Below are positions 1 through 64,000 of a stretch of DNA of 64,000 nucleotides, one piece after another. The notes under the pieces were generated by a model. The model did not search any database. It saw only the letters and a list, made by a program, of their open reading frames with translations, and was not told where the DNA came from. Position numbers and translations under genes: made by a program. Origin of the DNA: Paraphysomonas bandaiensis (taxonomy: Eukaryota; Protista; Chrysophyceae); NCBI GenBank assembly GCA_965644295.1, contig CBFFRP010000363.1, positions 434,001 to 498,000 on the forward strand, read 5' to 3'. Numbering within the stretch: position 1 is the stretch's first letter; the number at the start of each line of letters is the position of its first letter.

Positions 1-53
1 CACTACCATCTTATATTCATGATGTATATACTCTAATTGCAGTTTTATTGCAG

Positions 54-3000
54 ATATGTCTATTGGCTGTGGAGCTTTTCAGTTGGGATTTCAGCTCGAG
101 CACTTCCACTGTCGTCGACGAGAGTTCAATGGCATCGGGTTCTTTTGAAACTAGTTCTGTCAATTTACCTAAGGAGTGGGTTGAGATTGCCGGTGGTGGT
201 AATGTTTTTTTCACTATCCTCCAATCAGCTGTAGACAGCTACATCCAACTTCGAAATCCTATTTTAAACCCGGAGGTATCATCACATGTATGGTTTTGTG
301 ACCTTGCAGACGGTAATGGAGGGGTATCGGATGGTACGCCTTCAATGCAGTCGATTTCAACTGCTCGACAATACTTATCCGCATTCCGACAGCTGATCCT
401 TTCGTTGGTATCATTATCTACTTCTAATAGCGCTATATTTCCATCTAATGAAGAAAAAACTACCTATGTGGAGACTGCTATGTCCACAGTCACTCCACTT
501 TTGAGCCACTCGATCAAAGTGGCTATCCAACACCCTGCTGGCGAGATTGGTCACCCCACTAGAGTTCCTTCCGAGTGGTTGACAGATGTTAGAGCCGAGG
601 AAATAGAGCATATTATATATATACTGATACGACTACTGGGTAAGGACTTTGCAGTATTTTAATTTTCTAACGCTTTTATACGTTTGATCTTACCATGGTA
701 ATCTCTGCAGTTATATATATACGTATAGACATTGCTGATAGTCGTATGAGCAATCATTGACTCAGTGTTATGTGAGAGTGCTGAGATCTTGTGTGTTGGA
801 AACAGGCAATTTCCATTTATCCGGCGTTGGAAGTGCACCAAGCTTTGAGCCCTTCGTATTGTCATTGGGTGATGTAACCTACGGTCTTGCTACTGATATG
901 GGCACCATAACAGAGCATAGAACTTCATTGGTCACTCAGTGTTGTAACCCGAATGCAAGTCGGAATATTACTGATGCATCAGAAATGGAATGTGAAAGTG
1001 TGTTGGATGGATGGAGGGGAGATATATTAACACAACTGCTTGATTTATGGGCTATGTTACTGGGTAAGTTCAGTGTCCCGCACTGACAACATAGTATCTA
1101 AAAACTGACCCATATTTCTGGTTCCTCGTATTGCAGCCGTGTATTTGAAATATTTTGCCCTTGTGTTAGTGAGCGTCGTGCGTTTTGGAAGTGAATAACT
1201 CGTATCGTGTAGATGACCCTATGATGCATGGTGGGGGTGACGCATCCGCTGCTGGTGGGGTGGTGGCTAGACTGAGAAGTGGCTTGACTGATATGGCAGG
1301 GCAGGTGAAAGAATGTGATGCATGTACTTTCTATCTTTGTTGTACGTGTTATCAATCACTGGGGTATATTTTTCAAACTAGTTTGTTTGAAAATCAGTTG
1401 TCAATGACAATATTTGGTTCGCGAGCCTGTTGCGTGCAGTTATATTGTGGTAGTTACTCTGTGTGTGGCTGGACAATGCCGTATATATACCACATATATC
1501 ATGTATATACAACATACACCGTAATTTGATGCCGGCTTCAGATATTTGCCAGGCTGTTCGACTGCATTATGCTGATAGCTTTACAAGACCTCATTGCCAC
1601 AGAGGACGAGGATTTAGATGAAGATCACGAGGATATTGCTCTCAGGTCGTTACAAGCAAAGATACTTTTCTTACTGGATACTTGGCTCGCACTGTTGTTG
1701 CATTGACTATGTTGGAAGCTACTGTTTTGTATTATCTGGAACAATAATGTGTAGATTATCATGTATATAAGTTTCATTCTCTGAGAATATTACTATAGGA
1801 ATATGGACGAGCTTTTGGGAGGTATATCGCTGATTGGTAGATCTTTGGCTCTCTGGCCGTGTCTGAATCATGTTAAAAGCCATCTGGAGCGCGCAGCCAC
1901 CGATTTCGACTCAATTTTGCACAGAATACTGTCTGGCGATGGGGGTGCTATCAGCATCAGGGAGTGTAGTCGCTTGCTAGAGATACAGAGGGTGTGCGCA
2001 ATGTTCTTGATGCACTTGTGCTTTGAAGGTACAGGCATAAAGAGCAAGGCAGGGGCCATATGCTCGGATGGAGGAAATAGCAACAGCGAAATTCCAATTG
2101 TTCCTCAGTATATTCTTTCATCTGTACGAGAAGCCTCATCATTGGGTAAGGCAAGCGTCGAAGAGGTGTTCCATTCTCTAGGTAGTGTTATGAACGCAAT
2201 GATAGCAATATGCACACACAGTTTAGATGCCCAACGGAAGTCATTGAGTTTTAGCGCTGATATAAAACAAGGAAAATATGGCAACAGTGATGTGGCTCAT
2301 GCCCAGTTGCGAGCTCTAGAGCCCCTGCAAAGTCCTCTGGTTATGCAGAATTGGTTCGAATTTTTTAAGGAGTATTTAAGGTAATAGACCATTTAAGGTA
2401 ATGTCTTTGAGCCGTGTGTGCAGGACATACATGGGGGCTGAGAGTGGGTTGTATGATCATCCCGATATTGCATTATTCACCCGGAAATCATGCGGTGGAT
2501 CACCATCCAGAGCCTACATATCGCCATCTCCATCACCAACAGGCGTTTCGTTGTTGACTGGCCTAGTTAGCTGTATTACCCAATGTGTATGGTCTATGGG
2601 TGCTGAACATGCCATGTGTATTAGTGCACTGGGCGTACTGAAGGTAATATCTGTCAATCTGAGCCCTTGTGAAGTGTACGCATTATCTACTGATGATACA
2701 CTGGTCAACATATGGAATATCATGACCAACCATGAGCAGTACAGTCAGTTCACGATTAGATTGTCACCGACTGCATTGTCTTGTCTGTGGGAGAGCACAT
2801 TGTCATTGGCAGCCAAAATGGAGCTATGTGTATGCATGAAAGACGTTGAAGGTACTATTAATTTTGGCAATAACGGTACCGTGCCTGCGCTACCGGGTGC
2901 CATATTTCAACAGGTATCGCTATTTCTTGTCCAGTTGTATAGTGTCAACATCATGTATGCATCTGTATTTTTCAGACACATGAACTGCCAACCTTGAACG

Positions 3001-4838
3001 TGCATGTATTATGTATCCTCATATTCTTGAATATGGCGGTGCTGCTGTTATAGAATAACATGTGTGATGCGTTCACTATGTGATCAGATGTGTGCCTTTC
3101 TTCACGAGAGCGCATCTTTGTCGCCGATGAAAGGGCCCCGCAGTGGATGTGAAGCTAGTCAGGAAGAACGAATGTCCCTGCTTCTAGCGTGTCTACGAGG
3201 ATCTGCAAGGTAGAGTAGCTACCGCCTGAATTAAAGTGTTATTGACTTACTGGTGTCGATTGACTTAGATGTCCCGTGATTGCATTATCAAGTTGCGATA
3301 TTGAAAGTGATATGACTGAGGCTGGTCACCATGATCATCAACTCCGGCACTTACACATAGAGCGCGTTCAGACGTTGCTAATGACTCACAGGAAATCAAT
3401 TTCACGACTCTTTGATTTTAATTTGCCTACGTTAGTTGAAGTAGTGACTTCCCAGTCATCTGGCATGGACAACGATCTCCGACTCAGCTTCTTGTCTGAT
3501 CTGACTGTTGTGGTTACGGATTACACAGAATTCCAGTTCTCTCAATTGAATTCCGCCTCTGCCTGCTTGCTTTATGAATCAGCCATACGGCTGCTGATGT
3601 ACTTTGTGTCCTACCAGCACACGCAAATTCATGCAAGCGTTTCCGATGCCAATGTGATAGTGAATTTGCTTAAGTTTCTAGACACGTTATCATCTCAAGA
3701 ATTCTTAGCCCCATCTGATAGTGGTGCTGAACCGACCTGTGCTCCCACCCAACATCTTTCTCCTCTAGCCAGTGCGCTGGCTAGGAATATCGGAGTAAGT
3801 GAGGTCGTATGTGTGGGAGTGGTGATTCTTTCCAGAGTTATTTCTAGTGATATATTAGAGCACTATACAGATCTTCAGGATTCTTATTTCTCAATGCTCA
3901 GTTATAGCCTATCGTCATCTCCAGAGCACATTTTATTAGGTAGTGATACCAGCCGTGCGTTAGTTACTGCCGTGGGACTCTCCGTCGATGAATTCGCCAG
4001 CACTATTGGTCACATTCTATCCTTACTGCTATGGGGAGTACAGGATTCCTTTAATCCATCCACAGCGAGGCTGGCTCTACAAGGGGTGCAACACTGCGCC
4101 GTGTCCTACATAAGATCTGGTACTTACTATTTTCTGTTTGTTGTATGTGTTGTACGCTATATGTTGGGATATGGAATGTACTGCGCTATATTTCGTTCAT
4201 TAGAGCATTATGGCGAATATAATTTTGGCGTTGTGTAATTACTGCATTATACGCATGGCTACTTTACCTACATCGAATACCGCATCATATTCACCTGTCG
4301 ATATGTGAACTTGTATGGAGCCAGATTTCACTTTTTATGAAATGTAGGGAAGAATGGGAACGAGGTGCTTTCCCAATTCATATTGCACTGCCAAATTCAC
4401 TTCGTCAATCTCTTGCTGGGAATACCCGCGCAACCTTCTTCCAATGGATTTGGTGCATCCGAAGAGTGCGCGGCTGGTCTATCTTGGGACCGTATTGATG
4501 CGTTTTCGTCAGCTTTTCTGGCTGTGATTGCGTTTGATTCCAGCAGGTCGTGTATTGTTAATCGTCATGTTCCACTCATTACTCACACATGACACACTGT
4601 CGTGCCATATATTTTGTATTACCTTACAGTGAAGTATAATAGGTTTATAGCCGAGGTCATACCCCAGTGTATTGCTTCACGACCTCAGTCTCTTCAGGCT
4701 CCACTCTCTGCACTCTTTCAAAAGCTCACGTCTGATAGAGGGGTGAATTTATCGGACTTTAGAAAACAAAATTCTCGAATATTTACATCAAATTTGAGGG
4801 ATTTTTTCAGCGAAAGTAAATTATTACCTTGCAGCTAG
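54..4838 (+). CDS. Exportin-4-like / importin-beta superfamily HEAT-repeat protein (multi-exon, 5' part upstream of window)
   Basis: Chain of + strand ORFs (48-662, 1803-2384, 2401-2997, 3276-4238, 4365-4592, 4602-4838) joined by short GT-AG introns. Helical Leu-rich sequence. C-terminus (WDRIDAFSSAFLAVIAFD...LFQKLTSDRGVNLSDFRKQNSRIFTSNLRDFFSE) resembles the XPO4 tail. Confidence 0.6.
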
Positions 4839-5063
4839 TTTTGATTGGTAGTTAGAATTGTCGGCGGGATTGTCTATCATTCTGTATAGATATACTTGCT
4901 TTTGTTGAAGTATAATATTTGCTACTTTCATACTGTAATTTAATATGTTCAACAATTGACAATGACTTAACATGTCGAAATAATTATGGCTGATACTTAT
5001 CGCCATTTTGTTTCGAAAAGTGTTTTTTTAACCTGAATTGGGTTCAAACGAATGTTTACATTT

Positions 5064-5150
5064 GCACCGGGGATATATAGACATTCAACTTCAATATGTT
5101 GCTTGAAAAGGAAACTATGTTTTAATATTATGATACTGACAGCCATTTCA
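5064..5150 (+). repeat. Diverged fragment of dispersed repeat family R1
   Basis: gcaccggggatatatagacattcaacttcaatatg matches gcaccgggcaaataaagacattcaacttcaatacg at 19877 and the copy at ~49939. Confidence 0.6.
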
Positions 5151-6221
5151 ACATTGTCTATTACATAAATTTAGGGGAAGCCCAACTAACTCCTCCCGAA
5201 CGGGGGTATGAATATGACTTATTGTGCTGTATGCACCTCTGTATGAAGATTTTTAACCTGTGGTACGCCTCCCGGTAGTCTATGGTTAGCAACAATATAT
5301 TTTAAAAAATTTCGATTGCTGAAGGTAAGTCTGCAAATAAAGAATTGACCGACTCTTGTAACACTCCACTAGCTGGAATTATTTGCTTTGGCATGATGCG
5401 TGGAGTCTGAATGGATTTCTTTTCAGCTATGGAATTTAGTGGATTTCTTATCAACGTCTTCCACCAAATCTCAGGAGCACGCTCGCTCTCCATAGCTGGT
5501 ATAAGAGATCGATGTTGATACTTGGCTCAGTAATCACACAACATCCAGTGTCACTCACATGCTCCCTTCGAACAGCACGAAACGTAATCAGAGTTAATAA
5601 GAAAGTCTGATTATTACATGAGAACGGTTGTGTACAGAAACTAGTATTACATCTATAGACTGACTAAGCTGTACTTGCTATGTGCTACTAGTGGCGGGCA
5701 ACCGTCTCGGGACTGCTTGTGCATCGCTGCGAGCACCATGGTGCAACTAATCAGAGTTTAGTGTACACCATCATACGAGTACGACGACCACACATGGTGC
5801 TCCAATAGCCACAGAATAAGATGAACTGGTGCTCACGTGATAAATTGTGTACTTACCCTAGATATACATCATATTCATGTCACATATACTTGCAGAACAC
5901 ACTGACGGCATGGGTCAATTTCAAGCGCATGTGCACTATGCTATAGCAAGTACGGTATAAAGGTATAATAAATAAAAGGACATAGACGGTAATGCATGTA
6001 GCGATGCAGTAGAAATTATAAAAGTACGTGAACATGCGTTATTGATGCGATGTCTATTTTTCTTTTATCTGCAGCTAGTGAAGAATCAGTAGCAATGAAG
6101 CGTATGGTAGTATATATGTAGTGGATCTACACTTGCAATGAGGGATATGATGTGTCATTTATATGATGGGGGAGATACATAGCACTCTAGTGGAATATAA
6201 ACGCCATCTATGATAACTAGT

Positions 6222-7323
6222 GTAACGCCTTGGCGTTAAACTATATTGCTCCCGTCGTTGTTTAGCTATCATAGTTTGGCCATGCCGAGATCATAAGTGT
6301 TAGGAATGCATATACAAGCTATGGAAAATCTATGGTCTCTATCTATGGTTGGAGTGGCATGAGTGACAATACTACTGTGGAAATCTGGGCATCTACTTTC
6401 TGATGACTGCTAGCTACGGTTGGGAGCGAGCTGTGCTGATGTGCGGTTTATATGCCAGGACGAATGATACCTCTTGCTCTAGGGATGTACTGTGTCTATG
6501 TGTCATTATTATTTACATACGTGCACATGTATTCTATACAAATATCATATTCATGTCATATATATACATTCAGATCATGCTTATGCCAAAACTTGAATCT
6601 TATACAAGCACGTGGTATAAGTATGATCTGAATGTAGACTAGACCATAGCATGCGTGGTAATAAGAGCGTAATGAACGGCATGGATGAAAATATGCATAC
6701 ATATATATAGAGATAGTACAAAGTATGGCTATAAATAAATGAAGGTACTACTATATTGATGTCTAATGATGTCTAATTCAATCTACTACAGTTATAGATG
6801 AATCAGTACCAATGGAATACATATACATAATATTATGTAAAGTGTGTGGTGTGTATGCAATAATGATGAATGTTAGATTGGTGTAAGGGCATACAATATA
6901 AGAGTGGTAAATACACATATATATCAGTAATGTTCTGTAGGTGACGTGTGATGAGCATGATGATAGATAGTATCATCATGGCACAATGAATGCCAAATGA
7001 TGTTTGTATAGAATACATGTGCAAGCATGTGAGTAATTATGACATATAGACACAGTACATCCCTAGAGTAAGAGGTATCATTCGTCCTGGCATATAGACC
7101 ACACATCAGCACAGCTCGCTCCCAACCGTAGCTAGCAGTCATCAGAAAGTAGACGCCCAGATTTCCACAGTAGTATTGTCACTCATGCCACTCCAACCAT
7201 AAATAGAGACCATAGATTTTCCATAGCTTGTATATGCATTCCTAACACTTATGATCTCGGCATGGCCAAACTATGATAGCTAAACAACGACGGGAGCAAT
7301 ATAGTTTAACGCCGAGACGTTAC
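6222..7323. repeat. Long inverted repeat IR1: arms 6222-6548 and 6997-7323, spacer ~448 bp
   Basis: Arms are near-identical reverse complements; the ORF track shows the same peptide MTASYGWERAVLMCGLYARTNDTS on both strands (6403+, 7142-). Confidence 0.93.
6565..6636 (+). ncRNA. Candidate pre-miRNA-like hairpin (24-bp stem)
   Basis: tacattcagatcatgcttatgcca (6565-6588) pairs with tggtataagtatgatctgaatgta (6613-6636); both non-Watson-Crick positions are G-U on the + strand. No expression evidence. Confidence 0.3.
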
Positions 7324-8745
7324 CGCAGTGAAATGATGTAATATACAAGGAGCATATAAGTAAAATAATAGCACATCTGCACACAGCAGAACAATACCAA
7401 CAACAGATCTCACTCGTCTAGACGTAGTAGCCCATATATACAAAACTTGCTCCCAACCGAGCTATCAGTCACCTGAGACACAATGTACATATAACCACAC
7501 ATTTCAGCTTCTTATGCTTCTCCCAGCCATGAATAGATACCACAGAGACACACATATATCTAGCCTATAAGCACTCCAAACACTCGAAATCCTGATACAA
7601 CCTAGTTGTAACTGAACTATTAATTTAGACCAACAGGAAGGCAGCATTACTATATATACCCTTCGAGGAGCCAGGACGATTGGGTCAAGTCTGGGATGCG
7701 GCCTATTCTTCGTGCATTTTGTAAAGAATTCTTACAGATCTCGCGGAACCGACTTTGACAGGTCTGATGAGTTCAAGTAGGAGTACGACGACAGAAAGAC
7801 AAAAATTTAGAGTTGTCAAAAACAATCTGCAGCCAAGATTATGAGTTACCTTGATTTGTTAGAACTGACACCGCCCCCAACAAAGTCGGACTCAGACCTT
7901 TTTCGTGGTATTCTGGGGAATAAGTACCGGGGATATTTCTCCGAAAAACTAACGTGAGTAGCATATATATATAGTCAGCAGATAATTTTCTGGTTACTCA
8001 TAGCCAAATGCTTGTGTGGTACACGGGACAATATAGAGCAACAAAGATTTACAACCTCTTTTGTGGTGAAGAGACACTTAAATAAACTCCTGAATGCTAT
8101 ATACCCTGATATCATCCTACAATCCTACAGAATACGCATGTATTCTACGAGTACCACAATTCTATAAGGATTGCCATGAACGTCCGTTTCAGCCTTATAT
8201 ACCTCAGTGCGCAAATCATCAGAATTAACTACGACTAGCTACTTCTTTTCTCGCCTTACTAACTATGTCATCTTCTCCTTAAACTTTTACGATAGTGACT
8301 CACAAACGACTCATTTTCGCTATACACCTGCAGTACTTATGATGAAGACAGATTCCAATTGTTGAATGAATCGCCACAAGCATTCCAATTGTGTGAGGGT
8401 GGGACTATTCAAGTGAATAGGCCGTGAAAGTGAAAACATGTGAAGAGCACATGGAAGATACACGATGTCTCTCTCTACACAATTGCAGTGACATCACGAC
8501 GCTTCTAGACACGTCAAAAAGCTGGAAAGATTCAATATTGGACCTCACTTAGTTACGTATCCGTTATAATTCCATGCTTCGTGTGTGGGACTCTTCCCAT
8601 CATCACATAATGTCATTATCAAAATAACATATTAGAGCAACGATTCAAACTAGTATTCAAATCGAATGGCAATATAGGATAAAACAGTGACTACGCAATG
8701 CCATAACTGCACAGTATATCTCGCTGTCAGAAGTAAGTTCCACAT

Positions 8746-11700
8746 TTAGAATGTCATTGCTGCATCAGATATACTACTCGATGTCGATGTATCATCGGAG
8801 ACAATTCTGCGAATAGGTAGTACAGCACATATAATATTAATTGTAGGTAAAACAGCACAAAGAGATTCAAAGTACTCAGCAATATACGTCCACGGAGTGT
8901 AGTAATATGTGAACATGACGATGAACCTGTAGTGTTTGCCTATAGCGGGAGCTGTCGATTGAACGGACCCTCCATCAGCAGCATTCAAGGGCTGGATTAA
9001 AAAGCACCATCACACCACTGATTTATAGTTTAGCTGTATACATACCTTTCTTTGATAAGGATAGAACCTTGTTATAAAAGGATGTCTGAGAGCTTCGCGG
9101 GCAGTAATTCGTGATCTGTATATATATCAAAAATAGCGTCAATTTTAAGGTTCGAGAAAGAAAACAACCCAGACACAGTACAGAGCAAACACGTACTTGG
9201 GGTTCTTGTGAAGAAGTTGGCGAATCAACAGTTTAGTATCCTCCGACAGTTTGTTCCATGTTGATGGGGAAACTGTAATGTCACCCTACATATATGTTGC
9301 ACAACCACGACTTTATTACAAACATGAAGACACATATTATTGCGCACGTACTTTTACAGTAGCACATATTATTTCATGCTGGGTTCTCCCATCAAATGGA
9401 AGCTGCGAATAGAGCACTAATTCACGAAAACGATAAAATACACAAGTTTACCTTTCCACAGAGCACTAGAAACATAATCACACCTACGGACCACAGATCT
9501 GTCTCCTGTCCATAACCCTGCAAGTTCGAATTTACAACAAACGCACGCGAATACAAGACATATGTTGTAAAATAACCTGCTCAGTGAGGACTTCTGGGGC
9601 AACATAGGATAGTGTCCCGCATGCTGCATCCATGCGCTCACTTGGAAGGACCATCTGCAGCATTTAAACATAATGTAACTCAAAGCAAAATACCAAACCT
9701 GGCAGTCGCGTGTATACGTGACTGCCAAGCTATCTACAATATAACAATGATACATCATATTTCAACTAGAAAGCTCTGTAGAGTCACAACATAAGGCATA
9801 GCACAGTAAGAATATACAGAGATCCTTGTTTGCTAACCTTGGACAGGCCAAAGTCAGCGATCTTGATATCCTCGAGGTTACCACCGCATAGAATGTTCTC
9901 CGGCTTAATATCTCTGAATGAATTAATGGGTCACCTGACATACGAACACCGCATAAGATGAAACCGTGGCACTACCTGTGTACGATTCCTAGATCATGAA
10001 GGTAGGCAACACTCTCCAAAATAGGACGTATCAGTTTAGCTGCCTCTTCCTGGAAGACAAGTTACATCGAATGTATGGTATACATTATCAACTTGGATGG
10101 AGAGAAGTAACACAGCACTACCCCCCCCCATTAGTCGATATACACTGCACTATACGGCGTCATCAATATTGTAAACACGATAATATATCATATCTTATAG
10201 TACAATACATACACTATTAAGTAATACCTCTGAAAACCTAGGCCGACCTCGAAGTTGCTGAAAGAGCTCCCCGCCTTGAAGTTTCTCCATTACAATGTAA
10301 ATATGTGTCCTGATGAACAGCGTATAAAAGATATCGCAGAATACTGAATACCTTTGTACATACCTCGATTCATAGACTCCTTCCAACTTAATAATATTGG
10401 GGTGGTTCACAAGCTTGAGCACTGTTAATATCATGTTAAAACGAAATACTTGTATCTACATTTTTACACATTCATTTCAATCACACAACTGCAACCACCT
10501 GCGATCTCTGTTCTCAATAAAGCTTTCTCTTCGGGCTCTATTGAAGCTTTCTCGATTATTTTAACTGCATGTCGTGTGCCGTGTTCTTTATGAACACACT
10601 CACATACCACGCTGAATCTCCCCCTTCCAATTTCGCCACATATTATGTAGTCTTCCTCTATTGGAACCACCTACATATACTGTTAACAGCAGCACTCAGA
10701 TAGCAATAAGGGTTGAATTGTAAAACAGGAACTTTGAAATCCATGATCCTATTTGCTAGCAATATAAGCTCATACTTTTACAAACCTGTGCTGCATGTTG
10801 AATCTTAGTTAGCCACTGCTCTCTCTCTGACTCCGAACGACAATAAAGAATCCTAGATTCGTGTCTACGAGAATATATACGTTACAAATAGAACAACGTT
10901 CACTGCACTAGATATGGCATACGAAGCGGCGTGAATTACTTGTAATGCTCGCCCGCGCAAAGGTCTTGATGAAGAATCTCCATACCATAGTAGCCTTTCA
11001 GTTCACTGGATGCGTCATCGACCTAAAAATATACCAACAAATAAATTCGATAAATACAATACAGTGCTAAGTCTGAAACTACGATTATCTTCAAGAAGAA
11101 GGAGAATCCATACATACCAAACATTAACATATCGAATACTGTAGCATACATGTGTATAATTGTGAAAACGAGAAGAACCCTTCGCACCTTGTCACATATA
11201 CACCCAGTAAGAAAAATAACACCTCTTGGTCTGACATCCCTCTTGTGTGCATAATAGTATATACAATTGCCTGTGCATACACATCACATCAACACCAGGT
11301 CAAAATAGGACATGATAATTGGCACTACACATAGGCGTTCTATAGGAAAAGTCAATCATAACACGCACTCCAAGGAAGTTGTTGTGCATGCATCAGGTAT
11401 ACAAATCAAATATACTATCGACCCACCTGAGAGTACATACCACCGTTTACTCCATCGATGCAACATATTCCCTCTTTTCCAGAGGTACGACTCCTTGTCA
11501 ACGACATCCTTATACATCTGAACAGTCAAATGAAATATTAAAATCTACGAAGGGATTCTGGTACGATAGATGTGTACATACGTTGTTCTCTTCAGTCGTA
11601 AATCGAGGCATATCAGTCATGCCACCAAACTCCTTGTCAATAATTTGTTGCAAAGACTGGCGCAGGGATTCGCTGTGAGTGAGCTCTAGAGCTTGACAAA

Positions 11701-13780
11701 GCAGCTGATGGCAGTGTTCCTCATTGTCTTTGTCGAAATGTAAGTCGTCACATGATGGAATTCTTTCACTACATTGCATATTACGAAATCAGGCATATTC
11801 CCTTCCAAAATACATATATATATATAACGATATTCTGCATTCACAAAACTACATATCATACACCACAGCAAATCACGATAGCTAGTTGTAGACTTGACAC
11901 ACTCATTGTAGCACCACCATTCCACTACACAAACAAATCCACGAAGTATAGAGGTGTAAGAGCGGGATTCATACCCCATTTGAAAAGAATTTGATCGAGG
12001 TCCTAACTTCTGCGTGCTCTCACCATCCAACTGCTTTGATCGTCGTAACACACTATCTTTATATAGGTTTTCGTTATTCTTGCTTAATTGAGTCCCAGAC
12101 ACAGGCCGAGATATCTAGAACATCATATTATACAAATACTCATGATATTAAATGATTAGATATAAGCCTGCTTACCGCCCCGACAGTGTCCAATTGACCA
12201 GAGTATGTTCGGGTTAGAGTCGTACTGGAACGACCCCTACAGCTAGAATTGTAAAAGCACATAATTCGAGTGTATATATTACACTTACTTTGGGGTTGGT
12301 AGCGCATCTTTTTGGGTGTGACATGTGTGGTGCTGAAAAACTATTGAGTTGAAACCTTGCGGTCATACAAATGGACGTACCTTTTCCCCAACAAACGGTA
12401 ACATGCTCTCAAAATACTCAAGTACTCCGTGTGTTCTTTGAATCCACCTGTAAAACAAGCAATACTTACGTAACCTCGAACCACATAAAATATTATATTT
12501 ATTTCTTCATAGTAGTGTTCAATAAAGTACACAAGGAGTAAATTCCTCACATTTTGAACTCTTCATACTTTAGACGACCTTCATGGTTCAAGTCGCACTC
12601 CTAAAGAATAGGTGTTACAGCTAATTGGGTGTACGAATCCACAAAAATACTTGGAATGCTTTCTCTACAATACCATGGTTGGTGTAGGCATCGACTTCTT
12701 CAAACTCAGTCGCGGGAGATACAAGCGTAGTTGCTCCAGTGTTAACAGACAGGTCTGACATAAATCGTCATGTTAGTATAGCGATACGTTACTCAATTTT
12801 TACGATATCATAATAGAGCGTACAATATCGCATATTTACATGGTAGGAGGTTGTACCTTCCCTTTTGTGTCTGCTCGTCACAGTCTCATGCGGTTGAGGA
12901 AAAGGAGAAGGACAACTTTCCTCTGAGGATCCTGACTGAGCAGACTGCACTGACTCCTCATCATTCAACGGAACTGTGCTATCTAACATATTAACTGCTG
13001 TGTGGTTCATACGGTTGAGGCCCAGTACAGATTTGGGGACTGTGGAACATATTAAGCGTTTGCAGCGTATAAAGTTCACTTGCTCCAGTGACATTTACAA
13101 CAAATATCCAGCTTGTCGAAGCATAGGAGCAAAGTACACAAGTATACAATACACGATCACTCAATTCATTGATTAGTCTATAGTTCACTAGTTACCATGA
13201 TTGAGAAGGGTTGTCAATTCTTCTTTAGAAACAGTTTGATCGTGGGAAGTATCATACATGTTGAATATGAAGTGGATTTTTTCATCAAATGTGCCCCTGT
13301 AGTATAGCGTAGATGTGATCAATAGTTATGCTTATTGCCACCACGAATGGTATGCATACCTTGCGCATATAGACAGTCCGGTGACAAATTCGTCCATGTC
13401 GATGAGACCGTCACCCTTGACGTCAAACTGAGCAAACAACCGATCTAACATAACATCAGACTCATTGAGTAAAGAAAATTCCCAAGTACCTCCCAGTAGG
13501 CCACACAATGGGAAGTACTGAAGAAAGGTGTCCTTGTCAATTCCTTTACCATGATTACGCTCTGCCAAGTCCTGAGACACATGTACCTATCATCACAGGA
13601 GTGTACGGGGGCCTTTATACGTACCGTCCACGTTGCTCGCAATACATGTAACTCGTCCTTATCAACTGCTCAGTGACAAGTAGTTAGCGATGTGATAGAA
13701 ACAACGAACATATGCGTACATTTACTGGCAGCTAGTCGAGCTTTACTGTGAATATGGCTTGGGGAATTAGTATTACCCAT
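8746..13780 (-). CDS. CDPK7-like kinase: N-myristoylation motif, EF-hands, PH domain, CaMK-family kinase domain (many exons)
   Basis: Start MGNTNS at 13780; EF-hand region DKDTFLQYFPL..DRLFAQFDVKGDGLIDMDEFVTGLS; PH KESYLWKRG..RWYVLSG-NCIYYYAHKRDVRPRGVIFL..RILYCRSESEREQWLTKI; kinase GEIGRGRFSVV, HAVKII, HPNIIKL, HRDIKPEN, IKIADFGLS, RITAREALRHPF. Confidence 0.9.
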
Positions 13781-14494
13781 AGCGCTAAGATGACTACAGC
13801 AGATATATATACGCTTGGTCGGTAGGGTATCTTTCCCTGGTTAACTCAATGAGCAGTGGAGTTATAAGGGCTGCTCTCCTGTATATGTATGTACAGTGTA
13901 CAGGGAGTACGTTCAACATCACAGAGAACCGCTCTGTACATGTATGAATATTCCTGGATTGGATATGCTCATTGGAGTACTGGACCGGTATACGGTACGG
14001 TATGGTGTTGGAACAATTAGCAGCAGCATATCGTACTGTACTCTACACCGTCATCATACATCCGGATCTCGGAATACTAGAATACCGCATGTATACGTCT
14101 TTTCCCTCACCACACACCAACACACATCCTATCAACATAAAAAGAATATTCCAATAAAATACAACCCAAACAGCAGTTTCATTGTCATACCGAATCTCAT
14201 CATACAGCGTACAGCAGCAGCACCTCACCCCCCGTATATGCATATACACATACATACAGAGCAGTATATGACAGTTTGGTTTCTCCGTCACACCACAGTC
14301 TAACAACAACATCAACAACATCAACGACAGACACTGTTACGACCACTAAACACACACCAGAGGAGGATCATCGGGTGTCGGTATATAGTGGCTGTTATTA
14401 TTTTGATTCGTTGAAGCTTGTAATTATAAGTGTGTTCCATTGAAGGCTTATCTGTATATATATCGACGTGTAGGTTCATTCCTGTGTAATTGAG

Positions 14495-17400
14495 ATGCTG
14501 AACGCGCCTCCAGCGAACAAACAAAACAACACAGGGTTTATTGGTACGCGGAAACCAACCTGCGCTCTTGCACTGGACGTCAACCTCGAGGAGCTGAAAC
14601 GGCTTAACGGACTTGAGTCTTTGCGAGAGTATATAGTAAAGGAGAAGTGCTTTCCTCCGCATGTGTCGGCACAGTCAAATGCACCGTAAGTTAAAGTTTT
14701 GTGTTAATTTCTTACTTGCTAATGTAGTGTTGAAATATAGAATTACAATTGATGAATTGAAAAAGCTCGCTCGGGCATGGAAGCTAAATGAAAGGAGAAA
14801 CTTTTGGAAAACGCACACCACACAAGATCAACTCGTAGAGGTACTGCGGAAGCACATACAGGATAATATAGCCCCGAATCAGTCGAAGCCTACGCCTGAG
14901 CCTCTGCCCCAAATTACTACTCTGCAGAAGCCAGTCGACCACCACTCTTCACCAAGAAAAAAAGTCGCTGGGTTCAAGCCTCAATTTTTGGCTAAAAAAG
15001 GAGTGCTACGATTTTACTGTGGTCACAAAGTTCAGACTAAGATACGCCACACTGATGACATTATCACCCGCTCTCGATTTTTTGCATTCCCTGGAGATGA
15101 CAATCGCTTGGATAGTATGATTCAGAATTGGCGCTCGGAAGACTTTTCCCAGGACCGTTCTGTTGTGGACACAGAAGCAGATCTTCCGGCCGAGAGCATG
15201 AGTATGACTTCGTCAAAACTTGAAACAAAGATGGAAGAGACAAAGGTGGCCATGATTAGCAAGCAGAAGATGGAAAAACAGAGGGCATTATCTGTTCACC
15301 TTCTTACTTTTTCTGCCTCCGGAAACTTTACAGGAAGCTCTGTTAACCGCAAAGCGGTTGAAACATTTCTCGATGTTGGTGATTCTACTGATACGGATAC
15401 TGTTATAAACGCAGCTCTTGCGATCAGTAATATTAGCTCTTCGAAATCTGTTCGCAACCTCCTCATTGAACTGAACGCTATTCACCGCTACAGTGGCTTT
15501 CTTTCACATCTAACTACTCCAAATGCTGCCATGGGTTGCGGATTGTTTTTTTACTACATGTCGTGTGACCCAGAGAATGAAGATCGTGTTTGTAGCGCAG
15601 GCTTTAAAGCGTTTCAGCGCAACGCTATCTCCGAAGACTTTCAGCTTCGTATTATCACTCTTCAGTGTCTTTCTAATCTCATGCCGTGCTCGGAGCGTCT
15701 GCGAGTTGCAGAGTTGGTAGTCACCACTCTGCACCATATGTACCGAGACTTTCTCGATCAAACATGGTCCACTGAAGTATTTCGAGTTCTTCTCAATGTT
15801 ACGTGCTTTACTAATACGCTCAGGGCATTGGTTGATGCGGATATTATGGATATTATATCAGTTGCAGCTGCAGAGGTTCATGATGATCTCAGCCATGGGC
15901 GCATGCTAGCTCAAATCATGAGCCACTTTTTGTATCAGATGGATCTTGCTGAAGAATTGGTTCAAGCGGACTATAGCCGAATATTCATTGATTTGCTTGG
16001 TTTAGAAGATCCAGAGATTACTAATATGTGTATGCACGCATTTGCGGTGATGAGTGCAAGTGACAACTATGTATCGAGCATATGTGATTCAGACATTCTT
16101 CATATCGTGTGCTCCTTCGTTGCCAGCTCAGAAGACCTTCCCAAACAGACTGTAGAGGACATAGCGCGTTATTTGTGTAATGTGTGCCAGCCCACTCTGA
16201 AGGGTATAGAACAGCGGGTGACTGATGGTGCTGCACATGCTCTATTAGAACTGTTCCGCTTGAGTCCTGATCCTACCGTGCAGTACTTTGCCATACTTGG
16301 ACTACGTGATTTATTGACAAGTAAAGCTAATTGCGCCACACTATTTGAGGTTATTACTCCGTCTTTATTGGATATGCTCAAAACAAGCACTGGATCGCTG
16401 GATGTCAATGTTGTTCAATGCGTGAACAATATATGCTGCGCCCCTCAGTGCCACGACAAACTCATTGAGCACGGAATTGATATGGAGATCCTTTCCATTC
16501 TCAGACATGTGTACATCCACGAGTCTGCTGTTGTTATAGGCGCATTTGTGCGTGTATTAATTCTTATGGCAGATATGGAGTGTGTTGTCGAGCGCTTAGT
16601 GAATGACAACATATTCCAGTTCCTGCTACAGCTGGTAGAGTACACCTACGATAAGAACGCGCCAGCCAATAGCAAGGATATATGGATTGATATTTCCCGA
16701 TTGTTATTAGCAATTATTACTATCCAACCGGTACTGTCCGAGGAGCACCAAGATCAAGTTGTTAAAATTCTTCCAAAGATTGGTACGAAGGGTGCAAGTG
16801 AAGAAATTATTGCGGATTGTGCCATCGTTCTTGCATTTTTAAGTTATTCAATATCTGATTTTTCGACAGTGGATCCGATTATTCGGTCCATTTTGCACAT
16901 ATCTGAAAGTGACGCAGTAATGGAAGCAGCGTCAACTGTTCTATATAATGTTGCATGTAGTGAGGACGATGCGAAAATGCTTCTTGCAGATGGAATGCTT
17001 CACATTAACATAATGATTAGAATGATGCGGAATGGATCTGCGAGGGTGCAGCAGAATGTGGCGGAGGCAATGCGACTCCTCTGCATTAAACCGCGGTGCA
17101 ATGAGTTGCTGCTGAAGAATGATTTACTGTCAGATTTCATTGTAATTGCCCTATTGCGCACTAATAGTACATCTGTTAAGAAAGTTTGCAGTGAGGCATT
17201 CTTCAATATGTTATGTCATAATGCTACTCGCACGAAACTTTTACAAGGTGATCTCTGGTGGGCAATGATGCGCTTATCCAAAACGGAAATTGAGAGTGTA
17301 CGGATGGTGTGTGCGAGAGCAGTGTTTAACCTAGCCAGTGATCCCCATAATATTCGCGCCCTGAGATCGAATTATATCCTATCGTTTGTCAAGGAAATTG

Positions 17401-19415
17401 CATATGATGGCAGCAGTGATTACTTGGATATATTCCTCATTGTAATCAACAATATAATGATACATGCAGAGCGCGATTCGGAAGAGTCGCTAAATCACAC
17501 GGAAATTGTTGCTATCATTCAGATTTTAATTAAATCTATATCGAAGTCACAGTCCCTTGTCACGTCTCAGTGGATCGGCTACCTACTTAGTCGAACAGCG
17601 GAGCTTAGTATTGATGGGGCGGAATTAAATGAATTCATTCATATGGATGTGACGATGGAAATGAAGTCAAGTGCAGCTTCATGGTCTGTAGATATGGAAT
17701 GCAGGAGGCATTTCTCATCAATGCTTTGTGTTCTTTGCATGCAGCATGCCTTCACTACTGCCACGCCATTTCAAGAAGTTTTACCGATTGTGACTTTGCT
17801 GGTGAGCCATCAGCAAACGATATCGACTGATTCAGGCCAAACTGTCCAGGCACTACCACTAGACACTACGATATGTGAGAATGTGTGCTCAGTTGTACTG
17901 AGCTATTGTACACGGGGGCAAATTGAACCACAGCAGGTGGTGTTTTTACCATTTTATTCTCCAGTTATGCTTCTCTCTTTGACTGGAATGTCGCCATTCA
18001 TGCTACAAGCCATACAACGACAAGGTTCATACGTAGGAAACAGGAATAACGTTGATTTGGATATGGCTGTGTCAAAGTTGTCAGTAATATTTTTGCGACT
18101 TATTGTGTTCACTCTCCCCACTATGTGTGACACTGTATCCAGCACAAACACAAGAAAAAGCAAGGATGGTCGGATACTTGATGTTGTCTCCAGTATTCCT
18201 GTTAAGGGTTTACTTAATTCGCAGTTATTTTTAGATTCTCGCACCCGAGATAATGTTATTCACACTATTCACGCGTTATGTACAATTGAAAAAGTTGCAG
18301 AAAAGTTTATCTCTTCCGGCATTTTTGAATTCTTATCAACATTACTATTGAATGATACATTACGAAATACGACATCCTTCATCGAATTCTGCTCTGTTAT
18401 TGCTCGTAATTTAGCATCGTTTACATCACTAATTCCACGTATTGTTAAAGCATCCTCTATAGATGAGTTCCTCGGCCATATTGCTCGTTTTCAAGTGGAT
18501 GCCTCAAAGCTGTCTGTGCGTAAGCAGCAGCAACTGGAAGCTTTGCGTGTGGAAAGGTTAGCCGATGTAGTGGCGCTGCTGCTCAGAGTCAGCCATTCGA
18601 AATTGTCATCTGAGGACCCCATTTCACCTCAATCTGTTCTGGCCCTTGTATCCGATATTACGGAGTCTACCGATGATGTTTCAATCGGACATGTAACAAA
18701 GCTTATAATTGGGCTCATATTGGATAAAACAGAAGATAAAACCAGCTTCGATCCATCGTATGTACGAGCTATACTCTCTGAAATTAATGCAGAAGATGCT
18801 TACGATAGCACTAAGGAGCAGCAGTTTCTTCAGCCTAAGCAATTAGCAGCAGTCAAAGTGGATATATCATTGGTTCCTGTAGAGCACCGTGGACGAAAAA
18901 CGGTCGAGGAGATGACGACAGAAAACATTGATGCACTGTGGACTCCGATTGTGGCAAACGAGCGGAAGAAAATGGAATACTTTCCTACCGAAACAAGCAG
19001 CATGGCTGTTGCCGGTGGAGGCAACATATCTGTACCAACCTCGAAGGGAATCACAATCGAACCAGTTCAACCTATGCCGATGCATACATACGAAAAAATT
19101 ATCACGTCATACGATGTGCTCTCGGAGCCGTCAATTACTGCAAGTAAACGAGAGCGAGAGGAAACTATTTTAGGCGCTTTTAAGGATCCCAAGCGCGAAG
19201 TTTTAAGTGTATTAGAAGAGAGCACAGAATCATCCAGTAATGCTTTAAATATCGACAATGATATCAACCCAGAATTTATACCTCACCCTCCAGAATCAAC
19301 GAAATCGTCGTCATCTGCCGGTGGAAGGGGAGGACGTGTTAACGCTGCCAGGGTGGCTTCTCCAACAAGTACATTGCATAAACAGCCTCATAGAACAAGG
19401 GCTGCTTCGAAGTAA
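14495..19415 (+). CDS. Large Armadillo/HEAT-repeat protein (~1600 aa; short exon 1, intron ~14686-14740, then a 4.7-kb exon)
   Basis: 1584-aa ORF with repeated ARM-like helices (NAALAISNIS, AASTVLYNVAC, VCARAVFNLAS). ORF 14495-14689 ends at a gtaagt donor that splices into the long ORF. Confidence 0.8.
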
Positions 19416-19808
19416 TATTTAATGAAGTGTTTTTTGTTTGAAATTTGCATGCAGGTTTTGTGGTGAGAGCGTTGTGAAATATTCCGACTAGTTGAAATTG
19501 TCCTATATGATACCAATAGTTTGTACTGCCGTAAACTTAAGTATAATAACAACTCATTGTTGTCGTCACGATTATTTAGGCACAACCCAGGCCTTGTGCT
19601 GGAAACAAAGATATTCAACGATGATGGAAATTATAGTTATGTGAAACTCGTTCCAATATTAAATATATCTATCTATCATTCACACATAGCTATCAACGCT
19701 TCAGGTGGCCTATGTATGAGAGACGTGACACATACACACAACAATGATGATAACCAAAGAGAGCTGGTAAACCGCCCAACTTGCCCCTTGCCCAGGTACT
19801 TAATAGGT

Positions 19809-20600
19809 TATCCTCATTTTGTTTCAAAACAAGCTTTTCTTTGACCTGATTTGGACTCAACAGAGTGCTCATATCAGCACCGGGCAAATAAAGACATTCA
19901 ACTTCAATACGGCTCAACAGAAGCTCACTTCTATCTTAATTATGTTATTGACAGTCATAAGTATGTATGTGATTTCATTATACTACATAATTAGAGAGAA
20001 ACCACAATCGTGAGTCAACTATACAAAGCTGATCATCAAGCACTCCAAGTTATATTCCACCCTTCGACTGACGATGTGGAAGATCATAATGATGTCAGTG
20101 CAGTGCAAGCAATTTATCTTCATATACAGGACTTCAAAACAACTTCAAGAATATATTCGGAGAGTTTAAGTTCCATATCTGATGCTGTATTGGTGGTAAA
20201 GGGCAGTGGAATCCAGTTCTTTTGGGGTTATTCTTATGAGGACAATGTGTGCCTCATATCATACTCAATCAGGCACACTAGCAGGGGTTAAGCGTATTGT
20301 ATATATAAATGCGGTGATGATGCTAGTTAAGACAATAAGAGGTCATTCGTGCGACTACAACTGTTCACATTCATCATCAACTATACGAATTTCAACACCT
20401 TGCAGTTGTTAGTCCCTCAGTATCCTTCTGTGGTAGGAGTGCATTTATTGTAGCTAGCTATTATATATATAAATTTGGGGGTTTATTGTTTGAGCTGATC
20501 TAAAGTGCAATTGCTATTCCCAAAGCATACACAGCCACTATACATACCATTCATTTGAAACAATATGTATTATCTTTTTTTGTATATGTTAATCAGGAAA
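19809..20600 (+). repeat. Dispersed repeat family R1 (likely decayed DNA transposon; TIR-like end tatccccattttgtctca)
   Basis: Collinear, diverged similarity to 49873-50530 and to the inverted copy 50968-51568. Confidence 0.8.
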
Positions 20601-20647
20601 CACATATTCTTCTTACAGCAAGCAAGCTACTAATAGCTATACAATCT

Positions 20648-20785
20648 AATATTAAGTTTTCAACATCATGAGGATAAGCTGCAATTTAACCTAGGGATAA
20701 GGAGTATCGGGCTTTTCGCCCTCGTTTCAAAATTTTAAACGCGGGACGATATAGCCTCCTTATTGCCCGTGATTAAATATAACTA
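20648..20785. mobile_element. Palindromic non-autonomous element, copy with one hairpin arm deleted
   Basis: Matches 49702-49872 (tttaacctagggataaggagtatc...gggcttttcgccctcgtttcaaaattt...gggacgatatagcctcct) but lacks the ~32-nt left arm. Confidence 0.7.
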
Positions 20786-21216
20786 AATGAACATTTACAG
20801 ATTTTTGGATAAATTAAACATTAAACTAAGCGTTTTATGCATCAAACATGATATCTATACAAAAAATAGTAGTTTTTAATTTTGAATTTAGATCTACCAT
20901 TCCACGGAAGTATAATGGCCGCTAATATGCCGTGCCAACTGCTAGCCTTCCCGCCTTGACCCCTACTTCTGTATACTATTGGCTTTTTACTCTTTACAGG
21001 AGGTTATTCTATGCTCATAATATGAAAGTGTTCAAACTATTGCCAACAGTATTATTATTGAATGCACGCGATGTGGTCTACTTCATGGTCGCAAAATATA
21101 TCTTCACTAATACTGAATACTTTATATAGTCCATACGGACGTACTTGGAGTCTCTATTGTGGTGAAACAAGTAATTTCACTGTGAATATGTGCTACAAAC
21201 TATGCTATATACGATA

Positions 21217-23817
21217 CTATAAAGCCCCAACGAAGCACTTGCTATCATGAGGACTGCAATCCAAGTGAAGAATGGAGGGAATAGAGTTATCTTTTACTCG
21301 CCTTTGCTGGATGTGAAAGTGCCCAAATATCATGTGCCACATACGCTCATACTGCCCAGTAAGTGAATGCCCGCCCCATGGATCTTTCGTAGTCGTATTA
21401 CAACATCCTGGAATATCATAGGATCCATTTATACCGGCTAGCATCCTCTCATAGAATGACCTTGGCCACATGTGAATAGCCTTTCGACTAACGGCAAATT
21501 GTGCGGAGGAGTATGTATGGGCATAGTCATAAACCGGCCCCATGAACTTGTAATCCTGGAAAAGATAATTCCAAGTACCGTGCCGGCATGCACCAGGAAC
21601 ACCTGCACACCCACAGCAGGATGCCCACGATGGAACAGTCTTATAATGTACATTGAGGTGAACAAAATGAACAGGGGGGGACTCATGTCGGCATTGCTCG
21701 GACCATGCCAACAGACGATAGAAGAGTGGGAAGTGGATATGGGCATGCGGCGACGTATGTAGAAATATAGTCTGATCAGCCAGTGTGTCGTAGTAATCAA
21801 CAATGTGAGTCAGGTACGCCGTAACTTCCTTGCCGTTATACACTCTGTCAATACAGTGACGCTGGGTAACACGATCACCGAATGCTAACAAAGGTTCGTC
21901 GTCCAAGAGAGTGATAGTCCGTTTTTTCTCAAAGTCACTCTCGCGAAGTCCATTCTCATCTCCGTGAAGCCACTCCTTAGCTTTCGATGCTGGCAAGCAG
22001 AATGGACATTTGTAGTACAACGCTGCAGCTGCTTTCGACGATAGCGTAGAGAGAACATCAAAAAGCCAGTCAAACTCAATCGGTCCTTCTTCGCAACATC
22101 TCGGTAGAACTAACTCTAATTCGAGGTCTGTTCTGCGGTCTCTTGCTAGCGAAGTGTGAAGTAAGTTTTTAGACGGCGGCGGGGAGACAGCTGCAAGCAT
22201 TCGGGAATCAAAATCAGACACATGAGTAGTTCCATTAGGACTTGGATTTGTATACCCGTAATATTTCATTGGATCGTATCCACCCAGCTTACGGGATGTG
22301 TAGGTGGAACGTGTGTTGGGCAAGTGTTTCCCACGAGAGGCTCTAGGACTGATGCGACCATTTTTGGGTAACGTTTTCCCGACACTTGCAGATAATAATC
22401 CAGGTGGTGCACCAATTCGTCCAAAATTTTTGAGGTCATACGGGATGCGATTATCTACCATCGAACAGTTCGAAATGCGAATAGATTGGATATGGTCACC
22501 AACATGGTCCCACAATCGTTGAGGGGCCTTACCATGTATTGTGAATCGAAGAAGCTCGCCATGCCAGTAGGGGTAGTACAACTTAGATAGAGAATATGAA
22601 TCACTGAAGAGCTTACGTACATGATCAAATATTTTTGTCAGATACGCGGAGTCGGTAGTGATGTTGGGCTTAATGAAGTACAATGGCAGATCGGAAAAGA
22701 GGGTACGAGTTCTCTCATCAGTTGTCAAAGAATGAGATAGCAACGGGACTGCACCAAAAGCCATGGCCTCCCATTCGCAATGAGAAAGCATATTCAAATC
22801 ACTCGGAGAGAGAATAAATTTGTACCGATGTAACCGCTGGTAGTACTCAGAGAGCGTGGAGATATGGGACGAGTCACTCTCATTCACATCATGTGGAGAG
22901 ATGTCAGGACTACCCCCATCATAACTGCACGGTAACGAAGGGTACTGTGACATTATACGCTTCATATTTCCCGACTGCCTGGCACAGGAACAGTCAAGAA
23001 GTAGGTCTCGTGTTTGTGAGGATCTATCGAAGTCTGGAGTAGAGAGAGCCTTCGATGCGGCTAGTGTACTGCGAACGCCCACAGGTAGCAATCTTATTCT
23101 CTCCTTCCATTGGGAAGATTCCATGAACTTTCGTAGTGATGGTGTTATCGTGGATGAGCCATCAGATGAAACTGGCGGGCTGCATGGTGGTTGCTGAGTG
23201 TAATACATGTGCACAAAAGGATTCGACGCATGCTCCACACGTTTCATCATGTGTTGCACAGTTGTGAGCGATGTGCACACATATCGTGCATTAATGAGTA
23301 TGAGGCGACGTCCTTGCATAATTCGCATATCTGCTTCGTTCGCTTTATACACAGTAGCAAATTCATAAGATTGGAATTGGCGGGCTCCAATGATACCAGT
23401 TGCTTTCATTAGCACAGCACTGGCGGAGCGCAACAAATTGCTTGTTGACGCCAGCAAGAGATGACTTTCATCACTAGTTGCTATGTTTAATCCTTGAGCA
23501 GCATTTAATGTGTCTATAGCGGTTTCGTTGTTCGATATGCTGTGAGAGGACTGAAAGTGACTGAGACAGCACTTGAGACAACAGGACACATCATCAGCAG
23601 ATAGGGACCCGATAGGTACACGAGACTGAAGACATGTGGAGCTGTATGAGTGATAGTCGCATGATCTGTTCCAGTCACATCGTCCCGTCTTCCCCAATAA
23701 ACAATCAAGAGGAGCGTCCGGCTCAAAGAGGACGCCAGAGCCTGCTGCTCCTGACAACACACCGCAGTGTCCCGCCTGGATCAGTATCAGGACCACTGCG
23801 GACAGGAAGGGGAGCAT
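21217..23817 (-). CDS. Secreted/Golgi protein with exostosin (GT47)-like domain and C-terminal DUF3431 domain, single exon
   Basis: 866-aa ORF; signal peptide MLPFLSAVVLILIQAGHC; YYQRLHRYKFILSP..SHCEWEAMAFGAVP (GT47-like C-lobe); GKEVTAYLTHIVDYYDTLADQTIFLH, AQFAVSRKAI..PRSFYERML, ERMWHMIFG (DUF3431 motifs). Confidence 0.75.
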   Translation of the reverse strand: MLPFLSAVVLILIQAGHCGVLSGAAGSGVLFEPDAPLDCLLGKTGRCDWNRSCDYHSYSSTCLQSRVPIGSLSADDVSCCLKCCLSHFQSSHSISNNETAIDTLNAAQGLNIATSDESHLLLASTSNLLRSASAVLMKATGIIGARQFQSYEFATVYKANEADMRIMQGRRLILINARYVCTSLTTVQHMMKRVEHASNPFVHMYYTQQPPCSPPVSSDGSSTITPSLRKFMESSQWKERIRLLPVGVRSTLAASKALSTPDFDRSSQTRDLLLDCSCARQSGNMKRIMSQYPSLPCSYDGGSPDISPHDVNESDSSHISTLSEYYQRLHRYKFILSPSDLNMLSHCEWEAMAFGAVPLLSHSLTTDERTRTLFSDLPLYFIKPNITTDSAYLTKIFDHVRKLFSDSYSLSKLYYPYWHGELLRFTIHGKAPQRLWDHVGDHIQSIRISNCSMVDNRIPYDLKNFGRIGAPPGLLSASVGKTLPKNGRISPRASRGKHLPNTRSTYTSRKLGGYDPMKYYGYTNPSPNGTTHVSDFDSRMLAAVSPPPSKNLLHTSLARDRRTDLELELVLPRCCEEGPIEFDWLFDVLSTLSSKAAAALYYKCPFCLPASKAKEWLHGDENGLRESDFEKKRTITLLDDEPLLAFGDRVTQRHCIDRVYNGKEVTAYLTHIVDYYDTLADQTIFLHTSPHAHIHFPLFYRLLAWSEQCRHESPPVHFVHLNVHYKTVPSWASCCGCAGVPGACRHGTWNYLFQDYKFMGPVYDYAHTYSSAQFAVSRKAIHMWPRSFYERMLAGINGSYDIPGCCNTTTKDPWGGHSLTGQYERMWHMIFGHFHIQQRRVKDNSIPSILHLDCSPHDSKCFVGAL

Positions 23818-24390
23818 TGGAGAGGTGGGTCAGCTATACGGTGCTGTGATCTGCACCAATGTCCATGCAACTCATCTCATATACACGGGAGCATCCATAG
23901 TGAAGAGCGGAGAGTAGATCACGGTGCAGTGTACCTACCATACACATACAGCAGCATTGCGCATGATATATGCGACTATTCGTACAGCAGAGAAAACTTC
24001 GTACAAGTATACAGGGATATACATCAGTGTATGCGTGAGGAGTGGCATGTACATGTATGTATAGAGAGCCCAGCAGAATATCTCACCACAAGTACCAAAC
24101 AATGGGCCATTTTTTGGTATATGGTGTGCAAGTACACACACTTGGAATTCCAACTGGAGTTGTTGGTTTTTCGCCTACAAAACTAAGAAACTGGAGGTTT
24201 TTTATCCACAACTCTGGATTGTGTTGCAGTCATATACCGCACATAGAGGAATACACCTATACGTACAGAGTACACTGTACGTCGTAGTCGTATACATATA
24301 TACTCTACATGAGGAGGGTACACAGATATGCTACGAGCCCCTCTCCATATCAGCCCAGAGTCATTTGAAGAGCTCGAATCAAGCATACAC

Positions 24391-25499
24391 ATGTCCGAGA
24401 GTCGAGCCTCGCACAAAAAACGCAAGAGGAGTCACAAGGCATCTAGTGAGAGCCCGTCTGAATCTGTTCCCTGTCCAGGTCCATGTCTACACAGAGACGG
24501 CGTCAGAGGGATGTCCGGCGAACAGACTCACAATAAATTCAGTAAAATGAAATGGGATTTTGAAGTGGATTATAATGATCACTTCGAAACACCCCTTCAG
24601 GCATATGTGGACTTATTACCAGCCCTCGCTGAGGCTGCTAAAGACATTGACAAACCCTTACACGAGTTGATTATATACGACCCCTATTACTGTGATGGTA
24701 AGATGATGGAGATGTTAACTGATATGGGGTTTCGAAATGTGGTCAACAAGAATAGAGATTTTTACGTTGATATTGAATCTAATAATATTCCAGGTATGCA
24801 GGAAGGCATGATAATATTTGTATGATTGTGTTTATCGTATTCTGTCACTTCAAAGATATTAACTTTTTGTGTTGCCTCTAGAATACGACATACTTGTCAC
24901 TAACCCACCCTACTCTGGTGAGCACAAATCCAAACTTCTGCAGTATCTATCCGGAATTACCAAACCATTTGCACTTCTTCTCCCGGCTTACACTGCAACC
25001 AAATCCTATTGGAAGGAATTCGTTCAATCTGAAAATACTCGGTGTAAAAATCACACGGGCTGTTCGACATCTCTGGCTTCTTCTGTATTATACGTGCTTC
25101 CCCCTGGTAGTTATGCGTATAGTCATCCTGAGGGTACGGGGAAAGGGGTGCCACCATTTTATTCGGCATGGTTTATTGGGGGCGGATTCTCGTCCATGCA
25201 GAGGTATGATAATAGTTACCTTAAGAATGTATGAATGTTGCTGTATTTGATGAAATCTGTCGTGTTATATTTAGAGTAATCGTGACTTACGACTGCACTG
25301 CAGTGTCCGCATGGCGTATACCCGATCCTCCACACAGGCCTTTCCGGGCTTGCGTGAGCACCAACCATCGGACTGTTTGACAGTGCTTTCTTCCGTGGAA
25401 GCTTTGATAAAAAGAGGGTATGTGACAGATAGCAGCAAGAGAGCTAACCCTAAAGTGAGAAAGAAGCAGAATCAGAGAAAGGAAAGTAATCGAAATTAG
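24391..25499 (+). CDS. N6-adenine-type (NPPY) SAM-dependent methyltransferase, 3 exons (~24391-24793, 24881-25203, 25275-25499)
   Basis: Motifs DHFETP, IYDPYYCDG, YDILVTNPPYS, PFALLLP, PPFYSAWF; basic NLS-like termini (KKRKR, KRANPKVRKK); GT-AG introns link ORFs 24328, 24869 and 25311. Confidence 0.8.
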
Positions 25500-25783
25500 T
25501 CTTTATAGTACCTGTAGTCTGGTGATGTGCGAGATATGCTTCCATTTCCGACGTCATAATCGATGGTATTATTATTAGAAATGAGCATAGTACACACCGT
25601 GTAAGTACTACTGATAGTAAATCATATTATATGATTATACTTTTCTCTCTACGAGAAGTAGTCAACATATCGTTTGAATGTAATTAGTGTAAATTTTACT
25701 AATTCTGGCCTAATAGCCATTCAAAATTTGAAATTGAGACGCATATTGCATACCTTAACTTATGTATGATGTCACTACCTCAT

Positions 25784-25929
25784 ACAGGACAGAGACCTGG
25801 CAGCAAGGAGTACACAGGCTGTAGGATCTGCAATTCCAAAATCACCGACAACGTGAATGTCCCCGAAATTCTAAAAAGTTTGCAGACCCTGAAGCCTGTG
25901 TACTCCTTGCTGCCAGGTCACTGTCCTGT
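25784..25929. repeat. Fold-back inverted repeat at the broken end of the gag relic
   Basis: gacctggcagcaaggagtacacaggct (25794-25820) is the exact reverse complement of 25893-25919; pairing extends imperfectly on both sides. Confidence 0.9.
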
Positions 25930-26719
25930 TACCTCCTTCTGCTTCGATCTGCATTGTTCAGTAGTATGATTAATAATAATATCTCTTTTTGAACAGTAAC
26001 GACACTTCTTCTTCGACGAAGTAGACACTCTCTCCTTCTTGCGAGGCTTGTCAGTGTAATTCACCTTCTCCGTAATCCTTCGCTTCTTGTCGAGGATTCG
26101 TCTTCCAGCCTTCGCGTCATCGAATTGTTCTATCTTCTTAGATAACACCTCATATGTAATATCATCAGGCAATAAATACAGAGCACAATTCAATGATTTA
26201 TATTCCTCGTTAACTAGGCCTTCCTGTAGACGACTGATTTTTGAAATTTCCGTTACCGATTGATTCAGCGCCTGAAGTTCTCGGAGTAACAGCTCAAAGC
26301 GCCGCACATAATCCTTTGCGGTTTCATCCGGCTGCATTCAAATGACCCGTACTGGGTTAGTAGGTCTCCTATCTTATTTTGCTTCCCGCCTTCAGAACAA
26401 GATTTCAGAGTCTTAATCTCTGATTTCCTTCCTCTGCTTTGAACTCCTTATGTTTCAGATGAAACTTCTGGAGTGCCTTCGGGGATCGCTTCACCGCTTC
26501 CCTGCAGTACAAATATTCGATACCATTGGCCTTCTAGTAAACCTTTCACCGCTTGCTTGCATGGCTTTGCCTCGATCTTGTTCAACGCTTCCGAAATCCT
26601 CCTCTGTTCCTTGTGCATCAAGAACGTCTCGAAGTCTTCAATCTATTGGTCGACGTTGTTCTCGTCGAACCATGGTACATTGACTCTATCCTCCTTCTCT
26701 CCTCCGCATTTGCTACCAT
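25918..26719 (-). pseudogene. Decayed Ty1/copia-like gag fragment
   Basis: MVANAEE..VPWFDENNVDQ*IEDFETFL (stop codon), then MQPDETAKDYVRRFELLLRELQAL..KISRLQEGL..YKSL..ITYEVL and the Zn-knuckle-like CRYCSKR..HTTEQC; frameshifts/stops; no pol or LTR seen. Confidence 0.7.
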
Positions 26720-27338
26720 ATTGACTATTGGTAATTTCAAACAATTTAGATCGTTAAAAAGAAGTTTATAGTATTTAAACTAGATAGACTCGATTATTTT
26801 ATCATAGGAAATTATGCGTTATCATGTCGCTCAAAGACACCAACAACAAAATTTTATACTTCTTTCATCAACTTCTGATTAACTTCCGTATCTTGAACCG
26901 TCATGATACTTCAGTTTCACATTATAGCTATATAGTATATTTGACTACGTATTACAGTTTTTCACATTGTTTTCACCGTATTCTACAGTTCTACCTTAGA
27001 GAAGCATAGGTATTCCGACACTAAGATACGTGTTACAACAATACAAACTCTATTGATTTGGCGCGTATTCTTATATCCAAGATTTACGACATTTAAACGA
27101 CTCAATTTTGAACTGATATATCTGCTCAAATATACTTATTTCGGGACCTACGGCTATTTACTAGAACTTCTATGTTAAATAACTGTATTCCAATGTTATA
27201 CTATATGAAAGCAAGGCTTTACTTTGTCAACACGCAGCACACTAAGCACATGAAGTGACATGATATCAAACTGGAGTGGACGATATCTGCTTAATTTTCA
27301 AAAAATAGCCGTCTTCTCCACTGGTGAAAGGTGTACTA

Positions 27339-29640
27339 TTAGAGACTCTCTGAGTCATTTGGGCGAGAATGTCCAACAGAAGTTTCCGCAAACGCCCCCA
27401 TATCACTGTCATGTTAAAAAGTATGAGCACCAAAACACCATCATGCATATCATATTATCTATCACACTGAGAAAGTAAACAATATAATTAGCAAGCGAAA
27501 TCTCAACAGCTAATAATCTTTCTTTCATATTTAAAAAGAGTGTATAGCGCACCTGACATCTCCTGAAAAAGAAGGTAGATGTCTCTGTTCCCGATCCACT
27601 CTGTCATCTGCGTTGTCGCTTTTCCAAGGTTGCAAGTTGCTGTCCCTATATTCAGTCTGACTGGAGTGCGAACATGCCAACGCCTAGACAATAGATACAT
27701 TTGAGTATTTAGAATTTTCCCTCACTTCGACAGTCACTTTGACAGTGTCATAAGTCATACAGTCTCTTCGACACATATGGCAAAGCATTGGCCCGTAAAA
27801 CATCATGCACACCACAATTCCTTAACATATAATTGTACATAGCTCCATAATATGTTGATTTCGAACACTGTTAACACACCTGAACAAAATGTACAACAAT
27901 CGGGCGCGGAAGATGTTTCAGCATTCGAACAACTCCTACAAACGTATTCGTGAGACCGTGTGTACAAGTATTTATGTGTTCAGAGTTTTTAAAAGATGTA
28001 TGCGTTCATGATAGAGTGACTTAGGCAAACACTGTTGGAGGAATGTATGGAGTATATCATCTCCGCTATATGTGCACAGTACCGTTGAATGTGAGAGATC
28101 CAGTGGAGTTTCCATTGATTTTGCTAACGATATCTCCTGCTAGTAAACCGGGGCATGTATCCGGGTTCTACATATCATCATGGGTAAACTGGAGACTGTG
28201 GGTTGAATGTAGCTCCAGCGTGTATTATATAATCGATTCGCATCTCCAATACCTGAAGCACTCACCTGCACGAATCCTATGACCGCTGGTGTGCCGGGTG
28301 AATCACATGGAATCAGAGTAACTCCAATTGTCTGTTGTGTATACACCAATGACGTCTCGCGCACCTAGAATACAAATCAGTTTCGTTCTACTATCAATAA
28401 GAAGAAAGATACTTTCTCCATGAGTCCCAAAAATGCTTTAGTTGAAGTCAGATCTGAGACATGCGGTACTCGAATCAAAGAAGATAAGTAAGCCTGAGTA
28501 CCGATTACGCGTTAAACAAGCACAGAAACAGTAATTCATCGCGTATACAACTCGAAATTCACACCATAGCTGGTTCGCTAACAACATCAGCGACTGCACC
28601 AAAGAACCATATATATAGCAACATAAAAGTAATGTAGAACAATACTACTATGCCAATATAGCTATACAGTGCTTAGTCGAGTAACACCATAATACCACCA
28701 ATTAATTACATTGTCACTGAAGTCCACAGTGTGTGTGCCTCAACATAATAGTGAACAAAAAGAGAACACGCCAAATACCCCACCTCTACATAAACTGCAG
28801 AATTGTTAATCTTACCTGCAATTGAGTCTCCCTTTCCATCAGAAATGCCGGATCATTGTGGTCCGTTACTGCAGACAAATGGGTATAATACACATCAACA
28901 ATGTACTCCAGTACTCACTCAATTTAGACTTTTTCTCTGGTAAGGAAGGCAAGCTACAGATGATGTAAGCGAAAATTGCTATGTATCAAAGAGAAATACT
29001 ATCGGCCAATTGGAATGGCGCAAAAATACATTAAGCAAGAATATATCAGACCTGGAAAGTAAATGATGCCCTTTAAAGTGATGTCTAACATCAGAGTTCA
29101 GGCTTACAAAATCCTTAAAACGCCTGGAATACAAGCGGTTATTTTTCTGGCATACTGATTCTAGTAGGTTATTTGATGTACGTCCCTATCCCACCTGTGT
29201 ACGGTATTCGTGTATCCATCAGCGAGGCGTGTAGTTTCTATCAGATACCACGTAATTTTGTCTTCGCTATACCCATCTGATCCAGATCGATGTTCAGCTA
29301 TATTGACGGTATACACCTCATCGCCTTGACTGTGAGATATCTTCTGAGTCAGTTCAACTAATTTCTCTCCTCCCACAAAACAGTCATAACTGAACCCAAA
29401 CCAGCCCACTTTCTTTATCTCTATGTACCCGGACACCCCTCTCACACAGAATAAAACTTTGTGTCCAGATTTATCCATGAACATACTGCTAGAACCGAGA
29501 GATCCGGGAATCTCCTCATGATCTAACGTGGCACTCCTAACTCCTGTTAAAGGGTCGTGATACACACTGAGGACATGAGTGGTGCCGCCCCTACTGTAGG
29601 TCCAGGTGCGAGTTAATTGGCCGTCCAATACGGATACCAT
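27339..29640 (-). CDS. Sorting-nexin-like protein with FAIM1 - PX - PDZ architecture (~10 exons)
   Basis: Hand-spliced: FAIM1-like TWTYSRGGTTHVLSVYHDPLTGVRSATLD..GFSYDCFVGGEKL; PX TWYLIET..TVHRRFKDFVSLNSDVR..LPSLPEK..DPAFLMERETQLQAYL; PDZ IGVTLIP..AVIGFV..GLLAGDIVSKING..VVRMLKHLPRPIVVHF. Last exon and stop less certain. Confidence 0.75.
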
Positions 29641-29734
29641 GATAGCAAATATAAGGGCGAGATATCTATCAATATCAGCCAACACACTGATACTATAGTC
29701 CACTCCACAGCAGTGTACAGCACTGTACCGGTAT

Positions 29735-30090
29735 ACCTACCTACATACATACATACATACATACATACATACATACATACATACATACATACATACATAC
29801 ATACATACATACATACATACATACATACATACATACATACATACATACATACATACATACATACATACATACATACATACATACATACATACCTACCTAC
29901 CTACCTATACCTACCTACCTACCTACCTACCTACCTACCTACATACATACATACATACATACATACATACATACATACATACATACATACATACATACAT
30001 ACATACATACATACATACATACATACATACATACATACATACATACATACATACATACATACATACATACATACATACATACATACATAC
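29735..30090. repeat. Compound microsatellite (TACA)n-(TACC)n-(TACA)n
   Basis: Directly visible ~355-bp tetranucleotide array with a central cctac block. Confidence 0.98.
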
Positions 30091-30159
30091 AGCAGAGGAT
30101 TTAGATTCGGTGGGTTGTTTGTACTTGGAGAGCATGAGGAGGGTCTCAAAACACACAGG

Positions 30160-31473
30160 ATGCTAGTGAAACCTCTCTCCCAGGTGTTACTAGCACTCTC
30201 ATGGTGTTGGATTTGTAGGGCGAAGCCATGTATTCCAGACGAAGATCAGGTGCCGTCCGCTGCGTGTGTATGTGTGTGCAGTGCGCTGATGAGCTCTGTG
30301 TAGACGTATCTCGCCATAGGCCAGGACTATCACAGCATAGGCAATTACACAGATGCTATCAAGGTGTTGCCTCATGGCGTGATGTCGTACACCTCTCTTC
30401 AGGGGATCTCAGACAGCTCATCGTCTCTGGAGGAGCCTGTGGACTACGGGGCGGGGGTTCAGTGGGCTCAGGGGCTTGCAGAGAGATACCCCACTGCATT
30501 CCTGCAACTTGGACTATGGCTTGTTGACACATGTGATCGAGTTACTGCAAGGGAGTATGACGAAGAAATCGATAAGCTAGCTTCTTTTCTTGTCGGCCTG
30601 AAAATTCCTGTTTTCCTTCGAATTGGATATGAGTTTGACTCCCAAGAAAACCATTATGACGCTCAAGACTATCAATCTGCCTTTCGCTACATTGTCGATC
30701 GATTTAGATATCTCAATGCTGATAACGTGGCCTTTGTGTGGCATGCGTCAGGATTTGCTCCAAGAGATAACTTGTCCGTTGACTCCTGGTTCCCAGGTGA
30801 TGACTATGTCGACTGGTGTGGCCTGTCCTTTTTCCAGCAACCTTACGATTGCCAGGTCTCTGTTAAGTGCATTATGAAAGATGCCGAGCGTCTGGCGAAA
30901 TTCTGTGATAAAGAGGGCATTCCACTAATGATTGCGGAGTCAACTCCATATGGAGGTATCATCGATGAAGCTGATTCATCTCACGGCCCTAATAGAGCAG
31001 GGTTTTACGGGAGTACTTGGAACCGGTGGTTTGTGCCTGTGCTGGACTTTGTGATAAATCACGACGTGAAAATGTGGAGTTACATCAACTGTAATTGGGA
31101 TTCCCAGGTTATGTGGCAAAAGCAGCGCGCGAAACATGAGCATTGGGGTGACAGTCGCATCCAAAAGTTTAAAGGAATAAAAAAACGTTGGGTAAAAGAT
31201 GTTGTGGGTAGTAATAGATTCTCTTGGGTAGTTAATAGAAGTACGGTAATTTCCGGTGAAGACGAATCCGAATCTCCACTGTTTACAGAGAGCCGCCATC
31301 GACGACCCTCTTCTAATGTGTGCAATGAGGTCGTTGTAGATGTGGCACCATACCCCTGGAAAGCTGTTATGATACTTTCTATCAGTGGCGTTGTTCTAGT
31401 TGGTGCTGGAGCGTTGTATTTGACTAAGCTGTACAGAAGAAGAATGTCAAATGAGTATGTGGTGATTGGATAG
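30160..31473 (+). CDS. Glycoside hydrolase family 26, beta-1,3-xylanase-like, with signal peptide and C-terminal TM anchor (exons 30160-30249, 30304-31473)
   Basis: MLVKPLSQVLLALSWCWICRA signal; LAIGQD, VDYGAG, PVFLRIGYEFD (acid/base Glu), NVAFVWHA, WFPGDDYVDWCGLSFF, PLMIAESTP (nucleophile Glu); TM AVMILSISGVVLVGAGALYL followed by YRRR. Confidence 0.85.
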
Positions 31474-31628
31474 TTGTATCTGCAACTAATACAGAAGTGT
31501 TTGTATATAGAAGTATTACCGTATATGATATATTGTTGCATCGTTTCATACGATGTCGATGTAGACATTTTCTGTATTTGCTCTTATTTAGCCCAAACAA
31601 ATGAGACTATGTTGTTAGCTCTTTTTTG

Positions 31629-32485
31629 CAGGCTTGCGTAACAATTAATTGGTTTTCAATTTATTGGCAATAATTGCCAATTAAATTAATTGGTTTTAAT
31701 AGTGATAATTCCAATTATTTTTATTGGAAGTTGTTGCCAATTAATTGGCTGGCTAAATTATATATAGCATCTTAAGATGTATAGCTACTGATCATAGATA
31801 TTGAAAGTCTTTTTACCAATATAGTGGCTAGTTGAATGCTAGACATACTAGTTAGACCTCTACCCATAACTAATCCGTACAAATTCCATTATCCTACTAT
31901 TTAACGCTACAGAAGCTGCGTCGCCGCATCTTAAGATGTATAGCTACTGATCATAGATACAAACTCATTATCTAGATGATGTCCGAGTACAATTTGATGA
32001 TTTAATTCGTCAGTAGTCAAAATTCAGCGTGGTAGAGAAGAAGAACTGAACCGCGCTGAAAAAGCACAGGTGCGACGCTTTTTGATAAATGATGTACTTG
32101 CACACGAAGGTGAACTCGATGAAGATAAAGATGAGGAGGAGGAGGAAGACAAGACCATTGGTTTACTTAAAGACAACCGAAAGCGCAAAAATGCACGCAT
32201 CAAACTGCCAACACAATATCGTTGCATGAAGCATTTGTATAGCACTACCAATGTTTGTGAGAGGTTGCTTAGCAGATCTAAGATTGTTATGACTGATTTT
32301 CGCAAGCGAATGACACCTAGACACCTTGAAATGTTGATGTTTCTGCGTGCAAATGGGAATCTTTGGGATGATATTATAGCAATAGAATTGAAGGCAATTA
32401 ATTGGCAATAATAGGATGCTTGTAATAATTACAATTGTTGGGCATCTGTCACCAATTAATTGCCAATTAATTCTTACGCAAGCTC
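31629..32485 (+). mobile_element. Internally deleted hAT DNA transposon retaining the C-terminal dimerization domain
   Basis: Imperfect TIRs gcttgcgtaacaattaattgg / ccaattaattcttacgcaagc; subterminal ccaattaatt repeats; ORF 32070-32411 YRCMKHLYSTTNVCERLLSRSKIVMTDFRKRMTPRHLEMLMFLRAN (hATC). No clear TSD. Confidence 0.8.
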
Positions 32486-32760
32486 ATAAAGAGCAAAGTG
32501 AGTTGTTGTTAATGGAAGGGGTGTGGATGCTCATACACCCCTGGTCGCGCCAACAAGTCGAGGTAATACCAAAACCTGGTAAAGCAATTTCACCAGGTTT
32601 CATATATAAGTATTGAGTTATTATTTTACTGTAATTTGTATCTGCGAGGTTAATGATAAAGAAAAAGTCGCAAGTATAGTTGTTATTAGCAGTATTTATT
32701 GCGTTAAAAGTTGGCCCTGCTATTATTACTTGTGTTTTGTAATATCATATTCTCATATAG

Positions 32761-35700
32761 CTACATCTGCTTCGCTTGAGACTGCAAACGCTCCAACCGA
32801 ATAGCCTGATTTCGGATACATTGCATACGCATATAGCTATCTTTACCACTACTACTTACAGTAGTATTAGTACCTATGCTCGGAAACGACGCGGCAACAG
32901 CCGCTGGGGGCACATTGCTAGTAGGTGGAGGATCATAAGCAGGTGATGGATCATAAGCAGTTAGTACAGTGTATAGTAACAACGCACAACAATAATCAGA
33001 ACAATACCGCATATATACGACATACGACCCCGTCACCATCTTTATGAACAGTTACTGCAAACTATATATGTAGCGCCGATACGAAGTTTTGACGTAAAGA
33101 CTACTGTAACATTTACAAAAATCTTTTGCCAGGGTTCATTATACTCTGCTGGCATTAATAGGTATGATATTAAAATCTAATAAAAGGATTTTAATAGGTT
33201 TAAAAAATGATGAATACAATTATTATCATTGGTAAATGTCGCCTTTTTTGCAAGTGAATGACACAGACACCACAAAAAATTTATAAGTTTTTTGGATTTA
33301 TTTCGTCGATATGAAGTATTCGACAACGCTTGTACAAACAGTATTGATAGAGCGCTATCTAACAATAGCATTGCACTATATTGTTTCCTAGCCCTGGTAC
33401 AGACAATTCATAAGAAAAAACATATATAGTAAAAACAAGAAACACACCATCCCATCCCTATAAACTCTCAAACCTACATTTAATATAATACTATGTTATT
33501 ACGCATTGCAGTGCACCAAACAATGTGCAGCGCTTAGTATGTATAACTTACTAGGAAGAAAACAAAATATAGCATGAATAATGCTAACACGTAGTTTCCA
33601 GGAATGCTACAACCGTTTGCATCATAAGTCATGCATGGTACTGAGTGACTCTCACAGAAGAAGTAACTAAATAAGTAAGATATAACTGAAAACAACTAAT
33701 CTGAACGCTTCAATACTATGTGCATTCTTGACCTTATAAGTGATTATATAGTGTTTTAACAGTTTCATGCTAAACTCTACGTTGATTCAAAACAATTCAT
33801 CAGTAAACCTCGACTATGAAAACTGTGCTAGAGTCAGATAAATTCAAAAAATCATTGAAAAACATACCGCTTGTTCGAGTATCCAATCCATTGCTTCGTT
33901 TATGTCACCACCGTGCATTCGTAATGCAGTTTCCGCCTTTGCCTCATCAATTGCAACTACTTCCGCCAGCTTCTGAATCAACTCTGCAGTAACTGAATAC
34001 ACATTTTCGTCAAAATTATATTTCACACATCAAAACCAATAAGTCAGCCACTTAACACTTACTTGGACTTCTTGTGCGCCCTGATGTGAATGGTATTACT
34101 GTTTCTCCCTCATCATCACTCTCATTCCTAATTTCTTCCTGTAGTGACACATACAATGGTGAAGTAATCGACACATTTTAGAAATGCTGAGTGACGAAAA
34201 GGAAATATATTAGCAATAGCAGCAGACAAGGTAACATTGGGTTCATCACACGAATCACATGCATTACTCATTCTATTCAATGGATAAGTTTTGGTTGCGG
34301 CACAATATACTATTCAACACTGTGCCTACCTTTCTCTCATTCCCGAAAACATCACAGCCTTTAAGTGATCCCAGACTCACAATAGGCGTCGTATCTCTAA
34401 CTAGTTTCACCCGTTCTGCTCGAATAGATTGGGCTAGAGGCTGAGGAATAGCACAGCCGTAAGCCTACAAAGAGAGAGTATATTAGCATTAAATTATAAA
34501 ACCAACTACGCCTATTGAAAGCATATACCATGAAAATAAAACAAGAAAATTAATGAAATAAATATAACCGACCAAAGAAGCAGTTGCACCACATAATGAT
34601 ATCATCATCACACAATCGGAGTAGAGACAACTCTTAGAAAGTAATCACCTGGTATGACAGAATAATGTATTCCCCGTGGCCATTTCTACCAAATGGATTC
34701 AGTATTAGAGAGCGCAGACTCTTCGTTAGCGCTGTGGCGATGTCCAACCCGAATTTCAAGTCGGGCACCCTTGAAAGACATTCTAATGTGCAGGTTACTT
34801 AAGCTTGTGGCAAATAAAATCGTATATTGACAATAGATCCATAAAAAGGTAAGTTAACTGAAAGAGAAGAGCACATAATACAAATATATCTAACATCACC
34901 TTCAAAGGAGCAATTGAGCAAAATTGCAACTGTTTTCATTGTCAACCTGGCAAATGAATATATGTAGTGAGATCATGCTCCGCACACACATATGATATTC
35001 AGAAGTAATATACCGCACTCAAAAATGCAATCTAACATAGTAAGTATGCAGATGGTACGTACACGATTTTATGCGGAACAGCACTGCTGTCTGTTCTTGG
35101 CAATTCGCGTGACATATCATATTCCAATTCAGCACCAACACCATCTGAAAAATTCCATGAGAAGTCTATTATAATTGCAAAGTATATTCACACTGAGGAC
35201 GCATGACAATATAGCATATATCACTCTATTATAGTACCTACCATTCTCATTTTCGTTGTCTAGTATAATTACACGTATATCATCAAGGCCGCCATTGATG
35301 TATACTTCTTTTCCATGCAACCCTGTGTCATGCCCTCGTACGACAGCTAGTAAAGAGTCTATTGGTGAGATTTCTACCACAATATCTTTCGTATCGCCAT
35401 CCAAAGAAATGCCAACAGTTGGAGAATTCTCTTCATGGATTGATTGGGGTACATTGTTTTGATAGATGTCGATATGACACCGTCTACCTCCAAGAGAAAG
35501 TAAACCTACATCAAAATAAATCAAGTTATATACTCAGTACCTCTGTACAGATATGGTTGATTACAGAGAATCAAAACATACGCACCCGAAAACAAGGGCA
35601 CGATATTAGATATGGAATCGTCAGAGTTGTCTCCAGAATATTGTGAAAAATAATCTGCCGAATCATCTCGTATCATAATATTGCTATCATCCAGGCGAAC

Positions 35701-38573
35701 AGAGACCGAAGCACCACGGCTCTCCACATTCGGCGATGTCTAATTTCGAGAGTTCAGTTCAACGAAATTAATTCAATCACGTGCAACATATATCACATCC
35801 ACTCTAATATTACCTTCGCCTCAGCAATATCTGGACTGTTACCCTTTTGTTCTATTTCACGTGAATACTCCCGCCCAATTACATATCTATCATTGTCAGT
35901 GTTAACTGGCACAAAGGTATCTGATGTTGTCATGTCATTCAGAAACCATTCCAGCGTCTTATCCGTGTTGCCATTGAATGAAGTAAGCACCATTTTTACT
36001 TCTGTACATGCAAAAATTAAGGTGAGTATTTTACTATCGAGTTACTCGGACATTTGCATTATCTATTCATCATACAACCATAATAATCATACTAAATACC
36101 ACTGATGTTTCGAAATCAGTGCCAATAGATTCCTACCATTATATGGTCTTCCGAGCGCTTCGCTCTGTTGACAAGTAAATCAGTAATAGAACACTTCAAT
36201 TGAATCAACACAGCACTGAGTATGTTCAATATACTCAAACATGTGCAGAGAGTAATACATAAAAGCATTCTATGACGATATAAAAATATTCAATGATGAG
36301 AACTTTACCAAATTTGTTGCTGCATCGGTATCGAGCACACTGTGCTCTTCTTCTGGCGGAGGAGGATAGCATCCTACTGATGTATTCTTCTGAATCAATC
36401 CCGCTCTCTTATTTTCGTAGTAAGTTTGGCTGTATGCACCTAACATCGAAACGACATAATGATATGCTTCAAGAATATCAACATATCAACATATATCGTG
36501 TTCCAAGTGTAAGGATACAGCTACGCAACAACGTGCGCACCTCTAGATGCTGGTTGTGACCAATTATTATCTTTTGGAGAAGCAGGACTAAGCCAATTTT
36601 TGTCACACATGGCTTCTTTTTCTTCTCTCAGAGAGTCTTCATAGCTGGGAGGAGGATCATTTACCTTCACATTATCAAAATGTAACCAGTCCGGGTCATC
36701 TGTGGGATTTGTATCATATTCACAGTAATCACTTCGTTACTAATACATAAGTCTAACTACTGAATACAGAAAATACTATCACTCTCTAGAAGTTTTATAC
36801 CTGCCCGTACTGCCTCACGTTTGTATATATTTGGCTTAGGTAATGGTGGATACGTCGAAGTGTATCTCACGTTCGCCTGTTTCTCATACTCAGATCCATG
36901 CTTGTACTCATGTGCTCCATCTGTTTGAATAGGGACCATCATATGCTTGTTATATGGTACGTTTGAGCCGGTGTCAGCAAATTGCATATTAGTGAGTGCG
37001 GTTGAGGGGGAAGCTAACGATGGGGTCAGCAACATTGGCTTAAAAGGTTGTGGCACACACACATCAGAATGGCTCATCCAAGCCTACATCAAATAGTTAC
37101 CAAAATATTTATAAGAATTATATTATAGTACAATCAGATTGCACGCCAGAATTAGAGAAATATAATTCGACAGATCAGTTTCTCATACCAATTTTTGACA
37201 TTCTCGAGAGCAGTAGAAAGCATCTCCACAACGTTTACACCTAAACAATATACCAACATAAATACACGTGAACTAAAATCTGAAAGGGAAGGGTGAAAAA
37301 TCCATCCCTCTGTGGACAATCATTCCTCATCTGCATACGATATATGTTTAATTAACTACCTAAATGTCGTTGTCTTACAGCATCGCTCACAGTGTCCAGC
37401 AAGTGGTGCAAGCAGGGAGAGATCAAACCGCCACTCCTCCACTTGACGCTTGCGCAGGCCGTCAACAGGTGGAAAAGAGGCAACACCGGCGACTGGTGGA
37501 TACTGTAACTTTCGCCGCGGGACCAATTTCTGAGTACCATGTTTCAGCAAGAGAAAGATCAAGAGTAAAGTACAAAACGATATTACCAGTAACTTATCTA
37601 ACCATATATACATATATATATGACACTGCAAAATATAACCCACATATGACTGTTTCGTTGTCAGCAGCACACCAAAGGTATAATGCAAACTATACCATGA
37701 GAATATTGTCTTCAGACTTTGTCCGCTTTATACACATTGTTTTCGATGAACTACAGCAAACACTTTGGTCGTCCACACTACATATCAGATGGTAGTGGGC
37801 TTGGCGCTGCGACATGTATATTAGTACAGCCCTTTCGTATACATATATGGAACCATGTAACGAATATTCATACTACGATTATATTTAGTCTCTCACCTCA
37901 TATGAATCAACTATTTTCTTATAAGTATGAAGGCTGATTTGCTGCTTTGCAACCACATAATCAGGTTTTCTCGCCGATGAGGACTCATCCATATGTGCAG
38001 TCGCAGCAGAGGGATCGGCGCTGATCACTCTGTGAAAGACGCCCAACAAAATGTATGTCATTGACGCGAATGGCACAAAATTCAAAACTAACCTAATGTC
38101 TTCAACAGGTACATCATTCTCAACATGTCCATTATGATGTCGCAAAGTTAAGGTCTTGTTGTCGTGTGAATATTCTAGCACTTCCGCACGATGAAAGTCC
38201 TGCAGTATGATGTTTAGCATCATTGAGGGTCATTATTTCATACTTACGTCCTCTATCATCCGGTCCACCAAATCACCTACAGATATCCCACTCAAAACGT
38301 CGACCGGCAGAGAGTGTTGAGAGCTGTCGTCCGGTTGATTATCGCGAGATACCTCCTCGCACACACGCAACTCATCCACCTCTACACCCTCCTCTATGTT
38401 ACCGTCATCCAGGTACTCAATGATGTATATTTCACCCGGCTCTGATACGCCTATGACCCTTGCTGGATACCACACCTGTGTAATATAAGTGTGGTGGGAA
38501 TAACAGCACAGCATGTACACACCCCCTCTATCACTCTCTCCACTACACTCCCAACCTCACATGACACGGACAT
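32761..38573 (-). CDS. Multi-exon protein: 2x Tudor-like, zf-MYND, PPxY motif, 2x UBA-like
   Basis: Tudor VWYPARVIGVSEPGEIYIIEYLDDGNIEEGVEVDELR and DFHRAEVLEYSHDNKTLTLRHHNGHVENDVPVEDIR; MYND assembled from three exons CERCCKTTTFR|CKRCGDAFYCSRECQKL|AWMSHSDVC; PPPSY; UBA-like VKMVLTSFNGNTDKTLEWFL and AKAETALRMHGGDINEAMDWIL. Middle exons and 3' end only partly traced. Confidence 0.65.
33315..33396 (+). mobile_element. 3' part of a second hAT MITE copy (intronic)
   Basis: gtattgatagagcgctatctaacaatagcattgcactatattgtttcctagccctg resembles 45952-46005. Confidence 0.65.
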
Positions 38574-39770
38574 AAGAGAGCTACAAGGCAAAGGAAAACA
38601 CACTGCACGAGATCGCTCGCTGAAAGTCTTTAAATCAAGAGCTCTCCGTCTCTGTCTCGCTTGTCTGTGATTGAACTGAGCTCGACTCATGCACTTCACG
38701 ACAAGATGTCTGTATATATACCGTATAGGGATGTATACTATACATGTGTACAGTGGACTGTATATAGCATATACAGGTGTAGATATGCATATATACAGAC
38801 GCTGGAGAGAAAAATCCTTCTTTTTTAACAAATAAAATCCTGGAAATCTCCCGTCACAGACACTCTACGGGTGCAGGCAGGTATACACGGCTCTGCTGCA
38901 TGTGTCATGACAGCAGAGTGCATGCACTGCAGCAGTGGAGAATGGTATCTTCTGATGATATTATGATCTCTGCAATCATCACATGGCTATGCCGCAGCAT
39001 GTACTGGACATGCTTGGTATGGATGTTTCTATCTCTTACAGGGACTGCTCCCGTACACAACGCCATAGTCACTGCATGCCCCACATGTACTCTCGCATGC
39101 TCTAGGATCAGGGCCGCTGGGTGCATAGTCTAGCATGAGTCAGATGCGGGTGCATATATATAATAATACCACTGTCATAATTATAGGAGAGGAGCACGAC
39201 ATGTGACCAGCAGTGTGGGTGTATGCAATTCGACTATACGTGTACGGTCTGATTTATGTGACACGGCAGAAGTATCTATCAATGAATTATATGTAGCCTA
39301 AGAAGCTGAATCGGATGATTTCTTACAACTGTTGTGTGTATTTGACCATTGTAATACAGGTATATGTGTATTGCAGGTATTGTAGTTTACTAGTTTGCTA
39401 TGTTCACTGTTGATTATTTCATGAACTTGGAATACAACGCGTATTCGTAATCTGATTGTTACGGCAAACATGAATATACAGTATATTTATTATGTTGAGA
39501 TTTGCTGAAAGTTGAGCTAAGTGCTGCAGTATTAGTTTTTTTTGTCTATAGCAGTCACTAAGAAGTACGATGACTGTTGTTCAAGGTGTGTTTTAATGTA
39601 GTGTTATGATACTTAATCAATGAGTGATATCGAATTCAACTCACTTAGAAATTTACAATGCCTGATTAGAGTTATTATTGAATCACGAAATAGTTATATA
39701 GAACCTGCATACAAGGTGCTGTGGAATATCTCAAGTATATCTATACATATTTAATACTCATAACGACGTA

Positions 39771-41979
39771 CTACTCCATCAATGAAACTGCCTTAACACC
39801 AACTGAGAGTGACATATTCTCATCGACACACATTGGCTCAGGAGACCTGCGTGCATCGGGTGCTTTCGATGATATCATACTACCTTTGAATAAGTTTGTT
39901 ACCACTGGCGATAGCAATGAGCTACCCATAGGATGTTCTTTTCTTGGTGTATGTTTCTCTACATATTGTTGTTCAAAATTGACACCATGCCCTTTCGGAA
40001 GTCGAAGTGGCCCGATTGATCCATCTGCTCCAACGTTGTATCTTGTGCTTTCAAAAACACTTCCGTCACTTGTTTGAATTCGACCAGGTGTGCTGTTTTT
40101 CGACCTCATATTATCTGTGGCAGGGGGGGCGAGACTGCGGTTAATATTATGTGCACTTTCCGCTAAATCAACTACATGTTTATCAGCATTGGACGTATTG
40201 GGCACAGGGGGTTCCTCGTCTTCACTAGTAATATTCTTCGGTTTATACAACACCGCTACAACTCCAACACAGACTGCAATGCCGGTTACAACAGCCCCTA
40301 TACCACTGACCATTCCATTTTCGGACTCCTCTTGTGGACTTAGGTTCTCTGGAGTATTTTCATCAAGAGTTCGTGAAGTAGTTTTCCTTTTCTCGCTCGC
40401 ATCGCATGAATCACCCATACAGTTCCCATACAGTTCAGAAAGCGAATCTTCATCAAGGGAATCGTCGATAGAAGCGGTTTGAGAATACGTCGTCCTTTCC
40501 CCTTCCATATCACAAGAACTACCAATACAGTTCCCAAGGTCCTCGGTATGCAAACTTTCAAGGGAATCATCGATAGAAGCGGTTTGAGTATAAGTAGTCC
40601 TTTCCACATCCATATCACAAGAACCACCAATACAGTTACCAAGGTCCTCGATGTACAAGTCTCCATTAAAGGAATCGTCAAAAGTACCCCCACCCTCTCT
40701 TCTATTCATGTCATCTTCAACTATATTTCTATACTCACCGTCTAAATTGTTCGGAACAACATCTATATCATGCAACACACTCTGATGTGAAATGGCAAAG
40801 TCAGACTGAATAGTGCATGCTGGGGGATCGCTACACTCTGGACTAACATCACTTTCTACGGAGTCATGGGTCACGCTTTCATTACTCTCCAAATAATCAG
40901 AATTACTCGCTTCAGTGTCGGGTTCAGATGACTGGACGTTAGCGACATCACTATCCACTAAGTCGATTTCATCAAATTGGTTCGATCCATCATATTCAAT
41001 CGGTGGATTCAATTCCTTGATCTCCTGTTCGACCAACCCACTTTTGGCGGTCATAATTTCTCCTTGTGATTTCTTATGTATAAGCAAAGGTACGTCAAAG
41101 TACAAGCAAAGTGCTAAGATTACCACCAAACCAATAGCAGCCACCCAGATAGAAGTTGATGACGCACTACCTGGTCGTGGTGACTTGCCATGGTCAGTAT
41201 CTTTGCTCTTGCTGCTAGGTGCGACTCCAGAGGCTCTTGCGGCACAATTTGATGCATCAGAGGATGTCTTATGAGGTTCTGCGGATGGTGTGCACTTCAC
41301 TGCCTTCTTCTTTTTCGACTTCTTTCGACTACTACTGATAGAGCTGGGAAGGGCTACATACTTGTGTGAGTGACACCAGTAGAAGCAGTGAATATATAGC
41401 GTGTATACCAACACCAAAAGCAAACAAAATATGATGAAACAGTTGGTACTAGAGTATATAATAAAGCGCTTTCTATTGAAATGAATAAAACATACTAAAC
41501 ATGCAATACAACAAAGGGTATCTACCATGCGTAGAGGACGATGTTCCTTGTGGTATGGAGCCTTCAGCACATTCAACTACACTATTGGTAACATTCTCCT
41601 GACAAGAAGTAGGTGCTTCGATGGGATCTTCAGCTGCAGTATCAGCGTCTATTTCGTTGGTATCATCGGCGCATACAGTATCATTACTAACTTCAACACA
41701 ATCACTGGGTTGCTGCAAATTTTCAGATCCAGCGGTTTCACTGTTATCACCCGAACAAGAAGCCCTTGACTTCCCTAGTGCCTCTAGTCGTATTCGTTCC
41801 TCAGCAGCGTTCAATCTCATCAGAAGTTCTGATTTCTCTCTTTCGATCTCTTCGAATATCGCATCAATCTCAGAGTCGATATTGAGAGAAGTGTCGTAAC
41901 TGCCGCTATAAGAGGACTCATCTATCGGCTGATTTAATATAGAATCCAAGTCATCTAAATCAGACAGCAGGTCAGTCAT
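39771..41979 (-). CDS. Acidic membrane protein of unknown function with two TM segments, ~35-aa Cys-containing repeats and possible degenerate U-box (intron ~41355-41525)
   Basis: ORFs 41473-41988 and 39771-41576 joined by a GT-AG intron; TM IWVAAIGLVVILALCLYF and IGAVVTGIAVCVGVVAVLY; repeat (E)DLGNCIGxSCDM...TTYxQTASIDDSL x2.5. Confidence 0.65.
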
Positions 41980-42507
41980 GAGCTCCAATACGATTATATG
42001 ACAGCTAGATATTATACGTCAATGAACCGCTGCTTGTATCGGGACAGCTGTCATTCCATCGCCTACACGTTCAGTTCATAGTCACGGTAGCACAGGCTTT
42101 CGTCATTATGTTTATCGATACTGTGTGTGACAACAATCCTCTCCTGGGCCCTCATATCAACCATATCACACACACTGCAAGATTACCGTGCAGCACCCTT
42201 CGACCATGCTGTTAGGTACCTCCACTGTACTGCTGTACTATGTACCGATACAGAGTATGCAAGTACAGTATTCTTGTTTGTTCTACAGCAGTACACAGCA
42301 CAGTAGTGTGATGTGGTCATGTGGACATCATCATGCACATCCATACGCATGTGTCGTGACATCACCTCACTCTTACATGCTTCCAGCTACGCGAATAGTT
42401 GAACACTTGACTTACTCTTCCCGCTATGTCAATTATTTCAACTACCTCAGCAGGGGCATATCTGACCACCCTGTATCTGTCCCTGCCCCTGCCCCTGCCC
42501 CTATACT

Positions 42508-44763
42508 ATGACCAGGACATGCACCCCTCTGCTGATAGTGTTCGCCGTTACTCTGGCGGCATCCAGTGCAGTCCATCAGATAGATGAAGAAGGAGGAGGA
42601 GAAGATGATCTTATCAGCACACTGGATGTGGGCGTGGAGTGGTATGAGAGCGCGGGTCACAGGAGTGACTTCGACTACACCTCACTGCAATCAGACGGTT
42701 ACAAAAAAAAATCGAATGCAAAGAGGCACAAAAAGAAGCAACCTGCACCCTGTGAGCCTTCTCCAACCCCAAGTCCAACCGGCCCCTCTCCCCCACTTGA
42801 GGTGACTCCGAAGCCCACCAATAGGAAGAAGAGGAAGCCTACTCCTCCACTTGAGGTGACTCCGAAGCCTACCAATAGGAAGAAGAGGAAGCCTACTCCT
42901 CCACTTGAGGTGACTCCGAAGCCTACCAATAGGAAGAAGAGGAAGCCTACTCCTCCACTTGAGGTGACTCCGAAGCCTACCAATAGGAAGAAGAGGAAGC
43001 CTACTCCTCCACTTGAGGTGACTCCGAAGCCTACCAATAGGAAGAAGAGGAAGCCTACTCCTCCACTTGAGGTGACTCCGAAGCCTACCAATAGGAAGAA
43101 GAGGAAGCCTACTCCTCCACTTGAGGTGACTCCGAAGCCCACCAATAGGAAGAAGAGGAAGCCTACTCCTCCACTTGAGGTGACTCCGAAGCCTACCAAT
43201 AGGAAGAAGAGGAAGCCTACTCCTCCACTTGAGGTGACTCCGAAGCCTACCAATAGGAAGAAGAGGAAGCCTACTCCTCCACTTGAGGTGACTCCGAAGC
43301 CTACCAATAGGAAGAAGAGGAAGCCTACTCCTCCACTTGAGGTGACTCCGAAGCCTACCAATAGGAAGAAGAGGAAGCCTACTCCTCCACTTGAGGTGAC
43401 TCCGAAGCCTACCAATAGGAAGAAGAGGAAGCCTACTCCTCCACTTGAGGTGACTCCGAAGCCTACCAATAGGAAGAAGAGGAAGCCTACTCCTCCACTT
43501 GAGGTGACTCCGAAGCCCACCAATAGGAAGAAGAGGAAGCCTACTCCTCCACTTGAGGTGACTCCGAAGCCTACCAATAGGAAGAAGAGGAAGCCTACTC
43601 CTCCACTTGAGGTGACTCCGAAGCCTACCAATAGGAAGAAGAGGAAGCCTACTCCTCCACTTGAGGTGACTCCGAAGCCTACCAATAGGAAGAAGAGGAA
43701 GCCTACTCCTCCACTTGAGGTGACTCCGAAGCCTACCAATAGGAAGAAGAGGAAGCCTACTCCTCCACTTGAGGTGACTCCGAAGCCTACCAATAGGAAG
43801 AAGAGGAAGCCTACTCCTCCACTTGAGGTGACTCCGAAGCCTACCAATAGGAAGAAGAGGAAGCCTACTCCTCCACTTGAGGTGACTCCGAAGCCTACCA
43901 ATAGGAAGAAGAGGAAGCCTACTCCTCCACTTGAGGTGACTCCGAAGCCTACCAATAGGAAGAAGAGGAAGCCTACTCCTCCACTTGAGGTGACTCCGAA
44001 GCCTACCAATAGGAAGAAGAGGAAGCCTACTCCTCCACTTGAGGTGACTCCGAAGCCTACCAATAGGAAGAAGAGGAAGCCTACTCCTCCACTTGAGGTG
44101 ACTCCGAAGCCTACCAATAGGAAGAAGAGGAAGCCTACTCCTCCACTTGAGGTGACTCCGAAGCCTACCAATAGGAAGAAGAGGAAGCCTACTCCTCCAC
44201 TTGAGGTGACTCCGAAGCCTACCAATAGGAAGAAGAGGAAGCCTACTCCTCCACTTGAGGTGACTCCGAAGCCTACCAATAGGAAGAAGAGGAAGCCTAC
44301 TCCTCCACTTGAGGTGACTCCGAAGCCTACCAATAGGAAGAAGAGGAAGCCTACTCCTCCACTTGAGGTGACTCCGAAGCCTACCAATAGGAAGAAGAGG
44401 AAGCCTACTCCTCCACTTGAGGTGACTCCGAAGCCTACCAATAGGAAGAAGAGGAAGCCTACTCCTCCACTTGAGGTGACTCCGAAGCCTACCAATAGGA
44501 AGAAGAGGAAGCCTACTCCTCCACTTGAGGTGACTCCGAAGCCTACCAATAGGAAGAAGAGGAAGCCTACTCCTCCACTTGAGGTGACTCCGAAGCCTAC
44601 CAATAGGAAGAAGAGGAAGCCTACTCCTCCACTTGAGGTGACTCCGGAACCATCGAGGCTAGAACCTTGTGATATTTTGCCTACCCCGAGACCGTCTAGC
44701 CCTTCGTTGGAGGTGACTCCTAAACCTACTTCTGAGAAGAAGAAGCGTTATAAGGATACGTAG
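42508..44763 (+). CDS. Secreted repeat polyprotein: signal peptide, acidic pro-region, 34 x (PTPPLEVTPKPTNRKKRK)
   Basis: 751-aa single-exon ORF; signal MTRTCTPLLIVFAVTLAASSA; acidic DEEGGGEDD; unique non-repeat termini are in frame with the array; visible array variants are synonymous (cct/ccc). Confidence 0.85.
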   Translation: MTRTCTPLLIVFAVTLAASSAVHQIDEEGGGEDDLISTLDVGVEWYESAGHRSDFDYTSLQSDGYKKKSNAKRHKKKQPAPCEPSPTPSPTGPSPPLEVTPKPTNRKKRKPTPPLEVTPKPTNRKKRKPTPPLEVTPKPTNRKKRKPTPPLEVTPKPTNRKKRKPTPPLEVTPKPTNRKKRKPTPPLEVTPKPTNRKKRKPTPPLEVTPKPTNRKKRKPTPPLEVTPKPTNRKKRKPTPPLEVTPKPTNRKKRKPTPPLEVTPKPTNRKKRKPTPPLEVTPKPTNRKKRKPTPPLEVTPKPTNRKKRKPTPPLEVTPKPTNRKKRKPTPPLEVTPKPTNRKKRKPTPPLEVTPKPTNRKKRKPTPPLEVTPKPTNRKKRKPTPPLEVTPKPTNRKKRKPTPPLEVTPKPTNRKKRKPTPPLEVTPKPTNRKKRKPTPPLEVTPKPTNRKKRKPTPPLEVTPKPTNRKKRKPTPPLEVTPKPTNRKKRKPTPPLEVTPKPTNRKKRKPTPPLEVTPKPTNRKKRKPTPPLEVTPKPTNRKKRKPTPPLEVTPKPTNRKKRKPTPPLEVTPKPTNRKKRKPTPPLEVTPKPTNRKKRKPTPPLEVTPKPTNRKKRKPTPPLEVTPKPTNRKKRKPTPPLEVTPKPTNRKKRKPTPPLEVTPKPTNRKKRKPTPPLEVTPKPTNRKKRKPTPPLEVTPKPTNRKKRKPTPPLEVTPEPSRLEPCDILPTPRPSSPSLEVTPKPTSEKKKRYKDT
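42790..44647 (+). repeat. 54-bp coding minisatellite, ~34 copies
   Basis: Unit cctactcctccacttgaggtgactccgaagcctaccaataggaagaagaggaag; first agg-aag-aag-agg at 42823 and last at 44605 (33 x 54 bp apart). Confidence 0.97.
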
Positions 44764-45714
44764 TTGCCACGAGTTTTTCGTTTGCTTAGTTTCTTGTTTT
44801 TATATTTCGTTGATTTGTGATTTCTCTGTTTTGCGTGATTGCTTTTATCAGTTTTTGAAGTGTGAGTACTATGCATTGCTGGTTGTCAATGTGTAGTTCA
44901 TACAGTTATGCCATTCTCTATAATTTTGATTTTATTTTATTAATTACAATATCTTTTACTCAGTTGTTTATATATTGTGGTCCTCCCATTGTCATGATCT
45001 GTCTGTCATAGACTATTCACAATGTCGTACTATATGATATATTGCAATTTTATCTGTAGTAACTAGCCGTATAATGTCCAGCGTGTTGACTAATTCAACG
45101 TGTCTGTTGAAATATATGCAATACCTTTTCAAGATTTGATATTACTATTGTGATTAGAACGACTGTGGTTAGGACAAGATAATTTTCAACAACTCAGACT
45201 AAATTCTAATGTTTTTGGTTGAGTAAAAAAAGGACTTGGTGTTTAGAGTAGCATGGACGCTACTGATATACTATTTTATAATTTTACTATAATTTTATTT
45301 AGCATCAGTGGACAATACGTAGTCAGCCATGGAAGCGCCCAAGGGTGCTACGATTACGAGGAGTACGCAGACGACCCGAGAGTGACTGGACCACCGCACA
45401 CCGAACCCCACGAATCATACCCACAGGAACATATCACCGTCCCGCAAGAAACCCTCAGAACTTCGACAACGACGCCGTCTCCGGCAACTTTATCTGTCCC
45501 CGAGGCCCAAACGGTGCACTGCGACAGCGCTACATTCCAACTCTCCATCCACCTTTCAGCCCACACACCTAGCACTCGGTACACTCAGGACCTTACTACT
45601 ACAGAACCCTGTACCTTCACAAAGCCCAGTGGAGTCTCATCCCAAGGGGAGACCCCCTGATCACACGCGCCAGTGAGTCCTGAGACACACGATCACAGCG
45701 AATCTCACAATCAA

Positions 45715-46049
45715 CATTAAGAACGGAATTTTGGTCGCACCTTGGTTCTTGCGGCGACACACAAGCAGCTTCTGTAGCGCTAAATGTAGGACAATAGAGT
45801 TTGTACTGATTAGTTATGGGTAGAGGTCTAAATAGCCTGTCTAACATTCAACTAGCCACTACATTGGTGCAAAGTAGGGCTAGGAAACAAAATATTGAAT
45901 TGCAATATATTGTAATTGTATTGTTGGGCCTGTTTAAAATCTTCATCAATCGTATTGATGGAACGCTCTCTGACAATAGTATTGCAATATTGTTTCCTAG
46001 CCCTGGTGCAGATTTTTAACGCCTAATGCTAAATAATAAGACTTTCAAC
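45715..46049 (-). repeat. Dispersed repeat family R2 (other copies 31801-31928 and 50545-50748, + strand)
   Basis: Shared ttgaaagtctt...gaatgctagaca..tagttagacctctacc..taactaatc.gtac..aacgctac.gaagctgc..gtcgccgca in three places. Confidence 0.8.
45875..46005. mobile_element. hAT-family MITE (131 bp) inserted into repeat R2
   Basis: TIRs tagggctaggaaacaa..tattg / caatattgtttcctagccctg; 8-bp TSD gtgcaaag/gtgcagat; the R2 copy near 50580 has the uninterrupted site once. Confidence 0.85.
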
Positions 46050-47540
46050 ATAATATATAATATATACAACACAACTTCGGTTGAGAGTGATTTCTTGCAA
46101 TGACCGTATTTATTAAATTCCAGGATATAAACTTCACTAGTCAGCACCACGACTCACAAAGTTTCACACTTCACACTCCACTGTGTGCTCGGATTTGTAA
46201 ATGCTTTCACTGTTTTTACCTCGAAGGCCTCCCAGGATATTGTATTTTTTATTGGTGAAGCCACCGCTACATTCTATCGTAATATATTGTTTCCTAGTCT
46301 ACATCGGTATGCCATTATCGGTATATCCTTCATGAAAAACTATGTAATAATACGTTCACCCTGTCCTGAATTGTGAGCGAAGTGATAGCCTACGCTACTT
46401 CTTCTTATTCTTGCACCTTAATAGTCTCCTAAACCACCAGCATTTGTCATGCCCAATTTCGCTACATTTCAGTCACAAGTTATTTCAAGCATTATGACGA
46501 GGTACATACAGAATTATTGCAAGTGGAAAGTCAATAGTACGAAATAATGAACCACAGGCCAAAGTGTGTATAGATACGAAAGGTTTGGTATAAACGCAAG
46601 TTTAGGAAATTTAACAACCAAAGACACTCAAACACTAAATGAAATTAATGCACGTGAAACAATTCAGCTCCAACTAGACATATTAGAGGCAGTAAGATTT
46701 AATCTATTCTCCACATTGCAAAGTGATGTACCAGTATTACTGCATTATTGCCAATGATAATTACTTTTTTCAGATGGTTGTACAGTGTCGTGCAGTGTAG
46801 AACGCAAACTGTAAATTACATAATCAGTCCAGTGTTGCATATGAGTGGATATGCTACAACAGTAAGTGATATGCGATACACTTGGATCCATCTCTTACCC
46901 TCACAGCACCATCATCTTAAATACATGTAACCTCAGTCGAATATACAGCACACACCAGATCATGACGAGATGATGCAGTATGAACTCGTTCCAAAGTTAT
47001 CATAAGCATGATCACCACCAGATCGGTTAGCAGCAGTGGCATATGCTTGACAGGCCCACATAACCCACTCAAACACATTCATGCAATGAAACAGCATACT
47101 CAGGAGCGCATTAGTGGTGAACGCTTCTGTTGCAGTTGTATGGCTATTCAGGATGCTCCATGCGGTCTATGCATGTATATGTGTGGGGGGGTTCTGTATG
47201 TATGTGTGTGTATCTGCTGCGGTATTATTCATATGATCATACGAGTCTCTCTCCTCATGAGGAGCACACACCACTATACACCACTATGACCACACACTGT
47301 TGATAGTCCTCACTCGTGTCTGTGAGTAGAGGCAGCAGCAGAGCCTCTGAATCATGTACTCATATATGCATATATCCACATCACATTCACTTCGAAGTCA
47401 CTCAGAGGTATACACTCATATACGTACACGTATACCTTTGTATTCCATATACACAGTATACAGAGAATACGTTGATTCACAGTTGTAGTAAAAAGTTTCA
47501 CATATGCACTCATTGTATGTATATGTATATGTATGTACAG

Positions 47541-48220
47541 TATGTATGTATGTATGTATGTATGTATGTATGTATGTATGTATGTATGTATGTATGTATG
47601 TATGTATGTATGTATGTATGTATGTATGTATGTATGTATGTATGTATGTATGTATGTATGTATGTATGTATGTATGTATGTATGTATGTATGTATGTATG
47701 TATGTATGTATGTATGTATGTATGTATGTATGTATGTATGTATGTATGTATGTATGTATGTATGTATGTATGTATGTATGTATGTATGTATGTATGTATG
47801 TATGTATGTATGTATGTATGTATGTATGTATGTATGTATGTATGTATGTATGTATGTATGTATGTATGTATGTATGTATGTATGTATGTATGTATGTATG
47901 TATGTATGTATGTATGTATGTATGTATGTATGTATGTATGTATGTATGTATGTATGTATGCATGTATGTATGTATGTATGTATGTATGTATGTATGTATG
48001 TATGTATGTATGTATGTATGTATGTATGTATGTATGTATGTATGTATGTATGTATGTATGTATGTATGTATGTATGTATGTATGTATGTATGTATGTATG
48101 TATGTATGTATGTATGTATGTATGTATGTATGTATGTATGTATGTATGTATGTATGTATGTATGTATGTATGTATGTATGTATGTATGTATGTATGTATG
48201 TATGTATGTATGTATGTATG
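47541..48220. repeat. (TATG)n microsatellite, ~680 bp, one CATG variant at 47961
   Basis: Directly visible. Confidence 0.99.
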
Positions 48221-48338
48221 TGTGTAGGGGCAGTGGGTGTCCATGTACAGCAGTAGGAGTGTGTGTGGTATGGTCATGAGGTTTCTGTACTGTGAATGGA
48301 AGTGTGACGGTGTTTTATTATTGTGTTGTGTGTAAGTT

Positions 48339-49397
48339 ATGAAGTTTCTTCGAAGTAAGAGTCGTCGTGTTCATGTATCTCGTCGTGTTCGTAGTTTGCG
48401 TTATCGTAAGAGTGCTATGAGTGTGTGTGTGTGGGGTGGTGTTGATGGGGGTGATATGGCGAGGGAGGGACGGGTGTTATGGGACCTGTATGGGGGAAAC
48501 AGAGAGTATGCTCGGAGCTTCTGGATAGGCCGTAACGATACGCCCCGGTGTGCTCTAGAGGCCTTCGCTCAGGAGTGTGCTACCCTGCACTGTCCCTCAT
48601 ATGAGGGCGCTGAGTTCTGGATACAGATACGCGAGACAGCTTTAGGTGATGAAGATAGAGACAGCGAAGGACTGGAGTTTCATTTCGATAAAGACGAATA
48701 TGCATTGAAACGTGATGATGCCTGGGTTCATCCAGAAATATCTACTGTCACATATTTGGATGCTGCTAATTCCAACAGCCATTCCTGTGAGTGGGGCCCA
48801 CCGCTTGTGGTATTCGATACGAACTCATGCGATACCCCATGCTATCTGCGACAAAGACGGCGCACGGTTACTCCAAGGCACTGTTGGATTGTATTCCCCG
48901 AGCCGGGAAAGCATGTAGCATTTAAAGGCAACCTACTTCACGGTGTACCTGCGGAGCTCAGTTATGCTCTCCAACAACCTATTGATATTAACTACCCTCA
49001 CTTCGTTCGTATGTCACTGCCTGTCAATGTGTGGGCTCAACGAAAACCAGCACTTATTGAGAAATTACCCATGGAGTTCATAAAGAAAGTGTCGAAATAC
49101 GATTCCGGTGGGAGGTACTTTAAGAAAGCAGTTCCTGTGGACCTACTTGGGGTAGTTGCTCCTGTCTGCAATGGTGTTCACCTTGTCGATGACACAGCAG
49201 AGGTGAAGCAAAAATGTGATATGGACACGTCTGCGTTTAGGGGACGAAAATGTAACTGCTGTGGGTCGTATGTTCTTACAGAGCATGTTCCTGGTGACAC
49301 TGCCCATATCCCGCTGGAGCCCATAGCCAACGAACTTTTTCGTAGAAAAATATCCGATGCTGATGCCCACTGTGGTGTATGTATACGATATAAGTAG
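48339..49397 (+). CDS. 2OG-Fe(II) dioxygenase-like protein (start may be 48418)
   Basis: 352-aa ORF; GAEFWIQIR, LEFHFDKDE (HxD), HPEISTVTYL, FPEPGKHVAFKGNLLHGV (distal His), RMSLPVNVW (2OG-binding Arg). Confidence 0.7.
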   Translation: MKFLRSKSRRVHVSRRVRSLRYRKSAMSVCVWGGVDGGDMAREGRVLWDLYGGNREYARSFWIGRNDTPRCALEAFAQECATLHCPSYEGAEFWIQIRETALGDEDRDSEGLEFHFDKDEYALKRDDAWVHPEISTVTYLDAANSNSHSCEWGPPLVVFDTNSCDTPCYLRQRRRTVTPRHCWIVFPEPGKHVAFKGNLLHGVPAELSYALQQPIDINYPHFVRMSLPVNVWAQRKPALIEKLPMEFIKKVSKYDSGGRYFKKAVPVDLLGVVAPVCNGVHLVDDTAEVKQKCDMDTSAFRGRKCNCCGSYVLTEHVPGDTAHIPLEPIANELFRRKISDADAHCGVCIRYK

Positions 49398-49683
49398 CCG
49401 CTCAATAACAAACATTTGGACGATTACTCGATGTCAGCGATGCAAAAGTATTAAATTCGCGATGTCATCAACTCATCAATCCTTGTCATTCGCTAAATCT
49501 ATATCGACACAACTACCTATCAAAATTATATTTTCGCAATCTCATACAGTCAAAATATTTTCAGTTTAGCAAATAAAGCTATTTCATAGCACGTTATAGG
49601 TGTTCGTATAAAGATGGAAAAAATTATTCAACTTAAGCACACTAATTTTGGAGTAAAAACTTCTAGTAGCCAATGTAATATAA

Positions 49684-49890
49684 GAGACAAATGGGGATAA
49701 TCTAATATTAACTTTTCAACGTCATGAGGTTAAGCTACAATTTAACCTAGGGATAAGGAGTATCGTCCCTTGTCTAAATTTTGAAACGAGGGCGACGGGC
49801 TTTTCGCCCTCGTTTCAAAATTTGAGCGCGGGACGATATAGCCTCCTCATTGTCCGTGGTTAAATATAACTATATCCCCATTTTGTCTCA
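49684..49890. mobile_element. Palindromic (fold-back) non-autonomous element
   Basis: Perfect 20-bp stem aaattttgaaacgagggcga / tcgccctcgtttcaaaattt, extended by tatcgtccc/gggacgata and tttaacc/ggttaaa, bracketed by gagacaaatggggata / tatccccattttgtctc. Confidence 0.75.
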
Positions 49891-49911
49891 TAAAAAGTTT
49901 TTTTTGACCTG

Positions 49912-51568
49912 TTTTGTCTCATCAGGGCGCTCATATCAGCACTGGGCAAATATAAACATTCAACTTCAATATTCGGTTCAACAGAAGCTCACTTCTATCT
50001 TCATTATGATAATGACAGTCATATGTATGTGATTTCATTATAGTACACAATTATAGAGAAACCACAATCATGAGCCAAATACCAAGAGCAGATCATCTAA
50101 CTCCAAGTTATATTCCATCCTTTGACTGCTGTATAAGATCACAACGATGTTAGTGCAAGTGACCTGTCTTCATATCCAGGACTTCGAAACAACTTCAAGA
50201 ACATTACAGGAGAGTTTAAGTACCATATCTGATGCTATATAGGTGGTTAGGAGCAGTGGCACCCAGTTCTTTCAGGGTTTGAGCCATATCGTGCTTCTCA
50301 GGATATTGTGTGTCTCATATCATACACACATCATTTCATCAGGTGCACTTGCAGAGGTAAAGCCTGTTGTATATAAATGTGATGATGATGCTAATTAAGG
50401 GAATAAGAAGCCTCTCTTTCACCTTCAACCTTCAACTGTTCACATTCATCATCACACTTACAGTATACATAAAATTGATTTGAAACTATATGAGTTTTCA
50501 TTTTTGTGTTCTTAATGTTAATCAAGGAACATATTTTTTTTGTATTGAAAGTCTTATTATTAGCAATAGGCGTTAAAAACCTGCACCAACTTAGTAGCTA
50601 GATGAATGCTAGACAAACTAGTTAGACCTCTACCTGTAACTAATCAGTACACACTTTTTTTATCCTACTATTTAACGCTACGGAAGCTGCTTGTGCGTCG
50701 CCGCAAGCACCAAGGTGCAACCACTTCCGCTCTGAGTTCTTAAGGTGAACATCCCGGATGCTTGACTTCAGCAGGCAGCCCAATACCCCTGTTACCCTTC
50801 AGGTGGGCCCTGTCCCGGATGCCCTTCAGGTGGGCCCATTTCCGGATGCCTGTTTATTCGTCAGGGCCCAAAGACGTCTACACAAGTGACACTTATTGGT
50901 GTCCCCTGTACCACACAAGCATTCGGCTATGAGTGGGCAGAAGAATATCAGCTGACTATGTTAATATAGAACACAAAAATGAAAACTCATATAGTTTCAA
51001 ATCAATTTTATGTATACTGTAAGTGTGATGATGAATGTGAACAGTTGAAGGTTGAAGGTGAAAGAGAGGCTTCTTATTCCCTTAATTAGCATCATCATCA
51101 CATTTATATACAACAGGCTTTACCTCTGCAAGTGCACCTGATGGAATGATGTGTGTATGATATGAGACACACAATATCCTGAGAAGCACGATATGGCTCA
51201 AACCCTGAAAGAACTGGGTGCCACTGCTTCTAACCACCTATATAGCATCAGATATGGTACTTAAACTCTCCTGTAATGTTCTTGAAGTTGTTTCGAAGTC
51301 CTGGATATGAAGACAGGTCACTTGCACTAACATCGTTGTGATCTTATACAGCAGTCAATGGATGGAATATAACTTGGAGTTAGATGATCTGCTCTTGGTA
51401 TTTGGCTCATGATTGTGGTTTCTCTATAATTGTGTACTATAATGAAATCACATACATATGACTGTCATTATCATAATGAAGATAGAAGTGAGCTTCTGTT
51501 GAACCGAATATTGAAGTTGAATATTTATATTTGCCCGGTGCTGATATGAGCGCCCTGATGAGACAAAA
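49912..51568. repeat. Long inverted repeat IR2: arms 49912-50512 and 50968-51568 (R1 family), spacer ~455 bp
   Basis: ~600-bp arms are reverse complements with about five substitutions seen by eye. Confidence 0.93.
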
Positions 51569-52327
51569 TGGGGATAATATTTTAATGTCTGCATTCTTAA
51601 AATAATAGCTAGGTGAATGACATAAACACCAAGTCATCCTCTTGTCATCCTAGTCATCGTATACTGAAAATATGAATTGTTTAATGGCTAGATGTTCAAC
51701 CCCTTCACGTGTTTTGGCATTGTTATCGGTCCTAGTCAACGTACTTAAGGCCTTAAAAATACAGCGCTTAGTTGCAAACTTAACAACTTCTTGGTAATAT
51801 AGAAAAATATTATTAACATAAAACGCAGACAAAATAACCATTATTGTAAGACATACAGCTTCTCTTAAACTGGAGAATCAGTACAAGACTTATCGTGACT
51901 AATTAAAAGCAAAGATTAACTATTTCTTACTGATGCTGAATAGCGGAATATATATCTTTTTTATATGGTTGGTACGGGGGCCCATAGTCGTGGGATTTTA
52001 AACTTCAGTACGCAGTTGCTACATTCGTGGTTGAAGGATCGTGTATATGATGTTAATGTTCATCGTACTTACAATTGCAGTCGTATCTAGAGTACAACTT
52101 AGCGATGTATATAGTACAAAAAATTAGATCAATATTTACTAGCTCCCAAGGTGTTACAGAGTCAACATAGACCCAAATCCTAATTCTAATCGAATAATTT
52201 GGTGAGACCAGGGCATTCATTTAGAAAAAATCTAAATACGGTTAATTCCCACACACAGCGAAAAAATACATGACATCTGGGGTATTTAACTATATGACAA
52301 GTTCTTTCGGATATAGGGTATTGCATT

Positions 52328-55300
52328 TTACCCAACACGTTGGGCCACTGTCTCTCGCGCTTCATGTCGTTCTTTTCTTCCTCCGAGCAAACACCAGAGA
52401 TTCTCCCTAGAGAAAAACAAGCCGTCGCTTTGATCACTTTCTCCGTTTCTTCTGCTTGCCGTGTCAGAGAGATCGCATTTGTCGCTTGACAGGACCTCGG
52501 TGAGAGTCCCGTTTTTCTGACGAAGCGCAAGTAGTCGCTCTTCACATGTGTTTTTCCCGTATAATATAACGCATTTGACACTTCTGGTCTGCCCTATTCT
52601 ATGAACGCGGCTTATTACTTGCGCTTCCTCAGTGGCATTGTGGCAGGGTTCCAACATGTACAGCACGCGTGCCGCACACAGTGTCAGACCCGTGGCACAG
52701 ACTCCTGTTGTTAGTATCAGAACTGAGCACTCGGTATCGTGGTTAAACTTTCTCAGACACTGCTGATTTATTGCCCCCGAGTTATCTTTTCTCATCCGTA
52801 CACATTGAACCTCATTACTCTTTAAGGCGTATTCAACGATTTCTGCCGACTCGTTATAGTGAGTGTATATCACGAACTTAGCGAAGCGATCATCTCTACG
52901 TACATCCTCAATGTCTGATAGTAATGCCGTAACACGGGCAGAAAAAAAATACTTTGGGCGCTGAAAGACGTTGAGGGCATTGCATGATATCGATGGAAAG
53001 TCAGTGTTCCTGTAGGATGTTATGTTGTACTGAGGTATATACGAATTTAGCTCCGCTGTGGGAATTGCCGTGGCTTCACACGACAGATGTGGGATCAAGA
53101 ATTCAATATCACTACTCCCAGTTGTTGAAATTATTTCCTTAGGTCTATGAGAAGCAGTCATTTCGCTGCATGAGGACGTCGCATTCATCGTGGCCTCAGG
53201 GTAGAGGTAGCTATTGCTCTCACATTCAGCGGTTGTAACCAAACTATCACATACACCATTTATTCCGTTTTGATTCTCACTTGAACTACAGGGTTCTTCA
53301 AATGGCTCTTCAATATTGTCAACTTTTACTTCCATGAGATCCTTCGCCGCTGCATAGCATTCAATGCGCGTATTACATAAGTTTTATACAATAAAGTATG
53401 CTGAATACCTATTCTTCGTCTACAGACCGGACACTTGGCACTGAATTCACCCTCTCTCTCGACCACGTCTACAATACACTCGTAGCAGTAGGCATGTACG
53501 CAAGTAGTAACCGTTGGCCGGGTCGCCTCCATCAGACAGAGAGGACATGATACTGCCTGTCCGGCCATCAGACTGTACAGAATGGAGAAACCTCCCTCGT
53601 AAAGTTGAGAGGCATCTTTACCACAAAGTTCAGGTCGACGCAAAACCTGAGAATGTGAAATAAGTAAATCGACAAAGGGCTGTTTTCTCTTCGCATGGTC
53701 GTGTTTGTAAATATCTACTCTATGCTGTGCATCTAGTGACCATCGAGTCTGAACTGATACCTCCCCGAGCAGATCCTCAGCCATTTTACTGTCCTCCACC
53801 TGTTCTCGCCAAGAGTGATGAGGGTCACTATACCGGTCATCAACGAGATCTACTGTCATCTCCGCGTCATCTCGATCCGCCCAACGTACACGCACCACGT
53901 CTCCAATCACCAAGTTTTTATGCAAGCACAGTTTTCTCATATATTTTTCATTACTATCTTTGACCGCAGACGGACTATCCTCGACAATTTTTCTGGGGTT
54001 CGCATACAAGCTTAAGGTGTTAGAATTCCTGTTCACACTAACTTGATAAGGCAGCTTCATCCAACTCATCGGCTGTGGCAAACCCAAGTGTTCTACTCGG
54101 CTGGTGAGTTCTGACAGCGGTAGCGTATTCAAGTCCTCCCGTTGTGCCTGCTCAGCTGCATGCGCCGCAACAGAAGCATGAGTACGATTACTCTGCCAAT
54201 TCAGACCACCTGAAGAGCCTACCCCAACGCTCTGAACAACCTGTAGGATATCTTCCGCACTCATCAGTGGAATATCTGTTATACGTGATACTAATGCATT
54301 GACTCGATAACACATTAACATTCGCTTGAGGTGATCGAGATTTCTCAAACTGACGGTGGAGGTGTGAGTTAGGCAGCGGCTCAACAAACCTACCAAGCCT
54401 CGAATTTGGGCAATGTGAATTGCACCATATCCTCTATATGAGTTTCTAAATTCAGTTGTACCTCCCATATATGGGGCCCATTGTTCAATAGCATCAGCCG
54501 CAAAGCATTCAATGTAACGGTAGGCAAAGAGTTCATCTGGTGATTCTTCTAGAAGAAATGGTCGCCATTCAATAGTTCTGGAAGGCATTCGTACAAGCGG
54601 AGAGTTATCACTAACGTAACGCTGACTCTTCGTGTGGCGCATCATAACAACATCAAGTAGCTCGTAGAGCAGACGAAGAGATGATTCGTTCTTTTTCGCA
54701 TAGGGGCCAGCAATACACTTGCCCCAAAACCCATCCTTATTATTGGCTAGAGAAAAAGGCCATATTTTAAGAAAGTTTAGCTCCCCATGTAAATCTGCAA
54801 TTGAAGAGCAGAGGGGAGTCCCACTGACCATCCATCGCCGCTGCGACACAAGATTCGCGCACATCGATGCTATTTGATTAGTAGCCACTTTAATATATTG
54901 GCATTCGTCCAGCACTACTCGGTACCACTCTATATTTCGGTACAGTTTTCCGCATCTCGGCCGCTTCAATTTATCGTATGTTGTCAAAACTATATCTATA
55001 TCATTCAATTGGCTCTCAAAATTCACATGAACAGCCACCTTTTCCTGTCCTTCCATATATAAACGATATATCGTTCCCCTAAATATCTTTCCCGGCGTGC
55101 ACCACTCCAGCCCGCGTACTTCCACATGATCACAATCTTGACCAAATACTCCCCACTCTAACCGACGAACGTTCTCAGTATATACGCTCACCGAATCCCC
55201 TTCATCATTGGAAAAATATATTCCTCTGACATCCCCTGCAGGCACCAATTCATAATCCAAATTCCGTTCAGCCATACTGATAACAGTTATTTCTCCCTTC

Positions 55301-56667
55301 TGCAATGTCGTACCACAAGTTGCTCGTGTGTTGATCTCATCCCACCACTGTTGTGCAAGCTGACAGGGAACTACAATCAGCGTGGCCCGGGATACATGCA
55401 GTGGAGGTTTGCGTTTGTCGCTTGCATCGTTAGGAGTGAAGGTCGATTGTGGAGGGTTGATTCGTGAAGCGGGGTTAGCAAGTATGAGAGATATGACCTC
55501 CACTGTTTTACCTACAAATGAATTATTATACATTTAATCGAAAGCAGCATAAAACAGAAGATAAAACAAAGTGCATACCAAGTCCCATCTCTTCGCACAA
55601 CAGCCCCCCTTTAACCAGAGGTGGCTTATCGAACCGGAACTCCCCGGCCAAAGGAAAGTAATACATAGGCGGACCCCCATCATTGAATGTCCACTCCTCC
55701 CAAAACCTTCCGTTTAATCCCCTTTCGTCCAACTCCTATGCAACACATATTAGCAGTAGAAACAAGCCCACATAAACTGACTTGATCTAGCATCCACTGG
55801 CAAGTAGACTTCTGAAAATCATACAGGGGTACCCTTAACCCTCTAGGCTCGCAGTAAGATCCATCCCCATAGCCTACACTCTCTACATGCCGAAGCAAGC
55901 CCTGAAGTGAGAACCTGTACTGTCGAAGCTGCTGTAACTCTGCATCTGTCTTTGTGAACATGCGGGGCTGAGTAGCCTTGGGAGTGCAATACACTCTCGT
56001 GCACGGGGCGTCCTGAACATAAATGTAATCAAAGTGCAAATACTACACACCGATAATATACCCTGATGTTGTCTACAACATTTTTAATAGCTGTATCTGA
56101 AATCAACTCAAAGACAAGTCGCGAGAAATACACATGCACTTTGACTACAAGAACTCCATCCGATGACGTGTATATATGCTGCGTAAACAACCTGGACAAT
56201 GGTTGCTTCCATGGGGATGATATTGGAGATTGCAAGGCCACTAAGCTTTCAAGAATATCACGATCACCTGGAGCCATCACAACATGATGCTGTCTTCGGA
56301 GCTTGTCCAATCGAGATATCGGAATCTGATTCACTGAAGGAAACTCGCCAGCATCGTCGCAACTCCAATATTTGTTGTAAGTTTCAGTGGGAATGAAACT
56401 AGAAGTGATATCCTTCATGTCGCTCTCCTGCACACGGCTCAAACGGAGCTCTACATGACCCATATAGCGGGCCGACAGAGAGGACCCCCTCGCCGCCTCC
56501 TTCGCTGCCTTCGCAGATCCCCAGTGAGGCGGTAGAGTCTCCTCTGTGAATGTATTTAGGTTTATCACTAGCGGCAGAGGGTCACAGAGGATGCTCTGGC
56601 TTATATCTTTTTCGGTCCTCCGCACACTCCTGCGTGTAACACTCCTGGCGGAGGATTTGCGCTTCAT
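52328..56667 (-). CDS. SNF2-family helicase with RING finger (RAD5/HLTF/SHPRH-like)
   Basis: LYDFQK, GGLLCEEMGLG|KTVEVISLIL (Walker A), TLIVVP..QQWWDEI, IVLTTYD, WYRVVLDECQYIK, RWMVSGTP, RING CPLC..CVHAYCYECI..CPVC, HelicaseC KFVIYT..GLTLCAARVLYMLEP..QVISRVHRIGQTR; GT-AG introns join the ORFs. Confidence 0.92.
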
Positions 56668-57067
56668 CACGAGACACTGTGATTTATATGAGCACCGGGC
56701 AGGAGATGGTTAGTATCTTATGTATAAGTCTGTACTATCGTGTATGTGTGTATATGAGGAGAGCCACTTCCACTTCACTTCGCTTCACTTCTTCCTCGAC
56801 TTGACTTCCAGCCGACTTCTTCGTCTTTCTTCTGCTAATCTTTGTAGTATACATGTACGTATAACCTGTATACGGCGTATTCACTAGGATAAGCAAGAGT
56901 TGACCCAGCAGTTCGACAGCAAAGAAATGAGCAGAAGAGACGAACACTTCTGCAGGTACAGCATACATACATATATATATATAGAGAGAGCGCTCACTTC
57001 AGAAGACGCAAGCTGTTAATTGATTGACACTCATAATCGCCTATACACATCACCGTATCATATCTCA

Positions 57068-57850
57068 ATGTCTCTTGAACAAGCTCTCAGTGGAATTAAG
57101 TTTGATGACGGTATGGGTAAGCTGGAGTCTCTTCCTCTAGTGGGATATGCTGACCTTGAAGGCCCTAGAAGAGCTGTCTATGAAGAGTCTGGCTGTTTGT
57201 CTAATTGCAGTCCTGACATCAAAGTAATATCAGCGAAGTATACCTCATCAGATGGAGCTCTTGTGGAGCATGTGGTCAAATGGGACGGGTCCACTGCCAC
57301 TCCTGTTCTTTGCGAATGTGGAATTAGCTATGAAGAAGTTCCACCGACCGCCATGGTAGAGTATCAATACGATGAAGGTGGACCGTGGAGATTGGCGCGC
57401 ATTTCCCTTGAACCAATGATGGCATACAAAGCTCACAAATTTAAGTTGTGGCGGGAGATGCTAGATAAACCGAGCTGCGAAGCTGCGTTTGCGCGTATGC
57501 TTAAGGCAGGCCCTCTTAATCGTTTATATGATAAACTGGGTTTCCCTATGCCTGCTGATGAGGAGGAAGCCTGGAAGATAGTTGACGAAAAGTCTGGCAA
57601 GACAGTGGATATTCCTAGACCCGTGCACGCTCTGCGTGTGTGGGATCCAAACACTGACAGTTACACTGATGTGTCACCCATCATGGGTAAGTGTATATGA
57701 CGTGTTTGTAATGTCGGTAGCTCACCTAGTGTTGTCATAGATGGGGCACCTGCTGATGAGGAAGGCATGCGAACGTACTGGGATACGACAATGCAAGAGC
57801 TCAGAGCGAAGCATGGGAATGATTACATAGACGCTATGTTGGCACGTTAG
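57068..57850 (+). CDS. Protein of unknown function (2 exons, intron ~57687-57740)
   Basis: 226-aa ORF with globular composition; gtaagt donor and tcatag acceptor continue the frame to TAG at 57850. Confidence 0.7.
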
Positions 57851-59940
57851 AGAATTATGACGTAAAGCAATAATTCTTCGAATCTGCGAATCCGACGTAG
57901 CATTTAATGTATGTCAAAGTTCAGTCTATTGTTACTTCGGATGATTATCGGGTAGTAAATATTCTTCTTTCCTTTGGATAAACACTTAGTGCCTTGCACA
58001 ACCTTACAAATTAGCACAAACACAAGACAAATATGTCTCTGTGAAGAACTAAATATCTGTCAAACTCAGAGGGTGTACCAGAATTGTGTAGTAATTGTAG
58101 CGAACATTAGTTTTTAGTTTTGTACGTAGGAGAAACCCGCGTATTATTCTTTGTAAGAAGGAAAGCGGGGGAAAAATGGTGGACACAATACTGCTACAAC
58201 GACCAGCACTAGTATCATGCTACGTAGAGTCAGCCAGCACATATTCCTCTACTAGGAGAGAGACAGGTATGCCTACGTTTAAAATGCAGCACTAGCTAAA
58301 CTTGGACTACCTGACTGTCAGCTAAAGCACTAAACTCCCACAAGGACTAAGGACTAATATATTGTGGACGTAAATATTACTTAACCCAGTCAAATTGGTT
58401 GAATTATCTAGTCACACTAAGTTTGGTGTAAAAAACTAGTCAACATAATGAATAATTCAATATCTTCTTTCATTACATTATGGCTGCGTGAATACTATAA
58501 ACACCTCGTCAACCAAGCCATTGTAAATGATTAGATTTTCAACCACACGACTAGGTGTTTACACTATCTAATTGACAAGGCAATAATAGATCCCGCACCA
58601 AACCTACCTAGGAAGCTATGACGATGCAAGTTACTGATTCTGTTATGGGTAATCATTCTCCCGTAATCATTCTCAGAAAATTTGACGAGAGAGATGCGAT
58701 TTACTTATTGTTAATTAATACATATATATGGGGCATCTGTCTAAATGAATAACGTATTTGGACTTGGATTAGCCATTTTAAGTTCCTAAATTCCTGAATA
58801 CCTTCCAAAATAAAACCCAACACGTTTGTAACAATCGTCATGTGAACAACTCTGTAGAGCAGTTGTGATATTCATTAAAGAAGGATCAGAAAGTTTACGA
58901 ACATCTGTACCAATCTGCAAAATATGTTACGCTTCGCTCAATACGGAGCTCAAATGTTTCGCCTCTAGCACCAACAATTGCTTTAGAAAACGGTGAGTAG
59001 ATTTTTCTGCTTCTTGTTGTTATTTCCCGACCACATCCCCCTCTTATCGTAACTAGCATCCCTGAAACATTTTCCACGGACCTTTTTTCCTCAACTTGCA
59101 TGGTTAGATCCAAGGCGGGTTCGCATAGTTAGTGATAACTTTTTTGCCTCCACATGGCGAAGAGCTCTTGTTTTCCAAAATAGCAGTAACTTAGATGTTC
59201 CGATGTAAAAGACAACATCAGAAGCTATGAAGGTTTCAATGTGTCATAGCATCAGTAGCTTTGATAGCCCCTTTCAAAGTTGCTGTATATGTTGCACTTC
59301 GTTAGGCCCATAGGCCGAGCTCAAAGTTGAAAAAAACTAACATGTCAGTTTACAAATTAGCACTTACTGGGCTTTTTAAGACTGTATCCAGCATCATGGG
59401 CAAACACATATTCAAAATTTGTAGCTGTTCAATTGTACCAAGCAGCTAAACATATTCAGCAACGCATCATAGCAAACAAGGTACATATCACTGGCACCAC
59501 ACGCTGACACGGGAACATCCGTGATACTCTCCATCCAACAGAGTCGCTAGCTAGGAATGCACAGCTGTTCAATCTTTTGAAAGTATCGATGTTCTTGCAG
59601 TGATACCAATGTACCCAAAAACCCGACATTTATATGGGATTTGCTCCATAAAAACGACCTTTTATTCACGGTGTTGTGTTGGTCTAGAAAAATCCACTCA
59701 CATCTAGACTTAACACCAAGACTGTATATACCTATACATTATCTACACCATACCATACACCACCAGCAGCAGTATGCCGGAGATGTGTATGTGTAGGTAT
59801 GTGTATGTGTATATGTGTGCACCCATGACCCTTGTGTGTATGAAGCAACAGTCTGTGCTAGTCAGGTAGAGCCTAGCCTATAGTTAACACCGCATTGTTC
59901 GTCATCACTCCCCCCCTGAAGATCTACCAGTGGGTCGAGC

Positions 59941-62900
59941 ATGCCTATTCAAAGCATCGGTGTCGGCCAGCAGCGGCTAAGAGCCAAGGAGTGCTACTGG
60001 ATCCCGCACCCCTCCAAGTACACCTCTCTCTGTCTCTGATATCGCTCATGATGATTTAACTGCCTGTAAACAGAGTGTACAAGATGGTTATGATCCAGCA
60101 GATTGAAGGGGATACTTGCATAGCGACCACCACTGACGACAACACTGAGATCGAGCTGGATATTCCAGAGTGCCCCTTTTATCCGGTGAATCCCTGTGCA
60201 GTGGACGACATGACCTCTCTTCATCATCTGCATGAGGTAGATTCTTTTCTCTATAGCGTGTAAGATATTGTGATATCCATTATACAGGCCGGTATACTCA
60301 GTAATCTCGAGGAGAGATCCAGGCTGCATAATCAGCTGCCGTATACTTACGTCGCTAATGTTCTCATTGCCGTGAACCCGCTCCGTAAAGTTCCTGATTA
60401 TCCATATGAGGTAGTTTTGTACGTGCTATTGCAATATTCGAAGTGTAATTCATGGCATGTAGAGATATCTCAATACCCCTATCAGTGCTGTTCCCCCCCA
60501 CCCTTACGGCATCGCTGAGATTGCATATCGGCAAATGACGCTCCCGAAGGTATCCAACAGGTAAAACTAATCTACGAACAGATATCAGGAGTTAATTGTT
60601 TTACCAGAAATCAGTCAATCGTGATATCAGGAGAGAGCGGTGCAGGAAAAACAGAAACAGCCAAGATAGTACTCAGATACTTGTGCTGGCGGTCTACTCA
60701 TACTGACAACCCTTCTGCACCAGCTCACGTTGGAAAGGTATTAGTCATATACTTGTGATAGCGCATTGTATACTCTTTAACTCGATATATTTGTACGATA
60801 ACAGCTACTTAAGGGAGAACGTTCTCTCGACCATGCCCTGCTGCAAACGAACCCTATCCTTGAGGCTTTCGGTACGTGTCCGCTTCAACTTCGTCTCTCC
60901 TTTATATGCCATATTATGTTTCAGGTAATGCCAAAACGCAGAGAAATGATAACTCTAGTAGATTTGGGAAGTTCTTGAAACTTCAGTTTGACGACAGAAA
61001 TGGCTTTAACATGGTATATATCGATAGTGTCAAGCTTCTTTTTTTATTCGAGTGTAGGTTGCGGCGGGCATTGATACTTACCTATTAGAGAAGAGCAGGG
61101 TCGTCTCTGTCACGGAGGGGGAAAGAAATTATCATGTCTTTTACGAGGTATGAGTACATAAATCTCGTTTTGGTGCACTTGGTGACTGGCGAGCAGATGT
61201 TGGGTGGCGCCAGTCTTAATTTAAAGAAGAAGTGGCGATTAAAAAACATCCGGAACTACCGCTATCTGACAATGAGTTCAGAATACGAGGTCAGCGATAT
61301 GTTGAATAGAATATTAGTGTGATAAGACCTCTGTAGATTGAAGGAATAGACAACAAGACTAACTTCTCGGTGCTGAGAGAAGCGATGGATTTCGTGGGCA
61401 TGTCTAGCGGGTATAGTGTCTTTAGATGTTCTATATTTTTTTCATGCAATGTTATTCATGCAGCGTGGAGCAGGACTGCGTGTTTAAGACTATCAGTGCT
61501 ATTCTCTCTCTAGGTAATGCCGAATTCAAGGATGTACTCGACGAAGTTGGCCACGAAGTGGCAACCATTGCAGAAACCTACATTGTAGACAGAGTGGCAG
61601 AACTGCTAGGTATTTTTTCATTTTTTGCCTGCCGCATGGTTGACACTGATATGATGTACTATCAGGAGTCGACAAGACTGCTCTTGAGCAGTCACTTCTC
61701 ACCAAGTATATTGGCATGGAACATGCGTCCAACTACAGAAGACACAGCAACATACGCAGTCCACGAAATGCGGTGCAAGCCGCATATTCCCGCGATGCTA
61801 TGGCAAAGTCAATATATCAGGTATGTGATGCGTGATCAGAATGAAATAAAATTATTTTTTGCGACAGAGGACTTTTGAGTGGATTGTGAAGCGTATTTCT
61901 CAGTCCCTCAACCATCAGAGTGGGGTTGATTTACCTTTTATTGGAGTCCTGGACATATTTGGGTTTGAAGATTTTGCGTCCAATGGTTTAGAACAGCTGT
62001 TGATTAACTATGCCAACGAGGCTCTACAGCTAATTTATAGCAAAGAGGTGTTGGTTGGTGAGCATGAGCTATTCGTAGAAGAAGGGTTACAGGAGGTGCA
62101 CGTTGGTGATAGCTTCCGATCTAACGAGGGCTGCATTGAGTTGATTGGTGTTGGGAGCAAGAGTATCGTATCCTATCTGGACTCCGTATGTGTACGGGCA
62201 GGGATCGAGGAAGAAGTCTTTACATCGTTGCTACATACCAATATTGTGGACAATCCTTTCTTTCCGCCCCCACGAACAGTTGAGAAGAAAGAAAAGTTTC
62301 GCGTCAAGCATTATGCGAGAACTGTCACGTACACTGTGGGCACATTTATTTCTCGGAACATGGATGTTAGGCTTACCGAGCTAGATGAGCTACTGCTCTC
62401 CAGCAGTCACAATGCTAAATGCGGCTTGTTTGGAGACATCGGGGGTAATATAATGCAAGGAAATAGCACACCTGGATCTGGCTATGAGTCTGACGACAAC
62501 GGACCATCGACTCGAACTAGTAGGGTGAGCAGTATGTCTCGGGTTGACTCTATAAAACAAAAATTTACAGAAGATGACTCCCCAACCCGCCCTCTAAGCT
62601 TATCCATCGAAGGGAATACACTGGGGCGAAACACGACACCTTCTGTTCCCGGTAAAAGGTCAGGGAAGGCGTATACAGTAGCCGGTTCGTTCGTGAAAAG
62701 TATGTCGGAATTGACGAAGACACTATCCTCAACGAAGTGCTCTTTCATTCGATGTATTAAACCGAACGCCAGTATGACACCTGGAAAGTTTGAGAATCAG
62801 TGTGTAGTGGACCAGCTGCGCTGCCTTGGTGTCGTTCAAACGTGTGAAGTGTTGCAAGCAGGGATGCCAACGAGAATAAAGATGACTGAACTCGAACAAA

Positions 62901-64000
62901 TGTACAGACCGCTACTTCCAGACAAACTACAGCGTATACTGCGTAACATATCTGAACACGGCTTCGTACGTGCAGTTATGTGGGCGTTCCAGATCCCGTT
63001 GGACTCGTATAAAATTGGAAAAACGAGAGTATTTTTTCGAGTTGGAAAGATCGCATTGTTGAAGGAACTGACAGAGGTAGATATGAACTCGGACAGAGGA
63101 AAATGGCTTGCTGATAGATTAAGGAAATATGTCAGTCGATTGTGGTGGAGAAAGTCGCTAACTAAGTTATTTTGCGACAGTGCGTGGAAATCTCTTCTGC
63201 GCCATTGTCGAAATAGGAGGAATGCAGTAAGAACGATCGAGAATGCGTGGTGGACATTTGGTAACTCTGAGAAGAAGTGGCGACGGAAATATATTAGGCG
63301 TAAATGGCGAATAGCTATTCTAGCTGTCCGCTGTCAGAATCGCCTAATTAGTGACTATCACCTCATAAAGGAGGCCACTGCGATGAGGCTGTCGGCGGAA
63401 GCAGACGCAGAGGAGGCGATTAGGCGCATGGATGAAAAAGCGGCAGCAGAGGAGACTCCAGAAATGGATGACACAACGGTATCCACTGAGAAACCTGGGA
63501 GTGAAGATGGTGACATTTCTGATAACGAAGAAACTGCAAGTAGGGTCCGGTCAGAGAGTTTGTCCGCTGCAAAAATGCGGACTGAAATGCAAGCCCTTGT
63601 TGCCGCATCCAGTTTAGCGACTGTTAGTGTTTGTCTTTTCCGATGGACGAAGATAAAATTATTTGCCGCCTTTGAAACCTGGCTCTGTGTGCTTCCCAAG
63701 GACGTGCTGGAAAGACAGCAGCGGGTCAGACGCCTGTCATCGCAATCTGTGCACGGTGGGATGCGAAGGAGTATAGTAGCTAGAGATGACTCCTTGGATG
63801 ATGTTAGTTCACAGGACGATGGCATCGGGTGTGAGGAAACTGTATCTCTTGAGTCGGTGGGTGCAGGACCCACTGTGGATTCGACTTCCTCACAGCGCCA
63901 ATCCTCTAAAGTAGCTCACATGGTGATGAACAAGAAGGAAAGGGATCACAAGTCATTACAATCTCCGGCATTGAATAGACAGTTGTCAGCCTCGCCACTT
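59941..64000 (+). CDS. Myosin heavy chain (motor domain, neck and start of tail; runs off window)
   Basis: [49 protein letters not shown] (P-loop), [63 protein letters not shown]; last long exon from ~61870 stays open to the window end. Confidence 0.97.

Follow-up and report, generated by a model that had tools for sequence, protein, structure and literature searches.

The locus and its encoded protein

The window analyzed here is a stretch of 64,000 nucleotides from the genome of Paraphysomonas bandaiensis (assembly GCA_965644295.1, contig CBFFRP010000363.1). An ATG-started ORF on its + strand, at positions 42508–44763, was confirmed as a complete intronless coding sequence of 751 amino acids plus the stop codon, based on the ORF read and its collinearity with a contig from run X8. 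The computed values for the protein are a mass of 85.5 kDa, a pI of 11.5 and a net charge of +168, and its main residues are proline (25%), lysine (20%), threonine (15%) and arginine (10%). A signal-peptide-like N-terminus is followed by an acidic stretch, a Lys-rich linker, 34 repeats of 18 amino acids and a short tail. The architecture proposed by the first-pass annotation, namely a leader, an acidic stretch and 34 basic repeats, is therefore borne out by the ORF, the array and the hydropathy and charge profiles. Neither an N-glycosylation sequon nor an R-x-L motif occurs anywhere in the 751 residues.

The leader (residues 1–21, 42508–42570, + strand) was judged by inspection of the hydropathy profile. 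With Arg3, a hydrophobic core at residues 6–17 and the small-residue site SSA near residue 21, it shows the n-h-c organization expected of secretory leaders, and it is not a plastid-type presequence because no Phe follows the likely cut. The acidic stretch comprises residues 22–65 (42571–42702, + strand) with a net charge of −11. Residues 66–94 (42703–42789, + strand; net +7 in the charge and composition profile) form a linker, first Lys-rich and then rich in Pro, Ser and Thr, which contains Cys82 (codon 42751–42753). Behind the array, the C-terminal 47 residues (44620–44760, + strand), described by sequence inspection, consist of a degenerate unit with Cys721 (codon 44668–44670), an extra LEVTPKPT and a hydrophilic end; no transmembrane segment or GPI-like tail is present at the C-terminus. 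The array is thus framed by unique in-frame extensions of 94 and 47 codons, and these flanks hold all four Tyr residues of the protein.

Tandem Repeats Finder reported a single array at 42788–44646 with a period of 54 bp, 34.4 copies, 99% matches, no indels and a score of 3690. Compared unit by unit on the + strand, it corresponds to 34 units of 18 amino acids and the start of a degenerate 35th, which has no basic cluster (LEVTPEPSR...); the tail then carries its one further LEVTPKPT followed by EKKKR. Each unit has a net charge of +5 and contains 17% Thr and a single Glu but no Ser or Tyr. The count of 34 given by the first-pass annotation holds, while its claim of identical copies is only nearly correct. 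In its register, 33 units read exactly PTPPLEVTPKPTNRKKRK and one begins with S. At the DNA level 31 of the 34 are identical, and the other three differ by silent changes, with one CCT>CCC each in units 6 and 13 and two changes in unit 1, where the preceding residue is Ser and not Thr. Judging from these repeats, the array looks like a coding minisatellite that has recently been expanded or homogenised.

An open frame within the array is no evidence of coding, since three of the six frames across the unit are open; the ATG together with the unique N- and C-terminal extensions was seen for the + frame alone. The silent-only differences between units were considered as a sign of selection and rejected, because they comprise only two change types and one open antisense frame has the same wobble positions. 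A codon-adaptation test for the coding strand was also discarded as uninformative: codon bias is too weak in the P. bandaiensis genome, and out-of-frame controls score nearly as high as true frames. In contigs of the single low-coverage DNA run X11, a rough depth ratio of 42 versus ~4.6 suggests that another isolate has about 9 units only, so that array length is perhaps unconstrained.

The gene is transcribed, as the reading in the first-pass annotation demands. RNA-derived contigs, which are unstranded, cover the repeat as well as the unique sequence 5' of it. The X8 contig (3647 nt) matches the genome collinearly between 41526 and 42846, the latter position lying within repeat 1; it is RNA-derived because a 172-nt intron of the neighbouring gene is absent from it, and its collinearity indicates that the 5' part of the gene is not spliced. 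The read-based RNA comparison extended over the 5' flank as far as unit 1. In addition, three RNA-type runs and one DNA run contain the repeat as a collapsed unitig of 84 nt, which also occurs in a poly(A) metatranscriptome. RNA depth is modest, with the unitig depth divided by 34 being about a tenth of that of the neighbouring-gene contig in X8 and X14. The region 41989–42507 is shared with a divergently oriented upstream gene, whose RNA contigs stop at 42142–42148 in two runs. Nine + strand ATGs lie between 42148 and 42507; with a long 5' UTR these would interfere with translation.

Relatives and the FG-GAP blade relic

We searched for relatives of the protein in several ways. The whole protein, in a word search of the protein collection, gave only one match, the spurious Pro/Thr/Gln-rich, bacterial-looking P0001, and the C-terminal 136 residues gave nothing. 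Exact look-up of the ORF and four neighbouring ORFs in the protein collection found none of them. A degenerate DNA pattern for TPKPTNRKKRKPT had no match in JGI metagenome contigs, where records of the host genome are perhaps excluded. Searches of the organism's own genome with the N-terminus and the C-terminus returned this locus alone, without paralogues, and Pfam assigned no family to the whole protein. Its neighbours in the ESM Atlas are weak (0.75–0.76), all of them repeat glycoproteins or wall proteins. The gene is real, transcribed and lineage- or species-restricted. No orthologue exists from which selection could be read.

The N-terminal 113 residues were compared with 1.84 billion representatives by HMMER; no orthologue was found, and the sole matches were FG-GAP_3 proteins (E 5e-5 to 5e-4). 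These matches and a profile of own-genome blades place a degenerate single FG-GAP-like propeller blade at residues 18–53 (42559–42666, + strand), overlapping the acidic stretch. It scores 12.2 bits against the blade profile of the own-genome paralogs, and the best of 2000 shuffles reaches 4.6. The Ca-binding loop DxDGDGDxD has become DEEGGGEDD, and WYENxG has become WYESAG. In Pfam the N-terminus has no match even at E 10, leaving the blade below the FG-GAP_3 (PF13517) threshold.

FG-GAP surface proteins of the same genome possess a signal peptide, seven blades, a Pro/Thr linker, a Cys-rich domain and a transmembrane segment. Residues 18–53 align to a single blade of these FG-GAP_3 proteins (e.g. 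G000:C149:254885-255793), and a Pro/Thr-rich stretch follows the blade in both. However, the repeat protein retains only one degenerate blade whose Ca-binding loop is lost, and it has no propeller, Cys-rich domain or membrane anchor. By this alignment, the acidic N-terminal region appears to be a relic FG-GAP blade and not a functional family member. The acidic pro-region of the first-pass annotation is accordingly real as an acidic stretch, but it is a blade relic and not a dedicated propeptide. Because this region is a degenerate single blade and the layout recalls that of the own-genome FG-GAP proteins, we regard the gene as a young chimera with an expanded coding minisatellite.

Comparison with peptide precursors, silica proteins and wall proteins

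The repeats had been interpreted as peptides delimited by convertase sites, in a precursor resembling the fungal KEPs. KEPs have a signal peptide and many near-identical units split by dibasic sites (PMC6339444, PMC7329392). The repeat protein shares the signal peptide, the near-identical units and the dibasic separators with KEPs, yeast alpha-factor and Ustilago Rep1, and the whole sequence counts 34 R-x-[KR]-R, 36 KR and 36 KxxK motifs. But the cleavage sites of KEPs are short motifs (KR or LxKR), whereas here the basic clusters are five residues long and make up 28% of the unit. Moreover, those three systems need kexin, and none was found in the host genome. The P_proprotein domain (PF01483) has no match in the 62.5-Mb genome, an assembly that is perhaps incomplete. 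S8 proteases occur at 32 loci with S8A-type motifs (DTG, HGTH[CV]AG, GTSMAxP), site-1-protease-like motifs or no such motifs, and the kexin/furin motifs DDG, HGT[RK]CAG and GTSASAP are at none of the 32; the definitions separating kexin-type from subtilisin-type motifs are those we take to be standard for the family. The KEP likeness therefore stands for the signal peptide and for the minimum of three repeats set apart by dibasic or R-x-K/R-R sites but not for a kexin- or furin-type S8B enzyme with its P-domain, and the idea of convertase-delimited peptides finds no support. Since the genome shows no furin/Kex2-type enzyme, an intact protein is likelier than a precursor of 34 peptides, though other proteases could cut at the basic clusters. 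Cutting after RKKR with basic trimming would leave a core peptide of net charge about +1. The convertase and silaffin halves of the first-pass annotation thus conflict, as cleavage strips off the Lys/Arg cluster that a silaffin-like function needs.

The host genome contains about seven silicon-transporter (SIT) loci and no photosystem reaction-centre gene. These SITs show a half-duplication pattern. Among the closest diatom systems, in which tpSil3 and cingulins are grouped with Sil1p, the hallmarks of Sil1p are an ER signal peptide, an acidic N-terminal part, a basic repetitive C-terminal part and KxxK lysines (PMC4557024). The repeat protein resembles Sil1p of Cylindrotheca fusiformis in its signal peptide, its acidic and then strongly basic repetitive layout, its KxxK clusters (36 motifs in the basic repetitive domain) and its silica-making host, and this part of the silaffin-like claim is sound. 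Its Ser content and its lack of the RxL motif are at odds with the claim: Sil1p has seven diverged, Ser-rich repeats ending in RRIL/RRNL (RxL), where it is cut, whereas the repeat protein has 34 identical Pro/Thr-rich units. Without Ser in the unit, the Lys clusters have no phosphoserine partner. There is also no sequence homology, and the hosts are a chrysophyte and a diatom. A Pro/Lys-rich protein of the haptophyte Prymnesium neolepis, LPCL1, has been isolated physically from the alga's silica scales (PMC4742977). It resembles the repeat protein in its Pro/Lys-rich regions and its occurrence in a scaled flagellate, but it is built on a lipocalin domain with conserved Cys, while the repeat protein has no folded domain or detectable homology. 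Synura silica contains long-chain polyamines, whose binding to silaffin-like proteins was left open in a 2025 paper (PMC12206195). Our literature search brought up no report of a protein associated with silica in the scales of chrysophytes or synurophytes.

The plant extensin/PRP superfamily comprises basic, extended structural wall proteins, which are not processed into peptides, and a Thr-rich HRGP of maize reportedly carries TPKPT-type motifs. The repeat protein resembles such Pro-rich and Thr/Hyp-rich wall proteins in that tandem repeats rich in Pro, Thr and Lys come after a signal peptide. Differences are a far higher charge density and the absence from the unit of Ser-Pro(3-5) motifs (SPPP or SPPPP) and of the Tyr cross-link motif; there is no homology, and the kingdoms differ. 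About 20 host loci have a P4H-type 2OG-Fe(II) (prolyl-4-hydroxylase-type) domain, which indicates capacity only. The alternative named in the first-pass annotation, a wall protein of the extensin or mucin type that is left uncleaved, agrees better with the evidence than the convertase reading does.

Interpretation and significance

The explanation that we tentatively prefer, at slightly less than an even chance, is an intact secreted polycationic matrix or adhesive polymer encoded by a young, lineage-restricted gene of a silica-scaled marine chrysophyte. The product would enter the secretory pathway through its N-terminal signal peptide and would most likely remain largely uncut, forming an extended and disordered Pro/Thr-rich chain of 83 kDa that is probably O-glycosylated on Thr/Hyp. 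About 34 clusters of +5 Arg/Lys charge, one per 18 residues, would be displayed along this chain, and the polymer would serve as an electrostatic glue for polyanions, for example polysilicic acid or silica scales, an acidic polysaccharide coat or the surfaces of bacterial prey. One Cys on either side of the array could permit end-to-end disulfide linkage. The 5' end of the gene would derive from a relic blade of the FG-GAP surface-protein family of the genome.

Several other explanations compete with this polymer. That the ORF is young and neutral is somewhat unlikely: an FG-GAP blade fragment beside a fresh minisatellite would be open and transcribed by chance, possibly only as antisense or bidirectional-region read-through, and would have no selected protein function. 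The lack of relatives and paralogues, the destroyed Ca-binding loop, the 99% DNA identity between units, the three open frames, the nine upstream ATGs and the shorter array suggested for the X11 isolate all agree with it, but the ATG, the well-formed signal-peptide-like leader, the unique in-frame extensions and the repeat unitig in poly(A) RNA argue against it. We consider it very unlikely that the basic clusters mark nuclear localization or nucleic-acid binding and that the hydrophobic N-terminus is no signal peptide. RKKRK does match the classical monopartite NLS pattern and TPKP resembles S/TPKK-type DNA-binding motifs; however, the n-h-c leader is secretory in layout, Pro/Thr-rich repeats flanked by Cys are characteristic of extracellular proteins, and the ancestral FG-GAP family is secreted or membrane-bound.

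The two halves of the original proposal are further rivals. As a silaffin analogue, which we think unlikely, the whole or non-kexin-processed protein would reach the silica deposition vesicle, where its KxxK-type clusters, possibly polyamine-modified, would nucleate or pattern scale silica. The SIT loci, the Sil1p-like layout, LPCL1 and the Synura polyamines speak for this, while the repeat without Ser, the protein without RxL and the absence of homologues in other silicifiers speak against it; composition is weak evidence here, because any polycation precipitates silica in vitro. As a polyprotein it would release, by RKKR(K) cuts, about 34 copies of a 13–14-residue Pro/Thr-rich peptide that would function in signalling or, like the products of multi-copy precursors of the apidaecin type, as a Pro-rich antimicrobial against bacteria that have been ingested. 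The perfectly regular spacing of the basic sites and the identical repeats, as found in multi-copy precursors, fit such a product, which is nevertheless improbable in view of the missing P-domain and kexin-type S8 motifs, the Pro at P2' of the site, the nearly neutral released core, and the lack of a conserved family or of an orthologue with sites kept while cores vary.

The intact polymer may possibly play a part in silica scales. The more specific proposal, namely the first chrysophyte silica-scale matrix protein, a polycationic repeat polymer that templates or glues silica, analogous but unrelated to silaffins and LPCL1 and born recently from a surface-receptor gene fragment and a minisatellite, is rather unlikely to hold in full. 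For now the sequence would place the locus among the orphan genes for low-complexity secreted proteins, which are common. Since no scale protein was found reported for chrysophytes or synurophytes and the question of the Synura polyamines is open, the repeat protein is nonetheless a cheap and concrete candidate for testing, being putatively secreted by a flagellate that forms scales and bearing 34 cationic clusters at even intervals. Whatever its function, the locus shows a birth route of a new secreted gene, in which the 5' end came from a relic FG-GAP blade and 80% of the protein from a 54-bp minisatellite.

The repeat gene and its surroundings

The repeat gene is an intronless ORF of 751 codons with an ATG start (42508–44763, plus strand). 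It holds a single 54-bp tandem array (42788–44646, plus strand), for which Tandem Repeats Finder reported 34.4 copies, 99% matches, no indels and a score of 3690. Reading the array unit by unit, we found 31 of 34 units identical in DNA; units 6 and 13 differ by a single silent CCT>CCC change each, unit 0 at the head of the array differs by two silent changes, and a 35th unit is degenerate and without the basic cluster. One further LEVTPKPT and a hydrophilic end form the tail. Each unit contains 5 Pro, 3 Thr, 4 Lys, 2 Arg and 1 Glu (net charge +5), and the whole protein reaches +168, with a pI of 11.5 and a mass of 85.5 kDa. Motif counts gave 34 R-x-[KR]-R, 36 KR and 36 KxxK, with no R-x-L and no N-glycosylation sequon in the entire protein. 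Cysteine occurs only at residues 5 (leader), 82 and 721, that is, once on either side of the array. The ORF, repeats and basic motifs described in the first-pass annotation were thus borne out. It had also considered an assembly artefact; the three silent variants hold fixed places (units 0, 6 and 13) and so exclude short-read collapse, but they do not settle the exact unit count.

The divergent upstream neighbour (39771–41988, minus strand) contains a 105-bp internal repeat (40453–40650), and its acidic product has one TM-like segment and no Pfam family; the gene's 172-nt GT..AG intron (41354–41525) is removed in RNA contigs of two runs. Directly after the repeat gene, a 135-aa ORF (45253–45660, plus strand) with a signal-peptide-like hydrophobic start and then Pro/Thr-rich sequence possibly represents exon 1 of another gene for a secreted protein. 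Two abutting minus-strand ORFs (52328–55533) together carry the domains of a RAD5/HLTF-type protein (SNF2, RING finger, helicase C-terminal) and probably belong to a single gene, interrupted at about 53330 by a short intron or a frameshift. An 866-aa glycosyltransferase-like ORF (21217–23817, minus strand) has a DUF3431 domain and a weak RXYLT1-like domain, and the ORF at 30364–31473 (plus strand) weakly matches GH26 (mannanase-like). The window also contains two very long tetranucleotide microsatellites, (TGTA)178 at 47514–48226 and (ATAC)89 at 29733–30091.

Four sequencing runs were placed on 41000–42850, the 5' flank of the array up to its first unit. A 3647-nt contig of run X8 lacks the neighbour's intron and is therefore RNA-derived; it crosses the intergenic region and all of the unique coding sequence for the N-terminus unbroken, reaching 42846. 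In runs X14 and X16 (the latter a poly(A) metatranscriptome) the neighbour's contigs end at 42148 and 42142, probably the 5' end of that gene, so the array would not normally be part of its mRNA. All four runs contain an 84-nt unitig into which the repeat has collapsed, and its depths in the RNA-type runs (927, 42 and 6, against 336, 14 and 5 for neighbour contigs), divided by 34, point to modest expression. Transcription, a check proposed earlier, is thus supported by RNA over the N-terminal coding part and by the unitig; the contigs are strandless and do not establish the sense direction. Nine ATGs between 42148 and 42507 make a long 5' UTR unfavourable for the repeat gene. The unitig has a depth of 42 in the low-coverage DNA run X11, where single-copy contigs have about 4.6; this suggests roughly 9 units, a rough figure, in that isolate, and hints at copy-number polymorphism among isolates.

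The leader and a probable degenerate FG-GAP blade

No relatives of the repeat protein were found by word, HMMER, exact look-up, metagenome or own-genome searches. The sole match of the whole-protein word search, a Pro/Thr/Gln-rich protein, was spurious, and the C-terminal fragment matched nothing. Neither the repeat ORF nor the neighbouring ORFs are in the collection used for exact look-up, and the unit as a degenerate DNA pattern had no match among metagenome contigs. The host genome (62.5 Mb, 669 contigs) holds no second copy of leader or repeat; the same-leader paralogs suggested as a search target were therefore absent from it and from the protein searches. ESM-Atlas neighbours were weak (0.75–0.76), all of them repeat glycoproteins or wall proteins.

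Residues 1–21, with Arg3, a hydrophobic core at 6–17 and small residues SSA ahead of an acidic stretch in the hydropathy profile, have by eye the layout of a secretory signal peptide. Stramenopile plastid presequences have Phe after the cut site; here the putative cut is not followed by Phe, and an acidic segment comes next, which disfavours such a presequence. The acidic stretch (residues 22–65, net charge -11) had been taken for an anonymous pro-region, and similarity to an FG-GAP_3 blade now replaces that view. When the first 113 residues were searched in full with HMMER against 1.84 billion representatives, only five matches came back (E 5e-5 to 5e-4), all multi-blade FG-GAP_3 propeller proteins, each matched repeatedly by query residues around 4–64. 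The host's own FG-GAP_3 genes align blade by blade with residues 13–62; on a profile from 23 of these blades the real N-terminus scored 12.2 bits, and none of 2000 shuffled versions exceeded 4.6 bits. The blade-like segment is degenerate, its Ca-binding DxDGDGDxD loop having become DEEGGGEDD, and Pfam makes no call on this region even at E 10.

The host's FG-GAP_3 surface-protein family (C149:254885-255793, C358:87042-87950, C68:103947-104921; loci L021–L030) has a signal peptide, seven blades, a Pro/Thr-rich linker, a Cys-rich domain and a TM anchor, and shares with the repeat gene the order of blade and then Pro/Thr-rich stretch. From this resemblance we infer that the 5' end of the repeat gene may derive from a fragment of the family, the remainder being an expanded minisatellite. 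Locus L025 (C66:364407-364727), a short open fragment of about two blades, is possibly a gene fragment akin to the one that would have seeded it. At L022 (C358:85689-88868), a TGTA-type array like that in the window (read as CMYV...) lies just upstream of the FG-GAP paralogue.

Processing, silica and the likely role of the protein

Furin and Kex2 are S8B subtilases bearing a P-domain. The P-domain (PF01483) had no match in the host genome, whose assembly may be incomplete, while PF00082 had 50. Six-frame reading of 32 PF00082 loci for catalytic motifs gave only S8A-type ones (DTG, HGTH[CV]AG, GTSMAxP), save at L038 (C297:1038097-1038873), a subtilase resembling site-1 protease (HGTFVAGVIA, GTSVANP); kexin-type DDG, HGT[RK]CAG and GTSASAP occur at none of the 32, again in a possibly incomplete assembly. 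The convertase-delimited peptides of the first-pass annotation consequently find no matching enzyme among these loci. The genome has more than 30 S8A loci, three of them identical tandem copies in a 2746-aa open frame on C137.

Proteases of other kinds (yapsin-like, metacaspase, cathepsins) could cut the basic clusters; a true multi-peptide precursor processed by a non-kexin protease seems improbable to us. Cleavage after RKKR with basic trimming would reduce each unit to a core with a net charge of about +1, stripped of the basic cluster, which conflicts with a silaffin-like role, since silica binding requires that cluster. By the silaffin definitions of PMC4557024, the protein shares the signal peptide, the acidic-then-basic repetitive layout, KxxK clusters and a silicifying host, but lacks the Ser-rich context and the RxL motif, so the proposed likeness holds in part. 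The genome lacks a photosystem reaction-centre gene. About 7 loci match the silicon-transporter family in the genome profile search, most of them intronless ORFs of 500–560 aa; at no fewer than five, each of the two halves matches one and the same half of the Pfam model, the "Group 2" pattern described for Paraphysomonas and Ochromonas (Marron et al. 2016, PMC5100055). The host thus makes silica scales. Silaffins are, to our knowledge, not conserved in sequence, so the lack of homology counts neither for nor against such a role. We consider a silaffin analogue acting in the silica deposition vesicle unlikely. By analogy, the closer functional counterpart may be LPCL1, a protein extracted from the scales of Prymnesium neolepis that has Pro/Lys-rich regions (PMC4742977). 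Our literature search turned up no scale protein from a chrysophyte, and work on Synura polyamines leaves their binding to silaffin-like proteins open (PMC12206195).

A young, possibly functionless ORF or an antisense transcript is somewhat more plausible, if still doubtful: the unit has no stop codon in three of its six frames, so openness within the array proves nothing, while the ATG, the leader and the unique in-frame extensions (94 codons ahead of the array, 47 past the last full unit) are seen in the plus frame only. A nuclear basic protein, to be set against the secretory layout of the leader, is very improbable. The likeliest reading, which we favour tentatively, is that the protein is secreted and stays intact as a polycationic Pro/Thr-rich polymer, probably with O-glycosylation; the genome has about 20 P4H-type loci. 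Its task would be to glue together or cover polyanionic material, either on the cell surface or within the scale layer. The repeat gene is an orphan within a familiar kind, the secreted low-complexity repeat proteins; the way it arose is of interest, and its link to silica, so far unsupported, is testable.
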